A stretch of DNA of 64,000 nt from a virus. The notes under the pieces are model-generated. The model had not been told where the DNA came from. It was given only the letters and a program-made list of their open reading frames with translations, and searched no databases. The translations under genes and the position numbers were made by a program. Shown here piece by piece: positions 1 through 64,000 of this stretch (position 1 is the first letter of the stretch; each line of letters begins with the position of its first letter). The stretch covers positions 32,001-96,000 of the IMG/VR virus record IMGVR_UViG_3300027969_000052; one strand, given 5' to 3'.

Positions 1-2239
1 TTTTAACGTTGAATCCTGAACGACGTAAATTCCATAACCGTGTGCCACGTGGATATAGTGCTGGATTAGGAGCATCTGGATCAACATAATCGTACGATAA
101 TAGGGTTTGTATAGAATCTGCATTAACATCGTCGCCTGCACCGCTCCAACGAGCATCTGCAAATACCCAACCATTCGGACTAGTTTGATCTGCTACATCT
201 TGTTCTTCCCAACGTAATGTTACACCGTTGAATATATAGATATATTGTCCGTATTCGGAAATATTAGATGTTTTAATCCAGATATCGCCATTAACTAGTG
301 CTGTACCATCTGTTTGTGTTGTTGGCTCGCTGGCCGCAAGGATCGGGCCGGTTGGATTTGATGTTGGGAATGCATTTTTGTATCCCTTCCATGTAGTACC
401 GTTATGGTACATAATATCAACTTCGTCGATTACTGAACTGTACCATAATTGGCCATCTTCTGGAGATGTTGAAGGAGCACTAGAACTAGCAGTATACACT
501 AAAGGTTCCCAGTTACTGGCTTTAAAGTCATAACCGTCAACTTCTTTAGATCCTGCCGCATAGTAATTTTCACTGCCTGCCCAAGTATCTGTACCTGAAT
601 TATAAGCATACGCTGTAAATCCAGCCGCATTTAAAATTCCGCTATTATCGCCGAATTTAATTTCGCCACCTAATCTGTGATTAATACTAATTGTTCTGTC
701 ACCGTTAACTGATGCAGAAACGTTTGTAAATCCTGCGGCATTAATTTGTGTTACTAGTGCTTCAATAGTAGTTCCATTTAATGTGATGGACTTTTCGTTG
801 TCTAATAGATATTGATTAGCTAGGCTTTCTTTAATTGTTAATACAGCACCATTAGGTAAAACAGGTGCAACTGTTTTAACTTCGCTAGTAATAGTCGTTG
901 GACTAACTGCCGCACGTCGTTGGATACGGAAATCAACAAACTTAGAGTAGTTGCTACTAGTCGTTGCTGTACCGTTGCCATGATTAAAGTTTGCTTCTAC
1001 AAATAATGTACCTACAGCAATCTTTGTACCGCCCGTTTTGTCGATTCCATAGATCGCATCTTCTGCGGTAGCATAAATTGGTGCCGCTACTTGATTAAAT
1101 GCTTGTGCAGTTGCACTATATTGTTTTAATGTCCAGCTTGCACCGTCATTTGGGCTAGTTGTTTTAACATAAACAGATCCAGAAGGTTTTACGGAGTAAT
1201 CTGGGTATTGTGTATGTGGAGCAAGTGTTAACGCAGGTCCTGCGTATGTACTCGCCACTAGGCCTGCCGCGGCTAATGTAGACGCTGTACCTGTTAGAGT
1301 AATTTGACCAGGAGTTGCATCAACATACAACTCTAATTGATTCTGGCTATTAACCTTTGCACCAATGCCGCTAGTTCTTAAAGTACTATTGATGCTCTGT
1401 GCGATTGTTGCAACAGTCGAAGCTGTTGTAACTGCAATATTATTAGAGTTAATTGTAAGATTACCTGCCGCAGTTAAGAATGACGGACTTGTCGTTGTTC
1501 CTTTTACTGCTGGCCAGCTTGTTTGCCATGTAGTTGAAACAAAAGTAGAAACGTTTGCATTACTAGCAAAAGCAGTTTCACCAGATGATCCAACAGAAAC
1601 CCAAGTTCCGTCGCTATTCTTGTAGCTAGTTAGGTTGCGGTTACCTTTATCTGTTGTAATAACATATGATCCAACAGCGCCAAAACTTGATTTAAGTGTT
1701 ATGCCGTCGCCGTTTGTTGTATAAAGAGATGCATTAGAGTCGTCAATAATAGTAGGAACTTTATTTGTGAAAACTCCAGTAGCCTTGTTCCATTCAAAAA
1801 TACCGAATTTAGTATTTGAAGTGTCAAACCAGTAGCTTGAAGATGCTGGAGGACCATTTGGTACGCTGGCTTGCGGTACTAGTTGTGTTAGATCTATATC
1901 TGCTCTTACAACGTAGGCTTTTGAGCTCACACCTAACAATGAGTAAGCGGCTTGTAATCCGTATTCGTTTAATTCTCCGCCGTGAACTGGATTGTTGTTC
2001 ACGTCTCTGTAAAACTTTGGTGTTCCAAAAGTATCAGTTAAATCACGTTGACTTGTGATAGTCCATACTCTGCTCTTATAAGCACTAGTTGTTCCAGGTG
2101 CTGTACCTGTGCTAGATGCATTTGCTTTGTTGGCGCCAGTGGCAACGATAACTAGAGGCACAGTTCCCGGTGCCGCTGGAGTGTAAAAACTCTCGTTAAT
2201 AATGTTTACTGATACGCCTGGTGAATTTAATGTGGCCAT
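1..2239 (-). CDS. gp18: Tail sheath protein, 5' portion (runs off the window start; absent from the ORF track)
   Basis: ATG at 2239 gives MATLNSPGVSVNIINESFYTPAAPGTVPLVIVATG...ITSQRDLTDTFGTPKF...ELNEYGLQAAYSLLG, a typical sheath N-terminus (SPGV motif); GGGAG upstream. Confidence 0.9.
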   Translation of the reverse strand, partial: MATLNSPGVSVNIINESFYTPAAPGTVPLVIVATGANKANASSTGTAPGTTSAYKSRVWTITSQRDLTDTFGTPKFYRDVNNNPVHGGELNEYGLQAAYSLLGVSSKAYVVRADIDLTQLVPQASVPNGPPASSSYWFDTSNTKFGIFEWNKATGVFTNKVPTIIDDSNASLYTTNGDGITLKSSFGAVGSYVITTDKGNRNLTSYKNSDGTWVSVGSSGETAFASNANVSTFVSTTWQTSWPAVKGTTTSPSFLTAAGNLTINSNNIAVTTASTVATIAQSINSTLRTSGIGAKVNSQNQLELYVDATPGQITLTGTASTLAAAGLVASTYAGPALTLAPHTQYPDYSVKPSGSVYVKTTSPNDGASWTLKQYSATAQAFNQVAAPIYATAEDAIYGIDKTGGTKIAVGTLFVEANFNHGNGTATTSSNYSKFVDFRIQRRAAVSPTTITSEVKTVAPVLPNGAVLTIKESLANQYLLDNEKSITLNGTTIEALVTQINAAGFTNVSASVNGDRTISINHRLGGEIKFGDNSGILNAAGFTAYAYNSGTDTWAGSENYYAAGSKEVDGYDFKASNWEPLVYTASSSAPSTSPEDGQLWYSSVIDEVDIMYHNGTTWKGYKNAFPTSNPTGPILAASEPTTQTDGTALVNGDIWIKTSNISEYGQYIYIFNGVTLRWEEQDVADQTSPNGWVFADARWSGAGDDVNADSIQTLLSYDYVDPDAPNPALYPRGTRLWNLRRSGFNVK

Positions 2240-2277
2240 TCTTTCCATCTCCCATACAATGGTTTTTATTGTATCAG

Positions 2278-2314
2278 TATTTAGTGGTTGTTCCGGATTT
2301 CAGTAGGTTAAATA
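2278..2314. promoter_or_regulatory. Divergent late-promoter cores: TAAATA on - (2278-2283, sheath) and on + (2309-2314, HNH-like gene)
   Basis: Match to the core of the T4 late promoter TATAAATA; the same hexamer recurs upstream of many genes here. Confidence 0.65.
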
Positions 2315-2343
2315 CCTATGAAAAGGGCATAAAAAGGGCGGGT

Positions 2344-2682
2344 ATGATTAGAAGTTTGTGTAAAAAGTGTAACGAGAGACCTGTTGCTATCAATTACCGT
2401 AAAGAAGGTAGGATATTCTACAGAACTATGTGTGACCACTGTTCCAGAGGCCGACATATAGGAAAGTCTAAATGGGAGTTAGCCGGCTATAAGAAAAAAG
2501 ATACCTGCGACCGTTGTTCTTTTACTGGGAAATATCAAGAGCAATTTAACGTATACTACGTCGACGGGGACCCAAATAATTGTAAATTTGGAAACCTAAA
2601 AACAGTATGCGCTAATTGCCAGCGCATACTTCATAAACTCAAGCTACCTTGGAGACGGGGTGATCTTCGACCAGATTTTTAA
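2344..2682 (+). CDS. Zn-finger / degenerate HNH-fold protein (probable start ATG 2344)
   Basis: Four CxxC pairs; VYYVDGDPNNCKFGNLKTVCANCQRILH resembles the HNH motif without the catalytic His. Confidence 0.7.
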   Translation: MIRSLCKKCNERPVAINYRKEGRIFYRTMCDHCSRGRHIGKSKWELAGYKKKDTCDRCSFTGKYQEQFNVYYVDGDPNNCKFGNLKTVCANCQRILHKLKLPWRRGDLRPDF

Positions 2683-3295
2683 CTTGTTCAAACAGGTCAT
2701 CAATTGTAGTATTGTTATCTAACACGGCATCAAACTTAGTTCCTACCCAAGCAGTTTCACTTGCATGAATACCTAATTTTTCAAGTCTATTCCTGCTAGT
2801 TGCCCACGAGAAATTGCCAGCATCACCCTTGTTAGCATTAATAGCATCATCGTACCATTCGGGTTCCGGGCCACGGGAAACCCGTATTACAAGGCCTCCT
2901 GCGGCCTTAATTGATTTAATTTCGTTAGGAAAACGACAGTCACTAATAACAATATCATCTTTGCTGTTACGTAATTTGTTTTCTAAACTAGCGATCCAAA
3001 TATCATCGTGGAAGCTCTTACGACATACTTCTGTGCCCCAATGTTGTAGCACCCAACGTGGAGTCAGGGTAGGCATTTTTAAACGTTCTGCCCACCACGG
3101 ATCTACTTGTTCGCGCCATGCACGAGCTTGTGTAGTGCGTCCTTCTAGCATTGTACGATCCCAACCAAATACTTGGGCAACAGCATCTTTTAAACTGTTG
3201 GCAAAACTTTCTCGTCTAAAACCGTGGAAATTTGTTAGATAGTCAGCAATAGTATCTTTGCCGGACCCAATAAAACCGCACACACCAATAATCAT
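2639..3295 (-). CDS. Deoxynucleoside monophosphate kinase (T4 gp1-like)
   Basis: IIGVCGFIGSGKDT P-loop; FANSLKD, PRWVLQHWGTE and ISDCRFPNE motifs. Confidence 0.9.
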   Translation of the reverse strand: MIIGVCGFIGSGKDTIADYLTNFHGFRRESFANSLKDAVAQVFGWDRTMLEGRTTQARAWREQVDPWWAERLKMPTLTPRWVLQHWGTEVCRKSFHDDIWIASLENKLRNSKDDIVISDCRFPNEIKSIKAAGGLVIRVSRGPEPEWYDDAINANKGDAGNFSWATSRNRLEKLGIHASETAWVGTKFDAVLDNNTTIDDLFEQVKNLVEDHPVSKVA

Positions 3296-3317
3296 AGTAT
3301 CCCCTAACTGATACTTT

Positions 3318-3346
3318 ATTGTATTACAAAGTGATTACAAAGTCAA
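3318..3346 (-). promoter_or_regulatory. Sigma70-type promoter for the dNMP kinase gene
   Basis: TTGACT-17 nt-TACAAT on the - strand, 22 nt upstream of the ATG. Confidence 0.7.
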
Positions 3347-3348
3347 TG

Positions 3349-3735
3349 CTATTTGGATTTTTTGGATGTATTACGTGGATTCCAGTTCGATACTGGACTT
3401 TGAGTGTAGGTGTCGTCTAACTCTTTACTTTTTAGATCACCATTGTTTAAATCTTGGAAGTCTGCACCCACCGCGTTGGCCGCCTGTATAAACATTTGTT
3501 GTTCTAAAGGCGAAAATGGCTGTACTGTTTTCTTTTTACCGTGCCAACTTTTTGCGTCCATATCTAACGGCTTCTTTGATCCGTCAGCCATGGCCATTGC
3601 TTGCCCTAATTTAAATGAAACATAGTCTCCACTGATGTGCTCAATGTCGCCATATGTATTGATTCCGATGCTAGATTGCTGATCGTGCTTAGTAATCTTG
3701 CCTATCTTTCTTTCAAATAAATCACGTATTTTCAT
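3349..3735 (-). CDS. Hypothetical protein, possible internal head protein
   Basis: 128-aa ORF co-oriented with neighbours; N-terminus MKIRDLFE. Confidence 0.6.
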   Translation of the reverse strand: MKIRDLFERKIGKITKHDQQSSIGINTYGDIEHISGDYVSFKLGQAMAMADGSKKPLDMDAKSWHGKKKTVQPFSPLEQQMFIQAANAVGADFQDLNNGDLKSKELDDTYTQSPVSNWNPRNTSKKSK

Positions 3736-3744
3736 TTTTTTACC

Positions 3745-4509
3745 TTATGCCAGTGCTACCGGGTTCATTAGTTGACCAGTTACTAGGTTTTTCTTTTCCC
3801 AATGTAAATGGGGTCCAGTAGATCGGCCAGCTCCTGGATCACCTTTTTTGCCGCCGGTCAGCCCAACGACGTCGCCTTGGGAAACTTCTTGTCCTACTTT
3901 TACGTCGATATTAGAACAGTGACAGAATCTATGTTGTATTTTACCATTTGAAATTGCGATCGTGCCCCCGCATACAGGAGATTCAGGCGTTGCCTGCGTG
4001 ACCTTTCCCGATATTGGAGCCTTTATAGGTGTTCCTTTGCCTGCAGGAATATCTACACCGGCATGAGATTGAGGTTGACCTGTGACTGGATTGATTCGAT
4101 TACCGAAAGGACTACTTACAGAACCATTCACAGGTTTTATCTCCGGTGAGCTAGCAGAGGGGTTATTTGATGCGGGAGTAGTAATTGCGGGAGTAGTAGT
4201 TGCAGGAGTAGTAGTTGCAGGCTTTGGTAAATTAGCTACAGATGCCTGTGCTCGCTGTCTTGTAGGATCGTCAATGTTTGGATTAGGACCTGTTTTTACA
4301 GATCCAGCAACTGGTGGTTTACCTTTAAACTGTCCAGTAACTATATTATACAATGTATCCCCAGTTGCCACAGTATAAGTGTTCCCGCCTGGTAGAGTTA
4401 GTTGTTGTCCTACTTTAATTAAATTAGGATTTGCAATGCCATTAGCAGAGGCTACTTTTTTCACAAGCGACATAGCCGATTCTTCTTTGAGAAATTCTCT
4501 GGCTCTCAT
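3745..4509 (-). CDS. LysM + M23 peptidoglycan endopeptidase
   Basis: LysM-like ANGIANPNLIKVGQQLTLP and YTVATGDTL; P/T-rich linker; M23 zinc motifs HAGVD and TGPHLH. Confidence 0.88.
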   Translation of the reverse strand: MRAREFLKEESAMSLVKKVASANGIANPNLIKVGQQLTLPGGNTYTVATGDTLYNIVTGQFKGKPPVAGSVKTGPNPNIDDPTRQRAQASVANLPKPATTTPATTTPAITTPASNNPSASSPEIKPVNGSVSSPFGNRINPVTGQPQSHAGVDIPAGKGTPIKAPISGKVTQATPESPVCGGTIAISNGKIQHRFCHCSNIDVKVGQEVSQGDVVGLTGGKKGDPGAGRSTGPHLHWEKKNLVTGQLMNPVALA

Positions 4510-4510
4510 A

Positions 4511-5269
4511 TTAGCCTCTTACAAACCACATCGGAGTTTCTCCGCTAGCATAGTTTATTATGTCTTGTTCTAATTTTTCAATTGCGGCCGCACCTTCGGC
4601 TTTTAGCGCATCACCGTTAAGTTGCGTTCCTCCTTGAGGACCTGCGATTTGAGCAAATTTAGAACGTGCTTCGCCTAGTATCATTTTACATTGTGCGAGA
4701 GAATAATCTTTAATCCACAGGCCTGCAAAATTATCTTGTAATAGTGTAAATTCCGGACGACTGTTTGTTACCCATAATAACAATATTTCTTGTCCCCTAG
4801 GACGTTGTTGTATTGTTAACTTTTTTGATGTAGAATTAAAGTTAAACATGATATAACTACCAAACATTTTACCAACTAGCTTTTGGTAGCCTGCAAATAA
4901 TTCGTAAGTTGCTAAACCGCCCATATTACTAGAACTTAACAAATATGTGTTTGTATATGCTAAATTAAATGGTTCAAATAATGTGCCGCCATCACCGCCA
5001 CCTGTTCTAGAACCAATACTTCTACGAAATACTTCACGGACACTAGTAACTTCTGGTGCTAATGTATATTCGTTAACATCAGTATCAAGCGTAAGAAAAC
5101 AGTAGCTTTCTTCTACAGAATTGCTACTACGTTGACGGTATTTTGCTAGGGCGCGATCAATAGCTGTTTTATAATGTATAGGATCTAGTTCGACATCGAC
5201 CATGCCTTCGCCTAGCATTGCTTTACAATAATCAGTTATTTCCTTGCGGGCTGTTTGAATATCACTCAT
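4511..5269 (-). CDS. gp13: Neck / head-completion protein
   Basis: LGEGMVDVELD, WIKDYSLAQCKMILGEARSKF and GPQGGTQLNG motifs typical of gp13-like proteins. Confidence 0.85.
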   Translation of the reverse strand: MSDIQTARKEITDYCKAMLGEGMVDVELDPIHYKTAIDRALAKYRQRSSNSVEESYCFLTLDTDVNEYTLAPEVTSVREVFRRSIGSRTGGGDGGTLFEPFNLAYTNTYLLSSSNMGGLATYELFAGYQKLVGKMFGSYIMFNFNSTSKKLTIQQRPRGQEILLLWVTNSRPEFTLLQDNFAGLWIKDYSLAQCKMILGEARSKFAQIAGPQGGTQLNGDALKAEGAAAIEKLEQDIINYASGETPMWFVRG

Positions 5270-5274
5270 GCTTA

Positions 5275-5288
5275 TATTTAGTTAAATA
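5275..5288. promoter_or_regulatory. Back-to-back TAAATA late promoters for gp13 (-) and gp14 (+)
   Basis: TATTTA-GT-TAAATA within the 26-nt gap between two divergent ATGs (5269 and 5296). Confidence 0.75.
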
Positions 5289-5295
5289 CATTACT

Positions 5296-6507
5296 ATGCC
5301 AAGACTCTCTTTATACAAGCCAGAAAAAGGTGCCGATTTTAAGTTTATTGACCGCGTGATCAACGAACAATTTCAAGTGGGCGGAACTGATATTTACATA
5401 CACAAATATCTAGGGCCCGTTGCGCCTGAATCAGGGAGTGCGACTCCTGCACTTCCAAATAATACTAATCCTATACCAGAACTAGGTATTCAGGATCTAC
5501 TGTTTATGGAAAATAGAGATAGACATTATTCTCCGGATGTGTATATTTGTAGAGCAATTTATCAAATGCAGGACGTTGCTTTTAACCTAAGTCAATTTGG
5601 TATTTTTTTACAAAACGACACTATACTGTTACATGTGCATCTGCGTTCTAGTGTAGAAATGGTGGGCAGAAAACTAATGCCCGGTGATGTATTAGAATTA
5701 CCGCATTTAAAAGATGAATATGCATTAGATGATGCAATGGTCGCATTAAAAAGATTTTATGTTATAGAAGAAGTTACACGGGCCGCATCAGGATTTAGTC
5801 CTACTTGGTACCCGCATTTATTGCGATTAAAATGTGTACCAATGGTCGATAGTCAAGAGTTTAGCGAAATTCTTGATAAGAAAATTGTTAACCAAAGTAC
5901 GGGTCAAGAACTTGATACTACTATTAGAGATTTGATGTCGACTGCAAATAATCAACTGGCTGTAAATGAAGCGGTGATTGCACAAGCGGAAGCAGATGTT
6001 CCTAGAAGCGGCTACGATACAACTCCATTCTTTGTTTTACCACTAAACAACGAAGGCAAAGTTGATATCGAGGATGTTAGTGATACTAATGTAGACTTAA
6101 CACACGAAGGCGCAATAGATGCTAGTGTTATACTAAGGAGTCCTGAAAAAGACTTTTATGTGGGCTATTTGACCGACGACGGAACGCCGCCGAACGGTGC
6201 TCCCTATAGCTTCGGACTTGATTGGCCAAAAAGACCTGTCAAGGGGCAATTCCATTTAAGAACAGACTATTATCCTATGCGGTTGTTTAGATTTGATGGC
6301 GCACACTGGATTAAGTATGAAGATAATCTACGAATGGATATTACCAACAAGCCACTTGACGGTACCGCAACACATCCTAATTCAGAAACACGCCAAACTC
6401 AAATTACCGGATTTATTAATAATACAACAACTGCTACAATCGCTAATAAGGTTGTGGTACAGCGTCAAGCATTAAGTAAAGTACTACGTGCCAAGGCCGA
6501 CGAATAA
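5296..6507 (+). CDS. Neck / head-closure protein, gp14-like (start ATG 5296, MPRLSLYK)
   Basis: IQDLLFMENRDR, LSQFGIFL, PGDVLELPHL motifs; position between gp13 and gp15. Confidence 0.75.
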   Translation: MPRLSLYKPEKGADFKFIDRVINEQFQVGGTDIYIHKYLGPVAPESGSATPALPNNTNPIPELGIQDLLFMENRDRHYSPDVYICRAIYQMQDVAFNLSQFGIFLQNDTILLHVHLRSSVEMVGRKLMPGDVLELPHLKDEYALDDAMVALKRFYVIEEVTRAASGFSPTWYPHLLRLKCVPMVDSQEFSEILDKKIVNQSTGQELDTTIRDLMSTANNQLAVNEAVIAQAEADVPRSGYDTTPFFVLPLNNEGKVDIEDVSDTNVDLTHEGAIDASVILRSPEKDFYVGYLTDDGTPPNGAPYSFGLDWPKRPVKGQFHLRTDYYPMRLFRFDGAHWIKYEDNLRMDITNKPLDGTATHPNSETRQTQITGFINNTTTATIANKVVVQRQALSKVLRAKADE

Positions 6508-6518
6508 GGAGAATTAAA

Positions 6519-7955
6519 ATTCAACATTTTTATGATGGTCAAATAAGACGCTATCTAACACAATTCATGAGATTAATGAGTAGCTTTAGCTATAAAGATG
6601 CTAAGGGCAAACTTATTCAGGTTCCAGTTCGATACGGTGATACTAATCGTCAAGTTGCAAATATTCAACGCAAAAATAGTGAAAACACTATGCCGTCTGC
6701 TCCGATGATTTCTTGCTATATTAAAAATTTAAGTATCGCAAGATCAAGATTACAAGATCCTACTCATGTTAGTAAGGTGCATATTAAAGAACGAGATACT
6801 TGGGTTAATCCTGAAACAGGGCAAGAAGAATACATTAATACTATGGGAGAAAATTATACCGTAGAAAGATTAATGCCTGTGCCTTACGACTTAACATTTC
6901 AAGCAGATATATGGACAACTAATACAGATCAAAAATTACAAATTTTAGAACAATTATTAGTGTTGTTCCGTCCTAGCTTAGAACTACAAACTACCGACAA
7001 CTATTTAGATTGGACTAGTTTAAGTACTCTAGAACTTACAGACATGACTTGGACTAACAGACAAATTCCAGCCGGCACTGAACAAGATATTGACATTGCT
7101 ACTATGCAATTTTTAGCACCAGCATGGTTAACAACTCCTGCAAAAGTTAAACAAATGGGAATTGTTACAAGTATTATTACTTCAATCTTTGTAGAAGCTC
7201 CGGGAACAATTGAAGGCGGTGACTTTAAAAATATCGACTCAGTTAATTACTTTGAAGGAAGATCGCCCTCGAGTATACTAGCAACAACTATAGGAAATTA
7301 TAGTTTGTTGGTTGTAAACAATACCGCTAAACTTGTAGCACCGGGAGTACATGTATCTAATAGTACCGGAGAAGCTCCTGTAAAATATGGATCAGATGTA
7401 AACTGGTATAGAATTCTAGATTTATATCCTGGCAAATTTATTGCGGGATTGACTCAAATTAGACTCATGAAACCTAGTGGTGAAGAAATTAGTGCCCGTA
7501 TTAGTCTAGATCCATTAAATGAATCAATTATGCATTTAGATATAGATGCTGATACAATACCTGCTAACACTGAAGTTCCCCAGGGAAGTGGAAAAACATA
7601 CATAGATGCTATTATAGATCCTACTACATTTGTTCCATCCAATCCAACTAGCGGAATTAGATATCTAATATTAGAAGATATTAATACAGACCCAAATTTA
7701 GCAGTTGCATTAGGTCAAGGTACTGCGGCAACAGCATGGAAAAATAGTGACAATACATATCTAGTAGCAAACGCTAACGACATTATCACCTGGGACGGAA
7801 CTACCTGGTCCGTAATTTTCAGTTCGAAAAGTGTAAGTACGCTAACATATATAACTAACTTACGTACTGGAATACAGTACCTATGGGACGGTGAAATATG
7901 GAGCAAGAGCTTTGAAGGAGAATACGCTCCTGAAAACTGGCGTATTATAATATGA
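6519..7955 (+). CDS. gp15: Tail terminator / sheath stabiliser with C-terminal extension; likely ATT start at 6519
   Basis: (I/M)QHFYDGQIRRYLTQF...VPVRYGD...PVPYDL...QILEQLLVLFRP are gp15 motifs; AAGGAG lies 7 nt before the ATT. Confidence 0.8.
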   Translation: MQHFYDGQIRRYLTQFMRLMSSFSYKDAKGKLIQVPVRYGDTNRQVANIQRKNSENTMPSAPMISCYIKNLSIARSRLQDPTHVSKVHIKERDTWVNPETGQEEYINTMGENYTVERLMPVPYDLTFQADIWTTNTDQKLQILEQLLVLFRPSLELQTTDNYLDWTSLSTLELTDMTWTNRQIPAGTEQDIDIATMQFLAPAWLTTPAKVKQMGIVTSIITSIFVEAPGTIEGGDFKNIDSVNYFEGRSPSSILATTIGNYSLLVVNNTAKLVAPGVHVSNSTGEAPVKYGSDVNWYRILDLYPGKFIAGLTQIRLMKPSGEEISARISLDPLNESIMHLDIDADTIPANTEVPQGSGKTYIDAIIDPTTFVPSNPTSGIRYLILEDINTDPNLAVALGQGTAATAWKNSDNTYLVANANDIITWDGTTWSVIFSSKSVSTLTYITNLRTGIQYLWDGEIWSKSFEGEYAPENWRIII

Positions 7956-8377
7956 ATATAATTTGTAGTGGTGGAATATTTCTATCTAAAGATACAAAAA
8001 GGCTACTGTTCTTGCATCGTAACCAGGGAAAAACTGCCGGAACTTGGGGTATTGTTGGCGGAAAAAATGAACCAATGGATCAAGCACCCATTGACACTCT
8101 TCAAAGAGAAATTAAAGAAGAATTAGGATTTTTGCCGCAGATTGATAAATTCATTCCTTTAGAACAATACATTTCTAAGGATGAAGAATTTTATTATCAC
8201 ACTTATTTGTTGCTAGTAAAAGAAGAATTTATTCCTAAATTAAACAACGAACATAGTGGATATTGCTGGTGCGATTTAGATCACTGGCCGAAGCCATTGC
8301 ACAACGGCGTACGAGTAACTCTAAATAATAAAATTATAAGAGCTAAAATACAAACCGTAATTGATATCTTAGGTTAA
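7952..8377 (+). CDS. NUDIX hydrolase
   Basis: WGIVGGKNE...LQREIKEELG Nudix-box-like motif; LNNEH. Confidence 0.88.
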   Translation: MNIICSGGIFLSKDTKRLLFLHRNQGKTAGTWGIVGGKNEPMDQAPIDTLQREIKEELGFLPQIDKFIPLEQYISKDEEFYYHTYLLLVKEEFIPKLNNEHSGYCWCDLDHWPKPLHNGVRVTLNNKIIRAKIQTVIDILG

Positions 8378-10069
8378 TTTCTTTCGAACTACTAAAAGAT
8401 AAAAACCGTTCCACCAAGCATTAATATCTTCTTGATCGTTTAATACTACTTTAGAATATAGCACATCGACATTAATTGCACGTATAGCTTCGTCTACTCC
8501 CTGAACTACACCTTCCCAATTAGCGTCATCAACTAAGATAACTGCTTCGTTAGATAAGCACGGTGCATAGTATTTTAAGGCTTTTATTGTAGATCCAATG
8601 TCGTGTGGGCCATCATAGAATAAAAAATCAACATCAGTAATTTCTTCTCTGTTTACCATTAGCATATCGCTTTCGTAAACAATGACTTTATTTTCGCCTT
8701 TGTATCGTTTGACATTGGTAATAAAATCTTCTTTCTTATTTTCCGGCATTACGAACAATTCGTTTGCTGGTTGGAAAGTGTCTTCCCAAGTGTCGACACA
8801 TATTACTTCTAACTTATTATTTTTTAAGGCCGCACATGCTGTTGCTCCTAACGCACTTCCGATTTCTAAATAACGTGTGGAATTGCTTGCAAGTTTATTA
8901 ATTAAACTTTCCATTTTCCAACTTGTTAATCCAATAACATCAATGTCAATATTATTCATTGCACTATGCAATACTGCATCGACTGCATGTTGTACCTTAG
9001 GACTTATCTTTTCTTGTTGTTTCTTACTAACAATTTTATCGCAATACTGACATTCCCAACATTCAAACTTACAGTTCTTAATTTTTTCGCGCCAAATATT
9101 AATTGGTTTTTCTATTAGGTTAGTATCCTCAATAAATTCTTCAAAGCCGTCTGCAAGAATTTCTTCACCTGCAACATATTTGCGAACAATGTCAAGTGTT
9201 TCATTAAATCGGTTTATGCTTTCTCTACCATGCATTTTAAAAACATCAACACCCAAATCAAAGAATTCTTCCCAGTCTGCTCTCCACGGCGGTAAATTAG
9301 CGGTCTTTAAAGGTACCGCAGGATCTTCATGATCCCACTTAGGACAGCTGACTCTGCTAATAGCGTCTGCAAAATACTGTGGTCGATTTTGGTCTCTGGT
9401 ATTATTAAATTCATAATGTTCGTCCATCATTGGGCAAGCCCCTAAACATCCTTCATTTGCTAATAAACTAATAGTAACATCTTTGTTCATTGTTTCTTTA
9501 ACAAACTGTTTGGCTTTTTTTAATCTTAATAATGCATCTCTATCTCGCATTAAATCTCTATCAACACAGATATAATCAAACCCTGCTTTAGCGTAAGCAA
9601 CAAACTCTGCACCTGTTGTTACATTTCTTAAGATCGTATTTTTTACATATAGGTCTGGATACCTATTTTTAATTTGTCCAGTTGCCATCCAGTGTATGTG
9701 CGGAATAATTACAGATCGAATACCTGCGTCATATAATGGTTGAAAGGACTCTAACCATATTTCTAGATATTGTTGGGTTGGGGGTACTTCAATATTATTG
9801 AATGTTGCACACGCAGTTATACCAGTTTCTTGCTGGATATGCAATGCGGCTTCGATAGCCGAAATAGCATCTTGTTGTGTTACAAGCACGTCGCCCATTG
9901 CATCTTGTGCAAAAGGAGGAATCCTTGATGTAAAATATACATCAAAAATCCACTCCTTATATTGTTTACAAAACTCTAAAAAATTATAGAACTGTTGTTC
10001 CGTTAATTTTGGGTTGACCGGCAAGCTGAATATTTTCTGCGTCTTTGACAATGTCTGGTAATCTTTCAT
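8369..10069 (-). CDS. Peptidase-U32-family domain fused to a class I SAM-dependent methyltransferase
   Basis: DRDLMRD, LANEGCLGACP, FKMHGRE (KIEGR-like), CKFECWECQYC; C-terminal YLEIGSALG, FYDGPH, LVDDANW. Confidence 0.75.
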   Translation of the reverse strand: MKDYQTLSKTQKIFSLPVNPKLTEQQFYNFLEFCKQYKEWIFDVYFTSRIPPFAQDAMGDVLVTQQDAISAIEAALHIQQETGITACATFNNIEVPPTQQYLEIWLESFQPLYDAGIRSVIIPHIHWMATGQIKNRYPDLYVKNTILRNVTTGAEFVAYAKAGFDYICVDRDLMRDRDALLRLKKAKQFVKETMNKDVTISLLANEGCLGACPMMDEHYEFNNTRDQNRPQYFADAISRVSCPKWDHEDPAVPLKTANLPPWRADWEEFFDLGVDVFKMHGRESINRFNETLDIVRKYVAGEEILADGFEEFIEDTNLIEKPINIWREKIKNCKFECWECQYCDKIVSKKQQEKISPKVQHAVDAVLHSAMNNIDIDVIGLTSWKMESLINKLASNSTRYLEIGSALGATACAALKNNKLEVICVDTWEDTFQPANELFVMPENKKEDFITNVKRYKGENKVIVYESDMLMVNREEITDVDFLFYDGPHDIGSTIKALKYYAPCLSNEAVILVDDANWEGVVQGVDEAIRAINVDVLYSKVVLNDQEDINAWWNGFYLLVVRKKLT

Positions 10070-10817
10070 CTTTACTCTCTAGCATTTTATCAATCTGGCC
10101 TTGTACGCCCAGTGATATATTATGTATGCCTGCTTGCACCATGCCACTGTATTTCATGGCTAATGATAGCGTTTCGAGCTGATCTTCTTCCGGCATCATT
10201 GAGATGCTTTCCATATTACCAGAACCTACACGACCGTAAGAAATAACATCAATTGCGGCTTGTTTGCCCATACGTGCAATCCAGTACTTGCGTTCTTCGT
10301 CTGGGTTATCCTCAGCATAGTAACGTAAATCTTCTTCAGTTTTAGCAAAATGCTTAACTACATCTAAGAATGCGTTAATTTCGCGTTCGGCTTGAATTAG
10401 TTTGCGTTTATAAATTGTAAGATCGTATTCGTTTTTATCAATGTCTACTTGTAACATTTCTTTTGCGATCTCATCAGTTGCTTCTGCTTGGTCGCGCAAC
10501 CATTTTTTCTTAATTAATTCAGCCTTACGGAGGCTAGTTTTAATTTCTTGATAAGCGTGATAACGAACCTCAAGTTCCATATATGCTTGACGTACTTGGC
10601 GCCATGGAGTTACTTGGCTTCGAGCAACGAAGTTTGCGCATTGGTAAGCAGTCATTCCCATATTGGAATGAATAGCATAATGCATGATTTCTTTTTCAAA
10701 ATCTTCTAGATCATATCGATCTAAAAAGTCTTCGTCTACTCGCTTTGCCCTAGGTTCAGGATGTTTTGAATTAAGTGTATCTTGTATTAATGTTGATTTG
10801 TTAGAATTGGAATCCAT
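9984..10817 (-). CDS. Coiled-coil hypothetical protein of the fibre-associated cassette
   Basis: 277 aa, helical and charged; overlaps both neighbours. Confidence 0.7.
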   Translation of the reverse strand: MDSNSNKSTLIQDTLNSKHPEPRAKRVDEDFLDRYDLEDFEKEIMHYAIHSNMGMTAYQCANFVARSQVTPWRQVRQAYMELEVRYHAYQEIKTSLRKAELIKKKWLRDQAEATDEIAKEMLQVDIDKNEYDLTIYKRKLIQAEREINAFLDVVKHFAKTEEDLRYYAEDNPDEERKYWIARMGKQAAIDVISYGRVGSGNMESISMMPEEDQLETLSLAMKYSGMVQAGIHNISLGVQGQIDKMLESKDERLPDIVKDAENIQLAGQPKINGTTVL

Positions 10818-11736
10818 GTGGCACCTCAGTTGTTCTAATGTTACTATCGGGGCCTTCCGTTAGTCCCATTGACTTTGCCTGATTAATCGGTATAGGAAGA
10901 CCAAAATACTGCTCGTATTTAATGTTCATATCCCATACAGTGGTGCATGATTTGAAATCCTTAACTATCTTCTGTTCTTGTACTAATAGATCAGAAAGTG
11001 CGTCTTGATATACTTCGGCTTTTTCTAAAATTCTATTAGCTAGTTCTGTTTTATCTTTACCGTGCTCGACAGCTAGATAATCTAAAAACGGAGTGCGTGA
11101 TCCATTTTGACCTTGTTTGTCTAGCCACTCTCTAGCCTCGTGTTTTTGTGTTTCCCAGCTCACAGCTTCGCATGTGCCACCTGGACGCATACGCAAGAAA
11201 CGACGTTCAAATTCATCTTGTACTGCTTCTCTAGCAAATATAAACATAAATTCAGCTACTTGGGAAACAATATTATCTGTTAGTTCTACTTCGCGTTTGA
11301 TATAGTTAGGAGCATCAGGATTGATTGTCGCTTCAGTGTTTGGAATCCAAATCTTTGCCGCGGCACGATAGTCGCCAAAAAACTGACGGCCATTGAGTGC
11401 AAGTTCTTCTGTTATAAGAGTAACTTTCTCTCCTTGCCAATATGGGCTCAAAGTTTCGTATAAGTGTTCGCTCATGCAAACACAAGTAACTCCTAGCAAT
11501 TGATATAATTCTTGGCACCATAATGCAGGATCGCCAGTAGAAGTATCATACCATTTTGGATCTATAGTATTACAACCTACAATCATAAAAACTTTACCAG
11601 CTTTTACAAAGGGGTTAGCTGGTGTTTCTGGGCCTTGGTATAATGCGGGAGGTAAAGCCTCGACGTTTGGAGCAATCGAAACGTCCCAAAAGTCTACTGA
11701 ATAGTTACCGCTCTGAGATTGCTGTTCTTCTGCCAT
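10801..11736 (-). CDS. Putative fibre assembly/chaperone-like protein
   Basis: C-terminal E..SW..Q..EA..W...TPFL..LA...G.....LA..IL.KA pattern resembles phage tail-fibre-assembly-associated proteins; lies directly after a fibre-tip-like gene. Confidence 0.5.
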   Translation of the reverse strand: MAEEQQSQSGNYSVDFWDVSIAPNVEALPPALYQGPETPANPFVKAGKVFMIVGCNTIDPKWYDTSTGDPALWCQELYQLLGVTCVCMSEHLYETLSPYWQGEKVTLITEELALNGRQFFGDYRAAAKIWIPNTEATINPDAPNYIKREVELTDNIVSQVAEFMFIFAREAVQDEFERRFLRMRPGGTCEAVSWETQKHEAREWLDKQGQNGSRTPFLDYLAVEHGKDKTELANRILEKAEVYQDALSDLLVQEQKIVKDFKSCTTVWDMNIKYEQYFGLPIPINQAKSMGLTEGPDSNIRTTEVPHGFQF

Positions 11737-11737
11737 A

Positions 11738-12859
11738 TTATACTCCTGGTCGTCCTGATGATGCTACTGTTGCGGCCGCGCTCATTGCTACGCCCGAGCT
11801 TGCTCCGTAGTGACCTTTGTTACGTGTCGTCGGTCCCATGCGTGTTTGTGCATCGTTATTATAAGTTGTTTTATCGCACATATTATTTTGCTGGCCGTCA
11901 TATTGACCGGTCATATATCCCCAGTCTTGCCCCGCCATCATAACGTCTTCGCCGTATGCAGAAAGTTGGCTAAAATAACTTTGAGCGTTACCGCTTGTGT
12001 CATTGAAACGTACACGACCTTGCTGTACGTTGTTACCTGTTCCAATATAATGCCAACCATACTTAGTTGTTAGACATTTCATAAATCCGTCTGGAGTAAC
12101 ACCAATTGGGCCGCCAAACCAACTGTCATTTGAGTGGTACATACCGCTCTGACCGCCGTTAATAGACCACCAACTAATGTCTTGGCCTGCACCACCAGTA
12201 CAGTTACCACCACCTCGGTTATTACCGTTTGTAGTGTACATAATTTCTGTAGCAAAGTGCATCTTTTCTGTGCCTTGTGGGCCACCGGCTGTTGCATATC
12301 CATATTGGTAATTGGCCGCGCTTGACGCTCCGAATACACGACGACCGGAAGACATGTCCCAACCGCCGACTGTGCCGTATCCCATAACGTCACGAGGATT
12401 ATCACCGTTGTAGCCAAATGAGTACGGACTGAATGTTCCGCCGCCCCATGTACGACTAATACCTGTATATAAGTTAAAGCTAGATGTATGGTTCGATGTG
12501 CCGCCAAAGCCGTTGTTCATACCTAGAGCATAACCGTTGTAATCTGAATAAAATCCGTCCATGTAGTCGCCAGCGCGATCTACTTGTTCACCACAATAAT
12601 ATGTTATTTCAGAAAGCATCCATGTTTTATTCAACGCTCTCCAAGAATTACTGCCCTTGTAGCCAGCGCAACTAAATCCGTGAGTAATAATGCTACGATA
12701 TCGATATCCAGCTACTGGATTGCCGCCTGGGAATCCTGGATAACTCCAGTACGCTTGTGTTCCGTCAGTTACTAAGGTAGCGCCCCTAGATTGCGAATCA
12801 GCGGAAGGTAAGGGATATATTCCGGGGATTACGTTTGTGTTACCAATGTATAAAGGCAT
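11738..12859 (-). CDS. Gly/Asn/aromatic-rich putative virion adhesin or beta-propeller-like protein
   Basis: Repeated GY/GF-x-x-G(G) blades; N-terminal LVTDGTQAYW fibre-attachment-like motif. Confidence 0.5.
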   Translation of the reverse strand: MPLYIGNTNVIPGIYPLPSADSQSRGATLVTDGTQAYWSYPGFPGGNPVAGYRYRSIITHGFSCAGYKGSNSWRALNKTWMLSEITYYCGEQVDRAGDYMDGFYSDYNGYALGMNNGFGGTSNHTSSFNLYTGISRTWGGGTFSPYSFGYNGDNPRDVMGYGTVGGWDMSSGRRVFGASSAANYQYGYATAGGPQGTEKMHFATEIMYTTNGNNRGGGNCTGGAGQDISWWSINGGQSGMYHSNDSWFGGPIGVTPDGFMKCLTTKYGWHYIGTGNNVQQGRVRFNDTSGNAQSYFSQLSAYGEDVMMAGQDWGYMTGQYDGQQNNMCDKTTYNNDAQTRMGPTTRNKGHYGASSGVAMSAAATVASSGRPGV

Positions 12860-12885
12860 GTTATTAGCTTCCTATATTTGTTATA

Positions 12886-12891
12886 TATTTA
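12886..12891 (-). promoter_or_regulatory. TAAATA late promoter heading the 12859-8369 cassette
   Basis: Overlaps the upstream stop codon; AGGAAG SD-like sequence follows. Confidence 0.55.
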
Positions 12892-15390
12892 TGGCGTCAA
12901 CGCCTTAATTTGCGATTTTAGCTCTTCTATTTGAGCTTGCTGTTCTTTCATAGCTTCTACTAGCAAGGGCACTAGACGCTCATAGTCGACACCTAGATAG
13001 TTTTTGCCAGATTTTGACTGCTCATTTTCGTCTAAATCAAAACTTGCAGGAGTAACTGCTACTGGGTAAACAGCGTTTACTTGTTGTGCAGAAAGACCAC
13101 CTTTAACTTGACCTGCTTTGTAGCCTAATGCAACTGCTGTTTCGTTAGGAGTATAGTAGAAACCTTCTAATTGTAGCACTTTTTCAAGCGCATTTTCAAT
13201 TTTTCCTATACGATTCTTGAGTCTTTCGTCTGAATAGTTGGTGTAAAGGTCGCCTGTAACAAATAGTGTGCCGTTGACCTGCATGTTGTTACCGTTTGTT
13301 TGGAAGTTATTATTACCTGCACGGTAAATGTAAAGTTCGCCTGTTGCGTTTCCACGAATATATGTTCCGCCGGCGTAGCTATAACTACCAAAGAACAAAG
13401 AACCACCGGTTGTTATATTAATATCACCAGATCCGCCAACTACTAGGCAGGGATTGTTACCATTAGAAACACCGTTTGAAATTGCTAATGCACCGCCCGA
13501 ATTTGATGGTCCAGTAATAGTATGTATTGAGCCGCCGTTAGTTACTTGTAAGAATGTAGCACCAAGTGTTGTGAAGTTTCCTGTAGCCGCTGTTGTAGCA
13601 CCTACAGTACCATTGTGTGGTCCGCTAAATGCACTACTTAAAATACCCGTGCTTGGGTTGAATGTAATCTTACTTGAAGCAACATACATCGTAGTAATTG
13701 CACCACTTACAGAACTAGTAAATGTTATGTATCTTGCCGCATTAGTTGTTGTGTCGTCAGTAACACTCACACCAGCCTGCGCCCACTGCACACCAGTACC
13801 TGTAGTTTGTAAGAAATATCCGTTAGTACCTGCAGAAGCTCCTGCATATAGAGCGCCGCCCAAATATAAACCTGATGCAATACTTACACCGCCGTCTACT
13901 CTTAAAGCACCGGTACCTAAAGTTGCACTTGCGGCTGTTGTTGAATAAATTCTAGCATCGCCGCTGGTACCGTTAAAGTCAATACGAACGTTTGCCGCAC
14001 CGTCTGATAAAATAATACGACCGTTTTCAACACCAGAGCCCGTTGCACTACCAATAATAGTAACGTTATTTTGTGCGCCCAATGCATTACCCGAGTTATA
14101 ACCAATTGTTACGTTTTGACTACCACCAACTAACTGGTTGCCGGCATTATATCCAACTGCGGTGTTACTTGCGCCGCCTGCTAAGTTTCCTAGTGTCTGA
14201 TAACCAATTGCTGTATTTTGGTTAAATGCGCCGTTGCCTAAGCCCAGTGATCGATAACCAATAGCAACGTTGTTGATCATACTAGCGTTATTGCTGGTAT
14301 ACATTGCTTGGTAGCCGATGGCTACGTTGTTACCTCCTGTGGCTGTTTGAGCTAATAGTGCTTGATATCCGATAGCAGTATTATTGGCCGCACTAGTAAG
14401 TGCATTACCTGATTGGAAACCAATTAATAAATTACCGCCACCTGTTAATAAATTTGCGCCTGCCGCGTTACCAATAACAGTATTTGATGAAATGCTACCT
14501 GCTCCCCGTCCAACCCTAATGCTATTATGATATGCATCACCGTTAGTAACAAGGCCACCACCTGCTGAAATACCACCGTATGTAATTATCGCACCTGTAC
14601 CTGTCGATCCAACACCTGATGTTACTGTAATATCTGTAGATAGGGGAACTGTAGCGCCAGTTGCGCTTAGGCTTAAACTTTGAATTTGGGTAGCAATAGC
14701 ATTTGCTGATTGACTAGCTGACGAAATTAAGAAATTTAATTGTCCAGTACCTAATTGAATTTGTCCATGGTGTCCAGTTCCCGATACGTAAGTAGTACCT
14801 ACGTTATTGTAACTGTTTAGACCGACGCCTAACGGATATGTACTAGTACCAACTTGTAAAGCAATGCTCGAACTGTCTGCTACATCATAAAAATATCCAG
14901 CGACGTTTGTAGTAGTTGAAACTGTAATGCCGTATGTAGATCCTGCTCCGCCAACGCCTAAGTTTGCGTTCATAGCAAACGATCCACCAATGTTTAAGTT
15001 TCCTGAAACACCGACTCCACCTAATACTTGTAGGGCACCAGTAGTTGTATTTGAACTTGCTGTGTTGTTGCCTAAATAAACAACTCCCTGATATTTGGCA
15101 ATATTAACTGTGCCGGCGTCTGTAATCTGTAGACTAGGAATACCGCTCTTATCAGTTACAGAATAAATGTTACCAGTTACAGAGTTGACAATCGCTTTAA
15201 TTTGACCGGTTGATCCCTCAAACGATATACTTCCGTCATCAAGTACGCGAATAAAAGTAGACGCAGATGTAGAGGTTCCTACAAGACCGTTTGTAGGATT
15301 AGCGCCAGTAAATCTAATTGTGGCTTCTGTGCTTCCAGCACCCAGCGGGCCCGAAGGTGTTATAACTATATTACGATCTGTTAACGGCAT
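12889..15390 (-). CDS. Tail fibre/spike with C-terminal S74 intramolecular chaperone
   Basis: NTAIGYQAL-type beta-roll repeats; YSDERLK...VDYERLVPLLVEAMKEQQAQIEELK. Confidence 0.85.
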   Translation of the reverse strand: MPLTDRNIVITPSGPLGAGSTEATIRFTGANPTNGLVGTSTSASTFIRVLDDGSISFEGSTGQIKAIVNSVTGNIYSVTDKSGIPSLQITDAGTVNIAKYQGVVYLGNNTASSNTTTGALQVLGGVGVSGNLNIGGSFAMNANLGVGGAGSTYGITVSTTTNVAGYFYDVADSSSIALQVGTSTYPLGVGLNSYNNVGTTYVSGTGHHGQIQLGTGQLNFLISSASQSANAIATQIQSLSLSATGATVPLSTDITVTSGVGSTGTGAIITYGGISAGGGLVTNGDAYHNSIRVGRGAGSISSNTVIGNAAGANLLTGGGNLLIGFQSGNALTSAANNTAIGYQALLAQTATGGNNVAIGYQAMYTSNNASMINNVAIGYRSLGLGNGAFNQNTAIGYQTLGNLAGGASNTAVGYNAGNQLVGGSQNVTIGYNSGNALGAQNNVTIIGSATGSGVENGRIILSDGAANVRIDFNGTSGDARIYSTTAASATLGTGALRVDGGVSIASGLYLGGALYAGASAGTNGYFLQTTGTGVQWAQAGVSVTDDTTTNAARYITFTSSVSGAITTMYVASSKITFNPSTGILSSAFSGPHNGTVGATTAATGNFTTLGATFLQVTNGGSIHTITGPSNSGGALAISNGVSNGNNPCLVVGGSGDINITTGGSLFFGSYSYAGGTYIRGNATGELYIYRAGNNNFQTNGNNMQVNGTLFVTGDLYTNYSDERLKNRIGKIENALEKVLQLEGFYYTPNETAVALGYKAGQVKGGLSAQQVNAVYPVAVTPASFDLDENEQSKSGKNYLGVDYERLVPLLVEAMKEQQAQIEELKSQIKALTP

Positions 15391-15411
15391 CTCTTATTTC
15401 CATTATTTTAA

Positions 15412-15419
15412 TATTTATA
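15412..15419 (-). promoter_or_regulatory. Full T4-type late promoter TATAAATA
   Basis: Exact octamer 21 nt upstream of ATG 15390. Confidence 0.7.
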
Positions 15420-16068
15420 GTCCAAAACTTGTTTTAAATGCATTAAACGTTTGACGAATTTCGTTGTCAGACAGTTGTCTAGTATAAAACATTGTAGGAC
15501 CAATGCTTCCTTGCATAGCACCAGAATGTAGTCCTATTTGCATGTTTGCACTATTGCTGGCGGTGCCAGCTACAGTATTATAGTTGTCTAAGATACCATT
15601 GTAGTAAATTCTACTAGTACCCGAGCCGCCTGCAGAACCTGTTCCGCTGAAGCTTCCTGCGACCATAAACCAAGAGCTCAATGGCATTGTTGTGTTACTG
15701 TTTAAGTCGCCGCCCGAACCGTAAGTTCTCCAGCGCATTTGGTTTGCACCACCCATGTAAAAGTTTATTTCGTTTAGGCCCGAAGTATAGCTAAATGTTC
15801 CGCCAACTCTTGATGTAAGATTTAACCATTGTATAACTGTAAATCCTGAACTTAGGCTATAAGAATATGCAGAGTTAGACTGTACTACGCCAGCCGCGTT
15901 ATTAAACCACACACCGCCGGAGTATGTAATAGAGCTTACTGTTAATCCTAAATTATCGATTTGATTTGTTGCGGCCGCGCCTGCACCACTGTAACATTTA
16001 ACATTTCGTGGGTCGGCCATAAATGTAAGACCCGATAATGGGATATATGTTCCGTCTATGATTGCCAT
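15415..16068 (-). CDS. LamG/concanavalin-A-like lectin domain virion protein
   Basis: FTVIQW, WFMVAG, RIYYNG, FYTRQLSDNEI pattern. Confidence 0.75.
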   Translation of the reverse strand: MAIIDGTYIPLSGLTFMADPRNVKCYSGAGAAATNQIDNLGLTVSSITYSGGVWFNNAAGVVQSNSAYSYSLSSGFTVIQWLNLTSRVGGTFSYTSGLNEINFYMGGANQMRWRTYGSGGDLNSNTTMPLSSWFMVAGSFSGTGSAGGSGTSRIYYNGILDNYNTVAGTASNSANMQIGLHSGAMQGSIGPTMFYTRQLSDNEIRQTFNAFKTSFGL

Positions 16069-19000
16069 TATTTCTTATACTCCACTTTAAGTTTATCTAT
16101 ATCTTTACGTTCTGCCCAAACTACATAGAAGCAGTTTACAGATTTGTTAATCATATTGTCATTTCCAACTACGATTGTTTTTGCTGTAACTGTTTCAACA
16201 TACAGTTTCTGATGTTTACCAATTGGTGTTAGATCCACAGTCATAGTAGACTCATCAATTAAATCTTTCCAATAGTCTGGCAATTCAATTACTGAACTAT
16301 TTGTTAATCGACCGCGTACATAAACACCATTTTCTGGACCTTCTAAAGATCCGTATTGTAGTTTATGACCAGCTTTGCTTGGATGATCGATTAAGAAGCT
16401 CTTGGCTGTAGCAACTAATGTGCCGCCAACATATACGTTACCACCAACTCCAATGCCACCATTAATGATTTGTAGGGCACCTGTTGTTGTGCTAGTCGAG
16501 TTTGTGGCATTGTTAATGACTAAACTATTAACTGTTGTGCCACCAAACTGCGACATCAATGTTGCTTGTGTAGTTACAGTACTGCCTGCTACTGTTGCTG
16601 TGTTAGCAACATATAAACTACCACCAGCATATATATTTGATGCAGGAGTTGATGCACTACCAGCTGTAGCTACATACGCACCTGAATAGTAACCTGGCTC
16701 TGCTTGTGAACCAAATACATACAATCCATTACCTGCTGTTCCAGTGTAGGCACTCAAAGTACCGCTGATAGCTGTATCATTTCCTAGTGCCGCATAAACG
16801 CCAACGGCTGTTGCACTTGCACTTGAAGGAGCCCAAACTGTAACAGAACAACGATACCATCCGCTACTTGCACCGTATGGTAATGTTTCTATACGACTTG
16901 TTGTAGGATATAGACCTGATACTGTGTTACCTGCCGCGCCAGTTGACAAGTTAAACCATGCCGCATGTGCTTGTCCGCCAACAGTAATATTTAAAATACC
17001 AAATGTTCTTTCTGCGGCTTTTAAATATGCGCTGTATGTTACTGGGCCAGTTTGACTAATTGTCTGCTGGAAGTAGTGTCCGCCAGTAGCACCTGTTTCA
17101 ATTAATTTTGTTCCATTCAATGTACCGTCTGGGCTAGTTGTTGAACCAGCTTGGAACGTTGAATTAAATTTACTCCAGTTCGCTTGACTGTAATCTGAAC
17201 TTTGAACTAATAAGTTGCCACCCTGTGAGTACACACCATTAGCAACAGATGCACCAGATGCTTCGGTATTGCCGCCGACTTGTATGTTTGCAGAGCTATC
17301 AATAAATGTACGGTTAACAACTATTGGTCCACCAACAAACATATCTTTACCGATACCAGCACCACCAACAACAGTCAGCGCACCAGTAATAGTTGACAAG
17401 CTAACTGTACCTGTGTATACGTTAATGAACTCGGTCGATGTGCTTGATCCACCACTGCCACCACTGCCACCAGTGCCGACTAATGCACCGTTAGCGTAAA
17501 TGTTGCGAGCATAGATATCGCCTTGGACGCCTAAGCCGCCTGTAATTCTTACAGCACCAGTTAGTGTACTTGTTGCAGAAGTTGCATTTGTAAATTGTAC
17601 AGCACCTGCCGCAGTCATTGACTGTAGTTGTGTGTCACCTAAGAGTGTTGTTATACCGCCAACAACTAGTCCGTTACCAATTGCCGCTCCACCACGTACT
17701 TGTAGAGCACCGGTTGCTGTGTTAGTAGCATTGATTGTTGATAGTTCAACTAATTCCCCAGTATCTAAAACTTGTACTCTTACAGTATTAGCTGTTTCAA
17801 TATCAAAAGAAGTTGTTGAAGTATTTCTTCGAATTCTTGCATTGCCGCCAAAGTTAGCATAGTTGCCGGCTGATAAATCAACAGTCCCGCCGATTGTAGC
17901 AGTAGTTCCTACGTTAATGTATCCACCAACCCAAGCATTGCCACCGACACCAAGACCACCGTTTGTAATCTTTAATGCCGCAGTAGTTGTGCTAGTTGCT
18001 TGTGTGGCATTGGCAATAGTTCCAATACCGCTGATTGTTGTAAGTGATCCAGCAAGGGTTGTGTTACCGCCAACATAAAGTTGTTTAGTAATACCAACAC
18101 CGCCTAGTGTGTAGAGCGCACCCGAACCTGTTGATCCGCTATCAGTTTGATTTCTGATAAACAACGGATTGTTAATTGTGCCGCCGTCAAACGCACCGGT
18201 AAACGAACCAACGTTTTGTGTTGTAACTACCTGATAACCGTTAATCCATGCGCTGTTATCTAACCATAAACTAGCCGCACCGATACCGCCAGTAACAACA
18301 AGTGCATTACCTGATTTGCTTGATGTACTTGCAATAGCAGAAGCATGGTACGCCGCACCAGTTGAAGTAAATATTCCTCCAACATATACGTCGCCACCAA
18401 TACCAACGCCACCGTCTACACGCAATGCACCACTTTGTGTGCTTAATGATTGTGTAGCTGTTGAAATGTAGAATTGACTTCCATTTAGTCTTGCTACTTC
18501 AAACGAACTTTGCTGACCAAATAATATTGCCTGACCGAATGTAATTACTGCATCACCCTGTGCCGCTGTGGGTAAGAAGTTAGCCGATGCGGCTGAAGCG
18601 CCAATTCGTAAATCTGCAGAGCTACCAGTTGCCGTTCTAGTAATTTGTACGTTTGTATATTGGTTTACGTTGTTTGATAAGAAAATGTTATCATCGTTAC
18701 CAACTTGTACACGTAATTTTCCACGAACATCTAGTTTTGCTAACGGAGCACCTGCTACACCGATACCCCAGTCGCCGCCACTTGCACCACTACTTACTAC
18801 TCCGCGCAGTGTTTGACTTGTACCGTTGCTTGTATAAAAACCTAAGTAACCATTTAGACCCTGGACTGCTCCGACTGCCGCGCCGCCTGTGGCTAATGCT
18901 TGCGTTCCGTTCATAAACGCAATACCAGAAACTCCAGTTCCTAATAAATCTCGGCCGATCTGCCAACGTGGGCTACTTTCTGTAGTAGCTATCTCATAGA

Positions 19001-22000
19001 TTGCATTTGAACCGCCAGCACCTGTAATTTGTACACGGCTACTATTGTATGCACCAGCAACAAAGTTGCCGTTAACTTCGAGTGCTACGCCAGGAGTGGG
19101 TGTTTGAATACCAACGTTACCGCCAAAATATCCTTGGCCTGCAACATAAGTATTGCCACTAATACCTGCACCGCCTAATACTTGTAAGCTACCAGTTTGT
19201 GTATTTGTAGACTGTTGATTGAGCGTTACTCCAACAACATGTAAGCCGCCGTTGTAAATATTGCCACCAACACCAACGCCTCCATTTAGAACTTTTAGTG
19301 CTCCAGTTAATGTGCTAGTTGCTTGTGTAGGATCATTAATTATCAACGAGGAGTTGATCTGACCGCCTGAGAAGCTGTTGATGTTAGCCGCCGTAACAAT
19401 CGGGCTACCATTGATCCAACCTTCTGTGCTTAGGTATAGTGATCGAGCACCAATACCACCAGTAACTGATAACGCATTATTAGCAATAGTTGATGTGTTA
19501 AATATTGCGCTTTGAATTACTTCATAGCCGCCTAAGAACAAATCTCTAGTAATTGCTACACCACCGATAGTTCTAATCGAACCAGTAGTTAATGTTGCAT
19601 CAGCATTTGTATTTGTATTAACAACGATAGCACTATTAACAATACCGCCATTGAAAGAATATGCACCGATATTTGCCGCTGTTAAGACCTGACTACCGCC
19701 AATGTAACCAGCAACATCAATTGTTAGATATCTACCACCAATACCGCCTAAGCTAGTTAATGCGTTACCTGTTGACGTTGTTAGATTAAATGCAGAACTT
19801 ACGATTGTTGCTGTGCCGCCAACAAATAAATTCCTACCAATACCTGCGCCGCCAATGGTTTGAAGTGCGCCAGTCTGCGTAGAGCTTGCATCTGTTACTG
19901 CATAACTTCTTACACTTTGAGAGTGTACAGTATTCCAAAGGTTAGTTGAATCGCCTAGGCTAAATCCGCCAGCGGTTGATGGAATAATATTTCCGTTTGA
20001 GCTCCAAGAACTAATACCGTTAAACAGTAAACTAATATAAGGTGCTGTTGAATTTCCTACTGCAATTCCTGCACCAACTGCGGCTCCTGCGTTAGGAGAG
20101 CTTGTGCTTAGATAAATTACCTTGTTGCCAGTTTCAATGTTTGTGGAACTTAGTGTGAAAGTTGTGCCATCTACATATAAGTTTCCTAGTACATTTAAAT
20201 CAGCACCGACCCATAAATTCTTACCAATTCCTACACCGCCGAGCACACGTAGCGCACCAGTAGATGTATTTGTTGCATCAGTTGTATTACTTAGATATAG
20301 TTGGTTCGCTACTTCGCCGCCTGAGAAGCTGTTAATTGTGGCCGCTGTAATAATTGGCGATCCGTTGATCCAGCCCTCTTGTTCTAAGAATAATGTCTTA
20401 GCACCTACGCCACCGTTAATTGCTTGGACTGCATTACCAGCGATAGTGCCGGTGTTGATCATTGAAGAACCGACAATTATGTTTTGGTTAGCCGCAATAC
20501 CGCCTGTGGCCCAAATGCCTGCGCCGTTGATAGAGCCACCACTTACTGTGGCTGTAGTTGCAGTTGTAACCTGTACAGTACCGGCAATAGTTAATGGACT
20601 ACCTGCCGCATTAATATTTGTTGCAGTTACGTTTGTAGCAATTAAGTTACCATAGAAGTTTGCACCTGCCCAAATATTTCCAACTGCGGATATGCCGCCT
20701 GCTGTACGTATAGCACCGCTAGTTGCGTTAACTGCTTGCGTATTTGTGTTAACATACAACGGAGTTGTAATTGTTCCACCGTTAAACTGATAGCTAGCAA
20801 TAGTTGCCGCAGTAATAATTGGGCTACCTGCGATCCAACCGTTTTCAGTTAAGTAAATCTTGCGAGCGCCAATACCGCCTGTTACTGCCAATGAGTTGTT
20901 GGCAATCGTCGATGTGCTTACGTTATTACTTGTTACAATTACGTTGTTCTTTAATTGGAAATTTCCTGTTCCAGTAAAGCGAGCCCATTCAACAACAGTA
21001 TTAACTGTTGTGTCGTTACTGTCTGCCCATGCTCCGCCACCAAATACTAATGGTTGAGCGTTGCCTGCTGTTTGTTCGCCCGATGCTAACCAGTTTTCAA
21101 ATGTTGCACCTGAATCGTTTGATGTTGCCGCAAAAGCCAATCTTGGTGTATTTGCAGAGAATATATCACTCCAATAACTTGAACGTAAGCTCAAGTAGTT
21201 AGAGACTGTGTTAGAGCTCCATGTTGGGCTATATGGTGTAAGAACATCTACTCCATAAATTGGGTTATGATTCCCACCGATAGCAAACTGTTGGCTGTCG
21301 TTAAATCTTGCAACAGGAACATTGTTAACAATAACGTCAACCGGCTTGTTTATATTATTTGTACCAACATTTAATGCTGTTAATAATCCGTTGGCACCTA
21401 AGTAACCATCAACACTTCCCGTAGTATCGATAGTGTTTAGGCTACCGCCTGACCAAATATTTCCACCAACACCAAGTCCGCCATTAGTGACTTTTAACGC
21501 ACCTGTTATTGTGCTAGTTGCTTGTGTAGGATCGTTAATAGTCAACGGATTATTAATTGTTCCGCCGGAGAAATTATTAATGTTTGCCGCAGTAACTACT
21601 GGACTTCCATTTACCCATGCCGCAGTAGCAACACGTAAGTAGCCAAAGCTACCGCCGCCTGTTACTTGGAATGCATTTCCTGCCGCAGTACTTGTGTTAA
21701 CAATGTTGCTTGTTACTGTTGCTGTTGTAAAGGTTGCTGTACCTGCACTAATTGTTTTAAATGTTGCTGTGCTTAAGAATGTACTTGTGCCAGCAATGTT
21801 TAAATAGCCACCTAAGAATAAATTACCACCAATACCTGCGCCACCATTAGTAATTTGGAATGCGCCAGTGATTGTACTTGTTGCTTGTGTTGCGCTATTG
21901 ATAACAATGGCTTTGTTAATTGTACCACCGTTGAAAGCATAGTCACCAATAGTAGCAGTTGTGATTACAATGCCGCCGTTAACTGTAGCAATGGTGTTAA

Positions 22001-25000
22001 CCATTAAACTATTAAAGTAGCCGCCGCCACTGACAACTAATGCATTATCTGTATTAGTTACTGTCGAAGCATACAAGCTGTTGATGAATATCTTTTCACC
22101 AACTTGAATATTTTTACCGACACCTAAGCCGCCGGCAACTTGTAATGCACCGCTTTGTGTACTTAAACTGTCTGTAACGCTGGTTAGCATTACATCGTAT
22201 GCTGAGTTAGCAGTAATGATTGGACTATTGTTAATCCAAGCTTCGCCTGTTACTTTTAAGCTACCGCCAATATATGCACCACCTAATGTTGTTAGAGCAT
22301 TATTAGTGTTAGTTAATGTGTTGGCTCTCGATGTGCCAATGTAAACGTTTTCGCTAAATGCACCACCACCCAGTACTTGCAATGAACCTGTTGTAGTATT
22401 TGTAGCTGTAATATTACTTCTTACATAAACTGTATTAACATAAGCAGTACCCCATGGATTTAATGCAATACCTAAACTATGGTTTGTGTCACCAGTAATA
22501 CTTACTGTAGATTTCCATGAGGTAGAAGCGTTATCAAATAACCAAGTAGCATAAGCCGATCCAACTGGTCCAACTCCAATACCACTATTAGTTGCTAATA
22601 GTGAACTCGATGCTCCGGTACTTACATATATTAACTTGTCACCAGTTTGAATTGTATTACTTTGAATATCAAATGTAGCACCATCAATGAACAAATTGCC
22701 TTGTAGATATGTATTTCCACCTACTACTAAATTCTTGCCAATGCCTACTCCACCGTCAACGACTAATGCACCTGTTGTAGTGCTTGTGCTGTCTGTTAAG
22801 TTTGTAATACGTAACGGATTGCTGATGTTGCCACCAGTGAAACTATTCAACGTACCAGTTGTAATAATTTGTGAGCCATTGATCCAGCCGCTTTGTGCTA
22901 GATACAATGTTTGAGCACCAATACCGCCCTGCAATGATTGAATTGTATTGCCAGTAATACTACTTGTACTACTAGCTGTGGAGTAATTATTAACAAATGT
23001 TCCTACCTGTTGCCTAATATTATTCCATACATACAAAGATTGTTGTGTGCTAATGCCGCCTAACGCTGTTAATGCACCAGTAGTTGAACTAACAGCCGCT
23101 ACGTTAGAATTTAACCGTGTCTGCCCAAGGTATACTTCTAAGTCACCGTCTATATATACTTTACCTAATGGCAGTAGATTAATATCAGAACTTACTGAAA
23201 CTAAATCAAGATTATTAGCGGAGCCAATTTCTAACGGACCTAATGCAGTTATTTGATTCTGTGTTGCGTTTAGTAATCCAAGAAGACCGCTATTAGCATA
23301 TAAGTTTGCGCCAGTAATATTTCCGCCGGCAGTTATATATGTACCAACGTCAAGACTTGTGTTAACACGTAGATTTTGACCAATGCCAACACCACCGCTT
23401 ACTACCAATGCTCCACTATTAACAGCGGATGATGTAGTAATGCTTTGTATTTGTGCTGTGTTTGTAATGTTTAAATCGCTAGCATATACTGTACGGCCAA
23501 CACGTAAATTGTATCCTATGCCAACACCGCCAACTACACGAATAGCACCAGTAATTGTACTGCTTGCATCAGTAGTGCTTACCTGTATTAAATCGTTATG
23601 GATTGTTCCGCCATCAAACGTAGCGGCGTAAGTAGCCAGGTTACCTGTTGTAATAATTCTTTCGTTATTAATCCAACCATCAGTTGTTAAGTATAAACTC
23701 TTACCAGCAATGCCGCCAGTAGTCATTAGACTATTACCGGCTATTGTAGATGTGCTGAATACGGTGCTTGTAGAACTCGCTGTATCGTAATAGATATCTT
23801 TAACACGTAAAGATTTCCACCAGTAGCCGCCAGTGATGCCTAATTCTAGATCATTACGTAACGGAATAATACCGTTGCCTGATTGCCAGTTGCCCGGACT
23901 ACCGCCATCAAATGTCCAAGTAGCCCAATCAGTGTTTGCATTGTTATCATCTTTGCCAACAATAATTCCGGAGCCAGCTGATAGAGCCGCACTACCTGTT
24001 AGTGTTGATAGGAAAACAACTTTAGTGCCGATGTCAACACTTGTACTGTTAATAGAAGTAACAGTACCTGCAACATTTAAACTACCTTGGATTGTTACAG
24101 TTCCGCCAATTTGTGCGCCACCAGCAAGTACAAATGCGTTGCTAGCCGTGTTAGTAATATTAAACTGCCCAGTAACTTGTGTTGAACTGCTAAATGCCTG
24201 ACCCAATGTAGCTGTTGTAACGAGTTCTGCACCCTGTAGGTAACCAAATCTTGCAATGTATAAACTATCTGCGCCGATGCCGCCAGTTACCGATAGCGCA
24301 TTGTTGGCAATAGTTGCGCTGTTAAGTGCAGTACTAGTTAAGCTAATTGCGGCGGCTGTTGTTGCGCCCCTTGCTGTTACATCTGATAATGTGTCTGTTG
24401 ATGCAACGGTAATAGTACCAGTTGAAGCTGATACTGAAATTCCACTGCCTGCTGATAACGATTGTACACCTAGGTTAACAATGTTGATAGTTGCGGTTGT
24501 GCCGCTCTTAGTTACACTAGCGCCAATATATGCATCAGTTGTTACTGTAACATTTGTTAGGACAGAGCCGCCACCTAATAGCGTTAAGTTGCCGCCAACT
24601 GTTAGATTTCCACCAATGCCAACGCCGCCGTCAACAATCAAAGCGCCACTATTTGTATTACCGGTATTTGGATCTAGATTAGTAATGTGCAATGCGTTTG
24701 GAACAATACCGCCTAAGCTAGCACCAATAGTTGCAGTTGTAACAACTCGATTTGTACCAATCCATGCGTCTTGTTCAACGTAAAGAGTCTTTGCGCCTAG
24801 ACCGCCATTGATTGCTTGAATTGCATTTCCTGCAATAGATGACGTAGAACTTGCAGTAACTAATGTTGTAAATGTGCCGCCGATGTTAACATTGCCGCCA
24901 ATACCTGCGCCGCCTCCGACAGTTAACGCACCAGTTGTTGTTGATGTCGATTGTGTTAGTCCCGGTACAGCTAGCGTTTGTACAGAGAACGCACCGTTAA

Positions 25001-28000
25001 CTTGCAAGTCGCTATTTACTGTTACTAATGTTCCTGCTGGATCTAATGTAATATCTCCAGACAAGCTAGAAATTGTACCACCGGCTAAACTTAAATTGCC
25101 AACCGAAATGCTTGTTGGTAGAATTGTTGCGTTATTTGTGCCGTCGGTGATTGTTAATTGATTTAATCCGCTTAGGTTAACTTGTGCGTTACCAAAACTT
25201 ACGTTACCTGTACGTTGGTTAACTGTAAACGCTGACCCCACACGGAAGTCACCGCTTTGGTCAACTGTTTGATAATATATTTTTCCGTTATTCTGTTGAA
25301 TAATTTCATTAGCTTGTACTGTTAATGAAGTGTCGTTACTTATATCGCCACCTGCACCAATATGACTTATGTTAAATGCGATTAATTTTAAGTCTGTACC
25401 AGTACCGTCGGCTGTAACACCAGTGTTACCAAATACAGCCGCACTACCGATACAGCGTAGTTCAGCACCAAACTGATGATAGTCAGCTAGAGCGATGCGT
25501 TTGGCTGTAGCACCGCCTGAAGATGCAATGTTTTGTGTTCCTTGAGCAGAGTCAATAAATCCTGTTATGCCGTTGCCACCATCCATATTCAATAACAAAA
25601 CAGTATTTGCATCTGATGTTAGGGCACTTGTTGGTGCTGTAAAGTTAGAAGGATAGCGATAATTGTTGCTGATTCTAAAATCGTCAATATAACCGTTGAG
25701 ACTATCTGCCGGTGTTGCCGCAATACCGCCGATACTAACCGGATCGGTATTGTTTACATTACCTGTTGCGCTTGAGCTACTTGCTTCAAGTGTGCCGTTT
25801 AAGAATAATTTAATTGTATTTGAAGAGCCTTGACGACTTAGTGCAACGTGATACCATTGTCCAGTGGTTAATGTCGTAACACCGGTGATAGTTACTCCTG
25901 CATGGATAGCATTTAACACATTTCCTGAAGTAACACTTACTCTAAAGTTTGAGCCGCTGACTGTACCTTTGTAAAAAATCCGTTGGGTCTTTCCTAATGC
26001 GCTTAGATAAACCCAAGCTTCTACGGTATAATTACCTGTACCAAATTGGAAATCGGCGTCGCTTAATACTTCTAGGTAATCGCCACTGCCATCAAACTTG
26101 CCAGAGGTAGGATTAAATTTCTTTTGAACGTTGCTCTGTACCGCATCGCCGTAGGTTGTTACAGTTTTGCCAGCGCGATCTGAGATGGTTTCAAAGCCGT
26201 AGCTTGGACCGGCGATATAGATATAGTTGTTAGCTGTGCTAGCAATAGTACCGGATGCCAGTACAACACTACTTGGACTAGTGTAGGTAATTGTTTCGCC
26301 GGATTTAAATACTCCGGTTACGTTTTCAAGTTTAAGTCTTGTCTTACCTGCGCCACCGTAACCAGTTGTACCAGCAACTGCGTAGATTGATTTATCGGCA
26401 AAGTATGAGAAACCGTTTAATAATTCTGCACGAGCACCGTTGGTCATATACCAACCAGTGGCATTTGGAACGATAAATGTTACTTCATTCCATAACATTG
26501 CAGGTTCTAAACTCGTTGGGTCTAGTACACTTGCATCTAAGAATGCGCCGTTACCAGCATCTGCACTTGCAAAGCCATACGGATCCGCTGAAGTTGTTAC
26601 ACTACCACGAGTGATAACTGACACACGTTCAATATATGGACTGCGTGTAGTAACCTTTGCACCGATCGCAAAGCGGAACGCATAACCTGGTTTAAAGTGT
26701 CCTGAAACAGTTAAGTCAGTAACTTGTGTTTCGCCATTTAAGTAGAAACAAGATAATGTATTTGTTGCAGTAGTTGGTAAAATTGTAGTAGAACGAATAC
26801 CTTGACCATGGATTGTTACCCCTTGCGGAACAACTAACGGCCATGTTTCGTAATAACTACCTGTAAGTATTTGAATAGTATCACCAGACTGTGCTAGACT
26901 AAGCGCATATTTTAGTGTTTTAACTGGGCTTTGTAGTCTATGACCATCATTAGTATCACTTCCTTGATCGCTAACATACCATACATTTGGATCGTATTTT
27001 AATAAATCAATACCGTTGGCCCATACTGTACCATTGCCAGTACCAGTTGTAAGATATAAGTTATTGCCAATCGACGTAATTGTGTTTACATTAACTACTT
27101 GATTAAATGTTGCTGTGCCACCAAATGTACTGCCACCATTAACTTGTAATACGTTACTTGCAGAACTCCAGATTGTTAAAGTGCTCTGTAGGTTTAGATT
27201 ATTTGTAATACCCACGCCGCCATTGACAACTAATGCTCCAGACCCTGTGCTAGTTGACATTTCACCAGAGTTAATCTTTAAGCTGGAATTAATTACACCG
27301 CCAGAGAAGTTGTTAATTGTTGCAGATGTAACAATCTCAGCACCATTTAAGTATGCCTTGTCTGTGATCATTAACGTCTTAGCAAAAATACCACCTAGTA
27401 CCTGTACCGCGTTTGTTGAAGTGACTGTTGTACTTGTTGTAGTGTTTAAAACTATTAATTGATTAGTAGTAGTGTTTCCGCGAGTAGTTACTGTTTGTAG
27501 TGTAGAATTATTTCCTACTAATACAGAACCGCTGTTTGGATTGGCTCCTACCAAAGTATTAGCGTAACTAAAAGAAATGTCGCTATAAATGCCGCCTTGC
27601 GCCCCAATGTCTGTTATACCCGAGTTGAATAACGATACAACTCCTGTGGTACCAGTAAGTGTGCCGACATAAGTTTGGATGCCACCGTTGCCTGCTTGAA
27701 CAGCTAGTACACCAGTGTTTGTCAATGCTACATTTAGTACTGAACCCGTAAATATAGACGATTGTACTAAAATTCCGCCCCATGTGCTAGTTGTAATATT
27801 AACGTTGGTTACAACTCTATTGCCGCCGTCGAATACTCGTGTAGCATAAACATCTTGTCCAACTCCAATACCACCTGCAACAATTAAGTCGCCTGTTGTT
27901 GTACTTGTACTGTTTGTATTGTTAACTAAACTTAGTTGACCAAAACGTGCAGAGCCCCATTCTCCGTTAAACGGATTTGGTACAGTCTTATCAGTGGCCG

Positions 28001-29387
28001 TTGATAAATTCTTTAAGAATACTAATTCGCCAGTATTTGACTGACGCCCTAAGAAACTATGAGCATAGGCATTAGCATTTGTACCTGTATTATAACTTAG
28101 TAATAAACCGCGGTCTAAGCCGTCGTTGATTGCTAGCGGAGTACCGTTTAATCCCCCACCTAGTTCAATTGCCGCGTCGGCAAATAATGTTTGTGTTGAG
28201 TTAACAACGACTGTAGTATAACTACCTACAACTGTTAAACCGCCATAGATAACTGCATCGCCGGCAACAGATAAATTCTTTCCAATGTTGACATTTTCAC
28301 CTACACCAACACCGCCATCGACTACTAGGGCACCTGTCTGCGTACTTATTGAGCTAGTAGTATTTTGAATACGTAGGGTATTTGTAATAATACCGCCAAT
28401 ATATTGATTGATTGTAGAACTTGTAACAACAATCGCACCGTTGATATAGCTAGTGTTAGCAACGTTGAGCTGTCTTGCTCCGATGCTTCCTAATACGTTT
28501 AATGCGTTGCCTGTAGCAGTATTGTTACCTACTACTAGACTATTAAGATCAATTGTTTGGTCAGTATAGTTTCCTCGACCAACAACATCTTGTAATGTGC
28601 TGGCTACTGTAAGTGTAACGTTTCCGGTTGCTTGATCAACTGTAAGATCAGTACCGCCAGCAATAATGCTTAGTACACCACTGTTTTCAATTGTAACAGT
28701 ACCTGTTGACGTGCTTACACTAATTCCGCTACCACTAACTAGCGATGTTACGCCGGTGTTTGTTAAAGTGATAGTTGCAGTATATCCAGACTGGACTGCT
28801 TTGGCAGAAATATAACTGTTACTGTTAAACTGAACAGTTGTTAATAAGTGCTGTTTAGATCCGTAAGCATCGCCACTGATAAATGTTGTGCCTGATGTGT
28901 ATTGATTTCCGCCAATGTGGACATCTCTTCCAATACCGACGCCGCCAGGAGTTATTAAAGCACCTGTTGTTGTGCTAGTTGAATTCGTTGTTGTATTAAT
29001 TGTCAGCGGTGCAGTAATAATACCGCCCTGGAAACCTTCAGCTTCTGTTAAGATTCGAGAGCCTTTGATTACTCCAATACCACTTAAATTAATATTTGTA
29101 GCAAAAATGCCGCCAGAAACTTGCAGGGCATTGCCTTCTGCGCTAATAGTTGAAGTATTAACTGCTGTTGAAAGTATTTTAGTTACATCATTTACTTGGA
29201 GGGCTTGCAGAGTTGCACTGGTTAAAACATTTAATGTTTTTCCAATGAAGACATCGCCACCAATACCGACGCCGCCGGGGGTGATAATAGCACCCGTTTG
29301 GGTACCAGTCGAAATATATTGTGTACTACTTGAAGCCCTTACGACAAGGCCATTCTTTACGATAAAATCGTCATTATACGAAGCCAT
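16068..29387 (-). CDS. Giant tail fibre (4439 aa): S/T-rich shaft repeats, beta-helix domain, LamG insert, carbohydrate-binding-like domain, C-terminal chaperone-like domain
   Basis: Dozens of STxTGALxVxGGxGIG units; YVSDQGSDTNDG beta-helix start; KSFLIDHP...LEGPE...LPDYW...AERKD C-terminus. Confidence 0.85.
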   Translation of the reverse strand: MASYNDDFIVKNGLVVRASSSTQYISTGTQTGAIITPGGVGIGGDVFIGKTLNVLTSATLQALQVNDVTKILSTAVNTSTISAEGNALQVSGGIFATNINLSGIGVIKGSRILTEAEGFQGGIITAPLTINTTTNSTSTTTGALITPGGVGIGRDVHIGGNQYTSGTTFISGDAYGSKQHLLTTVQFNSNSYISAKAVQSGYTATITLTNTGVTSLVSGSGISVSTSTGTVTIENSGVLSIIAGGTDLTVDQATGNVTLTVASTLQDVVGRGNYTDQTIDLNSLVVGNNTATGNALNVLGSIGARQLNVANTSYINGAIVVTSSTINQYIGGIITNTLRIQNTTSSISTQTGALVVDGGVGVGENVNIGKNLSVAGDAVIYGGLTVVGSYTTVVVNSTQTLFADAAIELGGGLNGTPLAINDGLDRGLLLSYNTGTNANAYAHSFLGRQSNTGELVFLKNLSTATDKTVPNPFNGEWGSARFGQLSLVNNTNSTSTTTGDLIVAGGIGVGQDVYATRVFDGGNRVVTNVNITTSTWGGILVQSSIFTGSVLNVALTNTGVLAVQAGNGGIQTYVGTLTGTTGVVSLFNSGITDIGAQGGIYSDISFSYANTLVGANPNSGSVLVGNNSTLQTVTTRGNTTTNQLIVLNTTTSTTVTSTNAVQVLGGIFAKTLMITDKAYLNGAEIVTSATINNFSGGVINSSLKINSGEMSTSTGSGALVVNGGVGITNNLNLQSTLTIWSSASNVLQVNGGSTFGGTATFNQVVNVNTITSIGNNLYLTTGTGNGTVWANGIDLLKYDPNVWYVSDQGSDTNDGHRLQSPVKTLKYALSLAQSGDTIQILTGSYYETWPLVVPQGVTIHGQGIRSTTILPTTATNTLSCFYLNGETQVTDLTVSGHFKPGYAFRFAIGAKVTTRSPYIERVSVITRGSVTTSADPYGFASADAGNGAFLDASVLDPTSLEPAMLWNEVTFIVPNATGWYMTNGARAELLNGFSYFADKSIYAVAGTTGYGGAGKTRLKLENVTGVFKSGETITYTSPSSVVLASGTIASTANNYIYIAGPSYGFETISDRAGKTVTTYGDAVQSNVQKKFNPTSGKFDGSGDYLEVLSDADFQFGTGNYTVEAWVYLSALGKTQRIFYKGTVSGSNFRVSVTSGNVLNAIHAGVTITGVTTLTTGQWYHVALSRQGSSNTIKLFLNGTLEASSSSATGNVNNTDPVSIGGIAATPADSLNGYIDDFRISNNYRYPSNFTAPTSALTSDANTVLLLNMDGGNGITGFIDSAQGTQNIASSGGATAKRIALADYHQFGAELRCIGSAAVFGNTGVTADGTGTDLKLIAFNISHIGAGGDISNDTSLTVQANEIIQQNNGKIYYQTVDQSGDFRVGSAFTVNQRTGNVSFGNAQVNLSGLNQLTITDGTNNATILPTSISVGNLSLAGGTISSLSGDITLDPAGTLVTVNSDLQVNGAFSVQTLAVPGLTQSTSTTTGALTVGGGAGIGGNVNIGGTFTTLVTASSTSSIAGNAIQAINGGLGAKTLYVEQDAWIGTNRVVTTATIGASLGGIVPNALHITNLDPNTGNTNSGALIVDGGVGIGGNLTVGGNLTLLGGGSVLTNVTVTTDAYIGASVTKSGTTATINIVNLGVQSLSAGSGISVSASTGTITVASTDTLSDVTARGATTAAAISLTSTALNSATIANNALSVTGGIGADSLYIARFGYLQGAELVTTATLGQAFSSSTQVTGQFNITNTASNAFVLAGGAQIGGTVTIQGSLNVAGTVTSINSTSVDIGTKVVFLSTLTGSAALSAGSGIIVGKDDNNANTDWATWTFDGGSPGNWQSGNGIIPLRNDLELGITGGYWWKSLRVKDIYYDTASSTSTVFSTSTIAGNSLMTTGGIAGKSLYLTTDGWINNERIITTGNLATYAATFDGGTIHNDLIQVSTTDASSTITGAIRVVGGVGIGYNLRVGRTVYASDLNITNTAQIQSITTSSAVNSGALVVSGGVGIGQNLRVNTSLDVGTYITAGGNITGANLYANSGLLGLLNATQNQITALGPLEIGSANNLDLVSVSSDINLLPLGKVYIDGDLEVYLGQTRLNSNVAAVSSTTGALTALGGISTQQSLYVWNNIRQQVGTFVNNYSTASSTSSITGNTIQSLQGGIGAQTLYLAQSGWINGSQIITTGTLNSFTGGNISNPLRITNLTDSTSTTTGALVVDGGVGIGKNLVVGGNTYLQGNLFIDGATFDIQSNTIQTGDKLIYVSTGASSSLLATNSGIGVGPVGSAYATWLFDNASTSWKSTVSITGDTNHSLGIALNPWGTAYVNTVYVRSNITATNTTTGSLQVLGGGAFSENVYIGTSRANTLTNTNNALTTLGGAYIGGSLKVTGEAWINNSPIITANSAYDVMLTSVTDSLSTQSGALQVAGGLGVGKNIQVGEKIFINSLYASTVTNTDNALVVSGGGYFNSLMVNTIATVNGGIVITTATIGDYAFNGGTINKAIVINSATQATSTITGAFQITNGGAGIGGNLFLGGYLNIAGTSTFLSTATFKTISAGTATFTTATVTSNIVNTSTAAGNAFQVTGGGSFGYLRVATAAWVNGSPVVTAANINNFSGGTINNPLTINDPTQATSTITGALKVTNGGLGVGGNIWSGGSLNTIDTTGSVDGYLGANGLLTALNVGTNNINKPVDVIVNNVPVARFNDSQQFAIGGNHNPIYGVDVLTPYSPTWSSNTVSNYLSLRSSYWSDIFSANTPRLAFAATSNDSGATFENWLASGEQTAGNAQPLVFGGGAWADSNDTTVNTVVEWARFTGTGNFQLKNNVIVTSNNVSTSTIANNSLAVTGGIGARKIYLTENGWIAGSPIITAATIASYQFNGGTITTPLYVNTNTQAVNATSGAIRTAGGISAVGNIWAGANFYGNLIATNVTATNINAAGSPLTIAGTVQVTTATTATVSGGSINGAGIWATGGIAANQNIIVGSSMINTGTIAGNAVQAINGGVGAKTLFLEQEGWINGSPIITAATINSFSGGEVANQLYLSNTTDATNTSTGALRVLGGVGIGKNLWVGADLNVLGNLYVDGTTFTLSSTNIETGNKVIYLSTSSPNAGAAVGAGIAVGNSTAPYISLLFNGISSWSSNGNIIPSTAGGFSLGDSTNLWNTVHSQSVRSYAVTDASSTQTGALQTIGGAGIGRNLFVGGTATIVSSAFNLTTSTGNALTSLGGIGGRYLTIDVAGYIGGSQVLTAANIGAYSFNGGIVNSAIVVNTNTNADATLTTGSIRTIGGVAITRDLFLGGYEVIQSAIFNTSTIANNALSVTGGIGARSLYLSTEGWINGSPIVTAANINSFSGGQINSSLIINDPTQATSTLTGALKVLNGGVGVGGNIYNGGLHVVGVTLNQQSTNTQTGSLQVLGGAGISGNTYVAGQGYFGGNVGIQTPTPGVALEVNGNFVAGAYNSSRVQITGAGGSNAIYEIATTESSPRWQIGRDLLGTGVSGIAFMNGTQALATGGAAVGAVQGLNGYLGFYTSNGTSQTLRGVVSSGASGGDWGIGVAGAPLAKLDVRGKLRVQVGNDDNIFLSNNVNQYTNVQITRTATGSSADLRIGASAASANFLPTAAQGDAVITFGQAILFGQQSSFEVARLNGSQFYISTATQSLSTQSGALRVDGGVGIGGDVYVGGIFTSTGAAYHASAIASTSSKSGNALVVTGGIGAASLWLDNSAWINGYQVVTTQNVGSFTGAFDGGTINNPLFIRNQTDSGSTGSGALYTLGGVGITKQLYVGGNTTLAGSLTTISGIGTIANATQATSTTTAALKITNGGLGVGGNAWVGGYINVGTTATIGGTVDLSAGNYANFGGNARIRRNTSTTSFDIETANTVRVQVLDTGELVELSTINATNTATGALQVRGGAAIGNGLVVGGITTLLGDTQLQSMTAAGAVQFTNATSATSTLTGAVRITGGLGVQGDIYARNIYANGALVGTGGSGGSGGSSTSTEFINVYTGTVSLSTITGALTVVGGAGIGKDMFVGGPIVVNRTFIDSSANIQVGGNTEASGASVANGVYSQGGNLLVQSSDYSQANWSKFNSTFQAGSTTSPDGTLNGTKLIETGATGGHYFQQTISQTGPVTYSAYLKAAERTFGILNITVGGQAHAAWFNLSTGAAGNTVSGLYPTTSRIETLPYGASSGWYRCSVTVWAPSSASATAVGVYAALGNDTAISGTLSAYTGTAGNGLYVFGSQAEPGYYSGAYVATAGSASTPASNIYAGGSLYVANTATVAGSTVTTQATLMSQFGGTTVNSLVINNATNSTSTTTGALQIINGGIGVGGNVYVGGTLVATAKSFLIDHPSKAGHKLQYGSLEGPENGVYVRGRLTNSSVIELPDYWKDLIDESTMTVDLTPIGKHQKLYVETVTAKTIVVGNDNMINKSVNCFYVVWAERKDIDKLKVEYKK

Positions 29388-29453
29388 TAGTTTCCCTCTC
29401 CACGTCTGGCAAAATGTTGCGTTATGACTTATTTACCAAGAAAAGAGAAACTA
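29388..29453 (-). promoter_or_regulatory. RBS-sequestering hairpin with an internal TAAATA promoter (29430-29435)
   Basis: UAGUUUCUCUUUUC (29453-29440) pairs with GGAGAGGGAAACUA (29401-29388): 14 bp including 3 GU. Confidence 0.65.
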
Positions 29454-29459
29454 GGGTTT

Positions 29460-32400
29460 TTAACGACTTAGAGTGGTTCTATGCACCTTAATGATCATGC
29501 TAGTTGGAACATAATTTGGAGTAAATCTTAACTGGATATCACTGCCGTTTAGGGCGGCTTCAAAATCTCCTAGATCTCCAAAGTTACTGCTCATGCCGTA
29601 TTCTTGTATATAAACTCCGCCAATTGTATCGTGATAGATAATTAGCTCTGTTACATACATTCTGTTGGCTTGTCCGCCCGCAGTATTATCAACAACCTGT
29701 ATAAAGTACTTGGCAGATTGGTAAGTTCCTGTGGCAAAAGTATCTAAGTTTACTACAGTTTGCGATGTAATTGCAGAACTTGTATATGTAAGAATTTGGC
29801 TATTTCCAACATACATTGTGTTAGCATTAACATCCAAGTATCCGTCAATATTAACATCACCTGCAATTCCAACACCGCCAGCAACTTGTAAGGCGCCGCT
29901 TGTTGCGTTTGTACTTACGCTTGTATCAGCAATCTTTACTTTTCCGTTAGCAACATACAAGCTCCAAGCATTAGATACTGTAGCACTTCCACCAGCTGTT
30001 GGTGCTCCTGCTACTGTAACTGTTGCCGCGTTAGTGTAGTTTACGCTATTTGTTGAACTAATTACCGGAGCACCAAATGCGCTTACATACGTTAGTGCTA
30101 CAACGCCATTGCTTGAATTATCTGTATATGTAGCGGCTGGCACTGATAATGCAATACCAGTAGTGCCCCAGGCGCCCGATGTTACGTCCCCGCTTCGAGT
30201 AATAGTACCTGTAGAAACAAAACTTCCGCCATTGATGCTGTTTACAGCGTAAATTGCACCGCCGACGCCTACTCCGCCCTTAACAGTTAGCGCACCAAAT
30301 GCAGTACCTGTACTTTGAGTTGAGTCGTATACGCCTGATTTTGGAAGTTGTAATGTTCCGGCAACAACCGTTGCAGTTAATCCACCAATGTCAATAGTGC
30401 TTGAACTAACAAACAATGTACCCCAACGTTTAGATGCACTACCGATATTGTAAGCACCGTCAACTGCGGGAGTCAAGTGGCCGTTCATTATTGTGTTTGC
30501 ACCTACTGCTAATCCACCGTCAATTACTACTGCGGCCGATGTTGTGGTAGTTGCTGTTGTAGCGTTTGCTACTCTTACAATTCCGTTAATTAATGCACCG
30601 CCTGCTAATGTTACAGAGCTTGTGCCTGTTGTGTTAACCGTAATGCCATTTGCGTTGAATACTGTTGTAGTATTGCTTGCAATAACAACGTCTATATGGC
30701 GATCAATGCCTGCGTTATAAACAGTAATGCTAGATGTACTAACAAAAATTGCAGGAGGATCTAATCCCTCGTATCCATCTTGGCCAACAATTTTTCCACC
30801 CACATATAATTTCTTACCAATACCAACACCGCCTAGGACTTGTAAGGCGCCGCTAAATGTATTATTAGCTAGTGTTGTGTTGTCTAAGAAAATTTGTTGA
30901 TCTGTTGTGTTTCCTCTTACAGTAATCGACTGTAATGTACTTGTATTCCATACAGTAATTGCTCCAGTAGCCGCGCTTACTGCTGTATCTGTGCCCGCTG
31001 TTAAGGCTGTTACACCTGAGTTAATTAAGAATACAGAACCTGTTGATGTAGTGGCTGTAATACCATCACCGATTGTTCCAAGACTGTAAACACCCAGGTT
31101 AGTAATAATAACAGAACCAGTAGTTTGGTTTACACCAATACCTGATCCAGCTGACGCACTTGTAACACCTAAGTTAATTAAAGTCACACTTCCTGTGCTG
31201 GTTGAAGCACGTAAACCGGGACCGCTTGTAGCTAAATTTACAACACCAATGTTTGTAACTGTTGTAACACCGCTTGTTCCTGTGTTTATAATTTTAATAC
31301 CTTCACCAGCATCTAGATTTAGAATACCTGTGTTGGTCATTGTGATTGTTACACCATTGGTTGCTGTAGTAACTGCTCCAGATAATCCGGGACCAGTTAC
31401 TAAGTGAATATCTGTTGTAACCTTACGGCCATTAACATAAAAATCGCTAGCGTTAACTACGCCGCCGACCCATAAATCTCCGCCAATACCTGCACCACCA
31501 TCATGAATGATCAATGCACCTGTTAATGTACTAGTTGCGCTAGTGCCGTTTGTAATAACAACTGGGTTATAAACTTCGCCGCCGTTGTATGCTGTAGCTG
31601 TTGTTAAAACATATCCACGGACAATAACATCTCCGTCTACATAAACGTTCTTGCCAACACCAATGCCTCCGGCTACTGTTAGTGCGCCTGTTACTGTAGA
31701 AATTGCATTTTGAAGATCGTTCATGCGTACACGGCCGTCAAACCAAGTGTATCCTCCAGCATAAATGCCACCAGTAACCTGCAAGTCACCTGTGCCTACA
31801 CCGCTCGAAGCTAATCCGCCTTGAAGTTCTAGTCCAGCAAATACGGCGCCGCCAAGTGTGCCTGTTGATCCGAACGGATTTGGAACATCAGTAACGCCGC
31901 CTGGCCAAATGTTTGTACGATAAGTTAGTTTACCGCTAGTATTAACGCGACCCAAAAATGCGTGAGCATCTGTATTAATATTTGCGCCGCTGTTATAATG
32001 GATTAGTAAACCTCTATCAAATCCATCGTTAACTAACAACGGAACATTATTAATTCCAGTACCAACATCAATTACAGGATCTACTACTGTTAATTGTTGA
32101 GAGTTTACGTAGGTATACGTTCCAGCAACTGTTAGACTTCCGGTTAATAATGTGTTTCCAGTTACATTTAAATCAACAAACGTACCTGTGCTTCCAAAGA
32201 ATGTTGAACTACCAGCACTTAATGTTCCTGTAATTGTTACATTATTAAAATTAGAAGTACCGTCAACTGTTAATGCTGATGTGCCTGTGTTTGTTATGTG
32301 AATTCCGTTTGGAGTAGTTGCTCCGCGCCCTGTTACAGTTTCTAGTGTGCTAGTATTCCAAATTACAATATTACTTGTTGTGCTAGATACCGCAGTATCG

Positions 32401-35400
32401 GTGCCTGCTGTTAGGCTTGTTACACCTAAGTTGAATACTGTTACACTTCCTGTACTTGTTGAGAAACCAATACCTTGTGTTGGAGTTAGGCTAGTTACAC
32501 CGACGTTGCTGATCGTAACAATCCCAGTGCTTTGATCAATATTGATGCCTGTGCCAGCTAATGCTTGAATCACTCCACTATTGCTAATTGTAATAGTCGC
32601 TGTTGGGCCCCCGGCAATAGCAGGATTAGATGTAATACCTGAACCTGCAACTATTTCAACAAAACTTACAACACGATTTCCAGTGTCGTATACACCCTGA
32701 GCTTTGATGTCGCCAGTAATTTGTACGCCACCTTTAACTCCTAAGCCGCCATCAATGCTTAACGCATTGTTTAAGTAATTTGTTGCAGAAGTAGCAGATG
32801 ACGCAATGTGTACCTTACCTTCATTAACCCAAATAGCATAAGCGTCACTGATTGTAGTGTTTGCACCTGCCTTAGGAGCATTTTCAATGTATAAGGTCTG
32901 TGCTCGATTGTATGTAACACCAAGCGGACCTTTAAATGTTGGTTGTCCAACATAGATCATCTGCGTATTTGTATAATTTCCAAATCCTGTATTATCAGTA
33001 AATGTTGCGCTACCTAAATTTAATGCAACACCTTGATTGCCCCACGAAGGCTGTGTTATATCGTTGCTACGATCAATTGTATGGCCAACATATAAGTTTT
33101 TGCCGATACCAACACCGCCAAGAGTAACAATAGCACCAGTATCTGTACTGATTGCATCAATATCAGAGTTTACTGTTAAACCGGTTGTGTTTAATGTGCT
33201 AGTTGTGTACCCAATTTGCAATGGATATATAATTGTTCCGCCGTTAAATCCTGTGGGAGTTGCTGTTGTAAGTACTTGGGATCCGTTAACAAACAAGTTG
33301 CCCATGAAACCCGTGCCGCCAACCCACAAATCTTTTCCAATACCAGCTCCGCCGTAGGCTACAATAGCACCAGTAGTTGTGCTAATAGAATTTGTAGTGT
33401 TTGTTTCTAATACTGGCTGAGTAATTGTGCCGCCATCAAATAAGATTGTTTGGCCGTTTTGTGTGTAGATATTTCTTACATACAAGTCACCCTGGATGCC
33501 AACTCCGCCTACTACTTGTAGGGCACCTGTTGTTGTGCTTGTAGCCGCTGTTCCGTTTGCAATCTTAACGGGACCGTTAATTTGTGCGCCACCGCTTATT
33601 CCTAATCCACCGCTAACTAATACGCCACCAGTTGTTGGACTACTTGTTGCAGTACCATTGCCAAATTTAACAATACCAGCAAAGTAAGAATCACCGCCAA
33701 TGCCAATACCGCCAGTTGATACTACTAACGCATGATTAATAGTTTGTGTTGAATTTGCTAATGTGCTTGCAAGAGTAACTTGGCTAGCAAAGTAACTGTT
33801 CTTATTAACACCAATGCCGCCTAATACTTGTAGGTCGCCTGTGTTTGTACTGATGCTTGCAACTCCACCTACTAATCTTAAAGTACCAAATCTAGCTGTA
33901 CCAAAAGTACCAGTGCTGTTGAATGTTGCAGGGAAGAATTGGTCGCCGCCACCTGGGTAAATGTTGGTCTTCCAAATTAATTCACCAGTTGTGTTATCAC
34001 GTCCTAAGAATGCGTGATTATCTGTAACAGATGTTGCGCCGGTATTGTAGTGTAATAACAATCCGCGATCTAAACCATCATTAGTTGATAACGGAGCATT
34101 GCCAATTCCAGTACCAATATCAATTACAGGATCAATAATATATGTGTTTGTACTATCAACAATAGTTTGTGTGCCAAGTACTGTTAGGCCGCCCGTGAAT
34201 ACCGCACTACCATATACCGACAAGTCTTTCTTAACTGCAACTCCGCCTTCGACATAAACAGCATTTTCTTCAAAAATTGCTGTGCTTGATTGTGTTGATG
34301 TAATATGTAGTGCAACAAAAGTAGCAGTAAACGATTTGTTAAATGTTAATTGTCCGCCTAGGTCTAAGTTTCCGCCTATTACAACATCTTTGCCAATACC
34401 GACACCGCCAACAACTGTTAATGCACCAGTAGTTGTACTTGTTGAAGTAGCTGTGCCGCTAATATTAACTTGTTGTGCGTTAATTTGTCCTTGTGCATTT
34501 GCAAAGTTTAAATTTCCGCCTAACCATAAATCTTGTCCAATGCCAACACCGCCTACTACTTGTAGGGCACCTGTTGTTGTGCTTGTTGATGTGGCTGTAC
34601 CACTTACACGAATTTGTTTTGCACGTAAGTCAGCCGACTCACCTGTAAAGATTAAGTTACCACCGATAGTTACATCGTTGCCAACGTTTAAATTTTCTCC
34701 TACGCCAACACCACCAACAACTGTTAATGCTCCTGTTGTTGTACTTGTTGACGTAGCTGTGCCGCTAATGCGAATTCTTGATGCACGGATATCTGCCGCA
34801 TCTCCAGTAAAGACTAAATTGCCACCTAATACTAAATCTTTGCCAATACCGACTCCGCCAGTAACAACTAAAGCACCCGACGTAGTTGAAGTTGAATTTG
34901 TACTTGTTGTAAATAAAACTTGGCCTCTAGCACGGAAATTATTAACAACAAACTCGTCAGCAAGACCACTGAATATTAGTTGGCCACCTAATACTAAATC
35001 TCCGGCAATGCCAACACCGCCATCTACAACTAATGCACCTGTTGTTGTGCTTGTTGAAGTGGCAGTTGAAGTTGAACGAATTTGATTACTTGCACTTAAA
35101 TTTACAAAACGGCCGTCTCTTGGTAACACATTACCAATATCCATATTATCTAATGTGCCTTTTGTGGCAGGATTTACAATAAATGTACCTGCTCCACTAG
35201 GTTGAACATATACTGTTGCGCCAGCTGGACTTAAATTAGCCTGGCTTAGTACGTTAAAACTTCCAGCAATGTTTGTTGCACCACCTACCCATAAATTCTT
35301 TGTAATGCCAACACCGCCAGCAACAGTTAATGCACCGTTACTAGTTGCTGTAGAATCAATAGTTGAGCTAATGTTTAGTAAACTAGTAGCTTCTAAATAT

Positions 35401-36407
35401 GTAAATTTACCAGTTGAAGGATTAAATGCTCCGATTGGAGACAAATCTAAATTCTTATTAATAACTTGTTGAGCCGATACACTATCAACAATTTCATACC
35501 AGCTTAATGGCGATACTTCTAATGTATCAAAAGTTCTATAATTTGTAAAGAATAATCTACCAGCACTAGTTCCGTACAATACAGGAACAACAACGTGATT
35601 TAACTCTCTGGTGGTATCTGCATCAGTTGTTCTTCTTAAAATTGTATTTGTTGGTTTAGTTCCTACAAATATTGCAGAAACAAATTTAGTAGGCGGAGTT
35701 CCTAAAACTGTAGTAGCTGTTAATAAAGAGCTAACGCCAGTGAATGTAGATGCTAACGTAATATTATAAGTTAGTGCATTATCGTCTATAACAGAAAATG
35801 TTGTTCCACTAGACAATCCGGTTAACACTTGTTGCATTGTTGAACTTGCATCTGTAAAATTAATTACAGTTCCGGTCCATGATGAAACATATGAGAAATC
35901 AGTAGAAGTAGTAAATGTATCGTTTGCAAATGTTGCGGTGTTTACATAATAGATACCATTTTCAGCGGAGTTGGTATTGTCTTTAATTAATGTACGATCT
36001 AACCAAGTTAGTCGACGACCGTCAACATAAGTTGTAGAAGTTACAGTATTAACTGCAACGTTAGCAGTTGATGCTACGACTACTTCGCGTTTAAAACCAG
36101 AACCAATAATACCATCAGGAATATTAACAGGACCGTTAAGTGTAATAGTACCAGTACCACTTGGATTTAGGGTTAAATCACCTGTGGTACTTTGAGAAGT
36201 CATACTACCATTATCAAATGCAATATTTCCTAATGTATTTGTAAAGGTTGCAACGCCGTTGGCACCAATAACTAATGTATAACCAGTACCAGAGGTTGGT
36301 GTAAATCCTAACCCAGCCTGTGCTTGGTTAAGCGATATGTAGTTGTTAATTGTGTAATTGGTACCTGCCGAAGCTACTTTTACACGACCGCTGATTAATG
36401 ATGGCAT
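29460..36407 (-). CDS. Long tail fibre (2315 aa), paralogous shaft repeats
   Basis: About 20 TGALxVxGGxG units; two DGxDRGLLxHYN modules; C-terminal DTF...SAKYFIQ...EYG domain. Confidence 0.85.
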   Translation of the reverse strand: MPSLISGRVKVASAGTNYTINNYISLNQAQAGLGFTPTSGTGYTLVIGANGVATFTNTLGNIAFDNGSMTSQSTTGDLTLNPSGTGTITLNGPVNIPDGIIGSGFKREVVVASTANVAVNTVTSTTYVDGRRLTWLDRTLIKDNTNSAENGIYYVNTATFANDTFTTSTDFSYVSSWTGTVINFTDASSTMQQVLTGLSSGTTFSVIDDNALTYNITLASTFTGVSSLLTATTVLGTPPTKFVSAIFVGTKPTNTILRRTTDADTTRELNHVVVPVLYGTSAGRLFFTNYRTFDTLEVSPLSWYEIVDSVSAQQVINKNLDLSPIGAFNPSTGKFTYLEATSLLNISSTIDSTATSNGALTVAGGVGITKNLWVGGATNIAGSFNVLSQANLSPAGATVYVQPSGAGTFIVNPATKGTLDNMDIGNVLPRDGRFVNLSASNQIRSTSTATSTSTTTGALVVDGGVGIAGDLVLGGQLIFSGLADEFVVNNFRARGQVLFTTSTNSTSTTSGALVVTGGVGIGKDLVLGGNLVFTGDAADIRASRIRISGTATSTSTTTGALTVVGGVGVGENLNVGNDVTIGGNLIFTGESADLRAKQIRVSGTATSTSTTTGALQVVGGVGIGQDLWLGGNLNFANAQGQINAQQVNISGTATSTSTTTGALTVVGGVGIGKDVVIGGNLDLGGQLTFNKSFTATFVALHITSTQSSTAIFEENAVYVEGGVAVKKDLSVYGSAVFTGGLTVLGTQTIVDSTNTYIIDPVIDIGTGIGNAPLSTNDGLDRGLLLHYNTGATSVTDNHAFLGRDNTTGELIWKTNIYPGGGDQFFPATFNSTGTFGTARFGTLRLVGGVASISTNTGDLQVLGGIGVNKNSYFASQVTLASTLANSTQTINHALVVSTGGIGIGGDSYFAGIVKFGNGTATSSPTTGGVLVSGGLGISGGAQINGPVKIANGTAATSTTTGALQVVGGVGIQGDLYVRNIYTQNGQTILFDGGTITQPVLETNTTNSISTTTGAIVAYGGAGIGKDLWVGGTGFMGNLFVNGSQVLTTATPTGFNGGTIIYPLQIGYTTSTLNTTGLTVNSDIDAISTDTGAIVTLGGVGIGKNLYVGHTIDRSNDITQPSWGNQGVALNLGSATFTDNTGFGNYTNTQMIYVGQPTFKGPLGVTYNRAQTLYIENAPKAGANTTISDAYAIWVNEGKVHIASSATSATNYLNNALSIDGGLGVKGGVQITGDIKAQGVYDTGNRVVSFVEIVAGSGITSNPAIAGGPTATITISNSGVIQALAGTGINIDQSTGIVTISNVGVTSLTPTQGIGFSTSTGSVTVFNLGVTSLTAGTDTAVSSTTSNIVIWNTSTLETVTGRGATTPNGIHITNTGTSALTVDGTSNFNNVTITGTLSAGSSTFFGSTGTFVDLNVTGNTLLTGSLTVAGTYTYVNSQQLTVVDPVIDVGTGINNVPLLVNDGFDRGLLIHYNSGANINTDAHAFLGRVNTSGKLTYRTNIWPGGVTDVPNPFGSTGTLGGAVFAGLELQGGLASSGVGTGDLQVTGGIYAGGYTWFDGRVRMNDLQNAISTVTGALTVAGGIGVGKNVYVDGDVIVRGYVLTTATAYNGGEVYNPVVITNGTSATSTLTGALIIHDGGAGIGGDLWVGGVVNASDFYVNGRKVTTDIHLVTGPGLSGAVTTATNGVTITMTNTGILNLDAGEGIKIINTGTSGVTTVTNIGVVNLATSGPGLRASTSTGSVTLINLGVTSASAGSGIGVNQTTGSVIITNLGVYSLGTIGDGITATTSTGSVFLINSGVTALTAGTDTAVSAATGAITVWNTSTLQSITVRGNTTDQQIFLDNTTLANNTFSGALQVLGGVGIGKKLYVGGKIVGQDGYEGLDPPAIFVSTSSITVYNAGIDRHIDVVIASNTTTVFNANGITVNTTGTSSVTLAGGALINGIVRVANATTATTTTSAAVVIDGGLAVGANTIMNGHLTPAVDGAYNIGSASKRWGTLFVSSSTIDIGGLTATVVAGTLQLPKSGVYDSTQSTGTAFGALTVKGGVGVGGAIYAVNSINGGSFVSTGTITRSGDVTSGAWGTTGIALSVPAATYTDNSSNGVVALTYVSAFGAPVISSTNSVNYTNAATVTVAGAPTAGGSATVSNAWSLYVANGKVKIADTSVSTNATSGALQVAGGVGIAGDVNIDGYLDVNANTMYVGNSQILTYTSSAITSQTVVNLDTFATGTYQSAKYFIQVVDNTAGGQANRMYVTELIIYHDTIGGVYIQEYGMSSNFGDLGDFEAALNGSDIQLRFTPNYVPTSMIIKVHRTTLSR
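33505..34586. repeat. 38-bp exact direct repeat inside the fibre gene (33505-33542 and 34549-34586)
   Basis: ccgcctactacttgtagggcacctgttgttgtgcttgt occurs twice; a shorter core recurs near 16470. Confidence 0.85.
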
Positions 36408-36419
36408 TGTTATTTCCTA

Positions 36420-36806
36420 TTATGCATTCGCTGTTTCTAAGATACTCATTGTTAGTTTTAATGTTCCTTCAACAGTACCATATGCTCTTACACTATCAAG
36501 ACTTTCGATAATCATTTTGCCAACTAACATATTGCCAGCATCGCTTGGCGGAATTTCAAAGTTTTTAACTAACTCGGTTGTTACATTCCCTGCCTGCCCC
36601 CCGTTACCCTGTGCATCTGCAAGTACTGGCAAGTTTCGATGATGTGCAAAAGTAACACTAGCATTTGTACCAGTAGAAATATTAGCCACGTTGGCCATTA
36701 GCACAATTGAAGTGACTCCGACCGGTGCTGTATAAACTGTTGCGTTTGTTTGTGTTGTTAAGACAAATGTCTTTGTCTTAAACGTGTTTAATGGAATTAG
36801 TGCCAT
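36420..36806 (-). CDS. Small beta-rich virion protein
   Basis: TVYTAPVGVTSIVLMANVAN; similar pattern to 47445-47774. Confidence 0.65.
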   Translation of the reverse strand: MALIPLNTFKTKTFVLTTQTNATVYTAPVGVTSIVLMANVANISTGTNASVTFAHHRNLPVLADAQGNGGQAGNVTTELVKNFEIPPSDAGNMLVGKMIIESLDSVRAYGTVEGTLKLTMSILETANA

Positions 36807-36821
36807 TTTGTATTTTCCTTA

Positions 36822-39800
36822 TTATCCTTCAATTGCCAAGATGAACGGTGTCAAGTTAGCAAACAATGACTTAGTAAACGTACGGCCTGATAACACACCA
36901 GTTGCCTGACTAATTACCAATCCCGGACCAATACGGAAGTCACCGTTTTGGTCAGTTGATGTAAAGAACACCTTACCGTTATTCAATTGAATAACTTCTC
37001 TTTCCTGTCTTGGATCTGCTCGACCTATTTGCGGCAATGCGCCGTAGTTAGAACCTGCACCAACATACTCAAACAAATAACCAGATGCAGACATATAAGC
37101 ACGTCTATAGAAATTAATATTTGCTTTATCGGGGAACAATGCCGCATCTGCAACGTTATCTTCTAATGTTACGTAATGATGAGTTTCTGTAATAGCATAA
37201 TAACTCTTACCGCAAAGTACTGTGTTATAGTTACCGCCGCTGATTAAATCGGCCGCTAGCGCATCTATTACGTAACCAACATCACGTTTACATAAGGCTT
37301 GGTTATATTCAAATCCGTTATACTTTCCGTCAATGTACGTAATTACTTGATTAATTAACGAAGTTGCTTGAGTTGCTATAATATTTTTAACGTTTAGTAG
37401 CGTTGCTCCGTATCCGCTTGTGCTTGGATATTCTATCGCAGGTGCAACTGATGTCCCGTTTGCAACAATATCAGTTAAGATAGCAGTTAACGCTGTTAGT
37501 CTTGGATGTGCATTAGCTCCGTCGGGTGCAGAGCCGTTAGTAAATTGTGTATATGTATTTTGATAGCTAACTGCTGGAGCAGTATTTGTTGATACATTTT
37601 TCATTAATGTTAACAAATAATTAAATGCGCCCACGGTCTGCGGAATTTCTCCTGGAATCAATGTGCTTCCAGTTGAATCGAAATATACTAGACCAGCATC
37701 AACAGTCTGCCAATTTCCGCCATATGTTAAATCGTAAATTAAACTATGGATAACGTAGTCCAAATCTCTCTTGCACTTGTCTTGATTATATGTAAACACA
37801 GTATATGTTTCATTAATAAAAGTAATTGCTTCAGTTGCAATTAAAACTTTTGCAGATTGAATTGCTGTTCTTGCTGTTTTTTGACTTGTTGTTGCCCAAG
37901 TATAGCTAGGTTCTATAATAATTGGAACTGCATTAACACCGTCTTGAACAATAGTAGCCATGTCGCTGATTAGATCGGCAATTGTCGTGAGTGCTACAGA
38001 TCCTTGACCTAACCCATTATCACTAAATCGTGTAACACCGTTTTGATAACTTACGACCGGTGCTAGGTTTTGTACAACTCGAGCCGCAATAGTATTGATA
38101 TAGTTAATGCCAACAATAGTTTCTGCTACTTCTCCAGGATTTACACGAACATTGTTGTTGGCGCTATTAAAGTACTGAAGTGCCGCATCAACCGACATGC
38201 TGTTGCCGCCGTATGTTAAGTCATAGATTAGAGCATCTAATAAGAATCCAACATCTCGTTTGCATTTATCTCTGTCATATACTAATGAAGGATATGTTAC
38301 ATGGATATATGCTTCAACTTCTGCCTGGATATATGCTTTATTTCCTTGCAATAACTGACTTGCACTAGAAACTCCGGTTGCTGTTCCTGGAGGAATAGTG
38401 TAGGTCACTGTCGGGCTTGCACTTAAACCGGTTTGAATGATGCTTGCAATATTGGCAAAATCATTAGTTACTGTTTGTGTAGCAGTAGTACTACTCTGTA
38501 CTGCATTTAATCCCAAAATATATTCTTTAACAAAATTAAATGCGGCCAGTGTTTCTGGTTTTTCATCGTTAAGAACATTATCAGCATTACCGCGATAGTA
38601 AGCCTGTCCAGATTTAATTGAACGATAGTTTGTTCCTAAAACAATATCCCACTCAACACCGTCGATGATGTATCCGATATCGCGTTTACATTTTGTTTCG
38701 CTGTAGGTAAAGATTGGATATGTTGCATTAATCCAACCAATAGTTTCTTCCTTGATAAAGTCAAGGTTATTTAGGATTAACGATTTTCCATTAGCAATGC
38801 CTGTATCAAATCCCGAAGGGTTTGGCATATTATAAGCAGGTGCTGTATTGCCACTGATGATATTATTGATATTAATACCGTCAACGTTAATTATAGAAAT
38901 TGCTTGAGTAACTGTACTAATTCCGCTTAACTGGTTTGTAAGAGCAGATAGTTTTGAAATAGCATCAATTGTTTGTGCTTTTTCTGTCTCTAAGACATAT
39001 TGACTACCTGGAACATTTCTCAAGTATGCATTTCCGCACTTGATAGATTGATAGTTACTTTGGAATAATGCATCCCAAGCAAACCCGTCTAGAATATAAC
39101 CTAGGTCTCTGCGACAAGTTGCATGGTCGTAAATAAAATATTGGCTATTAATATATTCAATTATTTCTGCTTGTACAAATGTCTTATTAGCTAGCAATAA
39201 TGCGGCCGCATCGCTTGCGCCAGGTGCAACAATTCCTTCTTTAGTTGTTGCTGGCACAGCATTTAAACCATTAGAAATGATATCTTCTAATGTTTGGAAT
39301 AGTTCTCCAATTTTAATTGTTGCTTGGGCGCCTTTGCTTAATGCAATATTTGTTACTTGTGTTGCAGTTGTTTGTAATGCATTGACTAAGGTATTACTTA
39401 CAATACTTGTAGTCAACGTGTTTAGGTATTGCAATGCTTGAATTTCTTCAGCGCCTTGATCATTACCTTGAGCAGTTGCACTAGATCCTAACTTAAATGT
39501 GCCTGGAGTAATTGGGTCTGGAGCTAATTCACTTGAACGAACGGTGTAATATGCATTGCCAGCAACATACATTGTAAAGTAGTTAACATTTGTAGAGTCG
39601 CCACCGCCTGCTGAGATACTATCGCTTAATGTAATAGCTTTAAAGTTTACATCTGTAATGATAGTGTCTTCTGGAATATAACGAGTTCCATTAATATCAG
39701 TGTAAGAACCGTATTGATCACGTGCATAAATCTTTTGACCAATAACAATACCTTCTGTATCAATGCCGTTAATTGTCACACTACCTGTAGTCAGTGTGCT

Positions 39801-42800
39801 AGTGTTTACTGCGGCTTGTAGGAAGCCAGGTAATCCTTGAGCATTTGTATATGTTTCAGGCGGCACAACTTCCATAATCAATCCAATGTGCGGACGATTG
39901 TCCGGATCTGGACAGAATACTTGTACAATTTGACTTTGCGGGAAGAAACCATTTGGATAGTATGGTAACACCGGCGGATTATATACTTCGCCGAAGAATT
40001 CGCGCTCTCCATATCCTTTTGCAACCAGACAGTAATCACCGAAGTTGGCGTTAGAGTTGGTAATAGAACAAATGCCACCATTTTCTACAATAACAGATGT
40101 TCCGCAGAAAATCGTAAACACAGATACTAGCTGTGCATAGCCGTTGTTGGTAATTTTAATACCAATACCGCCCTGGTTAACTTGTGTAAACGCATCATAA
40201 ACAAAAGACTGGATCGGTGAACGTTTAGAAACAACACCACCATCAACTAAACTTCCGCCAATTGAGCCTAACGGATCAATTCGACGTTGTGCCCACCTTG
40301 CAGGAATATATTTTTCTTTTGTTGGATATACCCCAGTCTGACCAAAGTATAGTGTGCCGGCTGTGGCTGGGCCTAATACTGGTTCGCTTAGGTAAATCTT
40401 ATATCTATCACCACCCAACGACTCTACATCTAAAATAGTCGAAGCTGGTTGAATATCATCTGCGGAAGAACTGATTAAGTTGAATACTCCAGATCCTTCG
40501 TATGCTTCGGGGGCAACATCTGGTCCTTTGGCAATAATATTCTTTAATATTTCGATTAGTCGAGTAATGCTTCCTAACGCATAAACTCCACCACCAAAAT
40601 AATTGTTAATAATTTGTGTAGCACCACTAATTGATGTTAACGCTGTGTTTGTTACAACTTTTTCACAGACTGTTTTTAGGTATTCCATTGCGGCATTGTT
40701 TTGTGGTATTTCACTAGCAATTACGTTTACGCCGCCGGTCCAATAACTTACACCTGCTTCAATAGTTTTACGATTTCCGCCAATTAATAAATCTTGTGCA
40801 ATAGCATCAACAATTAAACCAACGTCACGATAGCACTTTTCTTGATTATAGTTAAAGCTATCAGTACCATATGTACTGTCAACCCATGCAATAATTTCAT
40901 TTTGAATAAATGTTCTATTCAAATCTAATAAGATCATTGCTTTTTGTATTGACGGATCTTCGTTCATAGTTAAACTTACAGGAACTTTATCAATACCTTC
41001 GCTTGGGCCATTATCAATAATATTTGTAATTAATCCCAACATATCTAACAAGACTGTACCAACTTCTTCAGTTGACGGATTGTTGTTAAATTGCTGTTGT
41101 GCTACATTTCCTGCTGAAGGAATAATAGGTTGTTCAGTTATAACTGCTGTAACAATTTGTTTTAACCTGTCGTATGCCGCAACTGTTTGGTTCTGTTCAT
41201 TTGGAACCATTGTTGAATTAGCATTAAATCCGTAATAGTAAACTCCAGACATAATTGCTTGTCTATTACCGCCGTATAAAATATCGTGGCTTACAGAATC
41301 AATTAAGTATCCAACGTCCCTGTAGCACTTGTCCTGATCATACTCGAAGCCCATTGAGTATGTATCGTAGATGTAGGCAATAGTTTCAGCAACAATAAAT
41401 TCTTTATTTGCTTCAATCATTAATGCCGCATTAATCACATTATCATTTGTACTGCGAGTTAAACTAATAGGGGTCTTTTTGCTTACAACACTAGGACCGT
41501 TGGTAATAATATTAGTAATAACATCAACTTTGCCTTGAGCAAGAGTTGCTTCTGTAGCAGTACCGACTCCTAAGTTAGTTACTTGAGAAACAACTGCTTG
41601 TTTTGGAGATGCTAGCGGAGTTGCTGTTATAATGTCATCTAGTATTGATTTAATATAATTAAATGCCGCAACTGTTTGTGTGACCTCGCCAGGTATTGCG
41701 GTTGATGCCGCATTAAATGAGTAGTAGTAAACGCCGCTTTGAATTGCTTGGCGGTTGCCGCCATATAATAAATCAAAGCTAACACTATCAATCATGTAAC
41801 CAACGTCACGATAGCACAATGCTTGATCATAAGTAAAGCCCGGAGTCTTTGTAGATTCTACATAGGCCACTGCTTCTGCTTGAATATATGCTTTGTTTGC
41901 CTGTAACAAATCGTAGGCTTGTGTTATATTTGGATAGGTACTTGGAGTTAATCCGTTTGCAATAACACTATCAGTAACACCGTCAGTTCCGTTCTTTAAT
42001 ATATTAAGAATTACTGTAAAATCTGATTCAACTCTAGATGCTTCTGTAGTTGTTCCTACAGGCAAGTTTGTAACTTGAGTTACTGTTGACTGGTAGCGTG
42101 TTCCAACAGTATTGTTTAACACAATTTTTTGTGCTAGACTAGAAACATATTCTATTGCATTTGTTGTTGTAGTTAACTCACTAGCAATCGCACCAGTATA
42201 TCCGTTTTGATTCCAGTATTGTAATCCTGCAAAGGTTGCTTGGCTTGACGTTGTAAACAACAAGTCTTGGGCGATAGCATCAACAATTAATCGAGTATCT
42301 CGTTTACAGGTAGTATCGTCAAACACAAATCCTGGTGTTTTAGTTTGTTCTACATAAGCAATAACTTCTGCTTGCAAATAACTCTTATTTGCCTGTAACA
42401 GATCAAATGCTTTTTGTGCATTTGCTCCTGCAATAGTAATACCATTTGGTATTACAAGATCCGTTACTCCAGTAGTTCCGCCGATTAAAATATTTGTAAT
42501 TGTCGTAAATTCTGTTGCAATAGACTGTGCTTCTATTGCAGTAGCTGGGGGTAGAGTATTGAATAATTGTGTAATTGTACTTTGATAACGTACTCCAGAC
42601 ACATCATTACGAATAACTTTTTGTGCAACACTACTTAGATAGTTAATTGCATTTGTTGTTGTAGTAAGTTCTGATTGGATTAACCCTGTATATCCATTTT
42701 GATTCCAATATTGAAGACCGGCAAAATTACTGTTAATGAATCCATTTGATCCCCAACCTAAGTCGCCGATTAAACTATCAACAATTAATCCTGTGTCGCG

Positions 42801-45800
42801 ATAACATTTTACTTTGTTATAACTAAAATTAGAATTATTATAAGTGTCGTTAATAAACGCAACGATTTCGTTTGCTAAGAAAGCACGGTTAGCTCTCATC
42901 AATGCAAATGCTCGTTGAACACTTGTGCTGGTACTCTTAGTTAAACTAATAGGAGTCTTGTTGGTTACAACACTTGGACCATTATTAATAATGTTTGTAA
43001 TAACATCAATGAATCCTTCTAAGTCTTCTGACTCTACAGTAGTTGCAGGGGGTAAATTTGTTACTTGTGTTAACTGATTACCTCTACTACGTGCCACTGG
43101 TGTAGCCGTAACAATACTATGTATTAGACCTTTTAGGTGATTGTATGCCGCGATTGTTTCTGGTTTTTCGTTTGGAATAGCACTTGATGCCGCATTAAAC
43201 GAATAATAGTAAACTGCGCTCTGGATTGACTGTCTGTTACCGCCATGTAGTAAATCAAAACAAATGCTGTCGATTATATAGCCAGTGTCTCTTCGACAAG
43301 TAGTTTGATTATAAGTAAAGCCAGATGTCTTTGTTGATTCAACATAGGCAATAACTTCATCAATCAAATATGCTTTATTGTTTTGTAATTGAGCATAGGC
43401 ATGTAACACACCCGGAGTTGTTAATTCTTCACCGTTTGGAACAATCTTATCAGTTACACCATCAGTACCATTTAGAATAATATCGATCATTAGATCAAAG
43501 TTAGTACCAACAGAACTTGATTCTAATACTGTACCAGATGCATTTGCAGTAGATTGTGAAGATACTGATTGATATCGAGGACCGGATACATCATTTAAAA
43601 TAATTTTCTGTGCAACACCACTTAGATAAGTTATTGCATTTGTTGTAGTTGTAAGTTCAGTTCCGATTAATCCAGTGTAACCATTTTGATTAAAATACTG
43701 AAGACCTGCAAATGTTGATTGACTAGAATTAGCTGTAGGATATAATAAGTCAAACGCAACTGCATCAACAATTAGTGCTGTGTCTCTACGGCATTTTGCA
43801 GAATTAAACGGAAATGATAGGAACGATTGATTTACATAAGAAACAATTTCTTCTTGAATGAAGGAACGATTTGTTTCTAATAAAACTTCCGCAGACATAT
43901 AGTACGGATCAATAGCACATGCTGGATATACAGTTGGAGCCGCAGTCGGACCATTTTCAATTATGTTTGTAATAATACCAAATCTATCAGCCAGTGCTTG
44001 GGACGCAATGCCCCCGCCAGTTAATACATAGTTAATTACTTGAGTTTTAGTTGCTAAAGATCCTAATAGATTTGTAACGGTTTGATTTTTAATTACTTTA
44101 TCAGCAATGGTATTAATATAGTTAATAGCACCAATTGTTTGTGTTTCTTGACCAGCAATTACACTCGTAACACCTTTATAATATGCAAGGCCTGCCTCAA
44201 CCGTTTTTTCATTGCCGCCGGCTAGTGCATCAAAGCTAACGTTTTCTAAAATAATACCAACGTCTCTGTAGCATAGTTCTTTGTTATAAACAAAATTTGG
44301 AAGTGAGTTAACATAGGCAATTACTTCTGCTTTAATAAAATTCTTATTTGCAACTAGCAAGTTGTAGGCTTTTAGCAATCCTGTTTCGGCTGTTATAGAT
44401 AAACCAATTGGTTCTAATGACGGTGCACCGCCTGGGCCGACTCTAACTAATCGTGTAATAATATCAAGATTAGTCGACAACGTTGTTGAGGCCGCGGCCG
44501 TACCTGCGTTAGCATTATCTAAAACTTGCGAGATTTCTGATTGATAGAAACTTGTTAATTCTTGACTTTGTACTACCGCAGAGATTACACTCTTCATGTA
44601 ATCATATGCTAAAATTGTTTGTGGTTGTTCGTTTGGAATTGCACTCTGAGTTGTGCTATACCCGTAATAATAAGTACCTGCTTGTATTACTTGGCGGTTG
44701 CCACCACGTAACAAGTCAAATGTTACACAATCAACAATGTATCCAACGTCTCTCTTACAAGTTGCTTTACTATAAACAAAAGTTGGTGCATTAGATGTAA
44801 TCCATGCAATAGCTTCTGCTTTTAAAAATTCTTTGTTTGCCTGTAATAGGGCCGCGGCGGCTTGTGTACTTGTATTTGATGTTACAGTTGTTCCGTTTGG
44901 AATAATTTTACCTGTAATACCAACCGTACCTTCTGTAATAATATTTGTTGCAGTAGTAAACAATGCGCTAACAGTATTTGCATTACCAATTGTACCAGCT
45001 GGCAAGTTTGTTACTTGTGTTAGTGTATTTTGATACGGACTAGATAGTGCTTGTCCGCGAACAACTAATTGCGCAATACTATTGATGTAATTAATTGCAT
45101 TTGTTGTAGTAGTCACTTCTCCAGCAATTTGTGTCGGTGTACTTGTCTGGCTCCAATATTGTAAACCAGAAAATACAGACTGACTTGTTGAATTATAAAT
45201 TAAATCTAAACTTAGTCCGTCAATAATTAATCCTGTGTCACGAGCACACTTAGTTGCATCGTATTGAAAGGGGCCGCCGTATGTTTGATCAACATAAGCA
45301 ACAACTTGTTCTTGAATGAACGATTTGTTTGCTAGTAGTAATGTTCTAGCATTATAGAATCCAGGATTAGGAGGACCACCATTAATTGCTTGTCCTGCAT
45401 AAATTTGGCCTTCTGTTAATGTAACTGTAATTTCTTGTGAGCCGGCTTCGTATGTAGAAATGCCGACACCTTCTGGGACTTGAACTGTTTGATTAGGCAC
45501 AAACATTGTACCATCGTATAACCATGGACCAGATTGGTTGGTACAGTTTTGAATATATGGTGAGTGGAATACGTCAATCGGTTGACCATTGTCACCTTGT
45601 GGAGGAAACGCAGTTGCGTATGCACCTCTGTTTGTATCTGAAGTATAGCCTGTTCCTGGGAAACGTCCTGAACGGCCGTTGTACATCATTAATTGTGCAA
45701 CATAACAGCCTTGACGAACGTGGAATAAGTCTTGAGTCTTGTTAACAGGTTCTATAACTGTTGTACGTAAGTCAGAGCCAATTACAGAAGTATATGGCTT

Positions 45801-46628
45801 CATTTCAATTGGATTGTTTTCTAGATAGCGACCTGGTGCTACTTTAATACTTGTGCCAGGTTTGTATAACGGACTTTTTGTTGCACCTGAAACTGTACGG
45901 CAAGCACGGCTAGCATCAATGGCTCCGCCGTCGTTAGTATCACTACCGTCTTCATTTACATATAAAGTGTTTGCGGTAACTGGGCCGGTGCCTAATGGTG
46001 TGCCACCCCAAATTTTAACATTACCTTTTAAATTAATAATGCCGTCATTAGGAACAATATCAATGTTGCCAGGTAATATGTTGGTAACTGTGTTACCAGA
46101 CATGTGCATATTGCCAGCAAATAAATCTTTAAAGTATCCCTGGTTCCAATTTTGGCTAGCCGAGCCGATATTATATGTGTTTGGAACTTGTGGAATTAAG
46201 TCTGAAATAAACTCAGCACCAACTTGCAACGTATCAGTAGCAGTTGTATCGCCTAATCGAATATTTCCGTCAGCTGTAATATTTCCAGATGCGTGTAAGT
46301 TACCAACAACTTCAGTGTCTGCATCTAACCAAATTTTATTGTTGCCGGCTGGGTCAATGTGGATTGGACCAAGGGTAGATCCAATAGTACCGCTTGTTAG
46401 CGATTTAGTAACTGTAATTAAGCCAAGTGTGGAAGTATTTGAGACACGTAGTACACCTACGTTTGCGGTGCCGTTGACATCTAAGTCATATTGCGGAGCC
46501 GATGTTTTAACACCTATACGGCCAGTTTGAACATCTAAGTATAAGAGATCAGTTTCAACTGATAAGTTTACTCCGTCACGTAGCAAGTTACTTGCAAGTA
46601 ACGGACCTGTAATTCGACCTACGGCCAT
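36822..46628 (-). CDS. 3268-aa virion structural protein: beta-helix scaffold carrying 15 phycobiliprotein-like repeats
   Basis: N-terminal MAVGRITGPLL fibre/baseplate-type start; LYVNEDGSDTNDG, SPYIQNCT and FTQVNQGGIG beta-helix motifs; 15 C-x-R-D repeats. Confidence 0.85.
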   Translation of the reverse strand: MAVGRITGPLLASNLLRDGVNLSVETDLLYLDVQTGRIGVKTSAPQYDLDVNGTANVGVLRVSNTSTLGLITVTKSLTSGTIGSTLGPIHIDPAGNNKIWLDADTEVVGNLHASGNITADGNIRLGDTTATDTLQVGAEFISDLIPQVPNTYNIGSASQNWNQGYFKDLFAGNMHMSGNTVTNILPGNIDIVPNDGIINLKGNVKIWGGTPLGTGPVTANTLYVNEDGSDTNDGGAIDASRACRTVSGATKSPLYKPGTSIKVAPGRYLENNPIEMKPYTSVIGSDLRTTVIEPVNKTQDLFHVRQGCYVAQLMMYNGRSGRFPGTGYTSDTNRGAYATAFPPQGDNGQPIDVFHSPYIQNCTNQSGPWLYDGTMFVPNQTVQVPEGVGISTYEAGSQEITVTLTEGQIYAGQAINGGPPNPGFYNARTLLLANKSFIQEQVVAYVDQTYGGPFQYDATKCARDTGLIIDGLSLDLIYNSTSQSVFSGLQYWSQTSTPTQIAGEVTTTTNAINYINSIAQLVVRGQALSSPYQNTLTQVTNLPAGTIGNANTVSALFTTATNIITEGTVGITGKIIPNGTTVTSNTSTQAAAALLQANKEFLKAEAIAWITSNAPTFVYSKATCKRDVGYIVDCVTFDLLRGGNRQVIQAGTYYYGYSTTQSAIPNEQPQTILAYDYMKSVISAVVQSQELTSFYQSEISQVLDNANAGTAAASTTLSTNLDIITRLVRVGPGGAPSLEPIGLSITAETGLLKAYNLLVANKNFIKAEVIAYVNSLPNFVYNKELCYRDVGIILENVSFDALAGGNEKTVEAGLAYYKGVTSVIAGQETQTIGAINYINTIADKVIKNQTVTNLLGSLATKTQVINYVLTGGGIASQALADRFGIITNIIENGPTAAPTVYPACAIDPYYMSAEVLLETNRSFIQEEIVSYVNQSFLSFPFNSAKCRRDTALIVDAVAFDLLYPTANSSQSTFAGLQYFNQNGYTGLIGTELTTTTNAITYLSGVAQKIILNDVSGPRYQSVSSQSTANASGTVLESSSVGTNFDLMIDIILNGTDGVTDKIVPNGEELTTPGVLHAYAQLQNNKAYLIDEVIAYVESTKTSGFTYNQTTCRRDTGYIIDSICFDLLHGGNRQSIQSAVYYYSFNAASSAIPNEKPETIAAYNHLKGLIHSIVTATPVARSRGNQLTQVTNLPPATTVESEDLEGFIDVITNIINNGPSVVTNKTPISLTKSTSTSVQRAFALMRANRAFLANEIVAFINDTYNNSNFSYNKVKCYRDTGLIVDSLIGDLGWGSNGFINSNFAGLQYWNQNGYTGLIQSELTTTTNAINYLSSVAQKVIRNDVSGVRYQSTITQLFNTLPPATAIEAQSIATEFTTITNILIGGTTGVTDLVIPNGITIAGANAQKAFDLLQANKSYLQAEVIAYVEQTKTPGFVFDDTTCKRDTRLIVDAIAQDLLFTTSSQATFAGLQYWNQNGYTGAIASELTTTTNAIEYVSSLAQKIVLNNTVGTRYQSTVTQVTNLPVGTTTEASRVESDFTVILNILKNGTDGVTDSVIANGLTPSTYPNITQAYDLLQANKAYIQAEAVAYVESTKTPGFTYDQALCYRDVGYMIDSVSFDLLYGGNRQAIQSGVYYYSFNAASTAIPGEVTQTVAAFNYIKSILDDIITATPLASPKQAVVSQVTNLGVGTATEATLAQGKVDVITNIITNGPSVVSKKTPISLTRSTNDNVINAALMIEANKEFIVAETIAYIYDTYSMGFEYDQDKCYRDVGYLIDSVSHDILYGGNRQAIMSGVYYYGFNANSTMVPNEQNQTVAAYDRLKQIVTAVITEQPIIPSAGNVAQQQFNNNPSTEEVGTVLLDMLGLITNIIDNGPSEGIDKVPVSLTMNEDPSIQKAMILLDLNRTFIQNEIIAWVDSTYGTDSFNYNQEKCYRDVGLIVDAIAQDLLIGGNRKTIEAGVSYWTGGVNVIASEIPQNNAAMEYLKTVCEKVVTNTALTSISGATQIINNYFGGGVYALGSITRLIEILKNIIAKGPDVAPEAYEGSGVFNLISSSADDIQPASTILDVESLGGDRYKIYLSEPVLGPATAGTLYFGQTGVYPTKEKYIPARWAQRRIDPLGSIGGSLVDGGVVSKRSPIQSFVYDAFTQVNQGGIGIKITNNGYAQLVSVFTIFCGTSVIVENGGICSITNSNANFGDYCLVAKGYGEREFFGEVYNPPVLPYYPNGFFPQSQIVQVFCPDPDNRPHIGLIMEVVPPETYTNAQGLPGFLQAAVNTSTLTTGSVTINGIDTEGIVIGQKIYARDQYGSYTDINGTRYIPEDTIITDVNFKAITLSDSISAGGGDSTNVNYFTMYVAGNAYYTVRSSELAPDPITPGTFKLGSSATAQGNDQGAEEIQALQYLNTLTTSIVSNTLVNALQTTATQVTNIALSKGAQATIKIGELFQTLEDIISNGLNAVPATTKEGIVAPGASDAAALLLANKTFVQAEIIEYINSQYFIYDHATCRRDLGYILDGFAWDALFQSNYQSIKCGNAYLRNVPGSQYVLETEKAQTIDAISKLSALTNQLSGISTVTQAISIINVDGININNIISGNTAPAYNMPNPSGFDTGIANGKSLILNNLDFIKEETIGWINATYPIFTYSETKCKRDIGYIIDGVEWDIVLGTNYRSIKSGQAYYRGNADNVLNDEKPETLAAFNFVKEYILGLNAVQSSTTATQTVTNDFANIASIIQTGLSASPTVTYTIPPGTATGVSSASQLLQGNKAYIQAEVEAYIHVTYPSLVYDRDKCKRDVGFLLDALIYDLTYGGNSMSVDAALQYFNSANNNVRVNPGEVAETIVGINYINTIAARVVQNLAPVVSYQNGVTRFSDNGLGQGSVALTTIADLISDMATIVQDGVNAVPIIIEPSYTWATTSQKTARTAIQSAKVLIATEAITFINETYTVFTYNQDKCKRDLDYVIHSLIYDLTYGGNWQTVDAGLVYFDSTGSTLIPGEIPQTVGAFNYLLTLMKNVSTNTAPAVSYQNTYTQFTNGSAPDGANAHPRLTALTAILTDIVANGTSVAPAIEYPSTSGYGATLLNVKNIIATQATSLINQVITYIDGKYNGFEYNQALCKRDVGYVIDALAADLISGGNYNTVLCGKSYYAITETHHYVTLEDNVADAALFPDKANINFYRRAYMSASGYLFEYVGAGSNYGALPQIGRADPRQEREVIQLNNGKVFFTSTDQNGDFRIGPGLVISQATGVLSGRTFTKSLFANLTPFILAIEG
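37195..39460 (-). repeat. Block 2: five C-x-R-D repeats (spacing 142, 142, 163, 161 aa)
   Basis: Cys codons start at 39116, 38690, 38264, 37775, 37292. Confidence 0.9.
40520..45360 (-). repeat. Block 1: ten tandem 160-166-aa helical repeats with C-x-R-D
   Basis: Cys codons start at 45248, 44759, 44273, 43793, 43298, 42806, 42308, 41816, 41327, 40835. Confidence 0.9.
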
Positions 46629-46725
46629 ACTAGCTCCTCAAGACACCGAGTTTCACGGATAACCACCTTTCATTGCGGGTTTACCACAGTATAATTCTGC
46701 CAACCTTTGGCATCAAATATATTTA
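46629..46725 (-). promoter_or_regulatory. TAAATA promoter (46720-46725) and structured ~90-nt 5' leader
   Basis: Hairpins at 46698-46712, 46674-46688 and 46646-46658, then GAGGAG SD. Confidence 0.55.
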
Positions 46726-46728
46726 CCT

Positions 46729-47445
46729 TTATTGATTAAAAGGTGGGTAGTAGCCGTCAAAACCGTTTAGGGCATAGATAGGCTTGAGTGGAGGAGCTGA
46801 TGTGAATGAAACAAACGTTCCGGTTGAATAAGCAAAATTTAAGGTAACTCCAGCTTGGATAGTTCCCAATGTTGCTCCGCTAATAACAATAGAACTTGTA
46901 ACAGTACTTAAACTTACCACCGATGTACCTGGTGCTATTGCAATGTCGCCTGTTATTTCTTGTCCTACAATAATATTAACTTGATCTGAAATATTTAAAA
47001 TTGTAACGCCCGGATTCGTTACACCTACTGTAGCTTTTTGAACTACCGGGTCATTTACTAAGGTGTAGTTTACTGTAGGAACTTGATAAACGTTTTCAAC
47101 AAATACAAAAACATTTTCAGGTTTACTGGCATTTTGTCTATAGCTTAATGGCCCATATATTGAATTAATATAGTTGCCTGTTCCAACTGTTTGAAATTGT
47201 ATATTTCCTTGTCTACGTGTTCTTAAAAATTCCCATTGACCGTTTATGTATCCTTCAAATTCTTGGTAGTCAGTATTATATCTTAACTGGCCGTTTTGAA
47301 AAGCTTCAACTCGCTTAGATGTATCGCCTGCAGGAATTTGCAAACTAGCTTGTGTGTTTGTTACAATTTTTCCGTTTAACTCAACAGCAAGTGTTGAACT
47401 TTCCGGAAATTGATTGTCTAAATTTAAACGTTTTACGAATTTCAT
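46729..47445 (-). CDS. Virion structural protein (baseplate/fibre-associated)
   Basis: IPAGDTSKR...GQLRYNTD...FEGY..GQW motif common in phage fibre and baseplate proteins. Confidence 0.65.
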   Translation of the reverse strand: MKFVKRLNLDNQFPESSTLAVELNGKIVTNTQASLQIPAGDTSKRVEAFQNGQLRYNTDYQEFEGYINGQWEFLRTRRQGNIQFQTVGTGNYINSIYGPLSYRQNASKPENVFVFVENVYQVPTVNYTLVNDPVVQKATVGVTNPGVTILNISDQVNIIVGQEITGDIAIAPGTSVVSLSTVTSSIVISGATLGTIQAGVTLNFAYSTGTFVSFTSAPPLKPIYALNGFDGYYPPFNQ

Positions 47446-47774
47446 TAAGCTGTACTCACTGAACTAATTGTCACAGTAATTGCGCCTGCTTGGTCGGCAC
47501 GGACATGAATAGTATCTAGATCTTCAAGAATAAATTTTTCAGAATCCATAACAAAAGATTCTGTCGGAGGAATAGGAAGAGTTTTTAAAATTTGTGTTTG
47601 TGGGCCTGCCGCATAACCGCTCGAGTCAGAAACAATATATACATCAATGTTTGCAGATACAACAGTACTAGTATTACAAAAAATCATTGTTGTAATTGCG
47701 TTTTGACCGGTTGCTTCATACACTTGTACAGGCGGATTGCCTGCTGTTGTAATTTGCTTACTTGTTATTGCCAT
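47445..47774 (-). CDS. Small beta-rich virion protein
   Basis: VYEATGQNAITTMIFCN; resembles 36420-36806. Confidence 0.65.
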   Translation of the reverse strand: MAITSKQITTAGNPPVQVYEATGQNAITTMIFCNTSTVVSANIDVYIVSDSSGYAAGPQTQILKTLPIPPTESFVMDSEKFILEDLDTIHVRADQAGAITVTISSVSTA

Positions 47775-47783
47775 ATCCTATCC

Positions 47784-48809
47784 TTAAAATATTAATCCGT
47801 AAATAATCGCACGTTTGCGAGATATAAACTCACCAGAAGTATCTTTATTTACGTAATATATTCCGGTGCCACCTGGACCTACGACTCCTGTTGTGTATAT
47901 AGCAGTAGTGTTAGTATTTGCTAATGGAGGAGTATCTTGATCTGTAATTCTTAGAGCTTTTCGAATAATAATAGTTCCGTTGCCTTTAGGTTCAAGGTAA
48001 AGATCTGCATTACTATTTCCAGGATCTGCTCTAGTGATTGTACCTTCTGTGAAAATAAGATTGTTTCCAAAGTTAACATTATTTTGCGTAAATCTTATTG
48101 ACGGAACGCCAGTAGTAAATTCAACTACTACTTCGCTAACGTTACTGCCTTGATACCCACCTTGAGAAGAATCATATGCGCCGATACTAGTTTGTTGCTG
48201 TACAATTTTTTGTACGTTTGCTGTAGTTTGTGCTGACTGTACCGCAATATCCACATACGCTTTGTTTGGAATATCGTCATCGTCAATGATACGATCTTCG
48301 TAGTTTAATGTTCCTGCAACGCTAATAACTGTTCCGGGATTGTCTGAACCAAAAATATTTAAACGAGGATAGCCGCCTACTCGAGGAGCACTACCTTCGT
48401 CTATACGAATGGCGTTTATTTTAATTGCTGATACATTACCTGCAACTTTAAATTCAAAAATACCACGTTGACTAATGTCTGTGGTGTGCCATGTAAACCC
48501 GTCAACTCCGGCATCATCATTATATAAGAAAGTTGCGGCATTTGATAAGCTAGCACTATTGCCTCTGTCAACAATAATACCAGAAGTACCTAGTGTTACA
48601 TAACTGTTTGTTTCGCCTGCATTGAGTACTAGTGTATTATCTTTAATACTTGCATTTGTAGCTTGAACTACAGTAGTTGTTCCTCGAACATCTAAGCTAC
48701 CAGTAATTACAACCGTACCGGTGTTTAGTCCAGTGTCTAATGTCAACTGTCCATTGGTTTTTGTTTGTATTCTATAGTCGCCGGGTACGCGAACAACATT
48801 TGTAGTCAT
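47784..48809 (-). CDS. Virion structural protein (short fibre-like)
   Basis: VVITGSLDVRGTTT...IKDNTLVLN...SGIIVDRG module shared with fibres; TAAATA at 48832-48837. Confidence 0.65.
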   Translation of the reverse strand: MTTNVVRVPGDYRIQTKTNGQLTLDTGLNTGTVVITGSLDVRGTTTVVQATNASIKDNTLVLNAGETNSYVTLGTSGIIVDRGNSASLSNAATFLYNDDAGVDGFTWHTTDISQRGIFEFKVAGNVSAIKINAIRIDEGSAPRVGGYPRLNIFGSDNPGTVISVAGTLNYEDRIIDDDDIPNKAYVDIAVQSAQTTANVQKIVQQQTSIGAYDSSQGGYQGSNVSEVVVEFTTGVPSIRFTQNNVNFGNNLIFTEGTITRADPGNSNADLYLEPKGNGTIIIRKALRITDQDTPPLANTNTTAIYTTGVVGPGGTGIYYVNKDTSGEFISRKRAIIYGLIF

Positions 48810-48841
48810 TTAGGTTGAGTCCTTTATCCTTTATTTATTGC

Positions 48842-49501
48842 TTATTCCGGAACAAATATACTATCAATGTTGTCTTCAGCGGCAAAAAATACATCATTAT
48901 CTTCAAATATAAACTGTTGATCAGGGAAAAATGTTACTAAAATTTTGTAAATTTGCATGCCATCTCTATGCGGATATTGCGGATTACTTGCAAATCTTAT
49001 TAATAAACTAAAAGTCGGATCAGCAAATAGTTCAGGAGTAAGCGTCATACCCCAAGTATCACCATCTCCGCCATACACTTGCGTATTATTGTTTCTAACG
49101 TGTCCGTCTGTTCTTGAAGCAAGATTAGTTCTATTTTCGCTAATCACTTCGTCGTTTAGCATGAACGCTACTGTATCGTCTACAACACGGCCATTACGTT
49201 GTGTATGTAGTTCTACTGCAACTCCCGTAATATTGTTTGGAGCAACATCAAATTCAAAATTACTGCACTTTAAATAAAATGTTTTATCTAGTACTGCTCC
49301 GCGTCCGCTATTTGGAATGTGCTGTAAAGGTTTAACTGTGGTAAGTACGTTCATGGCGCCCGCACCAGTATTTGGATTAGCTAAATTATATTCTGGCTGA
49401 TCTATTACTGTTGTATCGTTAAAATTATTTGTCCAAGAAACATTAACGTCTGGATATTCAGCGTATTGGACAACTGTTCTTGGAACATAATATTGGGTCA
49501 T
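48842..49501 (-). CDS. Hypothetical virion protein
   Basis: 219-aa ORF; TAAATA (49507-49512) only 5 nt before the ATG. Confidence 0.65.
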   Translation of the reverse strand: MTQYYVPRTVVQYAEYPDVNVSWTNNFNDTTVIDQPEYNLANPNTGAGAMNVLTTVKPLQHIPNSGRGAVLDKTFYLKCSNFEFDVAPNNITGVAVELHTQRNGRVVDDTVAFMLNDEVISENRTNLASRTDGHVRNNNTQVYGGDGDTWGMTLTPELFADPTFSLLIRFASNPQYPHRDGMQIYKILVTFFPDQQFIFEDNDVFFAAEDNIDSIFVPE

Positions 49502-49528
49502 ATCAATATTTACCTAACCCAAGGTTGT

Positions 49529-49554
49529 AAAAAAGGACTCCTAAGAGTCCTTTT
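49529..49554 (-). terminator. Rho-independent terminator
   Basis: AAAAGGACTC-TTAG-GAGTCCTTTTTT on the - strand. Confidence 0.85.
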
Positions 49555-49556
49555 AA

Positions 49557-49961
49557 TTAAGCACTACCTAAATCAATGCATCCGCCGCCTGATGGTAGGG
49601 TTGTTCCGCCGATCAACCACGGTGCTTTTTCACCGCTATCAAATACGTAGTTTGCGCCACCAGCTACTTGATATACTGTTGCTGTACGACCGCTAATCTT
49701 TGAAACAACATAAGTGTTGCCCGCAGAATCAACTCCGTTAATTTTCATAAGGCCCGCTGTTACAGAACCAGTTGATAGTGAACAAACTCCGGTACCTTGT
49801 GCTGTTGTAACATTAAAACGAGTGTCGTTTTTTTGTCTGTTAATGTAACCTGTTACTGCCGATGAGCCACTGTTTGCTACCGGAATAAATGCAGTTACTC
49901 GGATCTGTTGACCAGATCTCGATGTGTTACCAAATTGTCTTTTTTCTAATGGACGTCCCAT
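49557..49961 (-). CDS. Small structural protein after the capsid gene (possible head decoration protein)
   Basis: Own TAAATA (50024-50029), AAGGAG SD and terminator. Confidence 0.65.
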   Translation of the reverse strand: MGRPLEKRQFGNTSRSGQQIRVTAFIPVANSGSSAVTGYINRQKNDTRFNVTTAQGTGVCSLSTGSVTAGLMKINGVDSAGNTYVVSKISGRTATVYQVAGGANYVFDSGEKAPWLIGGTTLPSGGGCIDLGSA

Positions 49962-50040
49962 TTTATTTCTCCTTTAAGTCCAGGACATGTCGGTTGGACC
50001 TCCTACATGTTTGTCTGGTATACTATTTATTCAGTCCAAC

Positions 50041-50065
50041 AAAAAGCACCCCGAAGGGTGCTTTT
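50041..50065 (-). terminator. Rho-independent terminator of the capsid gene, UUCG tetraloop
   Basis: AAAAGCACCC-TTCG-GGGTGCTTTTT on the - strand. Confidence 0.9.
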
Positions 50066-50088
50066 ATGTTTATTACAATCCCTAAGGA

Positions 50089-51270
50089 TTACTTGAATGA
50101 TACGTTTGAAGAAACAATACGTACTTTACCCAAGTAGTCAGCGGCGTTGCCTAAGCTAGACGCTGTGTTAGTTAACTCAACATAGCCGTAGCGTGTTAAG
50201 AAACCAACTACTGGTTCAAATGTTGCTGGATCAAGAACAACACCAGAGCTCATCAACGGAATATATGGGCAATAGAAAGCGGCGGCATCAGCCTCGCTTG
50301 GACCCTTATAACCAATAAGAACTTGGTTGTCATCTGCACCGGTATCAGCAAGGTATGCGTCAACGTAAATGCGCATTGCGTTATTCAATGTACCAACAAA
50401 CTTAGTGTTTGTAGGTGCTTCGAATGTACCTTCTGTGGTACGTGCAAATGCTGAAGTAGTTGCAGACTGAAGAATTGTAAGTGCTTGCGAACTTACAACA
50501 GCCCAGTTACCTGCGCCACGACGTGTGCGTTGTGCAATCTTGTTAGCAACACGGTTAATTTGAATTGCCAATGCGGCATGTTCGTCACCAACGAATGTAG
50601 CTGTACCAGACACTAATGACTGATCATACTCTTCTTCAACTGAAGCTAACTGACGTAAAGAAGCTAAAACTTCTTGGTCGATTTCAGCAGTAATTTCTTG
50701 TGCTAAAGCGGCCATGATTTCTGCTTCGATGTCAATGCCTTGTTGAGCTTGTGCATCTTGAGCGGCTTCGAAAGTCCAACGAGCTGATAGCTTGCGTGAC
50801 TTGGCTTCGACTGGTGCCTTCAAGATTTGAATGCTCATACGCTTGCCTGGTTGACCTTCCATCTTAGCTGTTGTGTCAGCACGTGGATATGTTGCGTCAT
50901 TGTTACCAGAATAAGCCTGGGCAATCTTGAATGGGCTCAGTGCCTCTTCACCCGCTACAACTTCGTTGCTAGAATCAGCATAACGAACACGTAGAGTGTG
51001 AATTTGTCCTACTGGACCTGTCATAGGTTGTACACCAACAATTTCGTTAGCAATAACCGTAGGCATAACACGACGGATTACTGGAAGAATCACGCGGTTA
51101 AGTGTTGCAATGTTACCTGCAGATGTAGCACCTGCTGTAGCACTTTCTAATAGGTACTTACGTGTATTTTCCAAGCATGTTTGCATGGAGCTACGACGGG
51201 TACCTTGTAACCCTTCTAATAGGGTATCTTTGGTTTCTGACCATCTTTCGTTCAGAAGTTGTGACATCAT
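50089..51270 (-). CDS. gp23: Major capsid protein
   Basis: VGVQPMTGPVGQI, AKSRKLSARWTFEAAQD, EITAEIDQE, FYCPYIPL, TRYG. Confidence 0.97.
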   Translation of the reverse strand: MMSQLLNERWSETKDTLLEGLQGTRRSSMQTCLENTRKYLLESATAGATSAGNIATLNRVILPVIRRVMPTVIANEIVGVQPMTGPVGQIHTLRVRYADSSNEVVAGEEALSPFKIAQAYSGNNDATYPRADTTAKMEGQPGKRMSIQILKAPVEAKSRKLSARWTFEAAQDAQAQQGIDIEAEIMAALAQEITAEIDQEVLASLRQLASVEEEYDQSLVSGTATFVGDEHAALAIQINRVANKIAQRTRRGAGNWAVVSSQALTILQSATTSAFARTTEGTFEAPTNTKFVGTLNNAMRIYVDAYLADTGADDNQVLIGYKGPSEADAAAFYCPYIPLMSSGVVLDPATFEPVVGFLTRYGYVELTNTASSLGNAADYLGKVRIVSSNVSFK

Positions 51271-51284
51271 TTATCTCCTAATAA

Positions 51285-52382
51285 TTACTTTGCTAGACCC
51301 GCTAACTTGCGGATGTCTACAATGTTGTCAAAGCCTGCCTCAGGCTGATTTTTTACCTCACGGTCGCCAGTTACTTCAGTTTGTGAAACTGATTCAGCAA
51401 TTACTTGCTTAGACTTGCGAACGCCACCTTCCATTACTGCTGGTAGGTATTTGTCATATGCTGTTGCTAGTTTGGCTGTTTGCACAGACTCTAACAATTC
51501 ACTCATGACGGCTCTTTTCTCAGCACTTAGAGGTGCTAATAGTTCGCTCATAACATTTGATCGCTCTGCCATATCATGTTTAACGCGAATTTCACGTTCT
51601 TTAGATTCGACAATAGCTTTACTCTTGTTAAGAGCTTGCTGTGCTTCGGCGATTTCTTGTTCTTTCTTATCTACAATCTTTAACAGACGAGCTGTTTCAG
51701 ATTTTTCGTTAAGGTAAGAATGTTGAAACTCCTGTGCAAATGCTTCAAAAATACGACGACCAAAATTGCTTGTGCGAGCAGATTCGATGTCTTCTTTCAA
51801 CTGATGTAACTCAGTTTTTAGTTGACGTGTAACTGTCTCTTGAACAAGTCCGGCACTTCGTTTAATGAATTCTTTTTTAACTTCAGCAAATTTTACTTTA
51901 GCTTCACGAACTAATCGAACTTTAGTTTCGATTACTTCCTTCTTGTCCTCAGCAAATTCGCCTATCTCTTTGGCCAATGCGTTTACAACGAATTGTTCCA
52001 ACTTAGAAAAATTCTCAGAAACGGTCTTGCGATCGTTTTGGAATTCTACAAGTTCTTTTGCTAGTTGAGACATAACAAACGATTCCATTGTTTTGGAATC
52101 AGATGCTATCTTGCGCTTGTACTCAGCTTTGGTTTCTGCCAATGCTTTGCGATCAGTCACAAACTCACCTAGTTCTGCGGCTAAGCGGTCGCCTACTAGT
52201 TTGTCGAGTGCTTCTACCATGACACCTTTATCGTGTTCATATCGATTTGCAAACTCTTCACGTAGTTCAGCGGTTACTTGGTCGCGATTCTCTTGAATCT
52301 TTTGATTAAATGCAGATTCTAACTCACCTTTTACGGCTTCGCTAATCACACCACTTTCAACCAATTGCTTGAATGCGTCCAT
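51285..52382 (-). CDS. gp22: Prohead core scaffolding protein
   Basis: Coiled-coil; FGRRIFEAF motif; lies between protease and capsid genes. Confidence 0.85.
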   Translation of the reverse strand: MDAFKQLVESGVISEAVKGELESAFNQKIQENRDQVTAELREEFANRYEHDKGVMVEALDKLVGDRLAAELGEFVTDRKALAETKAEYKRKIASDSKTMESFVMSQLAKELVEFQNDRKTVSENFSKLEQFVVNALAKEIGEFAEDKKEVIETKVRLVREAKVKFAEVKKEFIKRSAGLVQETVTRQLKTELHQLKEDIESARTSNFGRRIFEAFAQEFQHSYLNEKSETARLLKIVDKKEQEIAEAQQALNKSKAIVESKEREIRVKHDMAERSNVMSELLAPLSAEKRAVMSELLESVQTAKLATAYDKYLPAVMEGGVRKSKQVIAESVSQTEVTGDREVKNQPEAGFDNIVDIRKLAGLAK

Positions 52383-52392
52383 TTATTTCTCC

Positions 52393-53019
52393 TTAGGCTT
52401 TAAGGCCACTAATAATCTGAAGCATAACCTCGCGGAGATACTTCTGTGCCTTAGGATCGTCTTGCACTTCTTTACTAATCCGCATAGCACGTGCCCCACC
52501 ACGACTGTTCATGATATGCTCATAAACAGGTGTAGGGTAAGCGCCAGGCGCACTAGGTTGGGCCACGATGTCCACTGTTATAATTTCGAACTCGGATACT
52601 TCACCTGAGCCGTCATTCACGTTTCCGCTACCACGACTGCTCACGCCAAGTTTTACACCACTTTCGAGCATAGTGCGAACCAGTTGTCCCATTGGAGTAG
52701 GCAAAACTTTCATCTTGCCATATCCGTTTGGACCGTCCATCCACATTTGAGTAATCATATGGGATACACGGTCTAAATTTACTTTTAAATCATCTGGATG
52801 GTCAACTTCTCCGAGAACACTATAACCGTTTTGAATTTGATCATTGAGGGTTTTAACCGCAGACTCAATTTCCCTTACAGGATAAACCCGTTGGTTTTGA
52901 TTGCGTATTCCACCCTGGATTGCAATACCCTTTAAGTAAAGGTTTTTGCCCTCTTTGTCATCGCTCTCGATTATCGCTTGAGCTTGATCAAAACTTAGGT
53001 GTTCTCTTAAAAATTGCAT
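52393..53019 (-). CDS. gp21: Prohead core protease
   Basis: NQNQRVYP, LGEVDHP, GVSSRGSG, DIVAQPSAPGA. Confidence 0.95.
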   Translation of the reverse strand: MQFLREHLSFDQAQAIIESDDKEGKNLYLKGIAIQGGIRNQNQRVYPVREIESAVKTLNDQIQNGYSVLGEVDHPDDLKVNLDRVSHMITQMWMDGPNGYGKMKVLPTPMGQLVRTMLESGVKLGVSSRGSGNVNDGSGEVSEFEIITVDIVAQPSAPGAYPTPVYEHIMNSRGGARAMRISKEVQDDPKAQKYLREVMLQIISGLKA

Positions 53020-53036
53020 CTAGTGTAATTTCCTAA

Positions 53037-53951
53037 TTAACCAATCTTGCGATCAACGATTGATCTAGTATTGCTAGCAGACTCGCCGCTACCTTTCTTT
53101 TCAGCGCCATGACCGGCTGGGTTCTTAGTAGTTTCTGAACCGCTCTTCATGCTAGACATAGAACTGCTAGAGATGTTCTTTTCAACACCTTTAGTGAACT
53201 CGCCTTTAACGCCGCCAACTAAACCTTCTCCGCCCTTGATACCTTCAGTACCATTGCCACCTTGAGCGATGTTTTTAGCTGTTGCGCCGCTTGATGGGCG
53301 ATCTTTTGGATTTTGATTTACTGGACCTGCTTTACCGTCGCCAGCTTCATTCTTGTTAGAAATACCGTTTCCTGAACCATATGGCTTGCCAATTGTTTCA
53401 CGATATTCGCGAGTTAATTGACGTCCTTCGAAAGGCATTGCGCTTTCATCTTCTGGCTCATCTTCTTCTTCGTCACCAAATTCTGGTGCTTCTTCACCGT
53501 CTTCTGGCTCTTCTTCGCTTTCCTCATCACTGCCTTCACCGCTCATTAAGCGTTCGAATTCAGCTTTTAGGTCTTCTAAAGCGTCTTCTAAATCTTGCAC
53601 ATCACCTTTTGTAGCTGGAGCTGTTTCGTCTCCACCTTCTTCATCGCCACCGAACTCGTCGTGGGCTGTAGGTGCTTCTGTATCGCCTGGTAGGCCATCA
53701 GCAGAATCACCACCTGGGAAAGCTGGCTCTTCTTCGCCATCCATACCAAATGCTTCTTCAACAGATTCCTCTTCGGCCACTGTTTCGTCATCAGTTTCTT
53801 CTTCTACTGATTCGTCTTCTTTTGTTTCTTCAGCGATTAGCTGTTCGTAGATATCTCGGCTTTTTTCTACAACGATCGCATGGAAAAGCTCTTCAGCTTT
53901 GTCCTTTTCTTCGTTTACGATAAAGTCTAGTAATTGTTCGAATTTATTCAT
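53037..53951 (-). CDS. Acidic prohead core / internal protein
   Basis: Very E/D-rich; lies between portal and protease where T4 has gp67/gp68; TAAATA at 53997-54002. Confidence 0.65.
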   Translation of the reverse strand: MNKFEQLLDFIVNEEKDKAEELFHAIVVEKSRDIYEQLIAEETKEDESVEEETDDETVAEEESVEEAFGMDGEEEPAFPGGDSADGLPGDTEAPTAHDEFGGDEEGGDETAPATKGDVQDLEDALEDLKAEFERLMSGEGSDEESEEEPEDGEEAPEFGDEEEDEPEDESAMPFEGRQLTREYRETIGKPYGSGNGISNKNEAGDGKAGPVNQNPKDRPSSGATAKNIAQGGNGTEGIKGGEGLVGGVKGEFTKGVEKNISSSSMSSMKSGSETTKNPAGHGAEKKGSGESASNTRSIVDRKIG

Positions 53952-54137
53952 TGCGTGGATCTCCTATAAGGCAAGGGTGGAATAAACATGTATGTTTATT
54001 TACAACCACTTCGATTTAATTATGCGAAATAGGCCAAAAACCGCAGATTTTGGTATGTGACGTAGGCTTCTTAGCCTAGAATTGATTTAAATTGTCTAAA
54101 ATATTTACTTGTTATATTTTGAAATTAAAGTATGACT

Positions 54138-54380
54138 TTATGCTACTGGCTGTTCTGTGGGTGTTTTGTACATTTGTTTTACCACAATTAAGTTTTCTTG
54201 CTGTTCGCGATCACGTGCATCGCCTGCTTTGCGTAGATCGTTTAGCATACGTAATGTTAATCTAGTCTTACGTAGGTCAGATGCCTTTAATACACTAGTA
54301 TCGTGTAATGGATCATAACGATCGTTGATCTGCTGTTCTTGCTGATCTTTGGTAAAATAAATAAATTCGTTCAATAACAT
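54138..54380 (-). CDS. Small head-module protein
   Basis: 80 aa, RKTRLTL motif; TAAATA (54388-54393) 7 nt before the ATG. Confidence 0.7.
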   Translation of the reverse strand: MLLNEFIYFTKDQQEQQINDRYDPLHDTSVLKASDLRKTRLTLRMLNDLRKAGDARDREQQENLIVVKQMYKTPTEQPVA

Positions 54381-54397
54381 AGTATTGTATTTACCAG

Positions 54398-56131
54398 TTA
54401 TTGTGGTGTGCCAGGGGCAGTAGGGGCGGCTCCGGCAGTTGGTGCCATACCAGCTGTTCCTTCTTCGGCGCCGCCTGCTTGCATTTCTTCAGTTCCGGGA
54501 TCCGAAGCTCCTAAGCTGTCCATATCTGCACTCATGCCGCCTGGAGTAATTCCAGCGCCACGCAACTCCGCTCCTGCAGGTATAGGTTCGATAACATCTA
54601 GATTTTCTTCTGCCCACATTTCCTGATTTTCTGCAATCTCTTCTTGACTTAGTCCTAGGAAACGTTTTAGTGCAAAGCGTTTACTAATAAATGGAACTTG
54701 TACAATATTACCAAATGTATTAATACGAACTCCGTCCATTTCTGCTTGACGGTAGGCCGCAAAGTTTTGTGGAGGATTAAATTCAACATCAAATAAATTT
54801 GGATCAATGTTAATGCCTTTATTTGCTAGATATGTTTTAAATTCAACATCAAAACTAGTATTCATTAAACTTTGTAGTCGTTCGCAGTATTTGTTAAATC
54901 TAAGTTCTTGTATATAGGCTGTTCCAACTCGACCATCATTGAAATTAGATCCTCCATCGTCAGACCCGGTAGGTAGATAACTTGAAGGTATGCGTAAAGC
55001 ACGAAACAGCTTATTAGTAAAATATCTAAGATCATCAATTTCTCCTAGATTTGTTCCACCTGGTAATACGTCTACTCTAGAGCCTCGACCTTCGGCAGTT
55101 TGCGGAAAGAAATAATCTTCGTTAATGCTTAACGGGTTATAGCTACTGTCAATTAAGTTAGTTCCGCCTCCAGTTAAACTAGGCAAGCGTCTTTGATTTA
55201 TTTCGTTTTTAACTCGCTCTACAAATCCCATAGCCAAGTGAGTTGGCATGTTTCCGACATCGATATAGAATACTCTACGTTCTGGAGCACGTTGTATGCG
55301 ATAGATAATGATAGCATCTTCGAGCAATTCTTTCTGCTTGTAGACTTTAAAAATACTTTCTAATAAGCTGTTACCAAACGGAAAGTTATTATCCAGCCCT
55401 TCTGATAAACTAATGTGAATAACGTGTTTAGCGTCAACAGCAAATTGATTTTGATTTACCATAAAGCGGTTACCACTGCCTCCGCCTCCGCCATAGCTAC
55501 CGGTCATTCCCCGTGAACCACCTGCCCCGCCACCGCTTTGAGTGTAAGAGCCAGTACCGCCCATTGAGTTTTGATTAGTTGGGTTAATTGTAGTTGCTGT
55601 TAACGATTGTAAGTTAATGTTTAGATCACGGATAACATACTGCTCAGGTTTTTTGCCTTCGCTTTCATTAACAACAATACGGTCAACTTTAGCAGGATCT
55701 ATATATACCCATGCTTGTGTTTCTGGATCGCGAATAAAAAAGCTATCGCCGTATTTGAATACGTTACGTACAACTTTAAAAATACGTTTATGAAATATGT
55801 TTAATTTAGTCCACTGTTGTAGATACTTTTTAAGGATCTTAATTTCTGTCGGAGTCGCTTGATCTTTAAAATTTAATTCAAAAGGTGTGCCGTTTTCATC
55901 ATTAGTCTGACTGCAAAATTCTGCTAAGATATCTAAGGCCGCATTAACTTCACTATCGCTATCCATAGTGTCATACTGACTGTATCGCTCTAAACGATTT
56001 GGATGCCCTGAATATACATCTGGTAGATATGAAGAATAATTTGTACGTGAAGGATTGGCGCCATTGCTTCCGCTAATAGGGCTCATTTGTCCTGTAGTAC
56101 TAACTGGTGTGAAATATTTTTTCCAACTCAT
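54398..56131 (-). CDS. gp20: Portal protein (probable start ATG 56131, MSWKKYF)
   Basis: LLEDAIIIYRIQRAPERRVFYIDVGNMP, EDYFFP, LPGGTNLGEIDD. Confidence 0.95.
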   Translation of the reverse strand: MSWKKYFTPVSTTGQMSPISGSNGANPSRTNYSSYLPDVYSGHPNRLERYSQYDTMDSDSEVNAALDILAEFCSQTNDENGTPFELNFKDQATPTEIKILKKYLQQWTKLNIFHKRIFKVVRNVFKYGDSFFIRDPETQAWVYIDPAKVDRIVVNESEGKKPEQYVIRDLNINLQSLTATTINPTNQNSMGGTGSYTQSGGGAGGSRGMTGSYGGGGGSGNRFMVNQNQFAVDAKHVIHISLSEGLDNNFPFGNSLLESIFKVYKQKELLEDAIIIYRIQRAPERRVFYIDVGNMPTHLAMGFVERVKNEINQRRLPSLTGGGTNLIDSSYNPLSINEDYFFPQTAEGRGSRVDVLPGGTNLGEIDDLRYFTNKLFRALRIPSSYLPTGSDDGGSNFNDGRVGTAYIQELRFNKYCERLQSLMNTSFDVEFKTYLANKGINIDPNLFDVEFNPPQNFAAYRQAEMDGVRINTFGNIVQVPFISKRFALKRFLGLSQEEIAENQEMWAEENLDVIEPIPAGAELRGAGITPGGMSADMDSLGASDPGTEEMQAGGAEEGTAGMAPTAGAAPTAPGTPQ

Positions 56132-56132
56132 T

Positions 56133-58586
56133 TTATGCGACCCTTGCGAATCTATTAGACCATCCAGGCTGATTTTCTGCAATCTTACGTTGCATCTCTA
56201 TGGATTGTAATAATAGTTGATTTGTCATAGCCTGTTGCTTATTTAATGCTGTAAACGCATTTGCCATGTTATTCTGGGCTTGTGCATTGCCTGTATTCAT
56301 TGCGCCTTTTACTAGATTAATCATCTGTGGCTCAGTGAGCACTCCTTCTGGGCCATCTACAATTAACGGTGTATCTCTAAAATTTTCAATTAATTTACCG
56401 GTTGCGCCTAATGAGCCACCGTGTCTTTGTTGACTCAGTCCTGCGGCTCTGACTTGATTTTGTCTCCAGTTTGGATCTGTATCTCCTGTTTGCCAATTGC
56501 CTTGTTTATTTTTATTAACACTAACATCGTCGGCAAGTTTTCTAGTACTCTTGTCTAACTCTGCTTTTCTATTAGCACTTTGACTCATGAAATATTGATA
56601 ATCGTCTTCGGTAATATTTCTTATCAACTCCAGGTTTTTTGAATTAGAAGCTAATGCTTCTTGATTATCTTTTCGTATAGCAAGTTCCTCAGTAGTGAGT
56701 GTGCGTGTTTTTTCTATGTCTTCTAATACTTTTAAATTCTCTTGTTGTTTTCGAGATTTGGTAAGAAATTCTTCACGATTGCCATATACTGCCATTGCGT
56801 ATGCTTCTTTTTCTATATCAGCTTTTTTCTTTTGAAGAGCACGACTGTCTTCGGCTAGCTTTTCCTCTTCTTTAAGAAGTGCCCGACGTTTTTCTGCTTC
56901 TGCTTTTCCATACATCCACTCAGGTAACAAATTTTCTTTTAAGTATGTCATTAAGTATTTGAATAACATTTCTATTTTGTCCCCAATTCGAGCGCGACCT
57001 TCTTCTGTTGTTAAATCTTCAAGAAACTCTCCTATCGATTCCATTAGTTTTGCTACGTCTTTACCTAATTTTTCAAAATCAACATCTTTTATAAAATTTG
57101 TAAATTTAGTAACAAGTGTATTAGCGTGTTTTGCCAGCAAATCCATAATTGGAAGCAATGCTTCAGCGATTCTGTTACCTAGCTCTTTCATTTTACGTTG
57201 AGTCTCTACTGCCGTGTCTGATGCTTTTTTATCTGCTTCTGTTTTTTCTATAACTTGTTTAATTTCTTTTTCAATTTGTTCTTGATTAACTTTTCCGTTG
57301 GCAGTATACTTGTTTACAATTTTTTGTATTTCCATTAGCCCTTTTGCGGCTTCTGTACCGCCTTGTCCTGCGGCCGCAACAATATTACCATAGCCTTTCA
57401 TGTCTTTAACAACTCCTGCGATTCCTGCGGCTGTGAGTTTGTCCATCGTAGCTCTTGCTACAGTTACACTAGTTCCATCTGTTACAGACTTAGATAGTCC
57501 TTCAATTGCTTGTTGTCCTTTTCCCATCATACTAAAGAAAGTTTTGCCTTCTTCACTAAACGGTGCGGCAAATCCCATAATGCTGGCTTTAAGAGAATCC
57601 ATAGCACCTTTACCACCTATAGCATTTGCTCTCATTAGTGCCATGTTGGCTTTTTCTCGACCCGCCTCATCAAGAGTTGCTAAGTGAGCTTGCCAACTAG
57701 CTTCTCCGGCTTCTGCTTGCATTTTCTGTTCAAGTGCTTCTCTACTTTCTCCTGTAAGCCTGCTCATAAAATCTAATTCTTTACCATAGTTGGCCGCGGC
57801 TTTGGCTAGGCGTGCTTGTTCATCTGCTGAATTTTTACCTGCTCTCATTCCGTCATTACTAACACGCAGATAGTTACCTAGCATGTCGTTAATTTCTGTA
57901 AATGAATAACCTAACTTTGATAGTTCCGGTCCAAAATTCTTTTGTAAATTTTGATTAATTCCCAATAATGCTTTTGATCCGGATGTTGCACTACCACCTA
58001 ACTGTAACAGCACATCTCCGTTCTTTTTATACATAGTTGCAAGCTCATCAAGCGTTAGATACAAACTTGAAGCTTGGGTTCTTAACCCTGATAGACTCCC
58101 GTTAAGTCCTACGCCTGTTCCGCTAATTTGTTGATAGATATCTAGATTCTTTTCTTGATACTTCATTACTTTTTCAAATACCGAAGCAAGCATTCCAAGC
58201 CCTAATGGTAAATCTGATAATGCTTTAAACAGTCCGCTAGCACGGGCTTCACCATCCGCCAACTCTTCACCAAAGTTAACTAGGTTACCCATAGTCTGAA
58301 CAGCGGCACCGCCCATATCCCATAGGAATCCGCCAAGTGAACTTGCTTTTTTTGCCATTCCGCCTAAAGCGTCTCCAGCAATTCCATTGTCTTTTGCCGC
58401 ATCCTCTATAGACTTTGATGCTTTTTCAAATGCATCAGTGTTAACATCGGCTTTTTTAGCCATAGCTTTAAGTATAGCCGAGTCTTGTTTAGCAATGGCT
58501 AGCATCGCGGCTAGAGTAGATTCGGTAGCCGCGTTGATTAACTCAACATTTTCATTGCCGATTGTACCTTTAACTGTTTGAGCCAT
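56133..58586 (-). CDS. Tape-measure-like protein
   Basis: 817 aa, helical and A/G/K-rich; ELDFMSRLTGESRE; C-terminal HGGSLG...GPEGVL; divergent from the gp26-like gene. Confidence 0.7.
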   Translation of the reverse strand: MAQTVKGTIGNENVELINAATESTLAAMLAIAKQDSAILKAMAKKADVNTDAFEKASKSIEDAAKDNGIAGDALGGMAKKASSLGGFLWDMGGAAVQTMGNLVNFGEELADGEARASGLFKALSDLPLGLGMLASVFEKVMKYQEKNLDIYQQISGTGVGLNGSLSGLRTQASSLYLTLDELATMYKKNGDVLLQLGGSATSGSKALLGINQNLQKNFGPELSKLGYSFTEINDMLGNYLRVSNDGMRAGKNSADEQARLAKAAANYGKELDFMSRLTGESREALEQKMQAEAGEASWQAHLATLDEAGREKANMALMRANAIGGKGAMDSLKASIMGFAAPFSEEGKTFFSMMGKGQQAIEGLSKSVTDGTSVTVARATMDKLTAAGIAGVVKDMKGYGNIVAAAGQGGTEAAKGLMEIQKIVNKYTANGKVNQEQIEKEIKQVIEKTEADKKASDTAVETQRKMKELGNRIAEALLPIMDLLAKHANTLVTKFTNFIKDVDFEKLGKDVAKLMESIGEFLEDLTTEEGRARIGDKIEMLFKYLMTYLKENLLPEWMYGKAEAEKRRALLKEEEKLAEDSRALQKKKADIEKEAYAMAVYGNREEFLTKSRKQQENLKVLEDIEKTRTLTTEELAIRKDNQEALASNSKNLELIRNITEDDYQYFMSQSANRKAELDKSTRKLADDVSVNKNKQGNWQTGDTDPNWRQNQVRAAGLSQQRHGGSLGATGKLIENFRDTPLIVDGPEGVLTEPQMINLVKGAMNTGNAQAQNNMANAFTALNKQQAMTNQLLLQSIEMQRKIAENQPGWSNRFARVA

Positions 58587-58616
58587 TGATTAAAATTCCC
58601 TGATTATATTGGTAGA

Positions 58617-58647
58617 TAAATATCATACTAGATTACCTATCTATTTA
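58617..58647. promoter_or_regulatory. Face-to-face late promoters: TAAATA on + (58617-58622) and on - (58642-58647)
   Basis: GATAAATA / TATTTATC inverted pair between the divergent tape-measure and gp26-like genes. Confidence 0.65.
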
Positions 58648-58660
58648 TCGGAGTTTAAAA

Positions 58661-59527
58661 ATGGCAGAAAATACACCAAAAATCAATCCGCTGATGAGCA
58701 TCATGCGTCAGCCCAAAGTCTATATAACGCTTCCTAGCAGGGGAAGATATTACCCAGAGGGCAGTCTTGATCCCACAGTTAATGGAGAATATCCTGTATA
58801 TTCAATGACTGCCAAGGACGAGATAATATTAAAAACTCCCGATGCACTAATGAACGGTCAGGGGTTAGCCGATGTTATTCAAAGTTGTATGCCTAACATT
58901 AAGGATGCGTGGACGGTGCCTGCTATAGATCTAGATGTAATCCTTGTAGCAATTAGATTAGCTACGTATGGTAATACTATGACGTTAACTATCAATCACG
59001 AAACGATGGACGATTCTATGGATTACGAAATCAGCCTCCAGGAAATACTAGAACAACTACAATCAAATACTACTTGGGAAGAACGGTTAGAAATACGGCC
59101 CGACCTTGTAGTATTTTTAAAACCTATTGATTATAAAACACAGACCTACACTCAAATTAGTGAGTTTGAAACCCAACGATTAATGAGTGTTATTAGGGAT
59201 GATACACTTGACGAAGATACTAAATTAGCACAGTTCAAGACGTCATTTGAAAAAATGACTTCAAGAGCAATGGATATCATTGTTAAAGCAGTTCATCGAA
59301 TTGAAAGTGCTAGCGGAACTGTTACTGATCCTGAATTCCTAGAAGAATTTATGAAACAATGCGACAGAGAAGTGTTTGATAAAATCAAAAAACGAATTGC
59401 AGAGTTAAATGAAAAAAATCAGCTCAAACCATTGAGAATCGCTAGCACAGAAGAAATGCTTGCAAAAGGTGCTCCCGAATTTATTCAAGTTCCATTTAGT
59501 TTTGATGCCGCAAATTTTTTCGGATAA
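58661..59527 (+). CDS. Baseplate hub assembly protein / tail assembly chaperone, gp26-like
   Basis: YITLPSRG, SMTAKDE, IDLDVILVAIRLATYG, ends NFFG. Confidence 0.8.
   Translation: MAENTPKINPLMSIMRQPKVYITLPSRGRYYPEGSLDPTVNGEYPVYSMTAKDEIILKTPDALMNGQGLADVIQSCMPNIKDAWTVPAIDLDVILVAIRLATYGNTMTLTINHETMDDSMDYEISLQEILEQLQSNTTWEERLEIRPDLVVFLKPIDYKTQTYTQISEFETQRLMSVIRDDTLDEDTKLAQFKTSFEKMTSRAMDIIVKAVHRIESASGTVTDPEFLEEFMKQCDREVFDKIKKRIAELNEKNQLKPLRIASTEEMLAKGAPEFIQVPFSFDAANFFG
59515..59521 (+). other. Candidate -1 frameshift slippery heptamer T TTT TTC
   Basis: X XXY YYZ pattern one codon before the stop; the -1 frame is open from 59506 to 59751. Confidence 0.6.
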
Positions 59528-59574
59528 GGCTTCTATCACTTAGCTATGAGGAAATCTTAAAGCTAGTCAATGAA

Positions 59575-59751
59575 ATGGATCAAGAGGTAGAAGCCTTAAA
59601 AGAAGAGATCTACAGATGCAGTTGGTTTATGAGAGGTGGAGTTTCTGCAGAAACTCTCTGTTCGGTTGATATTAAGGATATTGATATTATCCAAAAACTA
59701 ATCAAACAGAACTTAGAAACTACTAAAGAAAGCGGACTAGCTTTCTTTTAA
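59575..59751 (+). CDS. gp51-like baseplate assembly peptide (absent from the ORF track; probably the frameshift extension of the upstream gene)
   Basis: MDQEVEALKEEIYRCSWFMRGGVS...LIKQNLETTKESGLAFF*; no clear SD at normal spacing. Confidence 0.7.
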   Translation: MDQEVEALKEEIYRCSWFMRGGVSAETLCSVDIKDIDIIQKLIKQNLETTKESGLAFF

Positions 59752-59760
59752 TAGTCCGCT
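59731..59760. terminator. Hairpin between convergent gene ends
   Basis: AGCGGACTA-12 nt-TAGTCCGCT; no strong U tract. Confidence 0.35.
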
Positions 59761-59767
59761 GAGTAAT

Positions 59768-60847
59768 TTACTCGCCCATATTCTTAATGGGCAGTCCTTT
59801 AATGTTTGGTTCTGGAGCAGTTACATCTTGTTGTCCAGCGGCCTTGTTAAAGGCTATCGTGTTGTCGGCAGGTACTTCTTCATCTGCTTGTGCTGGAGGA
59901 AGCCCAGCATTTTTTCTAATAGAATCTAATTGTTGCTCTGCCGAATCGAGTGATTGTTTTGCATAATCGATCACATCTTGACGACGATCTGATCTGACTA
60001 CATTTACAGTCTGCATTGCGTTGTCAATTGCCTGGCGCCCTTGGGGAACTCCGACCTTTTGTTTGTTAGAAGCAGTAGCATTTGTAGTGTTTACGTTGTT
60101 TTGCGGATCTGTCTCGTTGCTTGTTGGAGCGGCCGCATTTCTAACTGCGGCTGGAGTATCTGCAGTCGGTTCAGCTTGTCCTACTTCCGGGCTCGTCGGT
60201 TGTGCAACATCAGTCGGATCAGCTTGAGATGCTTGAGGTGCTTGTTGCACTTGAGCGCCAGCATGTTGCTGTGTTGCGGCCTTGATAGCTTTGGCAACTA
60301 TATTCATTTTTAAGGTATCGCTCGGAGCTTCAACCAACATGTTTAAAATATTACGGATACTTTCTTGGGCTGTTGGAGCAACTGCGGCTGGACTGGTTCC
60401 GGTTACACCAGGATTTCTGGCATTAGACCACACAGAAGGTTTTTGTTCTGGGGCAGGTTCCTCCATCGGTCCGCCAGCCTCCTGCGGAGTTGGATGTGTA
60501 ATATCATCGTCTGCTGGCTCGTCGACTTGAGTAGATTGAGCGATTACCTGTTTAGCATTATCTAACGGATAACCTTTCTTTTGCAAGTAAGCAAGTAGAC
60601 TTGCTTCTGTAGGTTGCTCACCTGTTTGCCCCAATAGCTTTTGATAACCAGCCATTACTTGATTAGCTAACGCACCTACATTTAGACGTCCTTGTGCTTG
60701 TGCGCTAAAGTTAGGTGTAATACCTGTTGTCTTATTGATTAAGTTACCAGTACCTGCCGCTACTTTGTTTCCTAATTTACTTAGAAAACCCATAGGCTGA
60801 GCTTCGTTAACATTACCAGATTCGTTTACAAGTTCATTAATTTGCAT
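59768..60847 (-). CDS. Low-complexity A/P/Q-rich protein, possible internal head protein (probable start ATG 60847, MQINELVNE)
   Basis: TAAATA at 60868-60873 and GGAG SD precede ATG 60847. Confidence 0.7.
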   Translation of the reverse strand: MQINELVNESGNVNEAQPMGFLSKLGNKVAAGTGNLINKTTGITPNFSAQAQGRLNVGALANQVMAGYQKLLGQTGEQPTEASLLAYLQKKGYPLDNAKQVIAQSTQVDEPADDDITHPTPQEAGGPMEEPAPEQKPSVWSNARNPGVTGTSPAAVAPTAQESIRNILNMLVEAPSDTLKMNIVAKAIKAATQQHAGAQVQQAPQASQADPTDVAQPTSPEVGQAEPTADTPAAVRNAAAPTSNETDPQNNVNTTNATASNKQKVGVPQGRQAIDNAMQTVNVVRSDRRQDVIDYAKQSLDSAEQQLDSIRKNAGLPPAQADEEVPADNTIAFNKAAGQQDVTAPEPNIKGLPIKNMGE

Positions 60848-60880
60848 TTTATAGTCTCCAACAAGGATATTTATGTTATT

Positions 60881-61331
60881 AAATGAGCTAACGCTCATTT
60901 GCTTCTGCGCTTCGCTTGAAGCATTTTTAGTTATCTAATACTACGAAGTAGTTTAACTATTATCTAGATATAATGGTCACACTTTACCCAGGTAACCGGG
61001 TAAAGAAAACTTGGCATTATCTGAGTACGCAAGTCACTTAGCGTTGTAGCATTACTGAGGCGGTCATCCTGTACCCCTAGCTACGTCTTATTATGACGGT
61101 ATGCTATTGTATATACGCTAACACATACAATAACACCGGGGTTTTTCTCCCCTCTTTTAGCTCTTATTCACTCTATTCAAATATCAAAACCGCGGCAGAT
61201 TGCGATCGTCGTCCTGTTAAGGATGGTTGATAAGTGCTCTGTACAGCGCAGAGGCTTCCGTCCCCGTTATTATCCGGTTGTCGCTAGGCACCCGATTTAA
61301 GCCGGTGCGAGCATATCCTGTAAGACTGAGC
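60881..61331 (-). ncRNA. Candidate large structured RNA, family not recognised
   Basis: ~450 nt without a credible gene; many hairpins with GU pairs that work only on the - strand; loop UUAGCG complementary to downstream CGCUAA. Confidence 0.6.
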
Positions 61332-61760
61332 CTAGATTTTGTTGATTATGTGAGAGCCATGGACACGGACTGAGATTTGTCCGTTATAGTAATCTGCTGA
61401 TTCTAATACTTTGCGGTTGAATTGTTCAAGGGCCTCGATGTAAGAGCATACTGCTTTGCTTTTGCAATAATGCAGGATCTCTCGCGTGAATTGTTCTTTG
61501 CCTAATTTTAAAACGTCTGTGTTTAATTCTAAGTTAGATCCGTAATATTCTTGCCAGTCGCTGTCAATTTTACTACGTATTTTCTTTTTCTTCTTGTTGC
61601 CGTTCTTTAACTTTACAGTCTTGTAGGTCGTTTTACTAAACTTTGCTAATTTTTTGCCAATATACATGCGCCCCGTGACGGTGTTAGTGATAAGATAAAC
61701 AAATCCAACACAGTCCTCGGGTAGTTGTTCAATGACAGTACCTTGATAAGTCCAAGACAT
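61332..61760 (-). CDS. Stand-alone GIY-YIG (Seg-like) nuclease domain protein
   Basis: GFVYLITN...YIGKK...YYGSN...FTREIL...E...YYN, with a Lys-rich insert. Confidence 0.8.
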   Translation of the reverse strand: MSWTYQGTVIEQLPEDCVGFVYLITNTVTGRMYIGKKLAKFSKTTYKTVKLKNGNKKKKKIRSKIDSDWQEYYGSNLELNTDVLKLGKEQFTREILHYCKSKAVCSYIEALEQFNRKVLESADYYNGQISVRVHGSHIINKI

Positions 61761-61954
61761 TAAGCAGTCTTGGCTTCCTTGCGGGCATTCTTGGTTGCTG
61801 TGATTTCGTTACGGCGAGCTTTGATTAGCTTGCCTAGCTCTGCTAGAGCTTTGCGTGATCGTGTACCGGCCGCATTGTTGCCGCTTTCAAATTTTGTATC
61901 TTCTGCTTCCCATGCTGTAACAGCATCTTTAATTGCTTGAATTGTTGCGCTCAT
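61760..61954 (-). CDS. Hc1 / histone-H1-like small basic protein
   Basis: GNNAAGTRSRKALAEL matches the GNKAAGTRARK-type motif. Confidence 0.75.
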   Translation of the reverse strand: MSATIQAIKDAVTAWEAEDTKFESGNNAAGTRSRKALAELGKLIKARRNEITATKNARKEAKTA

Positions 61955-62187
61955 TTAGAGACTCCTTTTTGTTTCTTTATTTCTTGCTTACGCTGTGTCT
62001 CTGCTACTTGTAGTTTCTTAGCCACTTCACGCATCTCGGTCATCAGCTGTCGCATCGTACTTAATGTTTTTCGTAAAGCAATCGTTTTTTCTTGAGACCT
62101 TCGAAGAGTCCATGCGGTTTTGATATTGTGATATTGCACAAAAGAATCCATAAACCGTTGATGTAGCTCTTCGTACTTGTTTATCAT
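61951..62187 (-). CDS. Small basic helical protein
   Basis: 78 aa; ATGA overlaps with both neighbours. Confidence 0.65.
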   Translation of the reverse strand: MINKYEELHQRFMDSFVQYHNIKTAWTLRRSQEKTIALRKTLSTMRQLMTEMREVAKKLQVAETQRKQEIKKQKGVSK

Positions 62188-63977
62188 TGCGCCTCTACGT
62201 AGTCGACATCGTTTGAGTAACTGGTAAATCCGTTTTCTTTAATTACGTGCAACACGTTATTCACCCTGCCTACTAACTCATCCTTATGACTGATCAAAAA
62301 GATATTCTTGTTACGCTCTCGCGCCATTTTCTTTAAAATAGCAAGACCTGCTTCTACACCTGCCGCATCCATTCCAGCATCGATTAACTCGTCTATGAAT
62401 AGTAAGTTAACATGTTGATACAAGTTTTCCCACACGTCTCGGAATGCCCAGCTCAATCCTAGAATTAATCTATTTCGTTCGCCTCTGCTCAAATTGTCAA
62501 AGTCTAGTTCTTGCCCTAACTGAGTAATTTGAACAGTGAGATCGTTTTGGAAAACTACAGCATGTGGTAGACCAATTTTATCAATGTAATAGCTCAAGCG
62601 TTTATTTAGGTATGTTAGGTTTTGATCAATAATCTTTTTACGGATAAAACTATCTTTGTTAGTTAACAGCTTATACAAGAACTCTTGATGTTCTTTAATT
62701 CGAGTAAGTTCGTTGATTGTGTCCCAAGTAACTTCTTGAAGGGCTGTTTTCTTTAACTCTTCAATTTGTTCTTCATACGGATTAAACTCTGTAGCCTTAA
62801 GCTCTAGATTTTGTTCGAGACTATCTAAATTATTTTTATGCCCTAGTGCTTCTGCTTCTGTGTCGTAAAAGGTTGCTGGCGGTTTAGGCAAGTTGCCTAT
62901 CTCTTTTAATCCTGTTTGAACTAGATCTAAATCAGCTTTAACCTTATTATAGTACAGGTTGGCTTCTACCAGGTACTTATTTGCCTCAGCAGTCATTTCT
63001 TCGTGCTTATGATCGTGCAACTCTTGAGCACATGCATGGCATGTCTTGTTTGCTAGACTTTCGAGTTCTTTTGTATATTTTACTAGACTTTTTTCTGCTT
63101 GGCTTGTAGCGGCTTCTAAAGTAGCACGTTGTTTAGTTAGCTCTCTTATTTTACTATTACTTTCGTTCCATGCTTTAAGTTGTGCATGGGCGGCCAGCTC
63201 TGTATCGATTTCAACACCAGCTAGCTTCATAATAGCTTTGCCTAGGTTCTCGACATCTAATTGTTGTTTATTATTCCACGCTGAACTTTTAATTCCTAGG
63301 CTATTGATGCTCTTTTGAACGTTTTCGTTAGCTGTTTTTACACCTTCAATTCGGAAATTTTCTGCTGTAATAGCATCTTTTGTTTCCTTCATTTGAATTT
63401 TAAGGTTCTCTGCCTTCTCTGAAAGCAGAGTTATGCCTAATAGTTGCTCAATGATCTCACGTTGATCCGCCGCTTTAAGACTCAAAAAAGGTTCAGTATA
63501 TGTGTTTAATGCAACCAAATGCTTAAACATCATATGGCTCATACCTAGCAATTGATCAATGAATTTTTGTGTTTCGCGGCTATCGCCCTGGCTATCATCT
63601 TCGGCAGTTTCGTCGGTTTTTTGCTCTTGATTATTAATGTACAGTTTAAGGATATTAGGTTTACGACCCCGCTCGATGCGATATCCTACACCGTCTTTCT
63701 CAAACTCAACTGTAACCAACATACCTTTGCCGTTGGTCTTGTTAATTAAGTTTTCTTTTCGAATATTTGTAAGGGCTTGCCCGTATAAAGAATAGCTTAA
63801 TGCGTTAACGATTGTAGTTTTTCCTGTGCCGTTACGGCTTCCGTTATCGTCCCCGCCCAGATCTAGGTTCTCTCCTAGTACCAGCGTAAGATGTTCTTTA
63901 CTAAAATCTACTGCTTGTGTTTGATTGCCAACACTTAAAAAGTTTTTTACAGTAATGTCTTTAATGTTAAATGTCAT
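62184..63977 (-). CDS. gp46: Rad50/SbcC-like recombination endonuclease ATPase subunit
   Basis: KNFLSVGN, NGTGKT Walker A, CHAC zinc hook, LSRGE signature, FIDE Walker B, ISH. Confidence 0.95.
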   Translation of the reverse strand: MTFNIKDITVKNFLSVGNQTQAVDFSKEHLTLVLGENLDLGGDDNGSRNGTGKTTIVNALSYSLYGQALTNIRKENLINKTNGKGMLVTVEFEKDGVGYRIERGRKPNILKLYINNQEQKTDETAEDDSQGDSRETQKFIDQLLGMSHMMFKHLVALNTYTEPFLSLKAADQREIIEQLLGITLLSEKAENLKIQMKETKDAITAENFRIEGVKTANENVQKSINSLGIKSSAWNNKQQLDVENLGKAIMKLAGVEIDTELAAHAQLKAWNESNSKIRELTKQRATLEAATSQAEKSLVKYTKELESLANKTCHACAQELHDHKHEEMTAEANKYLVEANLYYNKVKADLDLVQTGLKEIGNLPKPPATFYDTEAEALGHKNNLDSLEQNLELKATEFNPYEEQIEELKKTALQEVTWDTINELTRIKEHQEFLYKLLTNKDSFIRKKIIDQNLTYLNKRLSYYIDKIGLPHAVVFQNDLTVQITQLGQELDFDNLSRGERNRLILGLSWAFRDVWENLYQHVNLLFIDELIDAGMDAAGVEAGLAILKKMARERNKNIFLISHKDELVGRVNNVLHVIKENGFTSYSNDVDYVEAQ

Positions 63978-64000
63978 AATCCGTGATAGATATCCAGTAA
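63974..64000 (-). CDS. 3' end of the upstream gene, probably Mre11/SbcD-like gp47
   Basis: ...LLDIYHGL* overlaps the gp46 start (ATGA); identity inferred from synteny only. Confidence 0.5.
   Translation of the reverse strand, partial: LLDIYHGL

What the first reader, a model, noticed from the sequence alone, without database searches (positions are those of the whole stretch)
60953..61331. Large pseudoknotted ncRNA candidate immediately downstream of a stand-alone GIY-YIG domain
Seen on the - strand, starting at the GIY-YIG stop codon: GCACCGG/UCGGGUGC, CUCUG/CAGAG, UCC/GGA, GGGG/CCCC (61138-61152), a 15-bp stem with 4 GU pairs (61101-61136) whose loop UUAGCG matches CGCUAA at 61038-61043 (pseudoknot), CGUC/GACG, GUAGC/GCUAC, and AUAAUG/CAUUAU enclosing CUUUACCCGG/CUGGGUAAAG (60982-61005). 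The GU pairs would be A-C mismatches on the + strand, which argues for RNA-level selection. This is the longest non-coding gap in a dense window. Known: Seg-type GIY-YIG homing enzymes normally carry C-terminal DNA-binding modules, whereas this 142-aa protein has only the catalytic domain plus a KLKNGNKKKKKIRSK insert. Inference: possibly a nuclease-RNA ribonucleoprotein, a ribozyme, or a replication-origin RNA.
Basis: partly seen in the sequence, partly recalled or inferred. Interest (0 to 1): 0.75.

Follow-up and report, generated by a model that had tools for sequence, protein, structure and literature searches.

The report
Large phage RNA beside nuclease gene
A roughly 370-base, heavily knotted RNA gene sits right after a small nuclease gene in many freshwater T4-like phages; its first third was already catalogued as an orphan RNA motif, but the full RNA and its two matching "address" segments were not.

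Summary
The structured RNA is real. Window 61322-60952 (- strand) aligns with 62 distinct viral-contig homologues: 74 pairs in 16 helices, four of them pseudoknots, 96.3% of cells paired, 639 double-change cells against 173±13 in shuffles. It is not wholly new: 61313-61179 is a full-length Rfam Polynucleobacter-1 match (RF01718, 84.8 bits), but that model covers only the 5' third. The middle domain shares a 22-nt core with cow-rumen-2 (RF02947) but scores below its threshold. In loci found through the RNA, the same 142-aa SegE-type GIY-YIG gene lies directly upstream in 86 of 89 with upstream sequence. The other 3 carry a PD-(D/E)XK nuclease gene in that slot. Relatives of the protein in cultured phages lack the RNA, so the pairing is common but not obligatory. 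The downstream gene's strand varies, which argues against a 5'-UTR role. Two direct 7-nt segments about 50-60 nt apart are identical in 143 of 144 loci while differing between loci, and no complementary partner was found nearby. Best reading: a stable, probably trans-acting RNA made as the 3' extension of the nuclease transcript. A nuclease-RNA particle is not excluded. Other first readers of this scan noted this stretch on this same genome.

The parts
60952..61322 (-). Conserved core of the large RNA, about 370 nt. The 5' end overlaps or follows the nuclease stop codon.
   Evidence: blastn and nhmmer similarity runs 61322..60952 in 77 of 120 pattern-selected viral loci. Alignment A1 has 63 sequences and 79 invariant columns. 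The conservation profile drops at 61340-61321 and again after 60941.
61179..61313 (-). 5' domain, a full-length match to Rfam Polynucleobacter-1 (RF01718).
   Evidence: cmscan gives 84.8 bits against a gathering score of 37, model positions 1-141 of 141.
61317..61321 (-). 5' leader strand of pseudoknot 1. It pairs with the P3 hairpin loop at 61247-61243 and lies outside the Rfam model.
   Evidence: Columns 5-9 with 93-97: 3 of 5 pairs show changes on both sides (AU:19/GC:17/UA:5 and AU:27/GC:27). 79.8% of cells are paired.
61311..61313 (-). Mini-pseudoknot: 61313-61311 pairs with 61302-61300, which lies in the P1 loop.
   Evidence: helix 2. The middle pair is GC:38/AU:24, with 62 of 63 cells paired.
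61288..61308 (-).
   Evidence: helix 3: all 5 pairs show double changes and 99.7% of cells are paired.
61236..61255 (-).
   Evidence: helix 5: 4 of 6 pairs show double changes.
61179..61235 (-). Outer stem (61235-27 with 61187-79) that encloses the invariant UCC/GGA hairpin and the inner hairpin 61207-02/61193-88.
   Evidence: helices 6-9. Helices 6 and 8 are 100% paired, with 4 of 7 and 3 of 5 pairs showing double changes.
61258..61263 (-). Long-range helix. GGGAYGG of the Rfam domain pairs with CYGCC at 61102-61098, joining the 5' and middle domains.
   Evidence: RNAalifold. helix 4 is 98.1% paired, with one pair showing CG:43/UG:12/UA:5. Support is modest because 2 of the 5 pairs are invariant.
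61138..61151 (-). GGGG/CCCC hairpin.
   Evidence: helix 10: all 3 pairs show double changes.
61030..61136 (-). Middle domain. It holds the long hairpin 61136-61101 with loop UUAGCG, pseudoknot 2 (61119-15 with 61044-40), helix K (61097-93 with 61067-63, also a pseudoknot), J1 (61083-80/61050-47) and J2 (61077-73/61061-57). It resembles cow-rumen-2.
   Evidence: helices 11-15: all 5 pairs of pseudoknot 2, 3 of 5 pairs of K and all 4 pairs of J1 show double changes. Rfam RF02947 scores 20.3 bits (gathering score 66, E 0.4) at 61134-61030. The exact 22-nt core is shared.
61016..61027 (-). Twin segment 1 (n-A-CUC-RGAURA-n), preceded by GUGAC and about 10 nt of spacer.
   Evidence: Identity covariation with 60970-60959: GG:36/AA:26, GG:33/AA:30 and UU:41/AA:16/GG:6. 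The 7-mers are identical in 143 of 144 loci.
60982..61005 (-). 3' hairpin between the twin segments (CUUUACCCGG/CUGGGUAAAG).
   Evidence: helix 16: 8 pairs, 3 with double changes, 93.6% of cells paired.
60959..60970 (-). Twin segment 2 (n-A-UCU-RGAURA-n), preceded by GUGUGAC and about 10 nt of spacer.
   Evidence: Same evidence as twin segment 1.
60941..60953 (-). Small hairpin with a CUUCG-type loop just after twin segment 2. It may mark the 3' end of the RNA.
   Evidence: TTCG is present in the 70 nt after the second segment in 42 of 63 sequences. Read by eye; no covariation count was made.
61332..61760 (-). 142-aa single-domain GIY-YIG protein gene directly upstream.
   Evidence: PF19835 E 2.5e-32, residues 3-129. 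phrog_447 E 8.2e-36. G19-F-V-Y22, Y33-I-G35, R93, E109 and N126 are invariant in 29 sequences. AlphaFold2 model pLDDT 83.6, with the basic insert forming a beta-hairpin over residues 40-66. The best meaningful fold match is the I-TevI catalytic domain 1mk0, probability 0.80, which is weak at E 0.44.
60881..60923 (-). Two further hairpins between the RNA and the next gene. They are probably not part of the RNA. The first (60923-60902) looks like a terminator for + strand transcripts.
   Evidence: A GAGCG..GCGA-type loop motif occurs within 160 nt downstream in 43 of 61 loci. A terminator-like site lies on the + strand at 60909-60922.

Best explanation
This is the gene for a large (about 370 nt) structured non-coding RNA of freshwater T4-like phages. 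Its 5' third is the orphan Rfam motif Polynucleobacter-1, its middle domain is built like cow-rumen-2, and its 3' domain was not described before.

Shown:
- the RNA fold, with four pseudoknots;
- the strand;
- the spread of the RNA across viral contigs;
- its fixed position 8-52 nt behind the stop codon of a recombination-type nuclease gene, usually the 142-aa GIY-YIG and rarely a PD-(D/E)XK enzyme;
- two single-stranded 7-12-nt segments that are kept identical to each other while differing between phages.

Inferred: the RNA has no promoter of its own. It is made as the 3' extension of the nuclease transcript and is kept, perhaps after processing, as a stable RNA. It then acts in trans, and its two identical segments engage the same kind of partner twice, either a nucleic acid not encoded nearby or a paired factor. 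The nuclease is most likely an ordinary DNA enzyme of the recombination module, and the RNA does not serve as its guide.
For: Fold: 74 pairs in 16 helices, 96.3% of cells paired against 83.4±0.3 in shuffles. 47 pairs and 639 cells show double changes against 35.2±2.3 and 172.6±13.4 (0 of 500 shuffles reach these). Controls with the partner slid by 1-3 columns give 42-71 double-change cells.

Strand: 448 G-U cells against 39 A-C cells.

Family: RF01718 at 84.8 bits, full length.

Extent: similarity spans 61322-60952 in 77 of 120 pattern-selected viral loci and in 15 of 70 further loci. There is one copy in the window's own 129-kb record.

Viral origin: 0 of 120 matches to the same pattern in cellular genomes are homologues.

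Context: the GIY-YIG gene is directly upstream on the same strand in 86 of 89 RNA-selected loci with upstream sequence. The gap is -11 to +49 nt, except in 6 loci with an inserted ORF. The other 3 loci have PF24608 PDDEXK_15 there (E 2.5e-25 and 2.6e-29 for the two scanned).

Downstream gene: it lies on either strand, so the RNA goes with the upstream gene.

Transcription: metatranscriptome contigs from two runs of two studies bridge the stop codon into the RNA (61273-61423 and 61161-61374). This is weak evidence.

Twin segments: identical in 143 of 144 loci across 9 variants, and also identical in divergent forms of the RNA. No third covarying column was found in the gene, the RNA or 160 nt downstream. 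No complement was found within ±200 nt or in whole loci, where there were 13 stray hits against 16 in the control.
Against: Nothing shows a mature, stable RNA or its ends. Only assembled contigs from RNA libraries could be laid, and DNA carry-over is not excluded. No intrinsic terminator follows the RNA on its own strand, so it could also continue into the next gene where that gene is co-oriented. The trans partner is hypothetical and none was found. That both alternative upstream genes are nucleases could point to a functional link and not mere synteny. All loci come from one phage clade, so shared gene order alone may explain much of the adjacency. A sigma-70-like match inside the GIY gene (61429-61400) exists, but such matches are no more frequent than chance (5 found, 3.7 expected).
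Confidence: 0.5

Rival explanations
1. Nuclease-RNA particle. The RNA binds the upstream nuclease (GIY-YIG, or PD-(D/E)XK where that replaces it), and its two variable identical segments direct or restrain cutting, as a guide, a decoy or an inhibitor.
For: The gene and the RNA are adjacent in 86 of 89 loci and in 67 of 80 loci selected by the protein. Both alternative upstream genes encode nucleases. The RNA combines a conserved scaffold with short variable segments. The protein has a conserved lysine-rich beta-hairpin and no DNA-binding domain.
Against: Relatives of the protein in Melnitz, P-HM1, Moby and phiN3 have no such RNA next to them. Of 78 close relatives with room downstream, 7 show no RNA of this type within 1.5 kb, and their proteins look the same as the rest. 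The RNA persists behind a non-homologous nuclease. The twin segments differ between loci with 99.3% identical protein. No matching target was found. No RNA-guided GIY-YIG enzyme is known to me (recalled).
Confidence: 0.13
2. Cis-acting 3' UTR. The fold protects the nuclease mRNA from 3' exonucleases or couples its translation and decay, and has no role of its own.
For: The RNA starts at or within about 50 nt of the stop codon. In some loci the stop codon is part of the 5' pseudoknot strand. Contigs bridge the junction.
Against: 79 invariant columns and four pseudoknots are far more than a protective hairpin needs. The identity between the twin segments has no use in this model. The RNA is kept when the upstream gene is replaced or separated from it by an inserted ORF.
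Confidence: 0.13
3. Ribozyme. The RNA cleaves itself out of the transcript, or cuts at the two identical segments and releases the hairpin between them.
For: Its size, pseudoknots and sequence conservation are in the range of known ribozymes. Two identical sites would suit one active site cutting twice.
Against: No Rfam ribozyme or intron family matches at E up to 10 over 60700-61500. There are no flanking exons: the upstream stop codon and the next start codon are those of ordinary genes. The RNA-library contigs laid show no joint at the twin segments (contigs only).
Confidence: 0.08
4. Cis-regulatory 5' UTR of the downstream gene. Weinberg 2010 lists Polynucleobacter-1 as a tentative cis-regulatory motif.
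For: The table in PMC2864571 carries a cis-regulatory mark for this motif (passage read). In the window and in some loci the next gene is co-oriented.
Against: In about half of the loci the next gene lies on the opposite strand. The element follows the upstream gene at a fixed short distance.
Confidence: 0.05
5. DNA-level element: a replication origin, iterons, a recombination site or a homing target. Here the twin direct repeats would be protein-binding sites on DNA.
For: Direct repeats that stay identical within a genome are typical of iterons or of the ends of a recombination site.
Against: Strand-specific wobble: 448 G-U cells against 39 A-C cells. Compensatory changes occur in 47 of 74 pairs, including long-range pairs. 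No third repeat is conserved. The motif is not enriched in the window (2 matches, 1.6 expected).
Confidence: 0.05

Closest known systems
Polynucleobacter-1 RNA motif (Rfam RF01718; Weinberg et al. 2010, PMC2864571)
   Same: Window 61313-61179 matches the whole model at 84.8 bits. The habitat agrees: the paper's table says fresh water/estuary, and the runs that hold the window's DNA are freshwater, lake and river metagenomes.
   Different: The Rfam model has 141 positions, whereas the conserved RNA has about 370. The model lacks the 5' leader pseudoknot, the long-range helix to 61102-61098, and the whole middle and 3' domains. The table lists it as tentatively cis-regulatory and from Burkholderiales. 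Here it is phage-borne and tied to the upstream gene. The paper's supplement may describe gene context, but supplements were closed.
cow-rumen-2 RNA motif (Rfam RF02947)
   Same: It shares a hairpin with a UUAGC loop, a GCCGCC-type strand and the exact core TAGC-N1-2-GG-NNN-ACAGGATGACC. The two models detect each other colinearly and at full length: RF02947 on the window scores 20.3 bits, and my model R1 scores 14-16 bits on 10 of 55 cow-rumen-2 loci, all at the right site.
   Different: Both scores are below significance (gathering score 66; E 0.23-0.84). cow-rumen-2 loci have no GIY-YIG gene and no Polynucleobacter-1 domain. They have their own conserved flanks and can occur four times in one jumbo contig.
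Large ornate phage-associated RNAs (GOLLD, ROOL)
   Same: These too are large, pseudoknotted, phage-borne RNAs of unknown function (PMC5737381, passages read). PMC12286853, of which I saw only the search listing and the start of the abstract, reports that they form RNA-only homo-oligomers.
   Different: There is no sequence or Rfam relation. This RNA is shorter, no tRNA gene lies near it, and it sits behind a nuclease gene. Whether it oligomerises is untested.
Guide-RNA nucleases of mobile elements (IscB/TnpB with omega RNA)
   Same: A structured RNA of a few hundred nt is encoded next to a small nuclease gene, and a conserved scaffold carries short variable segments.
   Different: The nuclease fold differs (GIY-YIG or PD-(D/E)XK). 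No transposon ends were looked for. There are two identical variable segments of 7-9 nt, not one longer guide at an RNA end. The protein occurs without the RNA. The features of omega RNA systems given here are recalled.
Paired nut sites of lambdoid phages
   Same: Each nut site is a linear box followed by a hairpin. The two copies are alike within a phage and differ between phages, because both bind the same fast-evolving partner. This is a precedent for identity covariation (recalled).
   Different: Here the two modules lie 50-60 nt apart inside one RNA. No N-like protein was identified, and no promoter or terminator layout fits.

Membership tests
Rfam RF01718 Polynucleobacter-1 | Covariance-model score at or above the curated gathering score (37 bits), over the whole model | tested here: met
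   84.8 bits, model positions 1-141 of 141, window 61313-61179 on the - strand.
Rfam RF01718 Polynucleobacter-1 | The model's helices are kept by compensatory changes in homologues | tested here: met
   helices 3, 5, 6 and 8 are 96-100% paired and have 3-5 pairs each with double changes. The model's second hairpin was not counted because MAFFT aligned it poorly.
Rfam RF01718 Polynucleobacter-1 | Lies in the 5' UTR of a downstream gene (tentative cis-regulatory label in the 2010 table) | tested here: not met
   The downstream gene lies on either strand. This is a context label and not part of the model, so membership stands.
Rfam RF02947 cow-rumen-2 | Covariance-model score at or above the gathering score (66 bits) | tested here: not met
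   20.3 bits, E 0.4 over 801 nt. True members score 82-113 bits. It resembles the family but is not a member.
Pfam PF19835 SegE_GIY-YIG (GIY-YIG nuclease domain) | Profile score above the curated cut-off (25 bits), and GIY / YIG / Arg / Glu / Asn motifs present | tested here: met
   112.1 bits, E 2.5e-32. G19-F-V-Y22, Y33-I-G35, R93, E109 and N126 are invariant in 29 sequences. The catalytic roles of these residues are recalled and were not assayed.
Free-standing Seg-type homing endonuclease | Sporadic presence among related genomes, plus a C-terminal DNA-binding module | tested here: not met
   The gene is present in 86 of 89 RNA loci, with 570 relatives in viral contigs and 82% mean column identity. 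The domain fills residues 3-129 of 142. The defining features are recalled.
Group I / group II introns and known self-cleaving ribozymes (Rfam) | A match to any such family | tested here: not met
   At E up to 10 over 60700-61500 the only matches are RF01718, RF02947, STnc350 and psRNA6.
tRNA / tmRNA | Detected by ARAGORN | tested here: not met
   No gene was found in the whole window.
Guide-RNA nuclease systems (OMEGA-like) | The RNA binds the adjacent nuclease and its variable segment pairs with the target | not testable with these tools
   Only context could be tested. Adjacency is frequent but not obligatory, and no target was found.

The most novel reading that the evidence does not exclude
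The RNA is the RNA subunit of a new kind of phage nuclease particle. A conserved, pseudoknotted scaffold presents two identical short specificity segments that pair with a repeated or doubled target. In this way it directs or gates a small domain-only nuclease (GIY-YIG, interchangeable with PD-(D/E)XK) encoded just upstream. This would be the first RNA-programmed GIY-YIG enzyme.
Probability: 0.12. Interest if true: 0.92.

Novelty: new variant of a known kind. Interest (0 to 1): 0.66.

Why it matters
An orphan RNA motif catalogued in 2010 turns out to be one third of a much larger phage RNA, found here in well over a hundred viral contigs from fresh water. The complexity of the fold (four pseudoknots, 79 invariant positions) is in the range of ribozymes and of the RNA parts of ribonucleoproteins.

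Three points make it directly testable:
- It always follows a nuclease gene of the recombination module.
- It shares a structural core with a second orphan motif, cow-rumen-2. That motif also appears to be part of a longer RNA, which hints at a wider class of phage RNAs built from shared modules.
- It carries two segments that are kept identical to each other while drifting between phages. I know of few precedents for this pattern of covariation. It implies a common partner or a copying process.

Finding that partner would probably reveal the function. The Rfam models and the 'cis-regulatory' label could also be corrected.

Tried and rejected
Approaches that led nowhere or were rejected:

- Single-sequence folding energy is not significant on either strand.
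- A DNA search of the phage collection with 60700-61800 found no match.
- A PDB sequence search with the protein found nothing significant. Foldseek gave only a weak I-TevI match.
- The pattern scan of cellular genomes gave 0 true homologues among 120 stretches.
- I did not locate the Polynucleobacter copy behind the Rfam name.
- No cis partner for the twin segments was found: no complementary change in the L053 clade or in L033, no consistent complement within ±200 nt (the best site appears in 17 of 63 sequences and only through G-U pairs), no third covarying column, and no target within whole loci.
- A third repeat seen in the window (60940-60930) is not conserved.
- The motif is not a genome-wide signal: 2 matches against 1.6 expected.
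- Coding readings of the twin segments fail. The spacing is not in frame (mod 3 gives 19/26/18). Six-codon mini-ORFs of the form RUG...URA are present in only 27 of 63 (segment 1) and 21 of 63 (segment 2), and there is no ORF at all in 17 of 63 for each segment. A bypass of the T4 gene-60 type is therefore rejected.
- CsrA-type GGA sites do not fit, because 26 of 63 sequences have AGA. A palindromic kissing contact does not fit the GCAU and GAAU variants. Both were judged by eye.
- Complementarity between the 3' hairpin and the twin segments in the window is not kept in L052 (by eye).
- Link to the Hc1-like neighbour: only 5 hits among the neighbour ORFs of 78 loci, the window's own ORF included.
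- The ORFs inserted between the GIY gene and the RNA (257-324 aa) have no credible Pfam family and no PHROG family.
- Sequencing runs: only contigs could be laid. Parts without cover, and the small shares in X16-X20, say nothing. No ends or levels can be read from them.
- Complex prediction was not used, because it takes proteins only.
- Supplements of Weinberg 2010 and 2017 were closed. They may hold context notes on both motifs.
Full report
WHAT IS THERE. The window is part of a 128,967-base IMG/VR virus record, which CheckV rates as 37% complete. Several genes around the finding are of the T4 type:
- an SMC/AAA_23 protein of the gp46 kind (62184-63977);
- a T4_baseplate protein (58661-59527);

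On the - strand, a 142-aa ORF (61760-61332) is a single SegE-type GIY-YIG domain (PF19835, E 2.5e-32, residues 3-129). It is followed by 433 nt without an ORF. That is the second-longest such gap in the window, not the longest.

IS IT AN RNA? Folding the single sequence says nothing (z -0.68 on the - strand and -0.66 on the + strand). Comparison with other sequences decides the matter.

I built a pattern from the conserved core and scanned viral contigs with it. Of these, 77 are homologous to window 61322-60952 by nhmmer, and 68 are full length, giving 62 distinct sequences. The MAFFT alignment of these 62 with the window (A1, 63 rows) has 79 invariant columns.

I derived a structure from RNAalifold and from my own covariation and mutual-information scans. 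I then counted it on A1:
- 74 pairs in 16 helices, with 96.3% of cells forming standard pairs, against 83.4±0.3 in shuffles.
- 47 pairs and 639 cells carry changes on both sides, against 35.2±2.3 and 172.6±13.4. None of 500 shuffles reaches either value.
- When the 3' partners are slid by 1-3 columns, only 36-48% of cells pair and there are only 42-71 double-change cells.

The structure was derived from this same alignment, which favours it somewhat. The margin is nevertheless very large. G-U cells outnumber A-C cells by 448 to 39, which fixes the strand.

Four pseudoknots are supported:
- the 5' leader 61321-17 with the P3 loop 61247-43;
- a 3-bp contact of 61313-11 with the P1 loop;
- 61097-93 with 61067-63.

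One is invariant, one (CGUC/GACG) is compatible but competes with better-supported pairs, and one (AUAAUG/CAUUAU) is not conserved.

WHAT IS KNOWN. Rfam matches 61313-61179 to Polynucleobacter-1 (RF01718) at 84.8 bits against a gathering score of 37, over the whole model. So the 5' third is a known orphan motif from Weinberg et al. 2010. Their table lists it as a tentative RNA, tentatively cis-regulatory, from Burkholderiales and fresh water/estuary (PMC2864571, passages read). In the paper library, the family name or accession occurs only in that paper.

The model does not include several parts that are conserved and covarying here:
- the leader pseudoknot;
- the long-range helix from GGGAYGG (61263-58) to 61102-61098;
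- the middle domain;
- the 3' domain.

The middle domain (61134-61030) gives a weak, full-length, colinear match to cow-rumen-2 (RF02947): 20.3 bits against a gathering score of 66, E 0.4. A 22-nt core pattern common to both retrieved 71 viral stretches, 70 of them new. Fifteen of the new loci hold the large RNA. The other 55 do not. Of 14 of those 55 that I tested, 12 are true cow-rumen-2 RNAs (82-113 bits). A covariance model of my middle domain (R1) finds 10 of the 55 cow-rumen-2 loci at E of 1 or less. All ten hits are full length and at the right place, but they score only 14-16 bits. I read this as a shared structural module, and possibly distant homology. It is not membership.

GENE CONTEXT. 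I counted 92 loci that were found through the RNA (77 plus 15).
- In 86, a homologue of the window's GIY-YIG protein (54-99% identical) lies directly upstream on the same strand.
- In 3, the RNA lies at the contig edge.
- In 3 (L018, L301, L307), a different gene sits upstream. That gene is a PD-(D/E)XK endonuclease: PF24608 at E 2.6e-29 and 2.5e-25 for the two I scanned, and phrog_244, labelled a 'RusA-like Holliday junction resolvase'.

The three records with the PD-(D/E)XK gene hold no GIY-YIG homologue, and the window's record holds no PF24608. All of these records are fragments.

The gap from stop codon to RNA is -11 to +49 nt. The exception is 6 loci in which an unannotatable ORF of 257-324 aa is inserted. 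The gene after the RNA lies on either strand. The Hc1-like gene upstream of the GIY gene is shared by few loci: 5 hits, the window's own included.

I also selected loci through the protein. There are 570 relatives, and the best 80 (69-99% identical) were kept. Of these 80:
- 71 have the RNA downstream, 67 of them within 8-52 nt;
- 2 have no room downstream;
- 7 show no nhmmer hit within 1.5 kb.

Three of those seven (L340, L351, L384) do carry a divergent relative of the RNA, which lies behind an extra 92-93-aa ORF. For the other four, the fetched flank may be too short.

More distant relatives of the protein are common in cultured T4-like phages: 460 records, all below 60% identity. They include 339 Synechococcus phages, Methylophilales phage Melnitz (Kyanoviridae), Stenotrophomonas, Sinorhizobium and Acidovorax phages. 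These genes are often labelled 'NAD synthetase', which looks like an inherited misnomer. In the four I fetched, neither nhmmer nor Rfam finds the RNA.

The protein family is strongly conserved: 82% mean column identity, with the GIY, YIG, Arg, Glu and Asn positions and the lysine-rich insert invariant. An AlphaFold2 model (pLDDT 83.6) places the insert in a beta-hairpin. The nearest meaningful solved fold is the I-TevI catalytic domain, though the match is weak.

Taken together, this is a conserved enzyme of the replication and recombination module, not a sporadic homing gene. It is older and more widespread than the RNA.

THE TWIN SEGMENTS. In the 3' domain there are two modules. Each has GUGAC, about 10 nt of spacer, a short segment and then a hairpin. 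The short segments (61027-61016 and 60970-60959) vary between loci yet stay the same as each other.
- The column pairs read GG:36/AA:26, GG:33/AA:30 and UU:41/AA:16/GG:6.
- 164 loci have the RNA. Some contigs were fetched twice by different scans.
- The two 7-mers could be parsed in 144 of these and are identical in 143, across nine variants.
- Most of the unparsed loci are cut by contig ends.
- The divergent ones keep the rule with quite different sequences, for example a GGUCAAGU pair in L395 and an ACAUAAA pair in L340.
- The segments flip together between loci whose GIY proteins are 99.3% identical (L041 against L096).

I found no complementary partner in the RNA, in the GIY gene, in 160-200 nt of flank or in whole loci. 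Coding explanations fail. This remains unexplained. The readings I consider are, in order of preference:
- pairing of both segments with one kind of trans partner;
- two sites for one co-evolving factor;
- an unusual parallel contact between the two segments.

I regard the first as the most economical.

EXPRESSION. Runs that hold the stretch are freshwater, lake and river metagenomes. Six RNA libraries hold parts of it. When laid (contigs only), two libraries from two studies give contigs that cross the GIY stop codon into the RNA (61273-61423 and 61161-61374), and one covers most of the RNA in pieces. This is compatible with co-transcription, but DNA carry-over cannot be excluded. No intrinsic terminator follows the RNA on its own strand. 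The hairpin at 60909-60922 reads as a terminator for the opposite strand.

VERDICT. Its 5' third was already known, so the finding is not categorically new. Three things appear to be undescribed in the papers I could search: the full 370-nt architecture, its phage origin with a fixed place behind a nuclease gene, and the self-matching twin segments.

I commit to a stable RNA that is co-transcribed with the nuclease gene and acts in trans through the twin segments (about 0.5). A nuclease-RNA particle remains the most interesting rival (about 0.12-0.13). A pure 3'-UTR role, a ribozyme, a 5'-UTR role and a DNA-level element follow.

Noticed in passing
L246-L315 (cow-rumen-2 loci, e.g. L246:11860-12400): The 106-nt Rfam cow-rumen-2 motif sits in an intergenic region of about 430-450 nt. 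About 200 nt upstream and 130 nt downstream of it are non-coding. These flanks hold a promoter-like TTtaCa/TATatT, a conserved 5' block and a 3' hairpin. cow-rumen-2 is therefore probably also only the core of a longer RNA of about 300 nt.
   Followed up: partly
L285, L304, L306, L311: One 415,750-base viral contig carries four separate matches to the cow-rumen-2 core pattern, so this RNA occurs in multiple copies in a jumbo phage.
   Followed up: no
L340:2210-2660; L384:2215-2640: This is a divergent form of the large RNA that nhmmer and my covariance model both miss. It lies behind an extra 92-93-aa ORF after the GIY-YIG gene. It keeps the 3' twin-segment domain and the CUUCG hairpin, with different but again self-identical segments.
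   Followed up: partly
L018:3954-4481; L307:5588-6166; L301: In three loci a PD-(D/E)XK endonuclease gene (PF24608) occupies the slot of the GIY-YIG gene directly upstream of the RNA. This looks like non-orthologous displacement between two nuclease folds.
   Followed up: partly
window 60881-60923: Two hairpins lie after the RNA. The first has a GAGCG..GCGA-type loop, which is conserved within 160 nt downstream in 43 of 61 loci, and it reads as a terminator for the + strand. The second overlaps the first ATG of the listed 376-aa ORF. The true start of that gene is therefore probably the ATG at 60847, as the N-termini of homologous downstream genes suggest.
   Followed up: partly
window 10070-10547: This is the longest ORF-free gap of the window (478 nt). 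It has no Rfam match at gathering score and no tRNA.
   Followed up: no
L085:9301-9733, L093:1769-2199, L010:4997-5426: In some homologues the loop between the J1 strands carries an insertion of 40-50 nt made of TATAG-containing repeats. This site tolerates variable extensions.
   Followed up: no
GenBank phage records; phrog_447: This GIY-YIG family is widely annotated as 'NAD synthetase' in cyanophage and other T4-like phage records and in PHROGs. That conflicts with its clear match to the GIY-YIG domain.
   Followed up: no
L015:10375-11145, L037:1262-2110, L051:10623-11399, L059:5690-6487, L097:204-1175: ORFs of 257-324 aa are inserted between the GIY-YIG gene and the RNA in a few loci. They have no credible Pfam match and no PHROG match.
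   Followed up: partly
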